Positions 1-64,000 are shown, counted from the stretch's first letter. The stretch: 64,000 bases of DNA from Massalongia carnosa (GCA_965645245.1 OZ287074.1:434001-498000), one strand, 5' to 3'. Notes: generated by a model not told the origin, from the sequence alone. A program made the numbers and translations.

Positions 1-1435
1 ACCCACTCCCTCCTCTCTTTTTGTGTGTTTCCTACACTTATCATGTGTTTCCCCGATAAGTTGTTAGAGCTTTCATCCTGAACAATATTCGGGTTGTGGT
101 TACTTTTTTCTTTTCGTCTTTTTCTTCGATGCCCCCTTTTTGCACATGTATTTCCCATCAAGTATCCTACCTACCCACCCGTCTATCCCGCTTTACCTAC
201 GGGGCACCTATTCACAGACGCATAAACCACTTCCCTCGTCAAGAGAGCGATGTGATGCTTTTTTCTTCTTCTTTCAATTTCAAATCCCACATGAACCTAA
301 CCCGTTTCTTCCGCTTTGGCGATTCCCATCAATTGTCATTGGCCATTTCCCGTTCTTCGCCTTTCCTCCCCTTTTTCTTTTTCTCTCTTTAATCAGTCGT
401 CTCGTCTTGTCATGTAGAACTATAGCCAACCAACCCGAGACGGAAATAAAATGAATGATCCAAGTGTCAATTTCACCGCCGTCGATTCCATCTTCCATTT
501 TCCAGCTCCCGCAAAACCGTGACGTATTCGCTGGAGTGGAGATGAGGCATACATACATACGCTCCTAATGGTGTTAGCTGCCTTTCTGCTTCTTGAAGGA
601 ATTCGCTCTTTCCGTCCCTGTCTTTACACATTGACTCTACATCTCTCTTAGTATATTAGCTTCCGAAAGGCGTTTCGTCGTCTCTCTTTGATACTTCTTC
701 CTCCCTTTCTTGTCGTCAAAAGCTGGTGGACGTGATAAGCAAGCCTTCCCCCAGTCCTCCTTCTTCCTCAACCAACCTCTTAGCCGCCCTTTCTTCCCCT
801 CTCTCCCAATCTCCAACTCACCATATCCAACACCCCTCCGTCAACCTTCCATCTCGCCCACTCGCCCCCCCCCCCTCCCCTTGCCCCTACGCCCTTTCCA
901 CTCCTACACTACCTCTATCCGCTGGATATCCCAGGGTCTTTTTATATCTGGTTCCTACCCCTCTTTTCGCCCAGCAAGTATCCACTAGCTAGGTGGGCCG
1001 CTAGCTGCTGAAAGGTGGTTAGGAATAACATAATACGATAACCTCGACTGATAGAAAAAGGGGGGGATTGGTCCTGGAGGACTGGGGGGATGATATGTGA
1101 GACCATGATGATGGGTGAATGGAGAAGAGAGGAGGGATGATGGTTAGATTGGGGCAGGGAAAGAGTGTTAATGATATTGGGTGTTGAGGAAAGAGGAAGG
1201 GTGTTATTAAAAATGGGCGTTGATGAGCCAAAACGAAGGAACCAGGAGGGCATGAGATGGCCAAAAGATAAAGAAAGTGGGAGTCGCTACGGACTGCAGA
1301 GAGCGTCAGAGTATCCCTGTGATCCATAATACACGTTCCGAATCAAGCTGGGCCTTTAAAAAATTTTCGACTTATGTACGTAGTTAAACTTTCGTAGCAT
1401 ACATGATGAAGCTAGACCTTCCAAGCTCCAAGAAT

Positions 1436-3169
1436 TCACCCAAACATCGCATCCCCAATACGAATCGATACGGTCTTCGTTTGCGTATAATTCGCCAGCA
1501 CCGCCTCACCTTGCTCGCGCCCAATACCGCTCTCCTTGTAGCCGCCAAACGGCAATGTATGATGAAACATGTTGTATTGGTTTACCCAGACGGTGCCCGC
1601 GCGCAGCTCATTCGAGACGCGGATGGCGGTGTTGAGGTTCTTGGTATGCACAGCGGCGGCGAGGCCGTAAGTAGTCGTGTTACCAAGGCGGATGGCGTCG
1701 GCCTCGTCCTTAAACTTAGCGATGGAGCACACGGGGCCGAAGATTTCCTCTTGCATGATCTTCATGTCTTCGGTCACGTTGGAGAAGATGGTGGGTTGGA
1801 TGAAGTAACCTTCCTTGCCGTGGCGTTCGCCACCAATCTCAACCTTGGCCCCTTCCTTTTTGCCATGTTCGATGTAACTATGTACTTTATTTTAGTAGAT
1901 GCGGGGGCAACGCCGTCTGTTGGCGAACATACCTCATGATGCGATCGTACTGAAGCTGCGACACTTGAGGGCCTTGGAACGTGTCAGGCGCGAATGGATC
2001 TCCGACCTTGTTCTTCTGGGCCCTCTCTTTAAAACGACTCACGAACTTGTCATAAATACTCTCCTGCACGTAGATCCGCGATCCGGCACAGCAGCACTGG
2101 CCGTGATTGAAGAAGATGCCAAAGTTGACCCATGAGATGGCGTTGTCAATGTCTGCGTCCTCAAAAACAATGTTAGGGCTCTTCCCTCCCAGCTCCAGCG
2201 TGACTTTTTTGAGGTTCGAGCCTGCAGCTGCTTTCATGATTTGTCGCCCCACTATGGTACTGCCGGTAAATGCAATTTTGTCAACATCCATATGGGCCGA
2301 TAGAGCTGCCCCGGCGATTTTACCAAACCCGGACAGAATATTGATGACTCCGGGAGGAAAGCCCGCTTCTTTCACCAGCTTCGCGGCGTACAAGGCACCA
2401 AGAGGGGTTTGCTCAGCTGACTTGAGGACGACGGTATTTCCGCATGCAACAGCAGGACCAATCTTCCACGACCACATAAGGAGTGGAAAGTTCCATGGAA
2501 TAATCTGGCCGCAGACGCCAAGCTGGGCAACAATCAGTCAGAGCGATCTGTATTCTCATGGTTTTGCGAATACCCACTGGCTCTTGCTTAGTATAGTTGA
2601 AAGTTTCCGAGTTGGTCTCAATGACCTTGCCCTCGATCTTGTCTGCCCAACCGCCGTAGTACCTTAGGCAGGCTGCACACGCACCGATATCGCCTTTGGC
2701 TATGCTGAAGGCTTTGCCGTTGTCTAGCGCTTCGATGGCAGCCAATTGCTCGAGGTTTTGCTCGAACAGATCTGCCAGCTTGACCAGGTATTTCCCACGC
2801 TGCTCGGGAGTAACATGTCGCCACGAGCCCTCAAAGGCTTTTCGAGCCGCGGCAACGGCAATGTCGACATCTTTCTCGGTGGCTTCGTGTACGGCGACTA
2901 TAGGTTTCTCGTTCGAAGGATTGATGCTTTCGAATGACTTGCCATCCACGCCCTTGATGAACTCGTTGTTGATGAAGCTACAATTGTGAGGATTGATTAG
3001 CAATCATTTGCGGGGTAGGAAACCGAGGTGAGGGACGTGGATGAGCGCAGCAAAAACAAGCCGATGGATACGGTGAGAAGCAGAAACCCAAGCCAAACCA
3101 AACTTACAGCCCAGTCGGTTGCTCATATTTCCCTGTCTGAGGCGTCTCTAGTGTCGCAAAGACTGGCAT
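1436..3169 (-). CDS. aldA: NAD-dependent aldehyde dehydrogenase (multi-exon)
   Basis: Exon 1 [21 protein letters not shown] (ATG at 3169, GTAAG donor at 3107) splices to FINNEF. ALDH motifs [39 protein letters not shown] and [13 protein letters not shown] are spread over ORFs 2413-3003, 1887-2477 and 1436-1777. Confidence 0.96.
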
Positions 3170-4282
3170 GGTGATGGGAAGAAGAGATGGTTGCGGCGGT
3201 GTTCTTTTACTTCAGAATATATGTGGGATGTGCCGTCTATGAATGATTCTAAGAGGGGATGAGCCTACAACAAGAACTCTAAAGATACTAACTAATTATT
3301 CAAATTGTCTATGAAAGTCTAGATGCCTCCCACATACAGGCCAAATTGTTGCCACGATTCAAGGAGGACGCCTCCACTTCCTCATTGGGGAATAAACGTT
3401 TATCAATTTCTACTCCAGATTCCCTCCTTACCACTGAACAAATCTGATATTTGCTTCGTTCAAAACCGGCAGGTCCAGTGGGGTATGAGAAAGCCCAAAG
3501 AAAATGGCAAGAGAGAGGGGTAGGAGGCAAGACCCCTCCGTCAAGCTTACTTGCCTTAGGATCGACATATCCTCATCAACACTGACTGGCTTTTTCCTTT
3601 GCGGGTAGCGGTCTTTGAAGATCTAGACCGTTCGGCTTAATCTTGGTGGCTTCCTGCGGGTACAACAAAGATACTCGATTGAGAAGCTCCTTTCGAACAA
3701 TTCTAGTCTTCATGCAGCATATGTGCATCGTTCAATGACCTAGCGTATAAAAGCAAGTTTCGGTGAGATTCATTAATACTGTCATCAATATCAGCTGGTT
3801 GCCTGAGGCTTGAGTGTTTAGGATATTGTACAAGAGCTATGTAGATAGCGTATAGACTCGGCAAAGGTCGAGCATCTGGCAATATGCCGCTAACTCGAAC
3901 GAATCCATAAGTATTTCAAAGTTTGGACCGCAGGACTTGATTTGCAAGACGCGGGCGAATGGGCTTAAACTGGCGTGTTTCCCGAACTTGTCATTATTTC
4001 TGCAGAGACCTCCGCCTGATCATCAACAGCCGGTTTGGCTCATATTGATAGCACAGGAACTGTGCTATAGCAGACGTGGACTTTCAGCAAAATAGAGTTT
4101 GTGAAGCTGCAACGATAAACCTGCTTAAGAGTTACAATGATAAGAGACTTTCATCACGTCTTTCAGCTTGCGTCAGGGCTTGAGAGGCCATCAGAGCGAA
4201 TTGAAATAGACGTACTTTCCTTGGCGTCATACGAGGTGCGCTTCCACGAAAGCTCTTACCAAATTCAAATATCCCGTTTCAT

Positions 4283-6643
4283 TTACCGTCTACTTCGTGT
4301 CGACCTTATTGTGGAGGGGGCAGGATCGAAAGCATCATCGTCATCGGAGATCTCATCATCGCTAAGCTCTTTTGTAACCTTTCCTTTTTTGTTTGATTGA
4401 GTGGTAGGGTGAGAGAAAGCAAGCTTGGTCTGCGTTGAAGACGTACTGGCAGCCCCTCGGGCAGCCGCACGCTTTACAGGCGGAGCCGATTTCTTCGGTG
4501 GCGCGGTTTTTTTGGGTGCTCGTACTGACGGTGCTGGCTGAACAAACAGTTGACTCTCGTCTTCGTCAGAATCGACCATGACTACATCTTCATCTTCCTC
4601 CTCACTCTCTTCTTCAACTGCTTTCTTCTTACCTCTTGAGGGCTTCGTAGGCGCGGCTTTTTTCGCGGTTGCTGGGGTCTTTTTTGTGACTACTGCCTTC
4701 GCTCGACCTTTCGCAGCAGGTTTAGCGACAGGTACCGCTTCCTCCACGTCTTCATCCACGTCCATATCGGAATGAATGAGAGCCCCTGGTTGATCGCCCC
4801 ATGAACCACCATCAAGATCTGAATCCCAGTTCTCTGGCCGTGGCTTAAGTTTGGCTTTCTTTGTCCTTCTTAGATGCCCTGCCGCAAAGAGTTCCTCAAG
4901 CTTCGACTTATGCTGATCCATAGCGCTGTTCAAGTCGTCTTCGTCAAGATGGTCAACGTTCATCAAATGCTTGATCTGATCTAACAGGCTCTCGTTCACA
5001 AACATTTCCATAGCATGCTTATCATCCTTATCAACAAATTGACTGACTGCGTCTCCGAAGGAGTTTTGAGGTAGAATGGTTAGTGATTGTGCTGTAAGAA
5101 ACTCTCGGACTAGTTTCTCAACCTTCACGGAGTCGATCGAGAGCTGAGCAAGTATTGAATCCTCTGGTAATTCTGAACCATCTTGTGCTTTGCGAGTACT
5201 CCCTGCCTTTTTCCGATAAAACTGCACAACATCATTCACGTTCGCTACCTTTCCAACGAAGCGGTTAGAAAAGCGCTGCGGATTTTCGCAATCAAAATTT
5301 CCTCCCTCGGGCGCTGAGTATTCCACTCTAAGCCGAATCAAGGGTAAAGGTACTTCGGGCTCATCGTCGTGATCTCCTTCCTCCTGTGCCTCCAACCATT
5401 CTTCCTTTGCTTGCTCGATTAGTCTTTCAACAACTTCCATCAAGTATCGAGTTAACAAAGTTCGATTGTCTTTCTTGACGAAAGTCTTTGCAGTCTTATC
5501 CTCCGAAAGAACGATCTCTTTCATCACAAAGGGCCTGACTGTTTTCAATCTGATAGGTTCCACCTTGAAGTCTCTCCCCGTCACGCTAAGCACTGCAACA
5601 TGCTTCGGCACTGCCTCGCCAGGCATTAAGGATGTTGCCACCGAGGATCCTGGTTGCATGACATGAAAACTTGTTTCGGGGTTGTAACGGGGATTAATGA
5701 TGCACTCATGCTCATGACCCCAGACCACCAGATCGAGGAAATCAGGGAGGAAGCTTTCAGGAAGGTAGCCTGTTTCCGTGTATGCATGACTGTCACTTCT
5801 CAGATTATCTTTGAAATCTTGTGCATGAGTGTCACTTACTGGTTCTGGTGAACGCTCATGAGATTGAACCAGTCCTGTTTCTGGGTGCCTGGCTGGAAGA
5901 ACTTGACCTTTCCATCTCTAAAAGTTCTGAAAAGTCGCTCGTCCCTTATGTTACTCATACCATACAACGCCAGTTTAGTTTGGCCTTTTTGCAGCAGTAC
6001 GGGCTTTATGAGTATATTATCAGATTCAGGGGTCCGCCCATAATAGTTGACCAGCCCAGATATTTGGAGCAGATCTAGAGCAGCAAGGTGGCCTTCCTAG
6101 TAAGTGTAAGCTTGGTATGGGGAACATCGTTATGGAACAATAACAAACCCCTGATGGATCGTCGTGATTACCATGTATCGAGAAGACAGGTATAGCAACG
6201 TTGATATCTGGATCCTCGTAATTGACATGATTAAACGCTCTACAGTACACCTAAGCTTAAGATTCTTCTTCGTCTACCAAAAGAGTAGCATACCCTTGAA
6301 AGTTCTCACTGCCATCACTGAGCATTTCCAGCTCGCATGGTTTCTCCCCGTAACAATTCATCCTCAGCGAACGCATAACCTGGTACATGGATTTCCTCGA
6401 GGGCTTGTTATCATGGAAGAGATCTCCAGCAAGCAACACCATATCAACATCTTTTCCTTTGGCCAAGCACATAACCTCATGAAAGCTTTTCCAGCTGTCA
6501 TCACCACGGATATGATCCCGTTCGCTGTAACCCACATGGCTGTCAGTGGCTACGAGAATACGGATTGTATCCGCAGCTAAGAAGTTGTTAGCGTTGAGAA
6601 TTATACAGCTTGCAAAGACTGACTGGCCTGTTAGTGCGGGCAT
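4283..6643 (-). CDS. MRE11: Double-strand break repair nuclease Mre11 (multi-exon)
   Basis: Phosphoesterase motifs [37 protein letters not shown] and [33 protein letters not shown]; acidic/basic tail. Confidence 0.97.
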
Positions 6644-6866
6644 ATTTCAGGTAATTATCTTCAGTGTCTTCTTTCATGGAATTCGGAAATCTGTTTTCAA
6701 ATCAAAGCTACAAATCTGGACGCGGTCAAGTGGGTGAAACGCGCCTTATCTTATCTCACTAGATCTTAGGTGAGGAGGCGCTAAAGCCATACTTCAGACT
6801 ATACAACTATCGAAATCAATTGCAGTCGATCTTTAAAGCGCATTTCACACGCTCATTAAGCTCGTA

Positions 6867-7373
6867 ATGAATTCAACGAGGGTACTACTGGCACGCTCAG
6901 TGTGGAAAGGTCTGGTTTAAATGCTCTTCCATTGACACCAAATACTAATCATGAGGATAGGCCCGAATATAGTGCCGTACGTCTGAGCTTGAAATCATCA
7001 TCTTCGTTTTTCGCGTCGTGCATTCAGCTTGACCATTGCGGACAACCGATACATCTATAACTAACACGACTGCCCGGTCCAGACTTCCAGTCGTTCACCC
7101 ATCGCCCGGCCAACGCGTACCTCCAATCAAGACAATGGCTCGCTCTGCTACAATCCTACCGAATTTTGTGGGCCTCAAATTCCAAGTTCACAACGGCATA
7201 ATCTACCATGACGTGTTAATTACAGAGGCCATGGTTGGGCACAAGCTTGGGGAATTCTCACCGTAGGTGATAGACTTTTACTATCTCTTTACTCTGCTTG
7301 GACTGAATGTGACTCTAATACAGACTACAGGACAAGGAAACATTTTGTCTACAGATTGAGTAAAAACAAATGA
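6867..7373 (+). CDS. RSM19: Mitochondrial ribosomal protein uS19m (4 exons, including a 16-nt exon at 6961-6976)
   Basis: Spliced product [22 protein letters not shown]...[24 protein letters not shown]...[31 protein letters not shown] is the S19 signature. Confidence 0.93.
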
Positions 7374-8111
7374 GTATGGGATGTTTAAATAGATATCAGA
7401 TGGCGTTGCGCTCAACAGATTAATTGTATATTTTAATTGTGGTTGGATATATGTACTTTGATATCAGCTCTAACATTTTAAGGTGTTGGATGAACTGGCT
7501 CCTTCAACAGCAGGAGCTTTTACAAACGGCAAGATCTTACGACTGCCAGGGTAATTCGAGCGGTCACGGTGTGGGGGACATGACCAGTGCCAGGGAGCTA
7601 GATAGGAGCTTAGAAAGTTGATAGAAAAAAATTTGGGTAGTGTCGGTAGCGTTAAAGATCAGTCTTCATCCAGCTTATATTTGTTTACTTAGCCACAAAG
7701 TCCCATTCATCATTTGTATGTCTTTTGCAGAGCTTTCGAGGCTTAAAGACTGCGTTGTCGAAACGCTGCATCTTGTATTGTATATGTTTCAACCAAAGTT
7801 CACCTCAAAAAGAGAAGCTCCTAGTTCTTTATATGTTGAAGTAAGATATTCTCGAGAAAGGATAAGAATCGCTGGATTGAAAAAGGAAGTTATAGATATT
7901 TAGATTGGGCAAATGATACATAGGGCTATGACTAGTGCATGATAGAAATAGGAAGTTAGGTAGGACGAAGCACTCCTCTAAGAAAACGACAACAGCAGTG
8001 CAATGTATGTAACGTTAAGTAACAGAGTAATTGCGAATAAATTATATTCCGTGTTTATGGGGTGAATTCTACCTGTTTCAGCTATTGGGTGGCATATTTA
8101 TTCATCTAATC

Positions 8112-9303
8112 ATGCCTTCAATGCCCAAGGAGCGCCTGCAGCAGCTAAGCCAGCAGCTCCAAGTCCCTATTGAAGACATTCCCAAGATTCGTCAGATAGC
8201 CCCAGACTCCATTGGCCAGTACGTCCTTCTAGCAACAAGTGTATTCAGCAAACCCCAAGCTAATCATCATCTAGGAGAGTGAAGGGCAAGGTCATAATAA
8301 TTACAGGTCGGTGTGCTCTCTCTCGGCAATGCCTCTGGCAATATCTCATCCTTTGCAGGAGCAAACTCTCCTCTTGGTATCGGTCGGGCGAGCGCTTACC
8401 AGTTTGCACAAAATGGCGCCCAAGCAATTTATATTTGCGATTTCAGCAATGATTACCTCGCCGCCTACCAGCGAGAGTTACAGTCTCTCTACCCGGAAGT
8501 CGATATTCATTGCCGACAATTCGACGCCGCCGACGAAGTAGCTATCAAAGCAGTGATAGACGAAGCCGTAGAAAAATATGAGAGGCTAGACATTATGTTC
8601 GCTAACGCAGGCATTGTGGGAACAAACCAGGTTTTCACCGACGTTGATGGAGATGACTTCATGAGAACCTTGAGGACGAACGTGCTGAGGTAGCCAATAT
8701 ACCCCACGGTGACAAAGTGCAGATAGCTCTTTTAGTTTTTGGCTGCTGATTGGCATCGTTACCCGCAAGTGTCTTTGTCGCTGCCAAACACGCCGCAAAA
8801 GCCATGAGTCAAACTTCGCCCTTGAAAAACCATCCCTCCGGCTCTATAATTGCTACAGCCTCCGTAGCCGGTCTTCGCTCCAATGCCGGTTCTGGTACGC
8901 TGTCTATCTGCTCTAAGTTCTCCGTCTCTTCGTTGAAGCCCTTCCCCGCCCATCTAACATCTTCCCACCAGCCGATTACTCCGCCTCTAAAGCAGCCGTG
9001 ATCTCTTTAATGCAAACCATCTGCTACCAGCTCTCCGGCACCTCGATCCGCTGCAACGCCATTTGCCCCGGCTTGGTCGAAACCGGCATGACAGCCCCGC
9101 TGTTCGATACCGCGCGGGCGCGCGGCTCCGACGGCAAAATCGGGCAGCTGAATCCGATGCGGAGGGGTGCGGTGGCGGACGAGGTAGCGCGTGTGGCGCT
9201 GTTCCTCGGAAGCGACGAGGCAAGCTATGTCAACGGGCAGGCATGGAGCGTTTGCGGGGGCTTGAGCGCGGGGCATCCGTTTGTGCCGGGAAAGCTGGGT
9301 TGA
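8112..9303 (+). CDS. Short-chain dehydrogenase/reductase (multi-exon), candidate peroxisomal
   Basis: Spliced [34 protein letters not shown], catalytic [22 protein letters not shown] and ASYVNGQ. Confidence 0.9.
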
Positions 9304-9811
9304 AGGCAAAGAGGTGCGCAATACAATCGGGACGAAAGCATCGCCCGTAGAGCCTCTGGTAGGAGTTCTCAAAATACCTTCGCGCCAGTGAGCGGGAGCA
9401 ATTCATGAAAGAAGAACCGTTGGGAAAATGTTCTGTGGCCGGGAGACGGAGGAGTTTGATCGGAAAATGCGCAGCCCTAGTTGTGGCCAAGGAAACGGGT
9501 AGCGTAAGTATCCCCCATCAATAGCAGTTTGCGGGACGAACCCCAACAGGAAATTAACGCATCGCGATGCCCATCCATGGTTGCACGGTTGAATGCAGAG
9601 ATCGTGCATCTCGCCCCTCTATCCCCAGCATCGAACTCATCACGTACGCGTGGCAATCCGCCAATAATCCCACAATTTCCTCTGATGAGCACTCCCCCTC
9701 CTTCTGCCTTCGACCGCTGTTCCCCGGCTCGCTGCCTGAGAACACTTCCTCCCGCGATCGCTCACAACCCCGTGGACACATGTACCTTCCGGTGCTAGAT
9801 AATGACAAGTG

Positions 9812-11105
9812 TCAAGCCCCCAGATCGCGCTGCAGCACCTCCACTAGTTTCCTCTCGTCCAGGTTTCCCCTCGCAATCCCTGGGGGGTCTAGCTCCGCAT
9901 AGTCATCTAGACCACCCCCCCCCATGCCTTCCGCCCACGCATCCGCATCTCTTCCTCCGCCAAACCCAAACCCACTCATTTCTACCCCTATGCTATTACT
10001 CAGCTCAGGCCCCCCTCCCGCTTCCGCATCCGCTCCCGTTCCAGCACCGAAATACTTCGCAAACGTGACGAATCCCGTTGGTAGTTTTTCTGGTGGGTAT
10101 TTTAGCGCGTACAGAGTCGGGAATTCTAGCACGGTGCGGCCGCGCAGCATGGTGTCGAGGGTGGCAGTGGGGGGAAGGGGGATTAAGACGCGGGTGGGGA
10201 GGGGGGTGGAAGGGTGGAGGAGGTAGAAATGCAGATCTTTGACGGTGAAATGGGGAGGACGAGGAGGAGAAGATGAGGTAGCGGGCGTCTCTATGGGTGG
10301 AAGAGGCCGGGGGGGGCTGGACAGGGAAGGCGCGATGGGGGACGGCGGGGCGGATTCCCGCTTGCGTTTGTTATTGGATCGGCCGGACTGGGGGGATGTG
10401 TGGGCGGCGTAGGCGGCCGAGACGGGGGCGTTGGCGAGACAGGTCCCTAGCTCTGAGCGGCCGTTGTTGCGGATCCACTCGACTGTCCAAAGAAGCGTGC
10501 GTTTCCTGCTCCTCGTGCAAACCGAATCAACACCGCGAAAAGGAAAAGGGGCGAGGGGACGCATCAGCAAGAAAACACGCACTTCTTAACCCAATGCGTG
10601 GCATTTTGTTTCCCCCGCGCCATCCCCGCTGGCGCCTTCCTCACCACAACCCCACACGCCTCTAACGCAGCCCCTAACTGGGCCTCCCCTTTCTTGGGCC
10701 CGTGGCGGCCCTGCGCCCTCCACCCCGCTGCTCCCCCGCGCTCCTCCTCGCCGTCCGAGTGTAGCGCTACCCCCCGCGCCTCCACGTCGCGCTCCGCGCG
10801 GTCGATGGTTCGCTCAATGCCCGTGAGGAAATTGTAGTCGTGGTCGATACCGTGCGGTGTGGTAAGATCGGCGCGCTTGACATAGACGGTCGGGTCCCGC
10901 TGGCCAGTGCACTGAGCCCATTGTTTGTGGCGTTTGGTGCAGGGGAGGGAGCATGTGCGGGTCGAGCAGCGGGGGCAGCGGTATTTGGTTGGGTTCGTGT
11001 GGCTTTTCTCCGGGTTAGCTGGGAGGGGTGTTGGAAGGGAAAGTCTTGGGGGGGAAGTTGAAGAACGTACCAAATTTTACAGAGGTCGTTGGGGAGGGAC
11101 TCCAT
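9812..11105 (-). CDS. BCD1: Box C/D snoRNA biogenesis protein (zf-HIT domain)
   Basis: LCKIC/HTNPTKYRCPRCSTRTCSLPCTKRHK zinc finger across intron 1; DYNFLTGIER; LLWTVEWI; LRGRTVLEFPTLY. Confidence 0.88.
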
Positions 11106-11288
11106 GACGTGGTTTGGTGATGTATAGGTATTAGGTACCTCGGTAGGAAGTTGTTGGATAGCAATTTATAGAGTACAGCATTGGGTGGAGGAATTTTCTT
11201 ATCGATAAAGCTCATTAGTTAAGTTAACTAGTCCTGGTAGGAAATACCACAAACATGTGACTTTCCATCGGAACCTTCCTGATACTAG

Positions 11289-12545
11289 GTACAGAGTAGC
11301 TACTCTGTATCCTACTCTACTGTGTAGATGGGTATTGTATTATCCTGACCTCTGAACTTGCCCGTTCTGATGTACGATTTCAGTATCAACTAGTCTGTAC
11401 TCTGTATCGTTTGGAAAGTGTCAGTCGTCAATACATAGCATGATTAGGCGATGGCGTTCCTAAAGGCAAGTAACCTAATAGGTATGTAGAGAGTACGGAG
11501 TACCTACGTTAGGTAAGTTACGAGGTGCTCGAGGAGGCAAGGGTTTACGAAACCATACAAAACCGCCTGTCAAGCTGTCGGGCTATCATCTCTATATATA
11601 TTCCTATGTAGGAATCCCACGACCACAAAGAGACAGAAACACAGACCATGACAAATACCGGTAACAGGCCCCAGCTAGATGAGGCTTTCTAGCGGGACCG
11701 GGAGAAAGAAGGAACCTTGCCCCGGGATATCAGGTGTTTCACTGCGATCAATTCCCGCCTCCACTTTCCCCTCTCCTCCCTCCCCTCCGATAAGGAGGAT
11801 TACGTATTACTACTTAGTTGCTCTGTAAAGTGTATGGAGTACAGAGTACTTGGTACAGCTTAGTTGCCCTATACTCCGTACAGATGTACTCCGTACAGAT
11901 GTACTCCGTACAGATGTACAGATTACTTGGTTTTCTCGCTCACCAATGTTTGCGAAAGCATAAACCCCCTCCCCCTTTACTTGCGTCGTTACAGAGTATA
12001 CAGATGCACTCCGTGTTAACGAGAATATCATGGATCTTGCGTTTCCAATAATACGACTTGAACCTCGTGATTCGATCGATTTGAAGCTGCGCCTGTGGTC
12101 TGTGGACCGTGGATCCGTGGTGTTATGCATGGGCCTACTCTGATGGATGATGACTAGGCGGATGGACAATGCGCTTGTACCCAACCAAAGGTGACAGAAT
12201 CAAGAAGAGCAGGAACGGAGTACTCTGTAGCGGATGGCCCAAAGGAAGGTTGCATGCTTCGTAAACCTTGTGGGTGGGAATCGGAACAAGGTTCAGGACT
12301 TTGGTACCAAACAACCCAGACGGCGTGGGCCTTCAGTTCTCTCTGGTACGGAGTACAGAGTATACAGAGTATACAGAGTACAGAGTACATACAGAGTACA
12401 TACAGAGTGCTCGGTAGGTAGCTTGCGTTTCCATCCTGGTTCCTCCTCCTAGTTATCCATTGTCCGCCTGAAGCCAAGCAGGAGGTGAGGACAATGTAAA
12501 CATCAGAGCAACTTACTCTGTACAGAGTACTCGGTACATACGGCA
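11289..12545. repeat. Cluster of TACTCYGTA/TACRGAGTA motifs with short tandem arrays
   Basis: (TACTCCGTACAGATG)x3 at 11872-11916; seven TACRGAG units at 12347-12407; 16-bp palindrome TACTCTGTACAGAGTA at 12514-12529; further single copies in the interval. Confidence 0.9.
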
Positions 12546-13324
12546 AGAGTAGGCAACGAGAACTAGATAGGACTCGGGGGATCGCGTCGTTTCAGGCGAT
12601 CCGTTTAGTGTCTCTTTCTCTCTTTTCTCGTAACCCCTGTTGAGTGTTGATTAGATTTCCTCCTAGCACGCTTCCAGCCATGCCATGATCCCGGATAGCC
12701 CGCTCCGTAGGCTGAACTTTAGCACACACCTCCCTGCGGAGTGGACCAGTCACCGTCCTTTCATCCAATACGCCACTCCGTTCATTGGTCCAGAGCAAGG
12801 GTGAGCTCCGAGCGAAGAAACACTCCCGCCGCCGAGCACAAAGGCCACCGCCATACTCCGTATCATTGGGTCCCTCCTCCCTGTAATTTCTGTACGTTTG
12901 GTAATTTACTCTAGAGAACATTTCTGAACACCTCTTTGAGCTCCTCCTTTGCAACACTTACATGCTCTCAAACTCAATTCTAGGCTCCTCCTGATTCTGT
13001 CGTTACAGGAAAAACAATTTTGCCCGTAGTGGACAAAACACTCTTCCTTTCCTCCCCTCTTTCCTCCTTGAATCTCTCTACAAAATACAGCACCCTTCGT
13101 TCCTCACAGAGGGCAAGTCGGGATCCTGTGCAGCATTTTCCTGAGGGAAGCTCATGCACCCCCCCATATCACTTGGATTCCACCTCTACCATTGCCCCGC
13201 CGGATCTTGGATCGTTAGGGTGAGAGATAGTCACAGTTGGGTGAGCAAAGCTGCCAACTACGCACAGCTGCAGATCGAAATCCTTGCGGCACCCTCAACC
13301 TCGAATTGACGCGTCAAGACCGCA

Positions 13325-16300
13325 ATGGGTCCTTCACTACGAGATCATTCGATTTTTGTGCGGCCTTCTACCCGGGATCGCCCTGCTACTCGTGACCAAG
13401 GCGATCACTCACTCATCATTCCAAGTCGTACGTCGTCGTTGCATTCCCGGATCACGCAACCTATCCCGTCAACACTCAGCATCAAACCCACCCAGAAAAC
13501 ACCCAAAACTCTCACTCATGCGTACATGGTCAGCGGGGTGGGTCGGGAACCTTCGCAATGGGTCAAGGCACCACCACCGGCTCAGGGGAAAATTGGACAT
13601 ATGAAAAATGCCGTTGGCCAATTCTGGCTTCCGGAGATCCTGGGAAGCAGTCCGAGGCTGGAACAGGATAACGAAATCGCTCGAGCATTGCATGCAGCTA
13701 TGCGGGTAAGTTTCGTTGTTTCAATGACGAGTTTTGCAGCAGGGTCTCATATCTTTAGGCATGCTTCCCTCACGATGTGGAGATTTGCACCGGCCGCACC
13801 CAACCATCGAATGTTCACCATTCATTCGTTCTTCAGCAAGACTCGTCGCACACATTGTATGGAATCGCTCTACGCGTGTGGTCCCGCGCCGACGAGAAGA
13901 AGGCTGAGACGATTCGCGATCTGCGTCGACGGACCGAATCGGATTACTACGAATCATCTGATGAGACCTACTGGATCCCGTATTGTTTGAGCTTCCTTTC
14001 TAGATATCCGCTCTATGATTTACTAGGCGACTACCTGCGTGGCATGTGGATTCACTGGAACAAGGCGACTAACCTTTTCCATGCCGAAGAAGTATCTCGG
14101 ATACTCAGCTTTCCAGCGCCTAGGTTGAACGACCTTGTACGAATTGACATGAAGGATTATGCTCTTTGCTACCAATTCCCTTCGTCGCCGTCAGGCTTCC
14201 AGAATTTTGCCATGTGGCCGCTGTTCACCTGTTTATCTATTCCTAACATTGTCGGTGTCATTGAAGCTGCCGTGTCAGCTACGCGACGAATCATTTTCGT
14301 CAGCCATTACCCTGCAATGTTGACTGTGGCCTCGGAGACCATCCGTTACTGCGTCCGTGTGTACGAATGGAGTGGTTTGTACGTACCTATCGTTCATGCG
14401 CGTCATGCCAAGGAACTTGTGCAGGAACCAGGGCCGTACATGCTAGGAATCACTGCGGAATGTAGAACGCTGTTCACAGCCCCGGCGGATGCTTTGGTCA
14501 TCGATTTGGATCGCAATTTTGTTCTAACATCAAACCCACCCACAGTGTTGACGGCAAGCCAGCGAGCCAAGATGATCACACGCTTGACGCAAGCGCTGAA
14601 CGGCGACGTTGCGCCAGCTGGGTCACCTTCGCACTTACGATCTGCCTATGGAGGAGGAAAGCTCGTTCCTGCAGGTCAAATCATCGTCATGCGTGGCGAA
14701 GTTGAGAGTATCGAAAATCCTCAGTGGTGGAACCAGGACAGCGTTATGAGTGTTATGGATCATGTTTGTGAGAAGTTGGTAAGATGCTTAAAATCCGTTG
14801 GGTGGATCTGTACTCATGGCATGGCTAGGGGCGTAACACCGGCATGAAAGCCATGTTTGGAGGCGCTGTGAAGAAACCGTTGATGACCAAGGTGTCCATG
14901 CGACATTTGAATGAGATTATCCGCGAACGCAACCAGTATTCTCGAGATGCAATGGAAGCATGGCAAGATTTTATCAATCTCAAAGGCAGATTAGACACGG
15001 AGCTATCCAAGACGACAAAGAGGAACAACTTCCTTGTGGAGGAACTTGAGAGTTGGAAGCAACAGGTACTCATTCTTGGCATCCTGACCTCGATTTTCGC
15101 TGACAATCCTAGTTCCTTAAATTCCAAGCATTTGTAGAGCAACTTACCAAGGAGACCCAAGACCTCAAAGTCAAGATCGAATCTCACAAACGCGAGAATC
15201 GCCGTCTGACCCTTCTCATTGACCAACAGAAGGACGATGCTGCACGTCTTACCGTTCGACTTTCAGGAACCGAAAAACAGCGCGATGATGCGTTGGAAGC
15301 GCTTGTGCTTCAACAAGAGATTGCCGAGAAGCTCGAACGCGAGAGGAAGCGTAATAAGAAAGAACTATCTGCCCTACAGCACACCAACGTCACCATCTCT
15401 CGTCAACGTGATGAGTCGCAGCGAGTGGTTCTGCACCTCCGCAGTCTTATTAATGGCCAAACCCATCATATGGAGCACATTGTCCGTTCTCTCAACAAGA
15501 CTCCAGAACTCTCAAACTACATCGCAGAAGGCTTTGAAGACGTCTCGGATGATCTTGACGATCATGAATCGGTCATCAGCAGCGACAATATGAGAGGGTC
15601 CAAACGTCTTTCGAGCCTCCGAAACGAGCAGCGCCGCCCGTACAGCTCAACCAGCACCTACGACAGCGACAGCAAAATTGACGGCGAGCATGTCACGCCC
15701 GAGATGGAAAATCGCTTTTTCAGTTCCGTCCTCAGCGAGAAGAGCGGGCGCGCAAGCCGGCTGAGCATGGCTGACGTGGCGGATCGCCATCTCCGCGACA
15801 AAACAGACGCTATTGCAGACATTATCCGCAACATCTCCGAGCAATGCGCGGCAGCGGTCGAAGGCTTACAGCTCGCGCATGATGCTGACCAGGACGATGA
15901 CATGCTTGAAGGCAAGAAGGTTCATGACGACAATATTGCCCCTTCGGAAGACGGCCATGAGCAATCGATCCGCACTGACGGTAGCGAAATGAGCGAAGTG
16001 GAGGGGTCGAGTTTCCTCCGACCGGACCGACACCCTTCCAGCATTCCACCTACCCCGGAGCTGGTGCACAACCGGTCTAGCACGTCGATGAGCATGGTCA
16101 GCGCCAGTATCGCTTCTGATCGGTCAAGCCAGCATTACCACAATCATCCCGACACAGTGACCAAGATTGTGGAGCACGGGGACGACGATGAACACCGCTC
16201 AGAGATATCTTCGGGACACCTGGAGAATGTCAAAGGCCGCTTAGACCATGTAGAGGCGAACAGCTTAGCACGACCCGTTACCGCGAGATTGGTGCGATAG
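13325..16300 (+). CDS. DENN-domain protein (putative Rab GEF) with C-terminal coiled coil (4 exons)
   Basis: AYMVSGVGREPSQW, FWLPEILGSSP, HHSFVLQQDS, YWIPYCLSFLSRYP, RRIIFVSHYPAML and YVPIVHARH...PGPYMLG; introns near 13706-13758, 14779-14829 and 15066-15112. Confidence 0.85.
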
Positions 16301-17193
16301 GTTTGTGGACAATGAAAATTGGCAGAGTCAGCGAAGCTGGCGTTTTTTTTTTAAAAAAAAGGGCGGTACGATTGACATTTCAAGTTTCTTTTTCATGTAA
16401 ATTTTGTTTTTTTTTTGTCGTGGTTCTCATCTGTCTTCGGATCTCGAGGGAGGTGGAGCAAGCAGGCGGAAGAAATCCGAACGATATCTCAATCAGCTAC
16501 GGACTGGATATTGCAAAGCTTTGTAAACAACTTCTAGGGTAGTCAGCCAAGTTGCCTTAATGCATCCTCCCAAGTGTACATCTTTCGAAAGCCCACCACC
16601 ACCCATCGTTTAGTCCACACCAGTAACCCCCACAGCACGGTCTTTTTTTTACCCTTCTTTTTTTCTCTTTTTTTCCCCCGTAACAAAGCACGGTTTAGTC
16701 CTTGTAAGCCTTTATTTTAATCCCACTTCTCGTCCTGCTAGCTAGCGTGCATATATATATTGTATACACACCCCGAAATTCGGGTCGGGGGGTTGCCGTT
16801 TCCGTTCGGGAAAGGGAGTAGGACCGCTTTATAGAGGGAGCGTCGAGGGAGTAAGGGGGCGTAGCAAGGGAGCATCGAGGGAGCAAGGGGGGAGCAATAT
16901 GGGGCAGTATAGGGGCGTAGCAGGTGGGAGCGTGGCCTAGCTGCGTTGAGCCGGCTTCGGTTGCCTACGTTATTTTCAAACAACAAACGTTTACATGGTG
17001 ACTCGTGCAATAATACATTGTGACTGAGCCTCTTGCATTCGGCCTCAGTCCACGGCTCCAGAAGAGAGGCTGTTGGAACGGAACTGAGATTCGCCTTCTC
17101 TAAAGATTCAACCCAAGTATCTGATCTAGTTTCCTTGGCGGAGTATTAGATACCCATCAAAGTGCCTCATCGAATCGCTCCATTCTTCCTGAA

Positions 17194-19507
17194 ATGGAAC
17201 CTATTGGCGTAGCAGCTTCTCTCCTTACGCTGGCGAGCACTACGGCTGAGGCCATCAGGTTTTTCCGTGCCCTCATACGACACGCCATCCGGGCTTCAGA
17301 GATTGCACCAGCATGTACGACAGCTACGCTTGGCACTTGACCTCGAACTTCGATTGAATTTTAATCAACTTCACGCAAATGTGCTCGTGGGGTCTCCAGG
17401 CCTTAACTTGGAAATGACGGTGGATTTCGAGTCCTCGCTGAGTAATGCTCGAAGTTGCCTAGATTCGATCGAGAAATCCTTAGCTATGTACCAGGACAAA
17501 CCTAGCAAGATTGTATGTGGACGCTGGGTTTAGCAACACCGAACAGAGATCCTCCAGCTAGTTGAAGATATGCATCATATCGTTGCCTCAGTACCTCAGA
17601 CGTGCGTGGGCTCTAGGAGCCGTCTAAGCCCCTCCGGGTTAGCCTATTTCGCTAAGCTCCTTCGGATTAGCGTCTCAGCTGACTAACGTGGCTGCGATAG
17701 CACGTCTGAGCGCAAAACTAAATATTACGGTCAGATATTCGTAATAAATCGTGTATTATTGCAAATTTTCGACATTTTGACGTCTAGCTTTTTCGTTTGA
17801 CACGGGCTATTTCTTCGAAAGAATTCAAGTAGAATTTGTATAGAAAGATTTCTGAAATTCCTGTTCGTTGTAAAGTTCATGTGGGGCAATCTGATTGCAC
17901 TTCGCATAGAAATCGAGAATCGACTTAACGAAAATAACAAGATGTATGTAAAATTGCTCTGCACGTTATAAACATAAATAAATATTGAAATTTATAACGA
18001 AAAAATCAAAAATACATTGATCATGATCATATCAAGCGACGACGACGTTACAAACATGAAAACAATGAAGTTGTGACGTTTTACTATAATGTCGAAATCG
18101 TTCTTGTCATGATCGTTAAGCCATATCTGACCGTAATCTTGAGTTTTGGGCTCAGACTTGCTACAGATGTGCTGCGTAGTCAGCCTGTTAACCCGAAGGG
18201 GCTTAACGTTCTGTAAGGCTAACCCGAAGGGGCTTAGCCGGGCACGTCTGAGGTACTGAGGCAATCATATCGAGCAGACAGTGATGAGCTTACTAATAAC
18301 TATCTCAACGTATAAGAATCCTTTTACCGCGAAAGCAATTTGATGCCTAACAAATGCTCCTAGATCAATAGCATCGGCATCATACCACCAGCTGAATGAT
18401 ATTAGCTCCCAATAGACGCGCACCCTCGAGCAACTTAAGGAAATGAAGGGCTCGAATAACACGCTAATGAAATCTACTCACTTGCAACTGATAACTCCAT
18501 GGCTTATTGAATTACCACAGCTTGATCCACCTTAAATCCTTGAAGTCCAGAAACAGCGAAGCTTGGTAAATGTGTATCACACTAGACCTGGTTGCAAAAC
18601 CACCAAGAAGAGGTCCAGTAATACTTACTACATGGTTTTTGAAAATCAATGGGACGAGCTTCGGACAGTATACTGGGTTTCAGGAACATTTCGACTTCCT
18701 TCCATTTTGTCAGCATACGCACTGAGCATTCAAGCTAGAGCGACTTTTTCGGTGCTACTTTAGCCATCATTTTCGCAATCCGCGTCTCTAATAAAGAGTA
18801 TAGTGCCATATGACTCCGAATTCATGAAGGCTTGTGATGCTGGTAACTATGAAAGCGCTAGAAACATTGCTTTGGATGGGAAAGGGAGTCTGACCGATAT
18901 CGATGAGCACCGCCAGCCATCGCTTCATGTAAGTGAGCACAGTCTATTGTGGATAATGCTAATTGCAAGATTTGAGGGCCATCAGGGGTGGTTGTTATGC
19001 GCTGGTTGGGTTTTTGCTTGAAAATGGCGCTAGCGCCAACGAACCCGATGGGGTTATGTATGAGTACGTACAGGGACAATCGCTATACTCCTAGCACTAA
19101 CTATGATAAGGATATCATGAAGTATTATATAATGGGCTCCAATGTTGAGACAATTGATTGCCTTGTGGGCCATATGCCTGCCGAATGGATTCACACGCGG
19201 GATTGTCAAAGAAGGATTGCGCTGCATCATGGTTTCTACCTCCCTAGTCCTTTCGCGGATGCCATTGCTGGATGTCTTATCAAATCTGGTGCAGATATCC
19301 ATGCTAAAGACGACAAAAGGCCTTTCTGTAGGAGATATTGCTAGAGATATTGATGGTGTTTCCAAAGGCCATTCTGTTTGGAAAAATGGAACCTGTCAGA
19401 ATTTTGACGCTTGGCTGAAGACACTTCGATCTCTCGGATATGACGTTGAAGTTGACGATGAGGGAGGGTTTGATCTGGCTAGCAGCTCAAGGAACCTGAT
19501 TCTCTAG
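17194..19507 (+). pseudogene. Degenerate gene with a fungal STAND-type N-terminal helical domain and ankyrin-like repeats, interrupted by a TIR element
   Basis: Starts MEPIGVAASLLTLAS. Later fragments EFMKACDAGNYE...SLH, AIRGGCYALVGFLLENGASANEPD and LIKSGADIHAKD are ankyrin-like. There are frameshifts and an in-frame TAG at 17531-17533. The frame reads through (VEDMHHIEQTVMSLL) once the insert is removed. Confidence 0.65.
17583..18264. mobile_element. 682-bp non-autonomous TIR DNA transposon (MITE-like)
   Basis: Perfect 23-bp TIR TTGCCTCAGTACCTCAGACGTGC (17583-17605 and 18242-18264); TSD TCATATCG at 17575-17582 and 18265-18272; hairpin-rich subterminal regions; AT-rich interior without a convincing ORF. 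Confidence 0.95.
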
Positions 19508-20407
19508 ATTGATAATCTCTGCCAGTTTAATCTGGATCGGACATATGAGTTGTCAAATCCTCAACTTAGCAAATGCAGCTTCACTACCATCCACAGTTCG
19601 AACTTGTGGTTAATTTCTTTATATCTAACACCTCAAGTGAACCATGACGCCATCTCGTGGCTTGATTTGATTTCTTTGACTGATCTTCCCCATGATTTGG
19701 TTTACACTCGAAAAGCGATGGTGAGACGTGCCTTATCTCTTCTGGAATATGGGCGTCTGAGTTGGGCGAACAGGCGGGATAGGTATCTATGCATTGTGAA
19801 ATGTAACTATATCCAGTAAAGCGTTTCAACCAGGATGGCAGGACGTTAAGCAAATCTCTGGTTTTCTTCATTGAGTTTGCTTATTGAATTGGTAGTATAT
19901 AACGCTCGAAGGAAACTCAACGCCATACAAAGATAAGTCTGAATAAGGGTCTTCTTCAGAGACTGCGGACATCCAAAATGGCCGCAGGCCAAACAGCGGG
20001 ACATTAATGAAGCCAACATTGGCCCACCCCTACATTCATAGCAAAACTAGATTGCCTTCGGTACGTCCATGAAATTCTGCTTCTTTTGTGTATATCTCCG
20101 GGTATAATCACCACTAGACGCTGAAGGCAATGCCAAACTTCTTAAGTACGAGTTCTAATGTAGTCTTCGTCAAAGTCGCCTCAGCGCATTTTATATTTAA
20201 GTTCGTCGAGAGAATATGGAACGCTCTTCGGAGGTAATTCCTTGAGAGCGACCAAAGCAAATTGCTATATCGTTAAGGCCGTTTGCATCTTTCCGCTCTC
20301 CTATCGCACCCCCACTACTCTCTCTTGCTCCCTCAGTGCTTCCTGCAAACTTCCTTTTCCGAAAACCATCGATCGTTCGTCTTCAGCCATTCTGTAATTA
20401 TTCAATA

Positions 20408-21609
20408 TCAATTCGAAGCATTTGGCCGCCGACCTGTTATTTGACGACTATCACCTTGGAACACCTGTTGTCTGCTGGTGACTGATACTGCTTGATGCGC
20501 CGTCACAGAGTCATCTACATGATGATCTTTGCTGTAAGCTCCTAGAGCAGGATCAGTTCTCTGATAATTTGTATTCCCCATATTCTTTTGGATTTCATAC
20601 TTTCCAAATAATCCAAAGCTGTAAGAATTGGTAGCAGCAGCATGACAAAAGGCAATATTTGGCCAAAACCCCAGTCGTGCTCAGGGTTGTTGTTGTTCTG
20701 AAACGATCTTCCCGATCGGTACTTAGGATTTGCCACGACTATATGCGCATTGGCAGCACGCGCTGTGGCGACATCGTAGATGTCCCACAAGAGAGATATA
20801 CCAGACTGAACAGGGAGCAGAGTGCATGACGCCGGGATCAATATAGCGAATGCCAGAAAAATAATGCATACCACGGCTACTACAATCAAAAGTAAAGCAT
20901 TACTAAGAAAATCTCCAATTGAGCGGCTTTCGTAGATGTCTTTTCTGTGTTGTATCAAATAACGAGGGCAAGCGATGATCAGCTTTTCAAACTTATTAGT
21001 CCAATTGCGCCCAATTTCCCATATATCTAAATAAATGGGGATGTAACCCAGAGGCAACCAGACGAGCGACAAGATAATCCAATGTTCATATTCTCCAGGA
21101 ATGATGCTCCCATTCTCAAGACAGTTTGGAGTCTCCCAGTTCCATCGACGAAATCTTTCAATTGCTGCGTAACTCCAGAATTCCCATAAAAATATGTTAC
21201 TAAGTACAAGCCATAGTCTGAACGTCCAGTTATGCTCAGTTCGAGGCACCAGAATGATACTTGCTGAGTGACCCGTCAGGCATATGTCGGCTAATGAACG
21301 AGCAATGAATATATGGTACAGCGGTGTCTCATCGTCTTTATACATATTCACAAGGGAAGCAATAATAATCGCAATCCCGCTGATCAACTGGCTATCTCCT
21401 TGCATAACAAGTGTATCCCGAAGCACTGAGATCCACCGAGGGTGCTTGTCCGATGCTCGTAGACGAATATGAGATGTAAAGAAGAAGACGTAGATCCACA
21501 GAACATTCGACAAGATGATGGCCACAATGGCATTGATAAAGATGGCCGCAACAACTCCAGTGCCGGCAATATCAGGGTCTCCCTTTATCTCACCATCGCA
21601 GATAGCCAT
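20408..21609 (-). CDS. Uncharacterised multi-pass membrane protein (2 exons)
   Basis: DPDIAGTGVVAA start, DSQLISGIAII, several hydrophobic helices and WGFGQILPFVMLLLP, a pattern common in fungal TM proteins; intron 20542-20600 leads to a stop at 20408. Confidence 0.75.
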
Positions 21610-22098
21610 CTAATTATGAGTCACTGTATGCAAGCTGATGGAATAGTTTTGGCGTATTACTTGGGAAAACGTTGGTTCAGATTAAGATAACGTACATAAT
21701 TCCGCGACACTTCTGTTATCCACATTGCATATCACGTGACCTGCTACCTACGTCATATATTTGTCGTCTTTCAAATTAGGATGTCTTTAATTGAGAAAAT
21801 ATCACGTGATTTTATAATCTGTTGTGCTACAACCATTCAACCTAGGGTAAGCGGAACTTGTTACGGTCTACCCAGAGCCAGTCGACAGGGACGCGATGAA
21901 CGAAGACAACCAAGATGAAAAGGAAAGAAAGACTCGAAATGTCGGAATCGCCCCTACGTAAATAACATCGCGCTTTTTTAAATCCTCGTGCTGTATGATC
22001 GCGAAAGGAGCTTTTCACATGACTCTATTATTCAAATTTTCATCTCATCATCAACCATCATCTGCATAGCTGATAAAATTCATCTAAATTACATGAGA

Positions 22099-23200
22099 TC
22101 AATAACCAGTCATCGCCCCCTTTGCATCTTTTACCTCTTTCAATCTTTTGGGCATGGATAACACCCTTTCATTGATAAATTCCTGACTGACTCGAGCCCA
22201 TCCCTCCCTAATCAGCTGCTCCAAACTTGCATCGTCCCAATGAGGAAATTTACGAACATGCTGCTTTGCGGGCTGCCAGCAATTTTCAATGGAGGCTAGA
22301 TCAGGAGATGAAGCACAATTGAAATAGTGCTCTAAATCGTGATCTAACTTCCACTTTTTGACCGCGTTTCGTGTCTTGCCCGTGTCATGACCAGAGTCTC
22401 CATCTTCTTCAAGTACGAAGTCATCTCCACGCTCCAACCAGGGCTTGACAACGGGATCAAGAATAGCGTCAATATACACCTGATGAGTCATTTTTCATTG
22501 CTATTGCTGGGCACATCGTAGAAGTAGATATCCGACTTGAAATTGTAAACAACTGCTGCCCAGCAGTGCTTTCTTTTACGATCTTTCTCAGGTGGTGCAT
22601 CACGATGCTGAATACAATCCCAACGATATCTTGTTCCGGGCTTACGAATGATTCGTAACTGTCCTTCAGGCCCGTAGCCAAAATGAATCTCATCGCTGAA
22701 TCGTACGCGATGCCAGTCTTCGGACCGAGGATATTTATTAACATAACTGTAGCAAATTCTTCTCTTCTTTCTTCTGATGCCATTGCCAGCCACCCTTTGA
22801 CACAGGCTAGACATTTGTGATAATTCAAGGCAGCTGTAAGAGTTCTCTTCATTGTACGTCCCATCACGTCGGCCCCAATCTCCTGTGCTAAAGCATCCCA
22901 TGTGTAGCGTTTTCCTTCCAATTGTAGATCTTGATCCTGCAGAATGTGATCTGCCTCCTTCAGCTGATCAGCACTAATCTTTCGCTTTCGACCCCGAGTC
23001 TCAACGAGAGAAGAATTGTGACGTGTGCGAGAAGAAGCTCCGCTTTTGATGATGTTATAGCCCGCGCGCTCGGCCACGCCAAATTCCTGGAAAATGGCCC
23101 GTGGATCGAATGGAATTGCATGTGAGATGAGAAATTGATAAGCTCCTTGAACTTTGGCCTTTGTGGGGGTATCATAATGAGGCTTTTTGGGTCGAGACAT
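22099..23200 (-). mobile_element. Tc1/mariner-superfamily transposase, frameshifted (inactive)
   Basis: Three overlapping ORFs give an HTH region (ETRGRKRKIS), RVRFSDEIHFG, LEEDGDSGH and SPDLASIENCW, ending GAMTGY. An imperfect inverted repeat with core ATCTCATCATCAA lies at 22042-22054 and 23200-23212. True element ends were not resolved. Confidence 0.9.
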
Positions 23201-23483
23201 TGATGATGAGATAAAAAGTTGAAAAAAAGGAGTGTGTTTTGATGGGGCATTCAGGGGTAAATTCGCTTACACGTTGCAATTTATTTTGTCACCCGCGTGG
23301 CAAGTAAGAAAATTTCGAAGGTCCAGCTTCGAAACGAATAAACAACTGGATTTGATTTGATTAGCTTATCTGGGAGTGTTCATCTAAGGAATGAGGATGC
23401 CAAGATAGTGAAAAAGAATGTCCCGGTATTAGATCTCGTTTGTTTTTACCAGAAAAATCATGTAACCCTTCCATTCAATGGTT

Positions 23484-24011
23484 TCAGCAAACCCGAAACA
23501 AAACTTCCCCATTCAAGCCGACCGCGGCCGGGATGTCGGCTACTTTCCGCACTTTCGCGCCGTCGGCTTTTTGGCAGCGTCGTAGATCGGCTTTCCACAC
23601 GTTGAAACTAACAGGCGTGCAGCTTAGGGCGGTGAGGTTGCACGTGGCGACTTCGATGGTAAACACATCGTCCTGCACTTCCGTAATGCCCTGGATCACG
23701 TTTCCGGCTGCGGGAAAGTCGTACAGTGGGACCGCTAGGGACGGCAGCGAGCGGGGGTTCAATTGGTAGAGGGTCAGGGAGGTCAGGGTGATGGCCAAAA
23801 GGAGACCGTTCGGCCAGACAGCGAGATTCTCCACCCAAGTTCGCGGCGGGAATTGGTGGATTATTGTGATGGGATACGGCGAAGCGTGGTTTTCGTTCTT
23901 GGAGCTGGCTTGTTTGGGGCGGGGAGACGCTATCTGGTGCGACGAGCTTAGGCAGGCAGCGATGGATAAAAGAAGAACGAGGAAGCTTGAAGCAAAAGTC
24001 ATTGCGGACAT
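23484..24011 (-). pseudogene. Truncated secreted beta-propeller protein (SMP-30/gluconolactonase-like fold)
   Basis: Signal-peptide-like MTFASSFLVLLLSIAACLSS, then IIHQFPPRTWVENLAVWPNG, GITEVQDDVF, VWKADL and GLNG; terminates at about half the expected length just upstream of the Tc1 element. Confidence 0.6.
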
Positions 24012-24864
24012 GAAAAAGGAGTTGCAACGAATTCGCAAGACGGATAAATTGTTTGTAACCTTTTACCAGAGCATTCAAGATCGATATGAAAAAGAGAACG
24101 GAGAGAACGTAGACGAGTTCTGCCAAACAAGTCCGAGTCCGTGCCAGCTTCCAGTTTTATGTAGGTCGTTTCCTGACTGGTTCCTTGGCGGCTTTCCATT
24201 CTTCCACGACCACTTCGGCTTCTATAACTAGTCGTCGTAGTAGCAGCAATACGCAAATCCTTGCCTACCCCCTCTCTACGCCTGTGTGTTCTGTGTGTAC
24301 GGAGTGTTTGATTCCTGGGTAGTTGGTTACTGTAGAGTGAAGGAGGGGATGGTAGGATAAGGTAGGGTAGAGTAGGATAGGGAAGCAAGTAAGTAATGTT
24401 TAGGAGGGAGGGGGAGGTTTGGAGGGAGGTTTGAAGGGATAAGCTTAGCAGTTTAGTTAGTCAGGGACTGACTCTTTGACGGGGTCTAGTTAGTTATTCC
24501 CTCTTTATCGGTCTTTCTTTAGTCATTCACCATTCGTCGTTCCATGCCCCCCACCAAAAAACACATAAGAGCCAAAGCCAAAGCTCAAAGAAAGAAGCAA
24601 GCTATTCCATTGAAGCGCGTTCTTTCCGAATCTTATATCCATCTACAGTACCGACCCATTCTTGGCCCTGATACCTACCCCCGACTTACCCCAGCCGTGA
24701 ATCCTCGACTACCGAAAGAAACTCCATCCGTCCGTTCATTAATACCCTTTGTTTGCCCTCGCTTTTCCCTCCCTCCCGGTTTGCCCCCGTGTAAAAACGC
24801 CAAAAGCCCCATAGCCGTGCCCAGGGACAAGCTAACCAAAAAGACGGTCAACTGCTCCAACCTC

Positions 24865-27800
24865 CTAAACGTCCCTGTCGCCCGCGCCAAGCCTACCCAC
24901 AACCCCACCGTCTCTGCTCTTCTTCCTCCTGTCTCGCCCCCTCTCCTCCATGTCTCCCTCTCTGCCCATCAAAACCCCCAACTCCATCAGCCGCTCCATG
25001 ACGCCATCTCTGCAACCTACAGCCTTCCGATCCACCTCCATCCCATCCAGCACCCTCAGCACCGGACACGCGTCCACAACCATCATTTCGTAAACCCTAC
25101 GACGGAGATGCGTGTCCTTGTCTAAGCGTGCTCGAGCCGCGGCATCCGTTTCTCTGTCCACGTGAGGGAGTAGATACGCCTTCGCGGCCTGCACATCGGC
25201 GGCTTCCTCTACAGAGCCATCGACATGCGCTCGGTCTTGCAAGACGAGCCGCTTTTCCGGTTTGAAAAACTGTTCTTGAGGTGTGTAGAAGCCTACGGTG
25301 AGTGGATTCCGGCGTAGGTCCACCTCCATCAATTGGTCGTTTAATCGCTCAAGGATCGTGGCGGTCTGTCGTAGCCGGGAGATGCGGTTGCCGGCGATGA
25401 AGAGTTTCTGCAAGCGCACGATACCAAGCAAAGGGCGAAGATCGCGGAGGGCATTGAAGTTAAGGTTTAGGACTCGCAGATTCGGAAGTTTGTGACCAAA
25501 GTCGGATGGGAGGCTTTTGAGGCTGGTAGAGGCAACTTCAAGATTGCGGAGGTTGAGGAAGGTTGTTGACGGGGCGAAGGAAGAAAGGACGTTATTGGAG
25601 AGGTAAATATGCTGGATATTGTGACAGTCTTGGTAATGCAGCTCAAAGAGACCGGAACCAGGGGCACGGTCTTGTTCGCGCCATGAAAGGGTTTCGAGGT
25701 CCTTTAATCGATGGAGACCTTGAATGCAACCAATCGAGTTTTTGTCCAAATTTAGCGTTCGAAGCTTTAGCATGTGCGTCACGTCGAGGGTAACGAGGCG
25801 GTTACTAGAAACGTTGAAGGTTTGAAGAGCAGGGAGTTGCTTTAACGAGAACGAGTCTAAGTTTTCAAGTTCGTTGACACCTAGCTCATAATTAGCTTTC
25901 TCCTGAGATTCAGGCATATATGTGGATTTTGTCACTTACTGAGATCGATATGCTTGAGAGCCAAGAGATAATGCAGGCCAACAACCTTTACCAGCTTATT
26001 TCCCTCCATATCAAGGTGCGTGAGCCGCTTGCTATATCTCTGTCAGCGGTTTTCACAGCCACACCATCACGAGCTTACAGGTTGCACCCCTCAAAGTCAA
26101 CAGACTTGACTTGATTACCTCTCAGACTCAAGCTAATCAGCCCATCATGCTCAAAGATGCCCTCGATATTCTCTATCTGGTTGCCATCCGCCTTCAGCTC
26201 CCGTAGGTGAAAAAGCGCTTGGAACCCTTTCAAGCAACGGATTTTATTATGAGAAACGTCTAGATATTGGAGGTTATAAAGATGACCCCATGCCGTTAGG
26301 TCGGATAGTTGATTCTGGGAGACTCTAAGGTCTCTAATGCTGGATGGTGCACCGTCCAACTGATCAAGGGAATTATCCGAGACGTCAAGTTCTTCTATCC
26401 GTCTGCAGAATTCGCCAAGCATATGTAAGGTGACTAAACCTCGATTCCGCAGATCAATGCTACGAATGAAATCCCAATATGGCTCATAAGGTGCAAGATC
26501 CGTAAGCTGCTTCACAAGGTCCTGAGTTGCCAGAGAGAATCGGCTTTGCGCTTCCCGCTGCGGTAATAAACCACGGCGGTTGGCAAGATCAGGGCGATCA
26601 GTAATAGGGGTATCACTTTGGTGTACAGTGAAATCAGCCAAGGGGCTAAGATGAAAGGCCACGCTTGAACCGTGGTCTGTGGAAACGAAATGAGGTCCTA
26701 TAACGCTTCTTTGGAAGGACAAGGGCGTTGACACCACCACGTCCAATCTAGCGTCTGAGTTTCCGCTAGGGTTTTGGAGAAAACAAATCTCATCCTGTTC
26801 GTCTAATCGTGACATTGGCCGAGCAATGTATGATTGACTTCCAATGGATCCTCGGCGTGAAGCGCTACGATAACTTGATCTTCGGCCAGGATGAGCCGAG
26901 CATCTTCTCCCAGCAGACATATCCGGCCGAGAATCAAATCGGATGGGTGAATCATCTAAATCTAATCCGGTTTCTTCATCCCATTTTTCGATTCCGCTAC
27001 TTGGAATGTATGGCGTATGTATCTGATCGATTAATGGCGAAGAAAATGCCACGGTGACAACCCTTGCCTGGCGATCTCGATGGCTTGGCCGCGTGGGAGT
27101 CCTTGATAAGCGGCCTTCGAGGATGCTGATCTCGTGCTCAACTTCTTCCTCGTGCTCAGTTTGATAGTCCACTAATGATCCAGGGGAATCCACAACCACC
27201 GCCTCGGGGATTTTCCCCGGAAACATATCGTCACCCCAAGATGTTGCTCGAGTCTCAATTATTGGTCCGCTAGAGGCAAATCGAGAATATTTGGAAGGTG
27301 CTGAACTATCGTCATTAGTTGCCAAAGCGGTTCCTTCTGCTGTCCGTGGTCTATTGTCTTGTTCTCCACCACGACCCTGGGATTCCATCTCTTGAGTTTT
27401 GATTGGCTTAGCGTAATCATGGTTTGCAATACCGTTTGAGCTGGATCCTATGTTCTTGAATGAAGCTACAGCCTCTTTTATCCTTTGCATTTCCTCGAGC
27501 TCGTCAACGCTCAAATCAGGAATTTCGCCAAGCAGGTCCTCGTCTGTTATGTCACTGTTGCTATGGATTTGCACGGCAAGTCCAGCAGCGTTTGATGTGT
27601 TTCTCTGCTTCACCCAAACCTGCCTCTCATGATCAAACGTCATACCGGCGATTTGGTCAGATAGAAGATGCGAGACAGTCTGGGGAGCAATCACAACTCT
27701 ATTTGCAGAGCCACGAGATGATCCAGTATGCAAAGATCGCCCAGTTGACGGCCCGGAAGTTGGGTGGGAGCCAAGAGACTGTAGCTTGGGGTCTGTGGTT

Positions 27801-30800
27801 AGTGCTGGAGAGTCCTCTAAGGATGAGGAATTTCTATGCTTGCTGAACTCATTGTTCCTGTCAAGGATTCGAAGATTTGGCGGATCGCTTTCCAGGAAGT
27901 TTGTAGTCTGCCTACCTGTAACAGGAGGAGAGGACCTTCGATCTGACTGCTTGCTTTGTAAAGATTTCAAGGACGATGTCAAAGTCATTCCAAAGTCGTC
28001 CTTGTCTTCATATTTCTTTAAATGGCTCATGACTCTAGCATCCACTGGCAGCGGCTCTCTTAATCTACGTAAGCTTGCTCCTTCCCGACTTGGTGGTCTT
28101 AAAAACTCGTCTTTCGTAGACTCTTCGTCAAAAGTATGGTTGGCGCTCTCCTGAAGATCTGTTTCAGATTCTTCAATAACACTGTGGTTGATTTGTGGAC
28201 GTCCTTGGGCACGGATAAGTTGCATAATCTGTTGCGCTTCATTAAAGAAATCTGCTGTTGTGACAGATGCTTTTCGGGAACCACAGGTGATGTCTTGAAC
28301 CATGTCCAGAGTAAAGGTTGCTAGCTCTTCAGCTAGTTCTTGCGTAGGATGATCGATATTTATTGGCTTGAATTGCTCTAATTCCCCAGCATACACATTC
28401 TTATCTTTGGTTTCAGCAACTAGTCCTTCATAAAGATTTCGATCTTGAGGAACATTCTGATTATGAGTCGATGATCTTGGACGCAGCATCTGACGCATTG
28501 CGAGGATCTTGGGATCTGCTGCCTGACTTTGGCCGTCATATAGCGCATCTTTTCGTTTTCGGCCAACAACAGACTGAATAACTGGCGATTTCTTTTCTAT
28601 GGATTTCTCAGCTTGAGAATCTTCGTGAGCTGCTTCTGGCCGTCCAATTGTTCGCCTACGCTTCGGCTGAGGATTTTTCGCTGGAGACCGTGGTAAACGT
28701 TTTCCTTGGGCGTTCCGTAGCTCATCATTCGGACTTTTGTCCTTCCCGCGGTCCAAAGCTAGAGCGGGTTTCCTAGAGCAAGTTTCCTCTACATCACCAT
28801 TTCGTCGAGTATGCTTAAGATCCTGTAAGAGAGCTTTTGCTTTGCCTCTTGAATGGTTGCTGTCTTCAGTATCCTGTAATTGGGGTTGAGATACTGACGA
28901 TTGCTTAAATATAAACAAACCTGAATTCTGCCTAGGTAGATCGGGTGAGATTTCTCCAGCTTTATCCTGCTCAGCAGGCGGTGGTCTGTAGGAGGGAAAA
29001 TTATGGCCATCAAGTCTCCCATCACCAAAGCTACTAATTCTTGATTTGACACCGTGATGCGGGTCGTTAGAGCTATGTCTTTGGAATCGCTGATCTATTT
29101 TTGAAGTAGATTTCTTAGGCGCAATTGAAGGAGAACTATTAATTCCCGTATCCTCTGTATAATTCTCATCATCTGTGGCTTGATGTATAGCTTCCTCAAA
29201 TTTGCTCATGCGCCGAGACAGTCGATCATTTGTAAAAGTATCATACTTGTCAAACAGCTTTAGCGGACTACCAGAGGACCTTACATGCTCTTGGCTGCTG
29301 GCTTTATCCGTCAGCTGCGTCTGGGGGGTTCTGAGACCCGGTGAGGGCCTGGCTGGCGTAGCTTGAAAAGGCAATTTCGCTTTCTTGTCCCTGATGATAT
29401 GTTTGGAAGACGAAACTGAAGATTTGGACTGAAAGTTGTCCGAGGCAGGTAGCGACGAAGGGCTGAGCGGCCTTCTTTGAAATGAACCGTCATCGGAATA
29501 GCCTCCTCTTCTTATACTCACAAAGCCGCCATTTGCAGCAAATGCGTCTGTTCCGGTGGAAAGATCCTCCGGCAATGAATGGCTTGTCCAATTATGGTTC
29601 TCATCGGTCCCAGAGAGATGGATCTCTGGAGACTTAATGCCCGTGTAATCGATTTCATTATCGCTCGATGGTGAGAAAGGGATGTTATTTTGTTGTACCC
29701 GTAGCTGATCCATTTGGGTATGAAGCTGGTGCATTGACACATCGAGCGCTGCGTAATCTATGTGGCCATCCACGGTATGATGTCGGGAGACGTAGAGAGG
29801 GCTTATTATCTCATCTCGATCTTCATCTTGAGCGCTGCTAGCGCTGCTAGCTCTAGCGCGAATAAGCGGTTTGGTACTAACTTGGGAATCAGCCTTGATT
29901 TGCGAAACACTAGGCTTGGAAGGCAGCTGGGTCTGCTTCTGTGAAGGCCTGGTTTTCGAAGGATCCGGCTTATTTGCTAAGCGCTTTGCTGCGCTTTGCG
30001 TCGATTGTGGCGATTGGGTTAGTACGAAAGATTTCTTAGTTCCAGTTTTGCCCTTTGTCTGGATTTGTTTCTTGACCTCTATGTCACATGGGCTACTTTT
30101 AGTTATTGGAATCTTACGGATTCCATCCTTCTCTTCTATGCCGTTTATTGGAGATAAGATTGAAGATTTGTCCTGTTCTACGCCTGAGGAACCAGTATTA
30201 CCCGGCTTTCCCGCTCTTGAGGGGTAGGGAGGAGGGCTTAAAGAATATTCATCGATAGCCGGCTTCGTCCTCGCAACCCGCTTCGGGTTCATTTTTGCTC
30301 CCAAAGTGGGCGGTTTGAAGACCTTTTCAAGACTAATTGGACTGAAGAGGTCACATTGATCCCCAGGCGCAATATGGCCTTGCAATACCCTTCTCCTCCA
30401 TTCGGGTGTTGCTTGCGGACTTGACCCCTTGAGTGGTGACTGTCCCAGCGGTTTATGCTGAATAGTATCTTGTCCGGCTAATGGTAAAGAGCTTGTAGAG
30501 GTATGCCGTTTGCTTTTCGGCCCTGATTTAGATGAACTATCAAGTTTTCCAAGCCTTGTAGATCCTTCCCTCTGTGATGAGTTAAGTTTTGATGAACTCC
30601 TTTCATGAAGTGCAGCCTTGTTTGTTGTATCTGCAGTGCTCGAGAATCTTGGCTCTGCAAGAGACGCAACTCCCCCCCCGCTTCCTGAGACAGATCGAGG
30701 CTTGTAACGGGGTATACGACTTTTCGATACATTGCTATCGTGGTCTAAACTGCTGGGAACAGGCGATGTATTTAATGCAGAGTTAGAATGCGATGAACGA

Positions 30801-30847
30801 GGCTGGGATATCCAATCTTCTGATAAGGAATCAAGCCATTGGTCCAT
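24865..30847 (-). CDS. cdc11: Leucine-rich-repeat SIN/MEN spindle-pole-body scaffold (Cdc11/Nud1/SepK-like), 3 exons
   Basis: N-terminal WLDSLSEDW; GSPLKLFDKYDTFTN; long Ser-rich region; EPYWD followed by C-terminal LRRs; exons approximately 26078-30847, 25940-26030 and 24865-25881. Confidence 0.85.
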
Positions 30848-31978
30848 GACTGTTGAAGAGGTTTTTGTAAGTTTGACGCAGTATCAGCGAGATTCATGGG
30901 AACTGGAAGATGCTAGAGTAAGCACATAATCATACAGTTTATACATAGAGAGAAAAGAATGAAGAGACTGCTGTGAAGGTCGTTGACCGAACAAAGTCGG
31001 AAGTCGTTTCGAAGCGGGTGTCGATTATGCAAGCTTCGCGATTCGCGATTGTCGTCTTTGTTGACAGATTGCCATATAAGGTTAAAGCTATTCTAAATAG
31101 TCTATATTGAAGTTTTAAGCTTCCACATTGAACGGCCAATGCGATATTACTCTGCTGTGACGGTGTGTGATAAGACGACTGTGCCCCTCCATTCTTGAAC
31201 TAATAAGACTTCTTTTTTGTACACTTTCAGATATCATGTGAGAGATGGAGTGGCATCAAATCCCATTCATCAATCAAGTTATTTTACTGCATTTTATCTT
31301 GATGTACTCCGTAGATACTCTATTTTGAACAGACACAGCACAAGCCAGATTTACACTCTATATTTCCATCTTCGTCAGCCATTTTAGTTTTTCTCGTGTT
31401 TTGATATTTTTCTTCGAAGTACGTTCTTCACGCAAAACATCTCGATTAAACAGTCTGCCTTAAAGAATATATCTTGAGAGTGCTTGTTGGTGATGTTAAG
31501 TTGAGCCTTGACGCTTTATGATTCGTAAGCTCTGTAGAATGAGCATAGCTAAATCAACACGACGAAGGGAGAGATTGGAGGATTGATTAATGCATAACTG
31601 TCAGAGGGTTTGTCTGGAGCCCTTTTGATTGTTAAGAATCTCAGCGCAGAGGTTGGTCTACGTAACCTGTATGAAATATGGTCTGTTTGCGTTCGTATAT
31701 CTTAATGCGCTACGACCCATAAGAGTTAAAAGTTTGGGAAATTGAGAAGTTCCAGCATTCCATACCATTATCAAGTTCTCATATATATCCTCGTCTAGGA
31801 CTGCAAGCCAGCGCGTCTTGAGGTATCTTTGAGCCTCCCACCTTCCAAAAACCATACCAGCACAAGCTACTAGGTAGCAAAAAAAAGCCCTGGGTATCAC
31901 ATTTCACAAATCTCGTCAAACGCCAGTCGCCCTCTTTTAAGATATTCTCTCAATGTATAGTACATGAAGATCTCCCGA

Positions 31979-34000
31979 TCACTTTCTTACGATTCTCAAC
32001 AAAGGTTCGATCCTCGCTCTCTTGCTTAGTCCGACCCTATAAGGCACTTTTCCGCTGTTGAGCGGGCTATGTTTATCTGGCCCCTTGCTTATTTTTTGTG
32101 GAGTTTGTGGAGGTGGATCTAAGGTTTTGGTAGGAGAGAGAAAGCTCGAGAAGCCTGGGAGGCTGTTTGTCGACGGGGAAGGAGATGGGAAATGATTCGG
32201 GCCGCTGGCTTCCTTTAAAGGGACAGTTTTCTGATGCCGAGTGTTGAGGTTGGGACGGATGTCTTCATCGGAGGATTCAGAATTGGAGATACCAAGGGGG
32301 CCAGGGCCAATGGATGCCTTTCGTTTCTTGCATTGAGTATTTGTGGGAGCTGCTACTGGAGCTATGGAGCATTCAGATTGCGTCGTGAGGTGCTTAGCTT
32401 GGGATTTTGGCGGAATAGGTTCTTCGCTAGACTGCTGAAGGTGCTTTTTAGGCCTGCCTCTTTTTTTAGGTGAGCTGCCTTTCGCTCTTAGCTCGCCATC
32501 TTGCACTTGCGGTAAATCTTTGGTTTTTTCGACGGGAATGGCCTTTTCTTTAGAATCCTTTGTGGTTGATGCCTCTTCAAATCGAGACTCAATCATCACA
32601 ATCGGATGTTTAGTTTCGACGGCTTCTATATCATCTTCGCTCTCATTCTTCGGGCGCTCAAAAGCAGTTGTTTTTCTTCGGTTTTTCTTCCGTTTCGCCA
32701 ATGTTTCTGGTCTTTTGGAAAAGTCTGCTGGAATGATAAGATCAACATCGGCACGCCCAGATCTTGATCGGCTTGGCCGAGGCTTATATTGCTCTGCGGG
32801 AAGACCTATGGCGATATCATCTGACCCAGGTCCATCCAAAAGTGATTTTCCATTCTTTATTGGAAATTTTGATTTCGATAAATTGGGGTTGGAATTGTGT
32901 ACAGACGATATGGATACTATACAAGATAACTCATCTAGCTCACCATCTTCAGGTTTCTTTGTTAGACTTTCTGAAATTGTGGCCTCACTCAGCAGATGGG
33001 ACTTGTTCAGACCAGATTCTTCATTACACTGCTCGGGAAGAGAAGGATCGGATTCATTTATCTGTGGACTATGATGCATTTTTAAGATTGAATTATCCTG
33101 GTCATGACCTTGAGGATTTCCAACTAGCCGAAGAGGTCTATCTGAAGAAGAAGCTGAAATAGAGTTGGATAATTTATTATGGTCAATTTGTGTAATTGTT
33201 TTGAGGGCTGCTTGATCTTCTGCCAGGGCATTTGATATCGGGCCTAGGTCGACATCCACAGTGTGTACATTACGGGCAAATTGCAACAATGGGGTAACCA
33301 TCGAGCTTGATACCAGGCTGACCATTTTGGCTTCTTCGCTATCAGTCTCCATCGGTTGTGACAGACATTGGGTCTCTTGGGGATTAGCGAAGCTTGCCCC
33401 ACGATCTCTCCGTATATCATTAAAAACAGATAGCCCTATGTTCAGCATTTGCGGCGGAGTCATTTCTCTTCCTTGAAGCATCATGGCTTCTGCACCCTGT
33501 TGCGCCTGCTTCCCAGGAGCATCCTCAATTGCAGAACCACTGCTTCTTAGCTGCGAATCATCGCGACTTGCTCGCCCATATGTTTTCAGCGGCTTTCGCT
33601 CCCCAAAATTGGTAGTAGCTCTTCTGTTGCTCGGTCTGGAAGGCGCAGATGAGTTAAACAGCTGTTGAGACGAGGTGAGCGGCTCCGCGGCAGATTTCGT
33701 TCTTTGGGGGGTGGGCTCCAAAAGACTATGGTGAGCATCTTGAATCTCTCGATCTAGTAGCACTAGTCTCAAATTAGCTACCGTGTATATATATATGCCT
33801 GGAAGAGGAACGTGAGGTATACCAGTTGACCCTGTGCTCAGCTCTCCAGAGTGCGGCACCTGTTTGGAAATCGAGGAGCTTAGGCTCTTCATGATATTGA
33901 GCGAATCCATTGAGGAGGCGTCTACCGCAAGCTCGGGTTGGGGGCTACTGTCAGTATCATCTTCCTCGTCTGAATCTTGTACCATGTTCCATCCTGCCAT
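31979..34000 (-). CDS. Low-complexity AT-hook protein
   Basis: Likely start MAGWNMVQDSDEE at 34000; GLPAEQYKPRPSRSRS; AT-hook KKRGRPKK; C-terminal YRVGLSKRARIEPLLRIVRK; probable 60-nt in-frame intron at 33763-33822. Confidence 0.75.
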   Translation of the reverse strand: MAGWNMVQDSDEEDDTDSSPQPELAVDASSMDSLNIMKSLSSSISKQVPHSGELSTGSTGIPHVPLPGIYIYTVANLRLVLLDREIQDAHHSLLEPTPQRTKSAAEPLTSSQQLFNSSAPSRPSNRRATTNFGERKPLKTYGRASRDDSQLRSSGSAIEDAPGKQAQQGAEAMMLQGREMTPPQMLNIGLSVFNDIRRDRGASFANPQETQCLSQPMETDSEEAKMVSLVSSSMVTPLLQFARNVHTVDVDLGPISNALAEDQAALKTITQIDHNKLSNSISASSSDRPLRLVGNPQGHDQDNSILKMHHSPQINESDPSLPEQCNEESGLNKSHLLSEATISESLTKKPEDGELDELSCIVSISSVHNSNPNLSKSKFPIKNGKSLLDGPGSDDIAIGLPAEQYKPRPSRSRSGRADVDLIIPADFSKRPETLAKRKKNRRKTTAFERPKNESEDDIEAVETKHPIVMIESRFEEASTTKDSKEKAIPVEKTKDLPQVQDGELRAKGSSPKKRGRPKKHLQQSSEEPIPPKSQAKHLTTQSECSIAPVAAPTNTQCKKRKASIGPGPLGISNSESSDEDIRPNLNTRHQKTVPLKEASGPNHFPSPSPSTNSLPGFSSFLSPTKTLDPPPQTPQKISKGPDKHSPLNSGKVPYRVGLSKRARIEPLLRIVRK

Positions 34001-34472
34001 GCTTGCGAAAATAATATAGTTACTGAAGCCCCACCTCCCACCTCCTTGTACTTTAGGGCTTTTCGGCAAGTCAAACGCGACATTTCGCGTCATAAACCTT
34101 GGGTATTTAATTAAGAACGATTGATAATAATACCGTACTCCAGTGAAACTTAAAGCAAATACAGAGGTCAATACAGGTACTCTGTATTATCTGACCAAGT
34201 ATGTATATCGTACTAGAATGTGTTTTCCTTTAGCCTTGACTTTACTTAGTAACTATCTTAAACATGAAGTATTAATCCACAGCTCTTTTAATCCCTTGCA
34301 TTCTTATTACATTACCGCCATCTCTCAAACAAGAAAATCCCAGTCACATCCAAACCAATTAATCGGCAGATCGCAACTTGAGACCAGAAAAAATAAAAGG
34401 AAGGATGCTTGCCCCCATTTCCGTCCGATTTCCAACCCCTCTATCTCCTCCCCTATCCCTCTTGTTCCACTC

Positions 34473-36254
34473 CTAAAATTTTAATATTGAGCCTTCACCC
34501 CTCTGCTCCGTTAAGCTCGTGGTCGGCTGCGCCCCTCCGGCCGTACCCACCCCGCGACTCTCCGGCTGTAACTTAGCAGGCTGAAGTTTACTTTCAAAAA
34601 TATCATTTGCAATACCGATCCCCAGCGGCACTCCCCCAATAGGGAAAACTTGCCCTGTCCGATCTCCACGCTCGCCCTTCGTGGTGTACCGTACATCTTG
34701 TGGAGCCTTGTATGCCGACGTACCGTCCTCATTGACTTTCATCGACGCCAGCGCGTCGGCAGGTGCGAAGGCGTCGAAATTCCAATGCACGCCCAAGAAA
34801 ATACGGCTGAGCCCAGTCTCAAACATGGCGGCCCAGAGGCTGGGGAAATGTCGCTTGACACGTGTACGCACGGTACCGAGCTGGTCGGTGATGGGGACGT
34901 TAGGGTCTAAAGGTTGGCGCAAGTCGCGGCTCACGCCATTAAGCTCGTCGGAGACGAAATCGAAGGCTATGGTGTCTGGCTCGTCAGGCGCAAATTTCAG
35001 GCCGTCACGTTGCTTGTAATATAGGCGTATAGTCTGGAAGAAGGCGCCCGCAAAAGTGGCATGGCCAGAGGGGTAGGCGGGGAAAGGCGGCTTGAACGGA
35101 ATGGTGTTGTTGTTGGTTGAAGGAGCGCCGAGGGTGAGCCAGAAGGGATCGCGGCGCGGGCCCGGGTCTTCGCGCACACCCGTCAGGGGCCGCCAGAACT
35201 CGAACGTGTATTTAGCCAGCCAGGCGAAGATGCCCGCGTCCCCGAGCGCCGTGTTAGCAAGCGCGAAGAGGCGCGCGAAGTCAGCGTTGTTAACCTCGTT
35301 ATCGGGCTCGTTAGAGCGCTTGCGATCCCAGGCAATTTGCCGCAGGATCTGGTTGAAAAGACGAGGGGGAGTACCAATGAGGTTTGCGCCATCGTAGGCC
35401 CAGAAGTAGCCCACGACTGTTTGGTCTGGGGTGCGGCGCGTGGTTCTTAAGGTTGGCGCGCCGCCTTCGCGGTAGACGTCGTCGACTGCCGCGTTATACT
35501 CATTGACGTTCTTGACCCCAGCGCCGACTGGAGGGTCGGCAATGAGGTGTTCAGTCGGATCACCGTTGACCAACCCCTGCACGGCAAGACGCTTAGCTGT
35601 CAGCCCATAAAACGGTGCATCGTATAGGCGGATCGCCCTTGTAGGACCGTTCGGGTTATTAATGTCGACGGGCACAATGCGCACCGGGTTGGTTGGATCG
35701 TCGTCGAACTTATATAGTCCCCCAGGGGGGCGATACGAGTCCTGGTCAAAGCCCGGTTCGTCGGGTTTAATAGCCAGCAGATCCAAGATGGCTTTCCCAA
35801 CCGTGGTCCCAAATCGGTAAGCCGGCGCGAGGGTGTTCAAATTGGGAAAGGCCCGCACGGCATGCTGTATGTACTGGCTCAGCTGGTCGGTTGTGGCGCG
35901 CGCGATCCCCGGGTCGGGAGTAGTGTATAGCTGATCAAAGACAGTTATGGCCGCGCCCGCCACGGTTAGCCGGGCATCTGTCACCCCGTCAGGGACTTTA
36001 GGGAGGCGTGTGGCCGGGTCCGAGCTATTGAGTTTGAGGTAAGTGCTGTGGGAGGAGTCTGGGTGGATGGAGAAGTAGGCGTCGTGGATGGCTAGATGAA
36101 GGATAGCGAGGGCGCGGGCGGTGGATGGGGGTTCGTTCTGTGGTCCGGCGATAGTGTTGCCCAGGCGGGTAAGGTCGAGCGCGAGGTTGTTCCAGTAGAG
36201 AATATAGTTTTTGTTATACTCGGGCGGCTCCTCTGTGGGAGGTAGGAGGACCAT
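34473..36254 (-). CDS. Vanadium-dependent chloroperoxidase (intronless)
   Basis: [29 protein letters not shown]; vanadate-binding motifs [26 protein letters not shown] and [13 protein letters not shown], as recalled for the Curvularia inaequalis enzyme. Confidence 0.93.
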
Positions 36255-36917
36255 GATTGTTTGAGACTCGGAATTTCGATGGAGAACTTGAAATTTGCAA
36301 AGATAATAATCCTTCAAAAAGATCCAGTCAGATATTCATAGAATGTTTTTTTTCCCCAAGTCTTCACGTCCACATCCAATTATTTATAATGAATCTCTTC
36401 CATAGCACATCAGGCTGCCATGTGTTCCGACGTCCTTCAGATCCAAAATACATAAGCAGAATTGCCTTTCTTTCCAAATCGCGTGCTCTTCGTAATTCCT
36501 TCGTCTCCACCTCCTCCTCCTGGCCATGAGCTCACAAATTCGTAGCGCCACAGACTCAGCTAAAAGTTTGTAAATGATCAGCTGATTAAGCCAACTCCAT
36601 ATCAGCCCATTCTATCAATAGTATCACCAATCAGGCCGAAAAGCCATAGGTGATAAATTCCCTACATTTATTTTCACATGATCCTCCAAAAATAACGAAT
36701 CAGTAATGCTCTCGTGTCTTTTCCCTCCCAACTAGAGATGAGACAAAATCCGAGGGGGGGCAAATTATTATCAGGCCAGATGTTGCCTTTGATGCCCCAC
36801 TCTTGAACAAAGCTGCGGCCAATTCAAATCACGAGTTCACAATAGTGGGGGCAGATTTAGGATCATGTTGTGAAGAGAGATGTTTTAGGCTATACTGAAC
36901 TAGTTATAAGGAAACCT

Positions 36918-36953
36918 AAGGGTAACATTGCTAAGAAAGGGTAACATTGCTAA
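36918..36953. repeat. Short tandem duplication AAGGGTAACATTGCTAA x2 (19-bp period)
   Basis: Copies at 36918-36934 and 36937-36953. Confidence 0.85.
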
Positions 36954-38459
36954 AAAAGGATGTTGCATTAAAACTCGGGTTACACACACAACGTAGAAAA
37001 CGTGCAAGTAATTCAAAGGAGACGGAGAGGAGAGAAGAGAGGGGAACTAAGACCACATTAATAAGGAGGTTATCTATACATATGCCTGTACTTACTCTTT
37101 TCGAAATTAGAGGTAATGAAGAGTATTGACAGGACTTTCCTTGAACTTAAAAGGGAGGATTCGGTTGGTGAAGTGGTGGGGATGACGTATTAATGTGAAG
37201 AGCAGCCAAGAGTTTTTCAGCTTTTTGATGGGATCATACTATATAACTTGCCACGCTAGCAGCCTCATTTCCTTAGAAAATGACTTAACAATATGGCCAA
37301 GACCGTCGCTGCGGATGAGGCACCTAGGTCTGTGAGTTTTGGCTGTGGCTTTTGGAGCCTATTTGAGGGGAGCCAGGCATTGAACGAGTTCTTGCTGGGG
37401 TTGGAAAATGACAGGCAATTCTCTTCTTGCTTATAAGACAGTGGTCATATTAACTTGTAAGCACATGACGTACTTACGTTGCCTTCCCGCATCATCCCCT
37501 ATTCTGTATTTTTAGTGGTTTTCTTCTGTGACTGACAAGCTTTAAGCTCGTGTAGGGTTGGGTGTGACCTTGCACATTTTGCGAGTTTGTGAGAGCTGAA
37601 TATTCGAAAGGAATAGTATGGTCTAAGACAATGTCCATCGCCTTTTTGAGGCTTCCTTTGCGGTCATCGGGTTACTAATGATGCTCGTATCTGGCATAAC
37701 CAAGTGATTTTGCTCTGTGGTTTCATCCGCGCCAATGGTTGGAAACTAGATTACTCTGATTTTGGAAGATATGCACAGAAGGCGATGAAGCTGAACTCTG
37801 GGAAAGCTAGCATGATGAAAATCCAGGTTTAAAGACATTGAAGTGACAAGTGAAACCCTTCTTTAAAGTAGGGGTTTTTGAAAGAGAGCATATGGAGTGT
37901 GCCACAATCCTCAGGCTCAACCTCCCCCTCATTAGACAGACAATGCGAGAATAAAGATGGCAAGAGCTTTTTGTGAACCATTATCGGCTCCCACGTCGCT
38001 AAGATAGTTCGGTTTTCCCGTCGACCAAGTCAAAGGCCATGTACAGAGTACCCTCTAGACATTTAGGTATATATGTAAAATCGGGCGCAACAAAGCTGAT
38101 CAAATGATACAAACTTTTATTACCTATGCGTGACTGACAGATTCAGTTTCATACACTATCTTGAAGAGCACAGAGGTACAACCTCAGCCCGAGTGGCAAA
38201 CTCAACCCTCCGAGACAAATCCTATATATCAAGACGCCCAATGGACTTAATAGGCTGAACTAGTTTTAAGGGGAATCTTGATTGCATATCAGCCTTCATC
38301 ACGCACATAGTACCTCAAACCGAAACGATGTAGGCGACAAAGCATTTTAGGCGCGCTTCACGGTCTTTCATGAAACAGCTTGCATAGCCATGACTGCGTC
38401 TCTTCCATGGTAAAACCGTGCACGTCGCCTCGACTGCAAACGCTCATTGGTCAACAATT

Positions 38460-39192
38460 TTATTCACTAGTGAAGAACAGTTTGCGACCTACTCTACAGT
38501 CTGAAAAGCCGCCTTCAATTTTCACCGGGGCCTGAAGGCCAAAGAGCTCCAACTACATTAGGAGTTAGTATCCCCAAAAATTCTGGTCAAAGAATTCATT
38601 ATAGACTTGCTTGCGCAATGGTTTCCGCTACTGCCGACCTCGGGAAACGACTGCCCCACTTAGGCGGGCCTGTTATCTTTACCCGCAGGGATTTTAGTTT
38701 GTTGTTTTTAACCCAGATGTTTACCAGCATGTCGATTGTTGTCAGCCAAGAGTCGCCGTTCAGGTCCAGTTTTAACAGGACGTATGGAACACTTTGGAGG
38801 GTGGCTTCGCTGATGAACTTGGTAATGTCTACTGCTCTCCCTAGCTGAGCGCTATGTGGCGGTACTGATTCAAGTACAAGCAACTTGCTGTGCAATAGCC
38901 CAATTGCCTCCATGTATATCGTTCGATTTAGCAGGAGAATTGTAGGTGTGATGAGGGTAGGAATATGTGGTTTCATAAAAACGCAACGAGGTCGTATATC
39001 AGATACCCATAAATGCTCGAAGACCTCATATTGCTTTCTCACTTTCTCGAATGGTTGCTTCAGGTCGGGCCAGTCAAGGGTGAGGTCATAGATGACATTG
39101 CGCAACTCTGCGGGTAGTCTGAAAAATAATGAGGTTGATTTTGCGAGCGCTGAATCCTGAATTTCACTATTTTTATTATCGCTCGGTGCCAT
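38460..39192 (-). CDS. Hypothetical protein with F-box-like N-terminal motif (2 exons, GC-AG intron)
   Basis: SLFFRLPAELRNVIYDL and ILLLNRTIYMEAI; intron 38553-38610 (GCAAGT...CTAAC...TAG) adds LELFGLQAPVKIEGG...*. Confidence 0.7.
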
Positions 39193-40012
39193 GATGCAAT
39201 CGTGGTAGAGTCGCAGATGAGGTGTGCTTTATTTCTGTTGGTATTCTGTATTCTTATGATGATTTGCTGCCTATCGGAGCACGCAAGCCAGCTTTAGCAG
39301 GCTTACGCATTGAAGGCTACCATTATTCTTCTTCAGGCTTCAGGCGATGAAACCTTGAGCGTATGTATGAGATGTGTGTTCATACGGAGGGGTAAGTACT
39401 CTGTACAGAGCATAGAGTAAATGATTAAGCTCTCTGACGACAAGATAACAATCAAGCCCATTAGGCTACTATGAGTATTAGTTACTGTGTAACGTAATAG
39501 AACTGTATCCTTGATAAGTAAATACCATATTGAATTATCGAATTATGTATCCGTATTAGTATAGGTTAATATCTGACGGAGTACTTTGTACAAACTACAG
39601 GACCAACCATCTAGTTAACTCTTTAGGGTTAGAACCTGTGGGAACCCAACGGGCATATGACACGAATTCTATCTCTCTTGATCATAATCCGTTTAAAGTA
39701 CTTCGTACTTTGGAATGTTGCTGCTTTTCTGCTTGATTATGAGAGTAATGTCCTGTCTGACTAGAAAAAGATACGACTTGCTCATCTCTGCTTTTGCAAC
39801 ACGCTTCCTATGGGTGATTTGCGTCTCTTTAGCGTGATGTCGTTGGCAACCTTTCGGCAAAACAGAATCCTGGTCATGCCAATGACGAAACGCCATCACT
39901 GGCACCGCTTGTCAATCTCACTCTCATTCTCACACATTTCCTGTTTCTCGCTGAACATCTACAATTTCCTTCTTGAACCAGATGCCCAATCATCTGTCTA
40001 ATTCACTTCACC

Positions 40013-43000
40013 ATGTCAAGTAGGGAAAATGGCACTCTGGAGCGCAACAACTCACAATTATCCAATGCTTCACATAGACCTGGCGCTGGGCGAACTAGAT
40101 CCAGGAAACAATCTTTGGTAACCCCAAATTCAGCCAAATCTCTCGTCTCTTTTCCTTCTCTTTCTCCCGACAACTCCCCTGGCCCGAATGACGATGCCAA
40201 GTTCGTCTCTAACCCATTCACCCAGCCCAGCCCTAGCGTACCTCGTAAGCCTCCACCAATATCTCCTTCAATAGTTGAGTCCCTAATCAGAAGTACACCG
40301 TCATTTCGAGGGCGCTCGGCACTCTTTGGAGACTCTCCAAAAGGTAGCGGGAAAGATGTTCCAGGAGCTCTCCACCTGTCCAGCGATGATCACCTACAAG
40401 CCTTGATCACAAAGTCCGGCGCAATCAGCCTAGTTCGGCAACTCGCAGAAGATCTAGCACAGCGAGATGCGGAAATGACCGCCTTGCGACGTCGAGCAGA
40501 AGAGAGAGAAAGGGAGCTGAAACGGATGCTTCGAGAAGCGGAAGTTTCTAATCTGGATATTGAAACAAGGTTACATCGGGTAGGCAAAGCTAGCGATAGC
40601 TCGATGGTAACCGGACTACAGGACAGTCGTCCGAAGGCTGATGTGATAAAACCTGGGGCCGGGGAAAGGATTGCGAGCGTTATGAATGGAATCGATGCGA
40701 TGATGGGTGAAGCAATGAAAGACCATGTGGGCCTGCAATCCGAACTAGATGAAAACTATCTAGACTCGCTGGAAGCCCGAGATAGCCATACAATGGTCAG
40801 GGCAACAGGAGCGAGCCCCCGAGAGAACGATATACGCTCAACACACTCAAGCGCTAATTCACAAGGCCCTGGAAATACTGTGAGAGGTTGGAAAGATTAT
40901 TTATGGAATGGAAACATAAATAGTCGCAAGACTAGCCGAGCCAGTAGCGTTGTTGGCGAATACAACGAAGATCTGGGAGCTGCTGTGAAGGTTACAGCTC
41001 CCAGTATCGGAAAAAGTCGCAGAAGCGGACTCAATGATGATCTCTTTCAATCGCCTCAGCGCAGTCTTACTATGCAAAGTGGCAGCTCGGACTCTCAGTC
41101 GAGGAAGTCATCGATGTCTGTGGCATCCTGGACGATGAAACTCTTTGCAGGAAACCCTCAAGCCGGTCGTGACACCGAAGGCCACAGCACCGTAAGAGGC
41201 CGATCTGCGACTACTGGCAGCGGCGCGGGGAAATTTACAAGGGCTCCATCAAATACCTCAGGGCCACCGCTGCCTACCTCAGCCAAAGCAGCCTTGATGA
41301 AGGTGAATAATATGAGTCTTAACTCTCGACCTTTTAGGAAAACCGCTCCTCCTCTCAACTTGAGCTCAAACGGAACCCGGAAAGTAAATTCACAATCTTC
41401 GAGCTCCCAGCTTCCAAACAGTCCGCAATCTATGACTGTAGTAACAAATCTTGGTCCGGTTGAAATGGATACAATTCTCCCGCTGGACTCAAAACCTCCA
41501 ACCCTAACGCAGACTAATGGTAATATGCATGCATCGGAGTTTCTAACAGATAGGTTTGGTTTCATTTATGATCAACGACGACGAAAAAGGGAAGCAGATG
41601 CGCTTAGTCTCAGGCCCAACGGTGGCACTGAGCTGCTCGGGGGTTCCCGTGATCCTATGAAAATCAATGATAAAAATAAACCAGACGACAACACGAAGAC
41701 TGAATCTATAGAGCAGTCCAAAACGCCAGCTTCCATCGACGACAAGCCTGACGAGAAACCAACAAAGCGATGGCAGGATTATCTGAAAGTTGCTACGTTC
41801 CCAACTGAGCTACTTGTACATACACCATTATCTAATTCAACCACGAGCGTCACAAGCGCAGATTTGCCAACTACTTTAAGACAGTCCGCAACTTTGGGTG
41901 ATGTCCGGGGGTCGCTTCCGTCCAGCAGTCTCAATCCACAGCCTTCAGCCTCCCCCATCACCGCCAACAATGCTGAGATCGCAAAACCTTCTACGAATGC
42001 CTCGGCCTCCCGCTTAAAACATGTAACCACAGATGCTGAGCCAGTGAAGATGCTTCTAGCACAGTTGACTGAGCTGCACGACTCGCTTCAGCGCGAACGA
42101 ACTGTAAAGTGGAACGAGTTCTTAAGAAAAGTTCGGGCTGAACGGAAGAAAGAGGGTGGATCAGCACTACATACCGATGCTCGTTCCAAGCAAGCCATGC
42201 CGGAAATGACCTTGGCTGATGGCGAGATGATTGGTGTAGCCGGCCTCGGCAACAGGGGCAAAGTGGGCCGGGCGAAATGGAAAGAACTTAAGCAACTGAT
42301 TCTGGCCGGTATCCCCGTCGCCTATCGCGCTAAAATTTGGGCTGAATGCAGCGGCGCCTCTGCTCTCCGCGTGCCTGGCTACTACGACGATCTCGTCAGC
42401 AACGGGGTCGATGATCCAGTAATCTTAGCCCAGATTCAAATGGACATCCGCCGCACGTTGACGGACAACGTGTTCTTCCGCAAGGGGCCAGGCGTTGCCA
42501 AGCTACACGAGGTTCTGCTCGCCTACTCACGCCGCAACCCCGAGGTTGGCTACTGCCAGGGAATGAACCTTATCGCCGCCTCCCTCCTGCTTATCATGCC
42601 CTCGGCTGAAGATACCTTCTGGGTACTGAGCAGCATAATTGAAAATATCCTCCCGCGCCACTACTACGACCACTCTTTGCTCGCCTCGCGCGCGGACCAG
42701 CAAGTGCTGCGGCAGTACGTGGCGGAGATCCTGCCTCGCTTATCGGCGCACCTAGACGCGCTAGGCATCGAGCTTGAGGCACTCACGTTCCAGTGGTTTC
42801 TATCCGTCTTCACCGATTGCTTGTCCGCCGAAGCGCTCTTTCGTGTCTGGGATGTGGTGCTTTGCTCCAACGACGGCAGCACATTTTTGTTTCAGGTTGC
42901 GCTCGCGCTGCTGAAGCTGAATGAGGGGGCGCTGTTGGCATGTGAGACCGCGGCGGGGGTGTACGGGTACATTGGGCACGAGATGACGGATCATGCGATT

Positions 43001-43246
43001 AGCATTGATGGGCTTGTTCGAGCGAGCGATGGGCTAAGGAAAGTGGTTAAGAGGAGCGAGGTTGAGGAGAGGAGACAGAAGGCGGTGGAAGGGGAAAGAG
43101 TAAGGGGGAGGGATGAGAGTAGGGGAGGCAGTCCAAGCAGAAGCGGAAATGGGAGTGCGAGCTTGAGCGGGAGTGAGGCGGAGCTGAAGCTGAAGGATCC
43201 GGTGCCTGTGGAAGATGAAGAGGGACTTACGGCTGTGACAGGCTGA
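40013..43246 (+). CDS. TBC-domain Rab GTPase-activating protein
   Basis: Single 1077-aa ORF; LTDRFGFIYD, GIPVAYRAKIW, IQMDIRRT (IxxDxxR), GYCQGMN and FQWFLSVF. Confidence 0.93.
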   Translation: MSSRENGTLERNNSQLSNASHRPGAGRTRSRKQSLVTPNSAKSLVSFPSLSPDNSPGPNDDAKFVSNPFTQPSPSVPRKPPPISPSIVESLIRSTPSFRGRSALFGDSPKGSGKDVPGALHLSSDDHLQALITKSGAISLVRQLAEDLAQRDAEMTALRRRAEERERELKRMLREAEVSNLDIETRLHRVGKASDSSMVTGLQDSRPKADVIKPGAGERIASVMNGIDAMMGEAMKDHVGLQSELDENYLDSLEARDSHTMVRATGASPRENDIRSTHSSANSQGPGNTVRGWKDYLWNGNINSRKTSRASSVVGEYNEDLGAAVKVTAPSIGKSRRSGLNDDLFQSPQRSLTMQSGSSDSQSRKSSMSVASWTMKLFAGNPQAGRDTEGHSTVRGRSATTGSGAGKFTRAPSNTSGPPLPTSAKAALMKVNNMSLNSRPFRKTAPPLNLSSNGTRKVNSQSSSSQLPNSPQSMTVVTNLGPVEMDTILPLDSKPPTLTQTNGNMHASEFLTDRFGFIYDQRRRKREADALSLRPNGGTELLGGSRDPMKINDKNKPDDNTKTESIEQSKTPASIDDKPDEKPTKRWQDYLKVATFPTELLVHTPLSNSTTSVTSADLPTTLRQSATLGDVRGSLPSSSLNPQPSASPITANNAEIAKPSTNASASRLKHVTTDAEPVKMLLAQLTELHDSLQRERTVKWNEFLRKVRAERKKEGGSALHTDARSKQAMPEMTLADGEMIGVAGLGNRGKVGRAKWKELKQLILAGIPVAYRAKIWAECSGASALRVPGYYDDLVSNGVDDPVILAQIQMDIRRTLTDNVFFRKGPGVAKLHEVLLAYSRRNPEVGYCQGMNLIAASLLLIMPSAEDTFWVLSSIIENILPRHYYDHSLLASRADQQVLRQYVAEILPRLSAHLDALGIELEALTFQWFLSVFTDCLSAEALFRVWDVVLCSNDGSTFLFQVALALLKLNEGALLACETAAGVYGYIGHEMTDHAISIDGLVRASDGLRKVVKRSEVEERRQKAVEGERVRGRDESRGGSPSRSGNGSASLSGSEAELKLKDPVPVEDEEGLTAVTG

Positions 43247-44433
43247 TATGAAGGAGTTTCCTGACCGAAAACTGCAAATCCAACAAGTCGCCAGGGCGGA
43301 AGTCGGCAGATGCCGCCTTCCCTTCTAGACATCCATTCTTCTTATCATGGCAGAGGAGCCTTAAAGGAGAGGTTCCTTTTAGGGTACGGGACGGAAGCGG
43401 TTACGGATATAAAATGATACCCAATTTGTGATTCTTAAGGGGGGTAACGGTTGAAATGGCATGCCTAGGTTTACAAGACCTTTGTAGATTTAAACATGAA
43501 GCCTGGGATTATGATTTCAATTGGAACGAAAGATGTGGACGCTCCTTTCCATTGAGTATAGTCTCCTTGAAGGAAACCCTAAAGAAACTTCTCCTACTGA
43601 ATCGCCCCCTTCCCCCAGATCAGTTTGTAATGCTAATAAACGTTTTCCCTTCCTCCCTGATTAACTATCAATGGTGAGTATTCTATTTTATTATTGTTGA
43701 CATAGTCGATTGTTTCCCTCACATTATTGCCTTATCTCCCATAGCGTTTACATTTTCGACAGAGTTCTTAGAATTGTATTGTCATTTCGGAACGCTACAT
43801 GTCTTGCAAAAATCGTGGACAACAACCTCTTGGTAAAGAGATGGATAGAAGCGTTACCAGAGGAAGAGAACAGGCGGCAGGGAGAAGGTATGGAGATTGA
43901 GAGAGAGAAAGATGCATGAAAATAAGTTGGGGAGAAGACTGAGGGATGTTTGTCTTTTGGGGGGAAACCAAACTGTCTGTGCAGTGAGTCGCTCCTCACA
44001 CTCGAGGGTTTTCATTTATGTGATTGAGCCATTTCTGCATAACGGTGTAAATCTCCTGAATTAGGTCTGTACTTATACTTTGTGGCTTTCTCCACTTTCA
44101 TGAGGTGCACCGATGATGTTTTTGCCGAATGAGTGCAAGGCTAGGGATAAAGCCTCTACAGCAATGTGAGTAAGCTGGCAAATGTTTATGAAGGGAAAGC
44201 AGAACAAGTGGCCAGTACACATCTCTAGGGAAATGAAGGAGGTGAGCATGTTGGATGAACGTTGAATCGGAAAATAACCGCTAACTCGTGCTACCAGTCA
44301 GTCAAAACAAGGGGGCACTAGTAATAATCACGTGGCGATTAATCCACCCAATCAGGGGTTGCTTAACAAAGGTGTTCCTTCCTAGGTATTCGGTCTCAAA
44401 GTCTCTCGTCGAGCTTGAAGCCTTTGTCACGTC

Positions 44434-47400
44434 ATGGCTTTGACATCGGTGCGATGGACTCGAGAACCTTGAATTCGAATATTCTACTAATAACAACGTT
44501 AGTGGAAAACCTTCAATTTCTTTGATGTGACGGAGATAAAGCTTTCCGACGATGATGAAAGCTCGTCGGCTTTCGATGTTAGTATATTATTTGCTATGTC
44601 CTCTTTACGCCTCGCTAAAAACGAAAGGGTAATGATTATGGATGTATCTGCTCAGGCTCAGAGAACATTTTCCTAGGAAGCAATGATGGCTATGTGCGTA
44701 TCTTCTCTCAGGCCTTCAAGGTTGTTCGGACCTTTCAGGCGCACGAAACTGGTTCCATCACGCATATGAAACAAGTGGATGGCACAGCGCTATTGGTTAC
44801 GATTGCTGAAGATTTGTCCAATGAGCCCGTGCTAAAGGTGTGGGCTCTCGACAAGACGGAGAAGAAGACTGGCGCACCGAAATGTCTATCTAGTCTTTCC
44901 ATTCACAATGGCAAAAAGCAGTTCCCTGTAGGCCTCTTATGTTGTTCTCCCCAGGAATAATATTGACGGCTCTAGATTTCGGCGTTCGCAGCTCTAGAGA
45001 ATCTTTCACAGCTTGCCGTTGGTTTTGCTAATGGGTCAGTGACGGTGATCAGGGGAGACTTGATCAACGATAGAGGCGCAAAACAAAGAACCGTCTTCGA
45101 GTCCGAGGAGCCCATTACCGGGGTCGAGTTTCGGGAAGGGCCTTCAACGCTACTTTATCTTGCCACAACTGGTCGCATACTCACCTTGACAATCACGGGC
45201 AGAGGCCAGGGTCAACCCGCCAAGACTCTAGAAGACATAGGCTGTGGCGTTGGCTGTATGACTGTTGATAGAGCAAACGGAGATATTATCGTAGCTCGAG
45301 ACGATGCCATCTACGCTTACGGAATCAACGGTCGGAAGCCATCCTATGCGTATGAAAGCCCAAAACAACTTATAAGTATATTCAAGGATTATGTGGCTTT
45401 GGTGATACCGCCAAAGCAGGCGACACCAACGAAAATGTCCACATTGCGAAGATTTGTTGGAAGTCGAACTGATAACATGTTCAATACTTCCACTTTTACC
45501 TTGTTGGACACGGACTTGAAGTTTGTCGCCTACACGGAAAGCATCATATCTCAAGTTAGGGCCTTGTTCATGGAATGGGGCGATCTTTTTCTTCTTACGT
45601 TGGAGGGCAAGGTATGTCTTATGCTCCTTAATTGTAAGACACAACGTTAAGCATTTAGTTATTCCGTTATCATGAGAAACCGTTACAACAAAAGCTTGAG
45701 ATCTTCTATCGACGTGACCTGTACGTTCTAGCTATCAGTTATGCTCAAAAAGCTGGGGTGGATTCGACCCAGCAGAATATCATTCTCCGCAAATATGGAG
45801 ACTATCTACACAAAAAAGGAGATTACGATACGGCAATGCAGCAGTATCTCAAAGCGATTGACAACACAGAACCATCACAGGTCATTCGGAAGGTAATATT
45901 CTGCACGGAACCGATAGTTCTTGGTGCTAACCAGCAGCCATAGTTCCTTGACTCCCAAAGAATAAATAATCTAATTGAATATCTTGAGGAATTGCACGAA
46001 CACGGTAGAGCAACTACGGACCACACGACTCTCTTGCTCAATTGCTATGCTAAGCTCAAAGACACCGAAAAGCTCGAGACTTTTATCAAGTCAGGAACAA
46101 ATTTTGATTTAGATACTGCGATAAGTATGTGCCGGCAAGGGGGCTATTATGATCAAGCTGTTTTCTTAGCTAAGAAGAATGGAGAGCATGAGCTTGTCGT
46201 GGACATATTGGTCGAGGATTCGAAAAATTACGAGGAAGCCCTTGATTACATCTGGCGATTGGAATCAGATTCAGCTTATCCGAATTTGATGAGGTATGCA
46301 AGAGTCCTCCTTGAGCATTGTCCAGATGATGCTACTCAGGTCTTCATCGATTATTATACCGGTGAATACCGGCCCAAGAAGGACATACCTCTCCCGGCAC
46401 AGCCGGTCCAGCAAGGTGGTGCAATTGGTGCAGTCCAGAACCTGGCTTCATTTATTCCTTTGCCATATCGTCAGTCACCAGCCGTTACGTCTCCCGCTCC
46501 CACAGGTGATCAACAAGTTGCGTTACAAGAGGCAGACTTAGCTGCAGCCGAAGCGCTAGGTCCCCCGCGAGACTATGATCTGCCAAAGCCAAGGACTGCT
46601 TTCTCTTCATTCGTCGATCATTCTGCCAATTTCATCACTTTCCTAGAAGCTTGTCTAAAACAAGATAATATAACAGAAAGCGACAAGATAGACTTGCACA
46701 CGACCTTGTTTGAAATATACCTTGAGACAGCCAACACAAAGAAAGGCGCGGAGAAAGAGGCCTGGGAAGCAAAAGCGAAAAAACTTATTGAGGGCACAGA
46801 GGTCAGTCTCAACCTTTTCTTTTATATCATTTGTCAACTGATTGTTGTAGACCCCCATTGACACTTCCAACGTGCTCCTACTATCCCACCTATCAAATTT
46901 CCGTGATGGTACAATCCTAGTTCGGGAGCAGCAGGGTCTCCGTTTTGACATCTTCCGCTCTTACACCTCGGCCAACGACACCTCTGGCGCCATCAACGCG
47001 TTGAGGAGGTACGGACCGGAGGAGCCGCAGCTCTACCCAGCCGCCCTAGCATATTTTACATCTAGCCCGCGAATCCTTGAAGAAGCCGGTGATGAACTTG
47101 ACGCCGTGCTTCGGAAAATCGACGAAGACGGCCTCATGGCTCCATTACAGGTAATTCAAACTTTAAGCACCAATGGAGTGGCCACTATGGGCATGGTGAA
47201 GAAATACCTTAGCGACACTCTTGAGCGTGAACGAAAGGAGATATATAACGTATGTCTCCTCCCCTTGAATCTCGCATATGTCTTGCCCATGAAGCTACCC
47301 CCCTACCTCTAACCCTTTTCCCTTTAAAAATGATCAGAACCGCCGCCTCACGGAATCTTATCGCGCCGAAACGACGGCCAAACGCGCCGAACTCGCCTCT

Positions 47401-47763
47401 CTCGGGTCCAGCCCGGCTGTCTTCCAAACAAGACGCTGTTCTGCCTGCGGCGGCACCCTCGACCTCCCCACGCTGCACTTCCTCTGTAAACACAGCTTCC
47501 ACCAGCACTGCCTCGACACCTCCGCTTCCTCCCGTACCCCTCACAACAACCTCACTGGGGACGGGGAGCTAGAATCAGGACCTGAGTGCCCGCTGTGCGC
47601 GGGCGCGAACCGCAACATTCGCGCAATTAGGAAGGCGCAGCAGGAGGCGGCGGGACGGCACGAGCTGTTTCTAGACGCGTTAGGTAGGAGTCGCGATCGG
47701 TTTGGGGTGGTGGGAGAGTTTTTCGGAAGAGGGGTTATGGGCGGTGGGGAGGGGAGCGAGTGA
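44434..47763 (+). CDS. VPS11: Vacuolar protein sorting protein 11 (HOPS/CORVET core), multi-exon
   Basis: MALTS/WKTFNFFDV start; LVTIAEDLSNEPVLKVW; KYGDYLHKKGDYDTAMQQY; DHTTLLLNCYAKLKD; C-terminal RING CSACGGTLDLPTLHFLCKHSFHQHC...ECPLC; EFFGRGVM. Confidence 0.95.
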
Positions 47764-48341
47764 ATGATTGGGCTGGTTTGAATGAATGGTTGGAGGTGGC
47801 GATTCGCTGAGCTGGCGTTCGTGAAAGGAGAGGTTGAGGGGTAAGGTATGGAAACATCTCCACTCAGCCTTATGAACAAGAAAACAAAGTGCTTAAGCAG
47901 GGGTTACGACTTAGGTAGACCGTGACGAGGAGAATCGTCGTGGCTGGACGGACGGACGATCTGTTTTCGGGAAGGCGGGCAAGAAAGATCTAGAGAAATG
48001 AAACCCGGAAAACGAATGGAATGGAACGTCTTCGTGGCGAAACACATCGGGACATGGTCGGACACCCCCCCGGTTGCTAGTTATTACATATTAGATATTT
48101 ACGTTGCCCAGAAGGGTTCTTTTTTCTTTTCCTCGGAAAGATTTTTCGTCTTTTTGGAAATACCTCACTCACCGATTTGATAATATAATGAAGCTAGTTA
48201 CTCCGTATTCGATCACGAACAGAACGATCTATCTCCTTTGCGGTACGGTCCCGTGTCAAAAGTTTCCCACTCTACCCGCGATTTTCGTGATTTCGCGTTT
48301 CAACCCCACCATCCCATCAACTTTGACCTCATCATTTCACT

Positions 48342-49424
48342 ATGCCACGCACTCCGTTGGCTTCAATTTCTGGTAATAAGCCTCGTTATATCGAATTGAA
48401 TCAATGTCAAAGAGGTATGATTATTGGAGCCCAGGCGTTGGGGCATGCACCGGCCGAAATTGCGAAGACATCAAATGTGCCTCGAACCACCGACATTTAC
48501 CCTCTTTAAAAGCACTCAGAACGCAACAACGAGAAATCAAAATCGCGATCGGGTCGGCCTGGAATATTTTCAGATCGCGATAGAAGACGTATCATCAAAC
48601 TTGCACGAATCAATCCACGCATCACCTATGCGCAGCTGCGTACGGAGGCCGGAGTGCAATGCAGTCGATCCACTCTCTATCGGACGCTCAAAGACTACGG
48701 TCTAACAAACTGGCTGGCTAAAAAGCGGCCTTTATTGACGCCCGAGGTGGCAAAGAAGAGATTGGAATGGTGCTTGCTTCGGCGTGAGTGGAATTCTGAG
48801 CAATGGTCGAAAATTATATGGTCAGACGAGTATTCGGTGGAAAAGGGGTCGGGAAAACAGCGTCAATGGATGTTCATATTTCCGGAGGAAAAATGGAAAA
48901 AACCTATGATACAACCGTACGCAAAAAAGGCAAGGAGGTCAAGGTCATGCTATGGGGGGCTTTTTGGAGGAAGGTCGGATCTTTACAAATTGGCTCGCGA
49001 TTTCGAAGCAAAGAAGATGGGGTACTCCGCGAATTCATGTTTGGAATTATTGAACGATAATCTGCTTGGAATTTAGGAACCGGGGCTCATTTTCATGCAG
49101 GATAATGCACCGATTCATACTGCCAAAAAGGTGAAGAAATGGTTCGATGAAAACGGTGTAACAATCATCGATTGGCCTCCATATTCTCCTGATTTGAATC
49201 CCATCGAGCACGTTTGGTATGTGCTCAAACAGCTCGTTTATCAAGTCAATCCGGACATCGATTCGGTGACTGGTAGTGATAATAAGGTCCGCGAGGTCCT
49301 TTGAAAAGCGTTGGAAGAAGCATGGGCCTTGATAGGTGAGGAAATGTTGATAAGTTTAATAGAGAGCATGGAAAGGAGGATTGAAGCTTGCATCCAAGCG
49401 AAAGGATGGTATACGAAATATTAA
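48342..49424 (+). mobile_element. Tc1-like DD34E transposase, degenerate
   Basis: MPRTPLASISGN start; RSGRP; IWSDE; FMQDNAPIH followed by WPPYSPDLNPIEHVW (34 residues between D and E); ends GWYTKY*. Frameshifts and stops present. CAGTGGGGGGTAAAAAGT near 49526 resembles an impala-type end, but a matching TIR pair was not found. Confidence 0.92.
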
Positions 49425-49832
49425 AAATATATTTCTCAGCCTAAATTCCTTGCTAGAATTTATGTAATCATCGTACGAAGTTTCAAGGCATCAAAATAAA
49501 AACTTGGTGGTTGATAATTCAAAGCAGTGGGGGGTAAAAAGTTGATTGGGGGGACTACTTCGGATTTTTTTCCGGATCAATCGATTTCGCCTAGCTAGTC
49601 AAGTAGATCTTTTGGTTACTAGCAAGATCTTCTCGATTACAAAACATTAAGCAAAGGTTTCTTTGCGCTGCCGGAATTAACTAACTAGGCAGTCACCGCA
49701 CGGCTGGAGAGTGGAATCGTGCAAAAATGTATGTATGTATGTATGGTTCGACTGCTTTGGAAGTTTTGGCACCCGCTCCTTTTATACCTACGCTGTGGAA
49801 ACCCAGACTGGTTACGATCTTCATGTTTCTTT

Positions 49833-50751
49833 TCAACATTCTCGCCAGAACTTCTTCAGTCGACTGGTGCGACAACGGATGCTAGCTTCTCGGGCCACAA
49901 TCTCGCGAGGAAAATATCGACTGTCCGCTTCGTCCACATCTTGATAGGGGTTGATGATGAGATCGTTGACGTTGTTCTCGAGGATGGAATCATACTCATC
50001 ATTGGAAACGCCGGTCTTGTCGTTGGATTTGGAATCATCATCGCTGGGAATGCTCGTTGCGTCCTTGCTGGACAGCCCATCGCCTGAGCTAGAAGGTTCA
50101 GACATGACGTACGTGGAACTTCCAGCGTCGACCTTTCCTTTGTTATTGAAGGAACTGTCCAAGGAGTTTATTTTTTCGTCTTTGTTTCCCGCCGTCCTTG
50201 GGCCATATTTGAGAATGAAATAGGGACTTGTGATATCGATGTTATTATACTTTTTAGTGCAGCACTGATCCTTAAGCTGATGATTATCGTCCTCGGCTTG
50301 GATTGCTTGTTCCCGGGGAATTAGCTCGCATACCCTACAGCGCCCCCCCATCCGCCCCCACAGGATGCCCGAGTACTTACGTTGACGCCCTTCATCTACG
50401 AGGCAGTAGGACGAGGTGATGAAGACGTTGGCGTAGTATGCCGGCCAGGTGAACACCATCTGGCAGGAAGGGCTCGCGTATTTGATACCTTGGTTGAGAG
50501 GGAAGCCCACTGAAATGGTCGCCGAGGCTTCCGGGCCAGAGGAAACGATACCAGCGGGACTGTAACCCCATCCCTTACACGTAGATTGGTCATCGACCCT
50601 GATGCAGCCTGTATCGGTATACTGACGTTGACCTTGAGAGCTGATCATTACGAAGGCTGACGAGACGGTAGATACGCACCACGCTGGTCGTTGCAAAAGC
50701 AATGGAAGCAATTCCCGCGCAAACAATCGACGGCGTAAGACCAAAGTGCAT
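49833..50751 (-). CDS. Hypothetical secreted Cys-containing protein (tentative model)
   Basis: MHFGLTPSIVCAGIASIAFATTSV is signal-peptide-like and is followed by a GTGCGT donor; a second GTAAGT donor lies near 50380; the long open frame has several Cys and an acidic/Ser tail. No family recognised. Confidence 0.4.
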
Positions 50752-52154
50752 TTTGACCAATGGACTGTACCAAGAATACCTCGTTCAGTGCGTGGTTGAA
50801 AGCAGTATGTCTGATATATATCCACAGGCAACAGTGCTTGGAATTTTATGAGTTGACCGAGGTCGAAAAGCCACGCCCTCTATATAGATTGCAACCATCA
50901 TGGAATTGTTTAAGTTCCTGAAACCGGACGAGGATAACCACTTTGCCTGTTGGTGAATTATATGAGCGAATGACCATATGCGGTTTTCGGTGGAATTTCC
51001 AGCATCGGGTAGAGCCTTTCACCACCTGCGAACTATTCTCTTAGCAGCGTCTTCGCATCCGCTTCCTTTCCCCTGGGGGGGCCTCAGCGATCACAAGGCC
51101 ATTGGCCATACATTGGGGACTGGCATATAGAGGGGCGGAGTTCGGAGGAGACGGGAGTCTGTTATGTAAAAAAAATAAAATAAAAAAAAGAGTGGTGAAT
51201 TCGAAGTCTCGACGAAGAATCCCAGCCTGGAACCCAAGACAACGTCAAGGGAACTTTACATCGACCTGAACATTGGAGGGTTGCCAGAAATCGATAATAG
51301 CGAAAGACCCGCTAAGGCATTGGATGGGGGTACTTTTCTTTTCTTTTTCTTTTTTTGGCAGAAAGTCCTAAATCTCACAACTGCCGAGGACCCCCCCTTC
51401 GATGATTGGGTTTCCCCAGATGGGAATTCCAACCCCTAGGTTCACCTCATGGTTCGAGGCCCATTGCATTGCATTGCGTTGTTTGACACGAAGAAACGAA
51501 AAGGGTACGAAGAAAAAAAAACATTGGCATTCTGATCACATGGCTATTTGATCCTCAGCGACCTGGCGGAGCCAAAGGCGTCGCCATGCATGCAGGGTGC
51601 GAAGTATGAAACGTCCCCGGGAAGTGTCGAGGAATCCAGTTCGTCCACGGCGAAGTGCCGAACTTAGTTGGTCAGGTGATAGGATTTGTATGGACGACGT
51701 CATTATCAATGGCAATGAACTGCCCTATGGCGCTGTTACTGGATAGGGATGGAAGTAGTGGTTCAGAAAAATGTATATATTTTGTATATAGTAGTATGCC
51801 GGTTGTATCGAAGAAGATAGTAACTCTCAAAACAAGTCCGTCAAATCGTATTCTTCACCTCTCTGGAGGCTGATTCCTATCTGGCTAGGTACTTGTTCTG
51901 TAGGTATAACTGAGGGTGGAGGGGAAAAACAATGTATCGGCGGCTGCTCCAAGCATCGTAAAGAGAGCGCTGCATAGCAAAAGTAACCCCTCAGGAAACA
52001 CGCGATGCCGCGATGCCGCGCTGTTCAGTAACCAAATGTCCAGTACATGATCCACGCCATCAGGGATACCCTCCCTCCCAAGAGTACATCCGTTGCCGCA
52101 AAATAAAAACCGTCCCTCCCCTCATCACCAATCCGCCGGCCATGTACATACCAT

Positions 52155-55100
52155 TTAAAAGCAATTGAACCCGCTCTTTTTCTTCTTCTTGTTGATCGCG
52201 GCCATCCGCTCTTCCAGATGCGCCCGCGCAGCCTCGGCCTCCTTTCGCGCGTTCCGCTCCTCTTCGACCGCCTGCACCGAGTACCGGGTCGACGTCCGCT
52301 CCTTGCGCAGCAAAGCCAGCTCGTCTTCATAAGACCAGGCTTTCTTCTTCCAAGCTTCCATGTCAACTCTGACTTTGTTGCCTTGCGATTCGAGATCAAC
52401 GAGCGCTTCCTCGAGCGTGGCTGTAAGTTGTTTCTCGGCAAGGAGGTGCTTCTCGATGGTCCGAATACGCGCTTCCTGGTCCTCGGCGTACTGCGCGCTG
52501 ACGGAATCATCTTTGTGATGCGCAAGGGAGAGGACGCCGTTGGTCATGGGGGCTGTGGGATTTAGGCTTTGAACGTTGGTTGGGAGAGGGGGAAGAGGAA
52601 TCGCTGGCGGGGGAGAAGGAAGCGACGCAATGGATGCACTAGTGCGGAGGTTTGATGTGAGAGAGTTGGAGCGTTCATGTGGTTGCTGGCTATCAGCATA
52701 TGAAGAGGTCGTATTTTGACTCTAGTTCCAACATTAGCGCTCACCCTATAACAATCTTGAGCGGGATAAGGCCCACCCTTACCTCAAGCTGAGCTACCCG
52801 AGCACGATGAATCTCAATTTCTTCTTCCAGCTTCACCTTTGCCACATTTGCTTCCTGCAATGCTTGGTCGCGGTTGGAGTTGAGGATAGAAAGCCTGTTA
52901 GAGGTCGCTCGCTGTTGATCATACGTTGTGGAAAGTTGATCTTCCAGCTCATCAACGAGACGGGTAGCCTTATCCTTCTCTTCACTCACTCTCTGAAGCT
53001 CGGCAAGGTTCTGCTGGTGAAAGGTCTTCATGTCCAATATGATGGCTTCGAGTTCCGAGATCCGTAGCTTTGCTAGAGCTTTTTCCTCGTCAGCACGATG
53101 CACTTTATCTCTGATACTAGAGACAAGCTCTGTAAGTTCCGCAGATTGTTCATGAGAGGATTGATTTCGGCTCTCATGGTTATGGTGGGTCTCAATCAGA
53201 AAATTAAGCTGCTGGTTTGCCGCTGCAATCGACTCGAGAAGTAAGCCTTCTTTCTCGCGATACTGTTTCTCTAAGTCATTGGCTTGATCTTTTAGTTGAG
53301 CATCGATGTTCGCCTTGGCCTCAGCATGAATGCTTGACCGAACGTCTTCGAGTGCTCGTGCGTGTGAATCGTGCAAAGATTTGAGACCGTACTTGTGGAA
53401 CTCTACTGATGATTTGTGCTCCTCAAGTTGGTGCTCTAACAGTAAAATTTGATCTCGATGCGATTCAAAATGAGCTCTTGTGCTGATCTTATAAAGCGTG
53501 CCCTCTTCGACTTCTTGCCGTGCAGTAGCATACAACAGCTCTAGCTCAACGATTCTTTCAACATGTATGGCAATCGAGGCTTTATGCTCGTCGATCTGTC
53601 CGTTTAAATCATTTAAAGTCGCTATATGCAGACGTCGCTCTTCCTCCAGCTCCCGCGCAACTGCGGAAGAATCAGCCACTGGATCATCATCTTGGCTAGG
53701 TCTTGGCTGATTCATGATTCCAGCGCTCGTTAGGGAGGCTTTGGCTTTACTTATCGCTGGAATCAGTTTCTGCTCCAAGGCTTGCGTCGATTTCATTGCT
53801 GCATCGTGCTTGCGTTGTAAGGTTGTCGGCTCTTCCTGAAGCCTTGCAACCTCGTGCGATTGAGCCAAAGGTTCGCCGAGCTGCTTCTCATCAACATCGT
53901 TGCCCTCGGAAACAGCGGGCGTTTCTGGAAAGATACCCGGCATGGCTGGTTTTGAAGCCTCGGTTTGGCTTTTCAGTGATTGTTTGAGAGATTCAATCTC
54001 ATTCACCAGCCCATGTTCACGAGCAGCATGGTTCTCGTGCATGGTCCTCATTTGATTTTCGGCCTGCACAAGTTGGTCGTGCATCGAGGAAACAACAGAG
54101 ATATCCATCGGTGACGAGCTCTTCAAACTCGATCGTTCTCGAGCGAGTCCCGAAATCATTGTCATTTTACCCTCCATTTCCTTCTTTACACTTGAAAGTT
54201 CAGCTTCGAGCGCCTGCACTCGTTCAGATCTTTGGTGTAGCTCATGCATTGTTGCATTAATATTCATTTCGAAGCTTTGCATAGTGTCAGGCTTATCCTC
54301 AAGATTTTCTGCTGCTATGTTTCTCAAGGATGCCAACGAACGATGTGCACGATCAATTGTCATGAGAGTCTGGCTGCCTTTCCTCCTGATTAATGGAGTG
54401 GTAGGCATGTTGGGACCCTTTAGCTTCGCTTTTTGAACCTCTGCTTTGAGCTCCTCAACAACATCAAGTGTTTCCAGATGTAACTCCTGCAATTGCGAGT
54501 ATTGGTTGTTCAATGTCGCCATGCCATGCTCTCTCTCCAACTGCGTTTTCTTCAGCTCTTCTATCTCTCGAAGGAGCGCCTCGTCTTGTTGCACAGGTAC
54601 AGAACCCTCGGCAAGACTCTTGTAAAGTGCTTCGGCGTTGGGTTGCTCGAATGGACTGGTTGAATCCCCAACTAAGGACAATTCCGATGATAAAGAGCGC
54701 GAGGATGATAATTGTCCACCATCCTTGAGTTCGTTCACCCTCGCGTCTCCTAAAAAAGACGTGGGTCGAGTCGATACGGGAGTAACAAATGATAGAGGAG
54801 CAGCCGGGTGTCGCGCTTCATCGACCGCATCTTGCAACTCGGCTAGAGTTCGTAAGGCCTGTTCATACTTGGCAGACATCATATCATATTCATTGACTGT
54901 AGACTCGTGTTCTACCCGCAGATCAAAGAGCTCTTGAGTAAGGGTTTCGACTTTGTCAGCTACGAATCTGGACTGGGCAGGACTTAAGCGGGGAGATTCT
55001 GGCCGAGAGACCGTGGTAGGTTCGAGAAACTTGACGGCCGGCACTGCGAGGGTGTTGTTACGACCAACCCCGTTTGCGCGGCTTGGCTTTGGAGGCTCAG

Positions 55101-57647
55101 GGCTCATTGCGTATGGATGCTTTCCGTCATCGTCATCTGAATCCGGAATAGCCGTGCTCACGGCCTCCTGAAGTATCAAGTCGGGACTTGTTTCTCTATG
55201 GTGTAATTCAGCTTTCGATTCTGGGAACCCATTCGCCAACGACTTGCTTGTTTGCCTTTCGCCCGGCGAAATCTCGGTCTGTTGGATATGATCGAACTCG
55301 TATAGGAGATTGTCGAGCTTTCCAAGGCTTCTCTGGCGTTCAACGACATGCTCCAGGCGATCAACCTCGCGCTGCATTAGTTCCATGTCTTGGTCAGTCT
55401 CCGCTAATCGCTCCTCCAAGGTAGAGATGTATTCTTCGCAGCTGGCCTCGTTCTCTCGAATCCGAGCAATCTCTTTTCGGAGCTCCGTAATTACAACTGA
55501 GCTCTTCTCTTCCCCAAAGCTATGCCCATCAAGTTTGGATTCTAGATCCCGCAGGTAGTTCTCGGTGCTAGACTCACGGTCCATCATCTTCTGAACACGA
55601 TTCTGCAGTTGTTGATTAACTGTCTCAATATACGCACACTTGGTTTCCTTCTCCAATAAGCTGCTCTCGGTTGCTGATAGGGAGGATCTTGTTTTGGAAA
55701 GAGATGTCTCGAGACTCTGGATGGTTTTTTCGTACTCTAAAACCACCTTCTCCACAGCTTCGGCGAAAGAATTCGATCGTTTTAACCTTTCTACGGCCGA
55801 ATTGCCAATCGCCTCGGTGAGAATTGGAGTATCACTAGGTTCATCATCCCTTGCTTTGGTGATTTCCGAGATGAGGTTTGCATGCCGTTGGCTAAGGGCA
55901 GTATAGCTCTCCTGAATGTCGAGTAGATGGTTCTGTAAATCAATCTCACGCTCATTTTGCCGCTCGACCCTCTCCGGTGGAGTGTTCCCTCGCCTGTCCC
56001 CGTTTTCCGAATTTCGGATCTGATCGCGGAGAAACGAAACTTCGGCCCGTAAGCGATCAATCACTGCCTGTTTGTCGCTATCATCCGAGACTTGCTGAAT
56101 GCGGGGTTTGCTTTGAATGGCTCTAGCTCGCTGTGCGTACTGCACCGTGTTGAGAGTTTCGCTCAAATGAAATTCTGCAGGCGTGACACAAGCGATCATG
56201 TATGTAATTGCGTTGCCACCCAATGAATCTTGAAGAAGACGGGTGAGTTTCGAGTCCCGGTATGAAATATGAGAGCCAGGGTGTCGAGATGAAAGTTGGG
56301 ATATTACTTTCCCAAGACTCGCAAGTCCCGCATTAATGGAAATTCCTTCCTTTGCACGTTCACCAGATGCTCCAGTGTTCTTGAGCCTCTCGCTACCAGC
56401 CAAGTCGACGAAGTGCAGTTTGCTGTCTATTGTTACCCAGTTTTCCGAGCCGTTCATCGCTTCGAGTGGCACCGAGAACCTCTTCTCGTGTACCAATGAT
56501 GGCTGAGTCTTGTTCCTTCGTTGAACAAGGCTTATACTAAATACAGCGTGCGATCTTGAGGATTTAGCGTTGATAGCCGTCGCATCGGTCTGTCGAATTG
56601 AGGAGCCAAAGTTCAACGCCTTAAGGATGTCCTCGACTGAATTGATCTCTACTTGATGTAATCCGGTCAGTAAGATCCGACCTTTGACATCTTCACGGAT
56701 GGCCACGGCTGCCCTTTCGTTCTGAGATACTGTATCCGGAACTAGAAGATCTCTGAGCTGTTCATTGTATATCTATTGGCACATATTAGCTACAAGTCAT
56801 GGGCATAAACTAGATGACGCACCTCAACGTATGTAGCTTTCATCTGCCAGTTTCTTTCCTCCGCTGCCCTGGCTAAAGCTTGCGGGCTTTGGGTAAAGCT
56901 CGTCGAATACCGAGTAGGCGTTCTCAGACTTGGGGAGCCGTTTCTTCTCAAGACTGGTGATCCAGCAAGTTTCTCAAAGAGAGCTCCAGCTGCCCGCGGT
57001 ATTACACCTGGACAGGGCGAGATGTAAGCAAGAGTTCACAAGCTACTGTCGAAGGATATTTGTTGTATTTGTCTGAGCCCAAATAACTTCACCTACCCTT
57101 GTTTTGAGAATTGCTTTGTTCGGCGGGACCCGAAGTCCCCATGGTGTAGGATTTTCCTGAGCCAGATTGCCCATAAGCCAGCACGGAGACATTGTAGCCT
57201 TGCACAAACGCGTTCACGCTCTCACTGAGATATTCCCACACCCCTTCTTGATAAATCTCTTCACCAAAAACCTTGTCGAATACGAAGAGCTTGCGGCCTT
57301 GGGGCGAATCCACCGCTAGACTGGTAGGGGAGACAACGTGGAGCATTGACCGTTGGAAACGTTGTGGAATCAAATCAAACCCTGGATCAGTTGATCCGAG
57401 AGGTGGCCGTACTCGTACAGCTATTGTAAATTCCAGCATTAGTCGATGCTAGACCTATGGTTGTGCGCCGTAAAGTGATACACTCACCAACTTTGACTGC
57501 GGTCTTGCCATCCTCGTCGGATGCTCTACTGCCTCCGCCCTGCTTGCTGCCAATACTCATGCGACTCGAACTCCTTTGCATCTTTAGTGTTGCACTCAAA
57601 GACCTCTGTAATGTGCCAGACGGCGAGGCCGGCGGAGAGCTGGCCAT
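52155..57647 (-). CDS. Kinesin-4-like (chromokinesin/KIF21-type) motor with long coiled coil, multi-exon
   Basis: VRVRPPL, P-loop AYGQSGSGKSYTMG, NAKSSRSHAVF, FVDLAGSER, YRDSKLTRLLQDSLGGN and ETLNTVQYAQRA; C-terminus KKKKSGFNCF. Confidence 0.93.
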
Positions 57648-60210
57648 CGCTCGCTGGCTCCCTTCCTGTATGTACAAAACCTAAGATGGGGGTGGTTCGC
57701 GATCTCCTGCTAGATTTGGTCCTCGATCACTAGCCGGACATATGACATGGTATTTATCAGTTGGCTAGATTGATTCTCGGAAAGAAGCCTGCTATCGTAA
57801 TACTGCGAACAGACCGTGTAAGGGAGCGGTCGCATATATGGCAAAGTCCGCAATTAGAAATATTTGAAGCACAATCTTTTAGTTTGTAGCAAGGTTTTGA
57901 AGATCCGCTAGCCTTGTAAGGATTGACAGTTGTTGTGTTGTCGAGGTTGAAGCGTCAGAGGAAAAGATGAGTTGTTTGTTGCTGTGGAGGTGCGTCTGGA
58001 GCAAGATTGATGCAAAGGGTGGAGGGCAAGGGAAATGGCTGCAGGAATTGAGGGATCGCCGGAAAAGTTGAGAAACTTAATTATGAAGCCCCTTCAAGAC
58101 AACTTTTTGGAAGCGAGGATCCCTTTTCTGATTTACTCATCATACAGTTGTACTCTACTCTGTACTCTAGTATCTACTGACTTGAGATCTTCATTGGTTT
58201 ACTCTGCGCTTGCCTGAATGATCGTGTGGGTTGCCGCTGCAGGCTGCGAGCGCTTTTGGGCAAATAAGACATTGTAATCTCTGTCATAATGGGGGATTGT
58301 TTGTTGATTTGGCTACTCTCTATATAGAGTAGGTTCGCTCTACTAGTTCCCAGCCAAACGCAAAACCACGGTTAGTTTAGTTTAGAAGATAGTACGTGAT
58401 CAAATCAGTGTCGGCAGTCTGGTGGTTCGAGTGCCCAGTGCGTTTCGGTTCATGAATCAACGGAGACCTGATTGTGGGTGGATATGTAAGTGCTTCCAAA
58501 CATAAACCTCCCCTTCAGACGACGATGAAACTTGTACCTACCCATGCCCATCGGACCGGGAAGAAAAGGGGAAAGAGTAATAGATGCACAAAATCGGAAC
58601 CCTTAGAGATGATTTTTCTGCTGCGAGCCTGCAGCTGCCACGCGTGAGATGCCGATCAGGTTTAAGGCTGTCCAACGCCACTTGGCCCAAGTTTCGAAGA
58701 CCACAAGATCCTCGCGGTAGAAGGACTGTACAGAGAGAGTACTTTGCCCTGTCGCTACTTTCCTGGCTGTGACGAGTATGAGCTCCAGAAACCCAAACCC
58801 CCTTTTTTTCCGGTAAACTTCCCGTTCATGGCCCGCGTTACCGGGAAAGGGGTCCGCCCAAGTTTTCTCTGCAGGGCAACTCATTTCACCGGGAACGCAA
58901 CATCCCATGTGGAAACCTATTGTAGGCGGTTATCTGGGAACACAGAGTACGGGAGAAAGTCAAAGCTTCGTTCAACTTTTGCAATGCGCAAAATCCAAAC
59001 ATTAATACATAGGCCCTTGAACTCGGTGCACCGGAAATCCCAGAATACCGGAAAGGGACCCTTTAGAATATCCCTACTCTAGTCTATCCGCATTCCATCC
59101 CCTCCGTGCGGCCGGTGATTTCATTCGCTGAGCCTTTTCTCTCCTGGGACGGACGATGATTGGCTACTTTGCAGGACGTGATTTCCTGATCGACCCCTTC
59201 GCCCTCTCACCCAAGTCCGAGATGGCAGATGGCAGAGAACAGCCAGCAATCATGCAACGTGCGACGGGTCAAATTTTCGAAAAAGCATGTGTGTGCGCCC
59301 TGTTGATCCCCGCTCGCCCTTGACACGATAGATATCTGTTTCAGACTTCGTCCTGTCATTGGGAATGAGGGAGTGTCTCCGCACTCTGACGTGCCTTGCG
59401 GAGGAGTCGCAGGGGCAAAACATACGAGCCGAAAAGACGAACTCGGAACGTGGGTGCGTGGTAACTAGCGATTATTCTAGAAGGGCCGCAGGATTCAGCC
59501 CTCGCTCAAGTCAATTACTTGTACCCGGCCGCTACAGTACACCGAGTATTTAAAGTAGAAACGGATTTCAATCGACTACGACGTTCCAATGATGGAAGTC
59601 TTATACCGCGCTGGTGGGGAAAATCTTGATAACTTCCCCTTTGTGTTGGTGTCCATCAATTCCCTCTATACTACTCTATGTTACCTTAGCCACCAGAGCT
59701 CCTCTTCTCTCCACCGACAACCCTGAAATACCATTCGAACGTAACGAAACCTCGTACATAACAATTAAAAAATGATCTACCGAGTGTCAACCCATACCCC
59801 AATCAATTTCACCTTTGCCTTCACTTCGACAACCCTGCTTCGAGAAGCCATGAATAAATAGCAGGAACAACATATCAAGGACCCCATAGTGGGAGGCATG
59901 GAGGAGTCAATCCATCAACTAATCGAATTCGATTCAGGGCTTCGCAAGGAGGAAACAGCTTCTGTACCTATCTATATACATTACTCTGTACTTATATAAC
60001 CGATGCCTCGCTCCAACTCCTATTTTCCCTTCCCAAACCCGGTGGTACTGTTCCCAAGCATTTTTATGCCATCAAGATCCAACTGACTAGGAAAAATTGG
60101 TAAATGTCGTAGTCATTATGCTTCCGTTACAAAGAATACTCAATACCTCCCAAACGAACCCCAATGAGGATTCCGTAATGAATTCTTCTTACCAAATCTC
60201 GGGTGAATTT

Positions 60211-61672
60211 TTAGTGAACATATCTGCGTGGATTTCCCAGTAGCTTTTCATTCTTCCTCCTCAACCATCCTGCTCTTGAACACCTGCGGACTTCTCCTTG
60301 GGGCCTCGCCTTCTAACTCAGAGTGTGTTTCCATCCTGTTGTGCATGGTTAGAGAAGATGGCCGAGAAATGTGGTTTGCGGGGGTTAAACCTACATTTTT
60401 GGCGTAGGACTTAAAGTTTGCCTACGCACATCGTCATAAGCAGTCATGTCGCTGTACGCGCTGAAGGTGTTCTTTTTAATCGATCCTGAGGTGGAAAGCT
60501 CCGCTGGCGGAAATGCCGGATGCGAGCCGACAGTGTTGTCGTGATAGGGTTTGAACTCGGTCATGTCGGAGCGCGGTGAGCCGAAGGACCCTGGTGAGTA
60601 CGGTGGTTGAACCGCAGAGCTGTAGTGCACATTTGGGTCTAGTTCGGCCGGAGGTGAGGGTGTGGGTCGGTGAAGACGCTTCAGGTGCTGAAGCAAGGTT
60701 GTATGGCGGCCCAAGAGGAATAGGAAAGCGCCGACTAGCATGGCGACTGCAACGCAGCCGATGGAAATACCCGCGATGGCGCCGGGCGACAAATGGTGCG
60801 TTGGAATGCCAGAGGATTTAGAGGTGTTCGATGAGGTGGGAGCGTTGGGGGATTCAGGGTTGGTGGATTCCGGGTTGGTGCCATCTTCGTTGGGGAAACC
60901 TTGGCCAGGGACGATCATGTAGGAAGCTGCCTTTGCGTCGGCTTTTTGCGTCGCCAGTGATGTGGTAGAATTCTGACTGGTTTAGTTACCGCGGGGGGTT
61001 AGGGCTGAGGTGGTGCATACCGGATTTATCACGCCTACCATTTGCGACTTGATGCATGATCCCGGGGCTGAGCAGTAGAAAAAAATTGGATCAGTGTCAT
61101 TGATCAGGAGACGAAACGTCGGGGGCTACCGGCTCATGATTAGCACAGTTGACGGTCTCAGATATCCATGCCTACATTTTCGACGATGGTGCTAAGAGCA
61201 TGAAACCCAGAGAAGAAGCCAACTCTGCCTGTACCGGTCAATTCGTATGGTATGCATGGCTGTTCATATGCGGCTCGGGCCACCGAATGATTGGGCGGAA
61301 AGAAATTGAACTCTATGGTATTTTGGCGGATGTCAGCCTCTCTTTGGTTTTTGTACTAGATTCTCAATACTCACCTACAATATCACCCACGTTGGCGTTA
61401 ACACTGTCGGGCGAGTATTGGAAATTGTCCTGTTCACAATGACGGTGTTTCAGCATTGGCTCTGACACAAGGTGTCATTGTAAGCTGACCTTTCCCACAT
61501 CGATGGTATGTGTTGGTGTCCCCTGACTAGACTTCGAAGCCGACATGGTCTCCAAGGTGGGCGAAGGATTTGAGGTTGATTGTGCTACTTTGGAGGTCGT
61601 TTGCGCTGATACGGCAACGACGAGCAAACCGAATGAGTAACACACCCAACGAAAGATTCCAAAGCCTCTCAT
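60211..61672 (-). CDS. Secreted/membrane-anchored cupredoxin-like Ser/Thr-rich protein, multi-exon
   Basis: Signal peptide; spliced HTIDVGK, FQYSPDSVNANVGDIV, FNFFPPNHSVARA...PCIP...FFSGF and PIFFYCSAPGSCIKSQMVGVINP; TM segment LSPGAIAGISIGCVAVAMLVGAFLFLL. Last exon tentative. Confidence 0.8.
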
Positions 61673-63155
61673 GGTGAATGACTATTGTACTACGCATAAA
61701 CAGATTATGGAGAACGAAGAGAAAGCGAGAAGATCAGACTGCAGTAAGAGCGTGATTTTCCGGAAAGTTTGAGATCACGTTAACGACGATCAAGCGCCAG
61801 CAAGCAAAGCGACAAAGTCAGTCAGAGCAAAAGGAAAAACAGTCCGTAAAGAGCACTTGGAATGGTTGTTAATAGCTTGAAGAAAAAGAAAATACTGTTC
61901 CGCTCATCGAATGGATCACGAGTAATGATTCCAGCCAAGCCACACAGTTCTTTTTCCACGTCTTTGTTGGCAACGGTCTGACCTAACCCAACTCCGGCTA
62001 TCGGCTCATTGTGCTAGGTACGCTGGCACGCTGGACAGAGGTACTCAGTACTGACCTTCGTTCAAAGGGAAACCAATGACCTAAATATCTGCAAGTCTTA
62101 CTCAGCTGACAAGGATGGGAAACAAGAACATCAGATACTGGAAGGGCTGAACTTCATAGATCTCCAAGGCAAGACGCAGACGCAGATGGAAACTGTAGAA
62201 CATAATCTGTACATAGATGGCTAGGTAGAGCCGTGGTTGCATTGCACCAAGAGGTACGGAGTATTTGTGGGGCGGACCGCCGCGTTGGGTACTCAGTATT
62301 TTATGTGAACGCCGATGGAACGGCATTCGAACGTTTGATAGCTGATTGGATGGACGCAAATTATACTAGCGAGGTCGGTATCCGATATCTCAGTGCTCGC
62401 TTGCCCTAACACCCTAATGCCCCGATACCATTGTATAAAATCAATTCAGTGGTGATCTTAGGGTTGCTGTATCTTAGTCGAGCTAATCAGGTATCTAACC
62501 ACCCAACCTAACGAAGCTACGGAGTAAAAGATGCAGGGCTTTGGGGCAGTGCACCAACACAAATATACTCCGTACAAGCATACGACTGATCTCCGCCACC
62601 CCCGCATCAAGATAAATACCCGGGAAGGCCGAGGTTCATCCTGACAAATGTTTGCTTCAGCCAATCCCAGTCAATAGCGTCATCGCATGAGGTACTCTGA
62701 AGTGTGTACATGTACACTGTACTCTGTAAAGTGTACTTCGTATCGATTTACCCGTATTGCACGAGAATCCGCCTTAGCGTAGACGTGTATATCTAAATTA
62801 CCTTAGCCTCAGAAAGCTAATAACAAGCACGGTATGTGAACATTGAGTAAAATCTTCCAGAGTATTGCGAAGGGGTGCTGTATGGTTTTGTTGAAATAGG
62901 TATATGATTATGACTATATGGCTATGTAATAAATGACAATGTGTATGACCCCCTGATGTATAACTAAGATGAAGAGTTGCTATGGAGCAGTCTTAAGTGG
63001 TCACCCTCTACTAAGCGAAGTGATAATAGTTTATCCGAGCCTAGGTTGCCACGGTTGCCACGCCCCTGAAAAAAAAACTGGCAACGTGTAAGCGAGCTTA
63101 CCCCACTAAAATTTACCCCTTTTTATCAACATTTCACCTTTACATTGCGATAACC

Positions 63156-64000
63156 TTGCCTCAGTACCTCAGACGTGCGTGGCTCTATGAGCCGGCTAAG
63201 CCCCTCCGGGTTAGCCTATTTTCGCTAAGCCCCTTCGGGTTAGCGTCGCTAATTCCCTTCGGGTTAGCGGCCCTTTAGCTGACTACGCATGCTACGGGCG
63301 GCACGTCTGAGCGCAAAACTCTGTATTTTTGTCAGATCCGGCTTATTTTGGTGCGCGCTCATACAAATTTTTGGCTTAACCTCAAAAATCATCAAGAATC
63401 AAGTTGACGGCGGAATCAACAACGCGCAACGACATTTCATAAATTATGTAATAATAGAAATGATGCTTTGATATACATTCTATCGATTAATCAATATTTT
63501 AATTACATATCGATGCAAAATTGAGTCGCAATATCGATCTCGCGACGAGGACTCGACTTTGACTCGAAATTTCGACACCACCACAGCAGACTCAACGGGT
63601 CACTAGCTCCAGTTTTTCATTGTCGGCGCTTCTGATCATTAATCTGATCCTCCGAGCGTTGTTTTCGAAAGCCTAAAATCGTTGAATGTGATGAACTTGC
63701 TTGATGTGCGTTTTGCGGGCTAAGAATCCAACTCGCGAATCGTCGAATATCGCTCGCGAACACATCGAAATGGACGATCCTATAGCGTCGATAACTCGCG
63801 AGCAGGTGACGACCGTGATTTTAAGTAAATTCGGCTTTTATCCAAAGAATGAGCAAGTTGACGCTATCATGACTTTAGCACAAGATCAAAAGGATCTGAT
63901 ATTTATCGCCAAGACTGGATTTGGAAAGAGTATTATCTTTCAAGCTATGCCATTAATGTTCTCTTGTCTTAAGATCGCTTTAATTATCATGCCTCTCAAG
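63156..64000 (+). mobile_element. Left end of a TIR element of the same family as 17583-18264, carrying a helicase ORF; truncated by the window edge
   Basis: Begins with the identical 23-mer TTGCCTCAGTACCTCAGACGTGC and shares the subterminal hairpins through GCACGTCTGAGCGCAAAACT (63301-63320); flanking DNA differs from that of the other copy. Confidence 0.9.
63770..64000 (+). CDS. RecQ-like superfamily-2 helicase, N-terminal fragment (open at window end)
   Basis: Manual translation MDDPIASITREQVTTVILSKFGFYPKNEQVDAIMTLAQDQKDLIFIAKTGFGKSIIFQAMPLMFSCLKIALIIMPLK shows a motif-0-like FG...Q..AI, Walker A AKTGFGKS and motif Ia IIMPL. The frame is also open from an upstream ATG at 63704. Confidence 0.85.
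   Translation, partial: MDDPIASITREQVTTVILSKFGFYPKNEQVDAIMTLAQDQKDLIFIAKTGFGKSIIFQAMPLMFSCLKIALIIMPLK

Follow-up and report, generated by a model that had tools for sequence, protein, structure and literature searches.

A TIR DNA transposon family with 8-bp target-site duplications, many MITEs and a RecQ-like helicase gene conserved in its long members

The last 845 bp of the 64,000-nucleotide stretch of DNA analyzed here (the window) open with the same terminal inverted repeat (TIR) as a 682-bp element located elsewhere in the window, and further inside they contain an open reading frame with helicase motifs. What kind of element begins here, and does the helicase gene belong to it? Our analysis makes it probable that a long member of a class II (TIR) DNA transposon family begins at 63156, that the 845 bp up to 64000 are its left part, that a RecQ-like helicase gene is integral to it, and that the 682-bp element and most of the metagenome copies are MITE-type deletion derivatives. 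The host is taken to be a filamentous ascomycete, probably a lichen-forming one. The family as such, with its TIRs, abundant MITEs and conserved RecQ-like helicase gene, is genuine and well delimited. The following features of the window enter the argument:

17575..17582, with the right copy at 18265–18272, no strand: target-site duplication (TSD) of the MITE, TCATATCG, a perfect 8-bp direct repeat
17583..18264, + strand: non-autonomous member of the family (MITE), 682 bp long, with hairpin-rich ends and perfect 23-bp TIRs (17583–17605 and 18242–18264)
63148..63155, no strand: predicted left TSD copy of the long element, CGATAACC, directly before the TIR; the right copy lies beyond the window
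63156..63178, + strand: left TIR of the long copy, 23 bp, exact, with the tandem octamers CCTCAGTA and CCTCAGAC inside
63156..63337, + strand: structured subterminal region, common to the MITE, in which an 11-nt inverted repeat encloses a stem-loop and three 24-nt hairpin units
63338..63769, + strand: spacer that separates the structured end from the beginning of the helicase, absent from the MITE; presumed promoter and 5′ UTR
63770..64000, + strand: beginning of a predicted RecQ-like SF2 helicase gene (a portion of exon 1 with motifs 0, I and Ia); a further ATG lies upstream in frame at 63704, and the frame is still open at the window end

The window contains three copies of the 23-bp TIR TTGCCTCAGTACCTCAGACGTGC, all without mismatch: 17583 (+), 18242 (−) and 63156 (+). 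None of 100 dinucleotide-shuffled controls contains a match even at up to three mismatches, and none would be expected. The first two copies bound the 682-bp element, which overlaps no ORF of at least 200 aa in the window's ORF listing. Being short, bounded by perfect TIRs, flanked by a TSD, devoid of coding capacity and present in many copies, this element is a MITE by definition, in agreement with a preliminary description of the window, which had taken it for the short partner of the long element. The family termini are 5′-TT...AA-3′. The same description had noted that the long copy shares both the TIR and a structured end with the 682-bp element, and indeed about 180 bp are common to the two. 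Bases 1–92 of the long copy are 93.5% identical to the left end of the MITE, and bases 146–182 are 84% identical to MITE bases 118–154; one 24-nt hairpin unit of the long copy has no counterpart in the MITE. The similarity stops at approximately base 182.

How widespread is the family, and how does it insert? At least 122 metagenome stretches contain the exact TIR, which has no match in either the prokaryote genome set or the viral contig set. The loci analyzed were the 121 among the matches listed, 975 kb in total. These and the window were searched for TIR pairs, defined as a forward TIR followed by a reverse TIR with up to four mismatches. Among the matches listed and the window there are 26 such pairs, 166–1470 bp apart, 25 of them in metagenomes; five of the 26 represent the same site in two assemblies, which leaves 21 distinct sites. 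Fifteen of these sites have a perfect 8-bp TSD, one has a TSD with a single mismatch, and five have none (L004, L007, L032, L034 and L035). TSD sequences vary from site to site. Perfect yet varied 8-bp repeats at distinct sites indicate that the family inserts with an 8-bp duplication. Thus the 8-bp TSD first proposed from the window alone holds family-wide, and the exact 23-bp ends, the 8-bp TSDs and the spread over metagenome loci bear out the original assignment to a TIR transposon family.

As to the pairs lacking a TSD, some are products of automatic pairing onto degenerate or nested ends, and at least one was mis-paired with a degenerate right end. For another element, in L015, inspection by eye gives a TSD with 7 of 8 positions in agreement. 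MITEs are much more numerous than long copies among the matches listed. In many of the loci examined, MITEs adjoin ordinary genes. A 12-kb contig (L082/L083) with a TIR near each end was rejected as a full element: its TIRs point outward, and the sequence between them is therefore unique DNA separating two elements. A 749-aa ORF of L029 with no Pfam family match was rejected as an element gene, as it is located outside a 172-bp MITE. The ORFs of the 1,470-bp element in L055 gave no significant match.

The structured ends are a property of the family as a whole. In the long copy, the inner 11 bases of the TIR (63168–63178) recur as a perfect inverted copy at 63301–63311, and the resulting 11-nt inverted repeat encloses a 5-bp stem-loop (63181–63193) and three 24-nt palindromic units (63193–63269). 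Folded as single-stranded DNA, positions 63156–63320 give a closed structure with multiple hairpins (−41.9 kcal/mol, z = −5.58), a value reached by none of 200 shuffled sequences; the two ends of the MITE, folded likewise, have z values of −2.5 and −3.9. We looked for the inner inverted copy, with at most one mismatch and 41–300 bases inside, in 100 non-identical exact-TIR ends from the window and from metagenome loci among the matches listed. It is present in 75 of them and in 0 of 100 shuffled controls, a few of the matches at 144–193 bases being right TIRs of very short elements. The subterminal stretch at each family end covers about 100–180 bp and, in the copies examined, contains from one to four hairpin units; subfamilies are distinguished by the sequence of the first hairpin. 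The units may be either DNA structures or palindromic protein-binding sites, as covariation is too weak to separate the two, with double changes in 4 of 19 consensus pairs. That no change is seen in the closing stem of the covariation set results from how the sequences were chosen. Rfam has no match to positions 62500–64000.

What, then, does the ORF downstream of the structured end encode? The frame is open to the end of the window (63701/63704–64000), with ATG codons at 63704 and 63770, and reads ...FGFYPKNEQVDAI...AKTGFGKSIIFQ...IIMPLK. An ORF with RecQ-type motifs had been placed about 600 bp inside the element in the preliminary description; we find it 614 bp inside, with motifs 0, I and Ia, the only ones visible in the 77–100 aa available in the window. 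The 77 aa starting from the ATG at 63770 match Pfam DEAD with an E-value of 4.3e-4 and 20.5 bits, which is below the 26-bit cut-off. In a PDB search with the window ORF, the 13 best rows were all WRN helicase (best E-value 0.007), followed by DDX41 and RecQ5.

Related proteins extend this picture. The exon-1 product P0001 (147 aa) is 100% identical to the window ORF and is present on 16 Mb-scale contigs, the longest of 2.4 Mb, and its 90% cluster comprises 24 members on Mb-scale contigs. In all 13 relatives found, the similarity ends just after a conserved "YTH", which is taken to be the splice donor of a putative conserved intron. A profile of 13 N-terminal pieces detected 2,949 representatives at E ≤ 0.001, including 437 at E ≤ 1e-10. 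The 14 longest of the best 150 profile relatives (492–895 aa) all have DEAD and Helicase_C domains starting near the N-terminus, accompanied by a weak RecQ_Zn_bind in three and by HRDC in one. For the relative P0044, the best PDB matches are E. coli RecQ (7.9e-20), WRN, RecQ5, RECQ1 and BLM. The NCBIfam model recQ_fam is the top model in five of five relatives, at 110–169 bits and below its cut-off of 219.8 bits. Given the recQ_fam scores below the cut-off, the weak RecQ_Zn_bind and the RecQ and WRN structures as best PDB matches, we call the protein RecQ-like and divergent. A search for longer forms produced 14 proteins of 873–1046 aa with helicase-related Pfam domains only; the most distant two, with both RQC and HRDC, are RecQ proteins of canonical type. 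According to Pfam, relatives of 490–1046 aa are stand-alone helicases without a transposase domain. Judged from these sequences, the gene is predicted to encode a stand-alone SF2 helicase, RecQ-like and divergent, without fusion to a preceding transposase domain.

A few observations on individual relatives may be added. ORFs that match the next part of the helicase are found on contigs equal in size to those with P0001. Among them, P0286 (340 aa) contains DELH and QRMGRAMR, motifs that were read by eye, and probably comes from the same assembly as a member of the P0001 cluster. The 170-aa second ORF of L025 was rejected as exon 2, as it has no helicase similarity. One of the longer-form relatives is recorded as a hypothetical protein from a Flavoplaca navasiana MAG. 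The look-alikes that P0191 has in the ESM Atlas are eukaryotic DEAD/Helicase_C clusters, mostly from Basidiomycota, and serve as leads only.

Is the helicase gene a regular part of the element or a chance neighbor of its end? Using tblastn, we found a helicase exon inward of the TIR, and reading inward, in seven further loci (L025, L016, L073, L078, L021, L064 and L002), where among the matches listed it is 38–63% identical to P0001 at the protein level. With the relative P0044 as query, a helicase exon was also found in L043. That the long member carries a helicase, a claim made originally for the window copy, is therefore a recurrent feature of the family. The offset from the first TIR base to the equivalent of the window ATG is 577–614 bp in seven copies, namely the window (614 bp) and six loci; the 979-bp offset in L064 is explained by a 410-bp insertion relative to L002. 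The seven further linked loci are flanked by ordinary genes.

The left boundary and the insertion of the element at different loci can be observed directly in Logan contigs of four runs, which we compared with positions 61001–64000. In run X7, a contig of 8,942 bp matches 63156–64000 with 4 differences, has unrelated sequence before 63156 and continues for 5,154 bp beyond the window end. This contig represents the element inserted elsewhere, with the first base of the TIR marking its boundary, and covers at least 6.0 kb of it from the TIR onward. Contigs of runs X1 and X4 agree with the window as far as 63155, where their sequence departs from it (AGTCAATTGAAAGC...). They are uninterrupted copies (an empty-site paralogue) of a very high-depth repeat, approximately 62919–63155, which is the target of the element; such uninterrupted copies read ...CGATAACC and then AGTCAATTGAAAGC.... 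The k-mer depth in run X1 is about 5,470–5,650 for three element contigs versus 137 for an 11.3-kb contig of the unique flank, a sign of repetition rather than a copy number. In runs X6 and X7 the element is represented at >99%, and the unique flank 61001–62918 is uncovered at ≥90% likeness, a gap from which nothing follows about horizontal transfer. No RNA data set is listed among the runs that contain the sequence. Taken together, the X7 boundary, the X1/X4 junctions, the exact product on 16 contigs and the recurring linkage exclude a single-copy host gene with a chance TIR neighbor; a single-copy syntenic host gene, the alternative already contemplated in the preliminary description, is thereby ruled out. 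The helicase gene appears to be an ancestral, integral part of the element and not a recent capture.

The long copies found in metagenomes are poorly preserved. The helicase-bearing loci L025, L073, L078 and L021 are cut by contig ends, and neither 10 kb of L064 nor 7 kb of L002 contains an ORF of at least 90 aa. The GC content of long degraded metagenome copies is 0.19–0.39. In long metagenome copies, TA/AT is 1.35–1.63 and (CA+TG)/(AC+GT) is 0.06–0.16, compared with 0.63–1.04 and 1.08–1.31 in the flanks, and transitions outnumber transversions between L002 and L064, 353 to 49. By the customary threshold values of the RIP indices, these copies carry a RIP signature. The window copy has no such signature (TA/AT 0.68, (CA+TG)/(AC+GT) 1.31), and the family may therefore still be active in the genome from which the window derives.

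Where do the long members end, and do they encode a transposase? Long copies share homology over at least 5.4–5.8 kb from the TIR. A right TIR or right TSD was seen in no long member, either in the window or in the listed loci. There is no partner TIR within 10 kb in L064 and L067, even with purine/pyrimidine-collapsed matching; searches with the reverse complement of each long copy's own end found no right end; and collapsed Smith–Waterman comparisons with the MITE right end scored below the shuffled maxima. In the 121 listed loci, some 9 to 14 unpaired ends have the look of left ends of long elements: a helicase match marks 8 of them, DNA similarity alone 6 more, and several are near-duplicates. 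Not one could be identified as a right end. Long members may hence be of great length, have undergone rearrangement or differ between their two ends. The long copies, which are RIP-degraded, cut by contig ends or, in the window, limited to 845 bp, yielded no transposase; the window copy, which the preliminary description took for the autonomous or larger partner of the 682-bp element, is thus a candidate autonomous member. A six-frame Pfam search of the degraded L002 interior, with X at stops, returned 0 families and is uninformative, since even the helicase itself was missed. ORFs beside unpaired TIRs were rejected as element genes: those that Pfam can name are all host genes (for instance CRAL_TRIO and ankyrin proteins as well as DNA polymerase alpha subunit B). 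Unpaired TIRs next to host genes belong to short elements with degenerate right ends.

How might such an element move? An 8-bp TSD implies an 8-bp staggered cut at integration, as made by DDE-type cut-and-paste transposases. Integration might be carried out by a transposase of this type, encoded further inside the long element or elsewhere and acting in trans, which would bind the TIR together with the repeated palindromic hairpin units. The MITEs are deletion derivatives that keep only the structured ends. As for the helicase, it could help transposition by opening the hairpin-rich ends. Alternatively, by analogy with P-element gap repair, it could drive RecQ/BLM-type synthesis-dependent gap repair, which would restore the donor copy. 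A helper role of the helicase in transposition is pure inference and much less certain than our overall reading of the element.

Could the helicase simply be a passenger? The long element would then be non-autonomous and Pack-MULE-like, carrying a captured helicase that has no role in transposition and moving by means of the transposase of an unseen master. Such an arrangement would fit the lack of a transposase in every copy found, the stand-alone nature of the helicase relatives (490–1046 aa), which have no transposase domain, and the fact that MITEs are far commoner than long copies among the matches listed. However, the same gene, equally far from the TIR and with unchanged orientation, is found in copies that have ends of different subfamilies and proteins only 38–63% identical. 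A single old capture persisting through such divergence implies selection on the element. Moreover, a helicase-free long element with a transposase was seen in none of the 121 listed loci, and on balance we regard a captured passenger as unlikely. Still harder to reconcile with the data is a host or subtelomeric (TLH/Y′-like) multicopy gene that was spread by recombination and has a MITE end upstream by chance. Multicopy telomere-linked RecQ-like gene families do exist in fungi, according to the part of the literature consulted (PMC4522978), but here the similarity between loci starts exactly at the first TIR base (X7), the TIR-to-gene spacing is kept in seven further loci flanked by ordinary genes, and the insertion splits another repeat precisely after 63155. 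We disfavor this explanation as highly improbable.

Two further readings concern the placement of the family. It could belong to AcademH or KolobokH and merely have atypical ends, given that, in the published passages considered, both lineages are present in fungi with SF2 helicases and KolobokH encodes a RecQ helicase (PMC9587614, PMC10799480). AcademH TSDs are 9–10 bp long (PMC10045372), in contrast to the varied 8-bp TSDs of our family, whose termini are 5′-TT...AA-3′ and whose helicase motifs begin no more than about 60 aa from the N-terminus, 0.6 kb from the TIR, so that membership in either lineage is very unlikely. Conversely, the family might represent an undescribed lineage at the superfamily level, made up of TIR elements with 8-bp TSDs whose RecQ-like helicase was acquired separately from those of Kolobok and Academ. 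In that case the helicase, acting on the cloverleaf-like, hairpin-rich ends, would be required for transposition, possibly alongside an unconventional or unrecognised transposase. We consider this quite unlikely.

Seen as a TIR transposon family with an integral helicase gene, the reading that we prefer, the elements described here are of some general interest. To our knowledge, few eukaryotic DNA transposon lineages have recruited helicases; those that we can name are Helitron, AcademH and KolobokH, a list partly checked in print. Likewise, we know of no established function for a helicase in cut-and-paste transposition. The family has exact recognizable ends, a clean 8-bp TSD, abundant MITEs and, in at least one genome, an un-RIPped, apparently young set of helicase-carrying copies. 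These useful properties make it well suited to the question of why a RecQ-like helicase should be needed by a TIR element. They are accompanied by a practical rule for the annotation of lichen-fungus genomes: RecQ-like ORFs of this kind are to be treated as transposon genes and not as host repair genes.

How does the family compare with known systems? Superfamilies that generate 8-bp TSDs include hAT, P, some MuDR, Zisupton, Merlin, Sola3 and Novosib. The 8-bp TSD, short TIRs and repeated subterminal motifs are reminiscent of hAT and P elements, but the terminus, TTGCC..., is unlike the CAG/TAG termini of hAT. We know of no RecQ-carrying lineage among the 8-bp-TSD superfamilies. The literature searched, a partial coverage with Repbase and Dfam outside it and therefore weak evidence, contained no description of a RecQ-carrying TIR element with 8-bp TSDs. 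Helitrons have no TIRs and no TSD and encode a Rep/PIF1-type (SF1) helicase, whereas our family has TIRs and 8-bp TSDs and its helicase is of the SF2 RecQ-like type.

In the part of its description considered here, the CPA element of Tolypocladium inflatum and related Hypocreales is a dispersed multicopy repeat with an ORF most like RecQ DNA helicase and a copy number that varies between species (PMC3688495). It is thus similar to the long element in being a dispersed multicopy fungal repeat with a RecQ-like ORF. It differs in host order, and the comparison is one of description and not of sequence, the same part of the account giving neither TIRs nor TSDs for CPA (PMC3688495). TLH and Y′ repeats, too, are multicopy RecQ-like helicase genes in fungal repeats. 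As far as the consulted portion of the source goes, however, they are telomere-linked, subtelomeric and without described TIRs or TSDs (PMC4522978), whereas here the left edge is bounded by a TIR at different loci with ordinary genes around.

AcademH, in the sections of the reports considered, is a cut-and-paste type present in fungi and animals that has an SF2 helicase beside the transposase (PMC10045372, PMC10799480), and its likeness to our family lies in the combination of cut-and-paste type and SF2 helicase. According to the same sections, TSDs are 9–10 bp in AcademH and 3–4 bp in AcademX (PMC10045372), as opposed to 8 bp here (15 of the 21 distinct sites). Consequently, the suggestion in the preliminary description that the element might be a divergent AcademH relative is disfavored. 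The closest described parallel is KolobokH, which that description did not mention. From what the relevant part of its account states, KolobokH is a Kolobok lineage with a RecQ helicase, known from fungi only, with the helicase placed behind the transposase domain, and Kolobok in general has a 4-bp TTAA TSD and 5′-RR...YY-3′ termini (PMC9587614). Like KolobokH, our family consists of fungal TIR DNA transposons with a RecQ-type helicase as an accessory function. In contrast to the published KolobokH features, its TSDs are 8 bp long and varied, its termini are TT...AA, and the helicase begins from its own N-terminus 0.6 kb from the TIR, with motifs 0 and I within the first ~60–80 aa. The family is thus distinct in both TSD and gene layout from AcademH and KolobokH, being set apart from them by their published descriptions.

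The long, helicase-bearing copies of the element in metagenome fungi are strongly RIP-like. Their interiors have a GC content of 0.17-0.39 (L064, L067, L002, L043, L016, L046, L058, L059, L068 and L070, all loci holding the exact 23-bp TIR), and in the five copies measured (L064, L067, L002, L043 and L016) TA/AT was 1.35-1.63 and (CA+TG)/(AC+GT) was 0.06-0.16. Despite this state of the interiors, the 23-bp TIRs are intact. The short, gene-less MITEs of the same metagenome assemblies are seemingly free of RIP, and no RIP-like signature was found in the window copy of the long element.

The DExH box is altered in several helicase fragments (P0212, P0240 and P0217), where it reads DGLH, DGQH and DKMH, and DELH is retained in P0286. 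Therefore, the genome has both decayed and intact-looking helicase copies. The three altered fragments lie on contigs equal in length to some that carry members of two protein clusters, that of P0001, the exon-1 product identical to the window ORF, and that of P0003, and therefore probably come from the same assembly. The helicase copies of this genome represent at least two subfamilies, corresponding to these clusters.

Among the unpaired TIRs of the 121 metagenome loci (L001-L121), roughly 9 to 14 can be identified as the left (helicase-side) ends of long elements, and a helicase match marks 8 of these. A right end could not be demonstrated for any long element among the unpaired TIRs. The outermost sequence of L018/L062 and L019 resembles the right end of the MITE; these loci are RIP-degraded and, deeper inside, bear no likeness to each other.

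Two of the loci share a repeat of ~250 bp. It occurs as two direct copies inside the 7.3-kb element of L057 (interior 556-811 and 6711-6966) and once, inverted, in L064 (interior 591-839), where it explains the 410-bp insertion seen when L064 is compared with L002. The L057 pair looks like a nested LTR retrotransposon and the single L064 copy like a solo LTR.

In the window, the long element is inserted into a second repeat of very high depth (62919-63155), whose left limit probably lies further out, at ~62800. In sequencing run X1, summed k-mer depth, which is not a copy number, was 10,000-41,000 in bins 62801-63300 versus 137 in the unique flank; the unique 11.3-kb flank contig ends at 62918. 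Elsewhere in the window, the target repeat has a single 50-bp match (82%, 23254-23303), and an Rfam scan of 62500-64000 returned no matches. The window is otherwise dense in genes with long ORFs, among them:

34476-36335, minus strand, vanadium chloroperoxidase-like protein (VCPO_N, E 3.6e-86)

Other ORFs encode Mre11, a DENN-domain protein, a RabGAP-TBC protein, VPS11 and a kinesin, and this gene content fits a filamentous fungus.

Sequencing runs X6 and X7, whose labels name other organisms (codes C and D), contain the 63156-64000 element at >99% identity: X6 differs from the window at 2 of 755 bases and X7 at 4 of 845. At a likeness of 90% or more, no X6 or X7 contig matched the unique flank of the window (61001-62918), a gap that is not proof of absence. 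If the sources of the two runs are truly different species, this near-identity would hint at horizontal transfer of the element.
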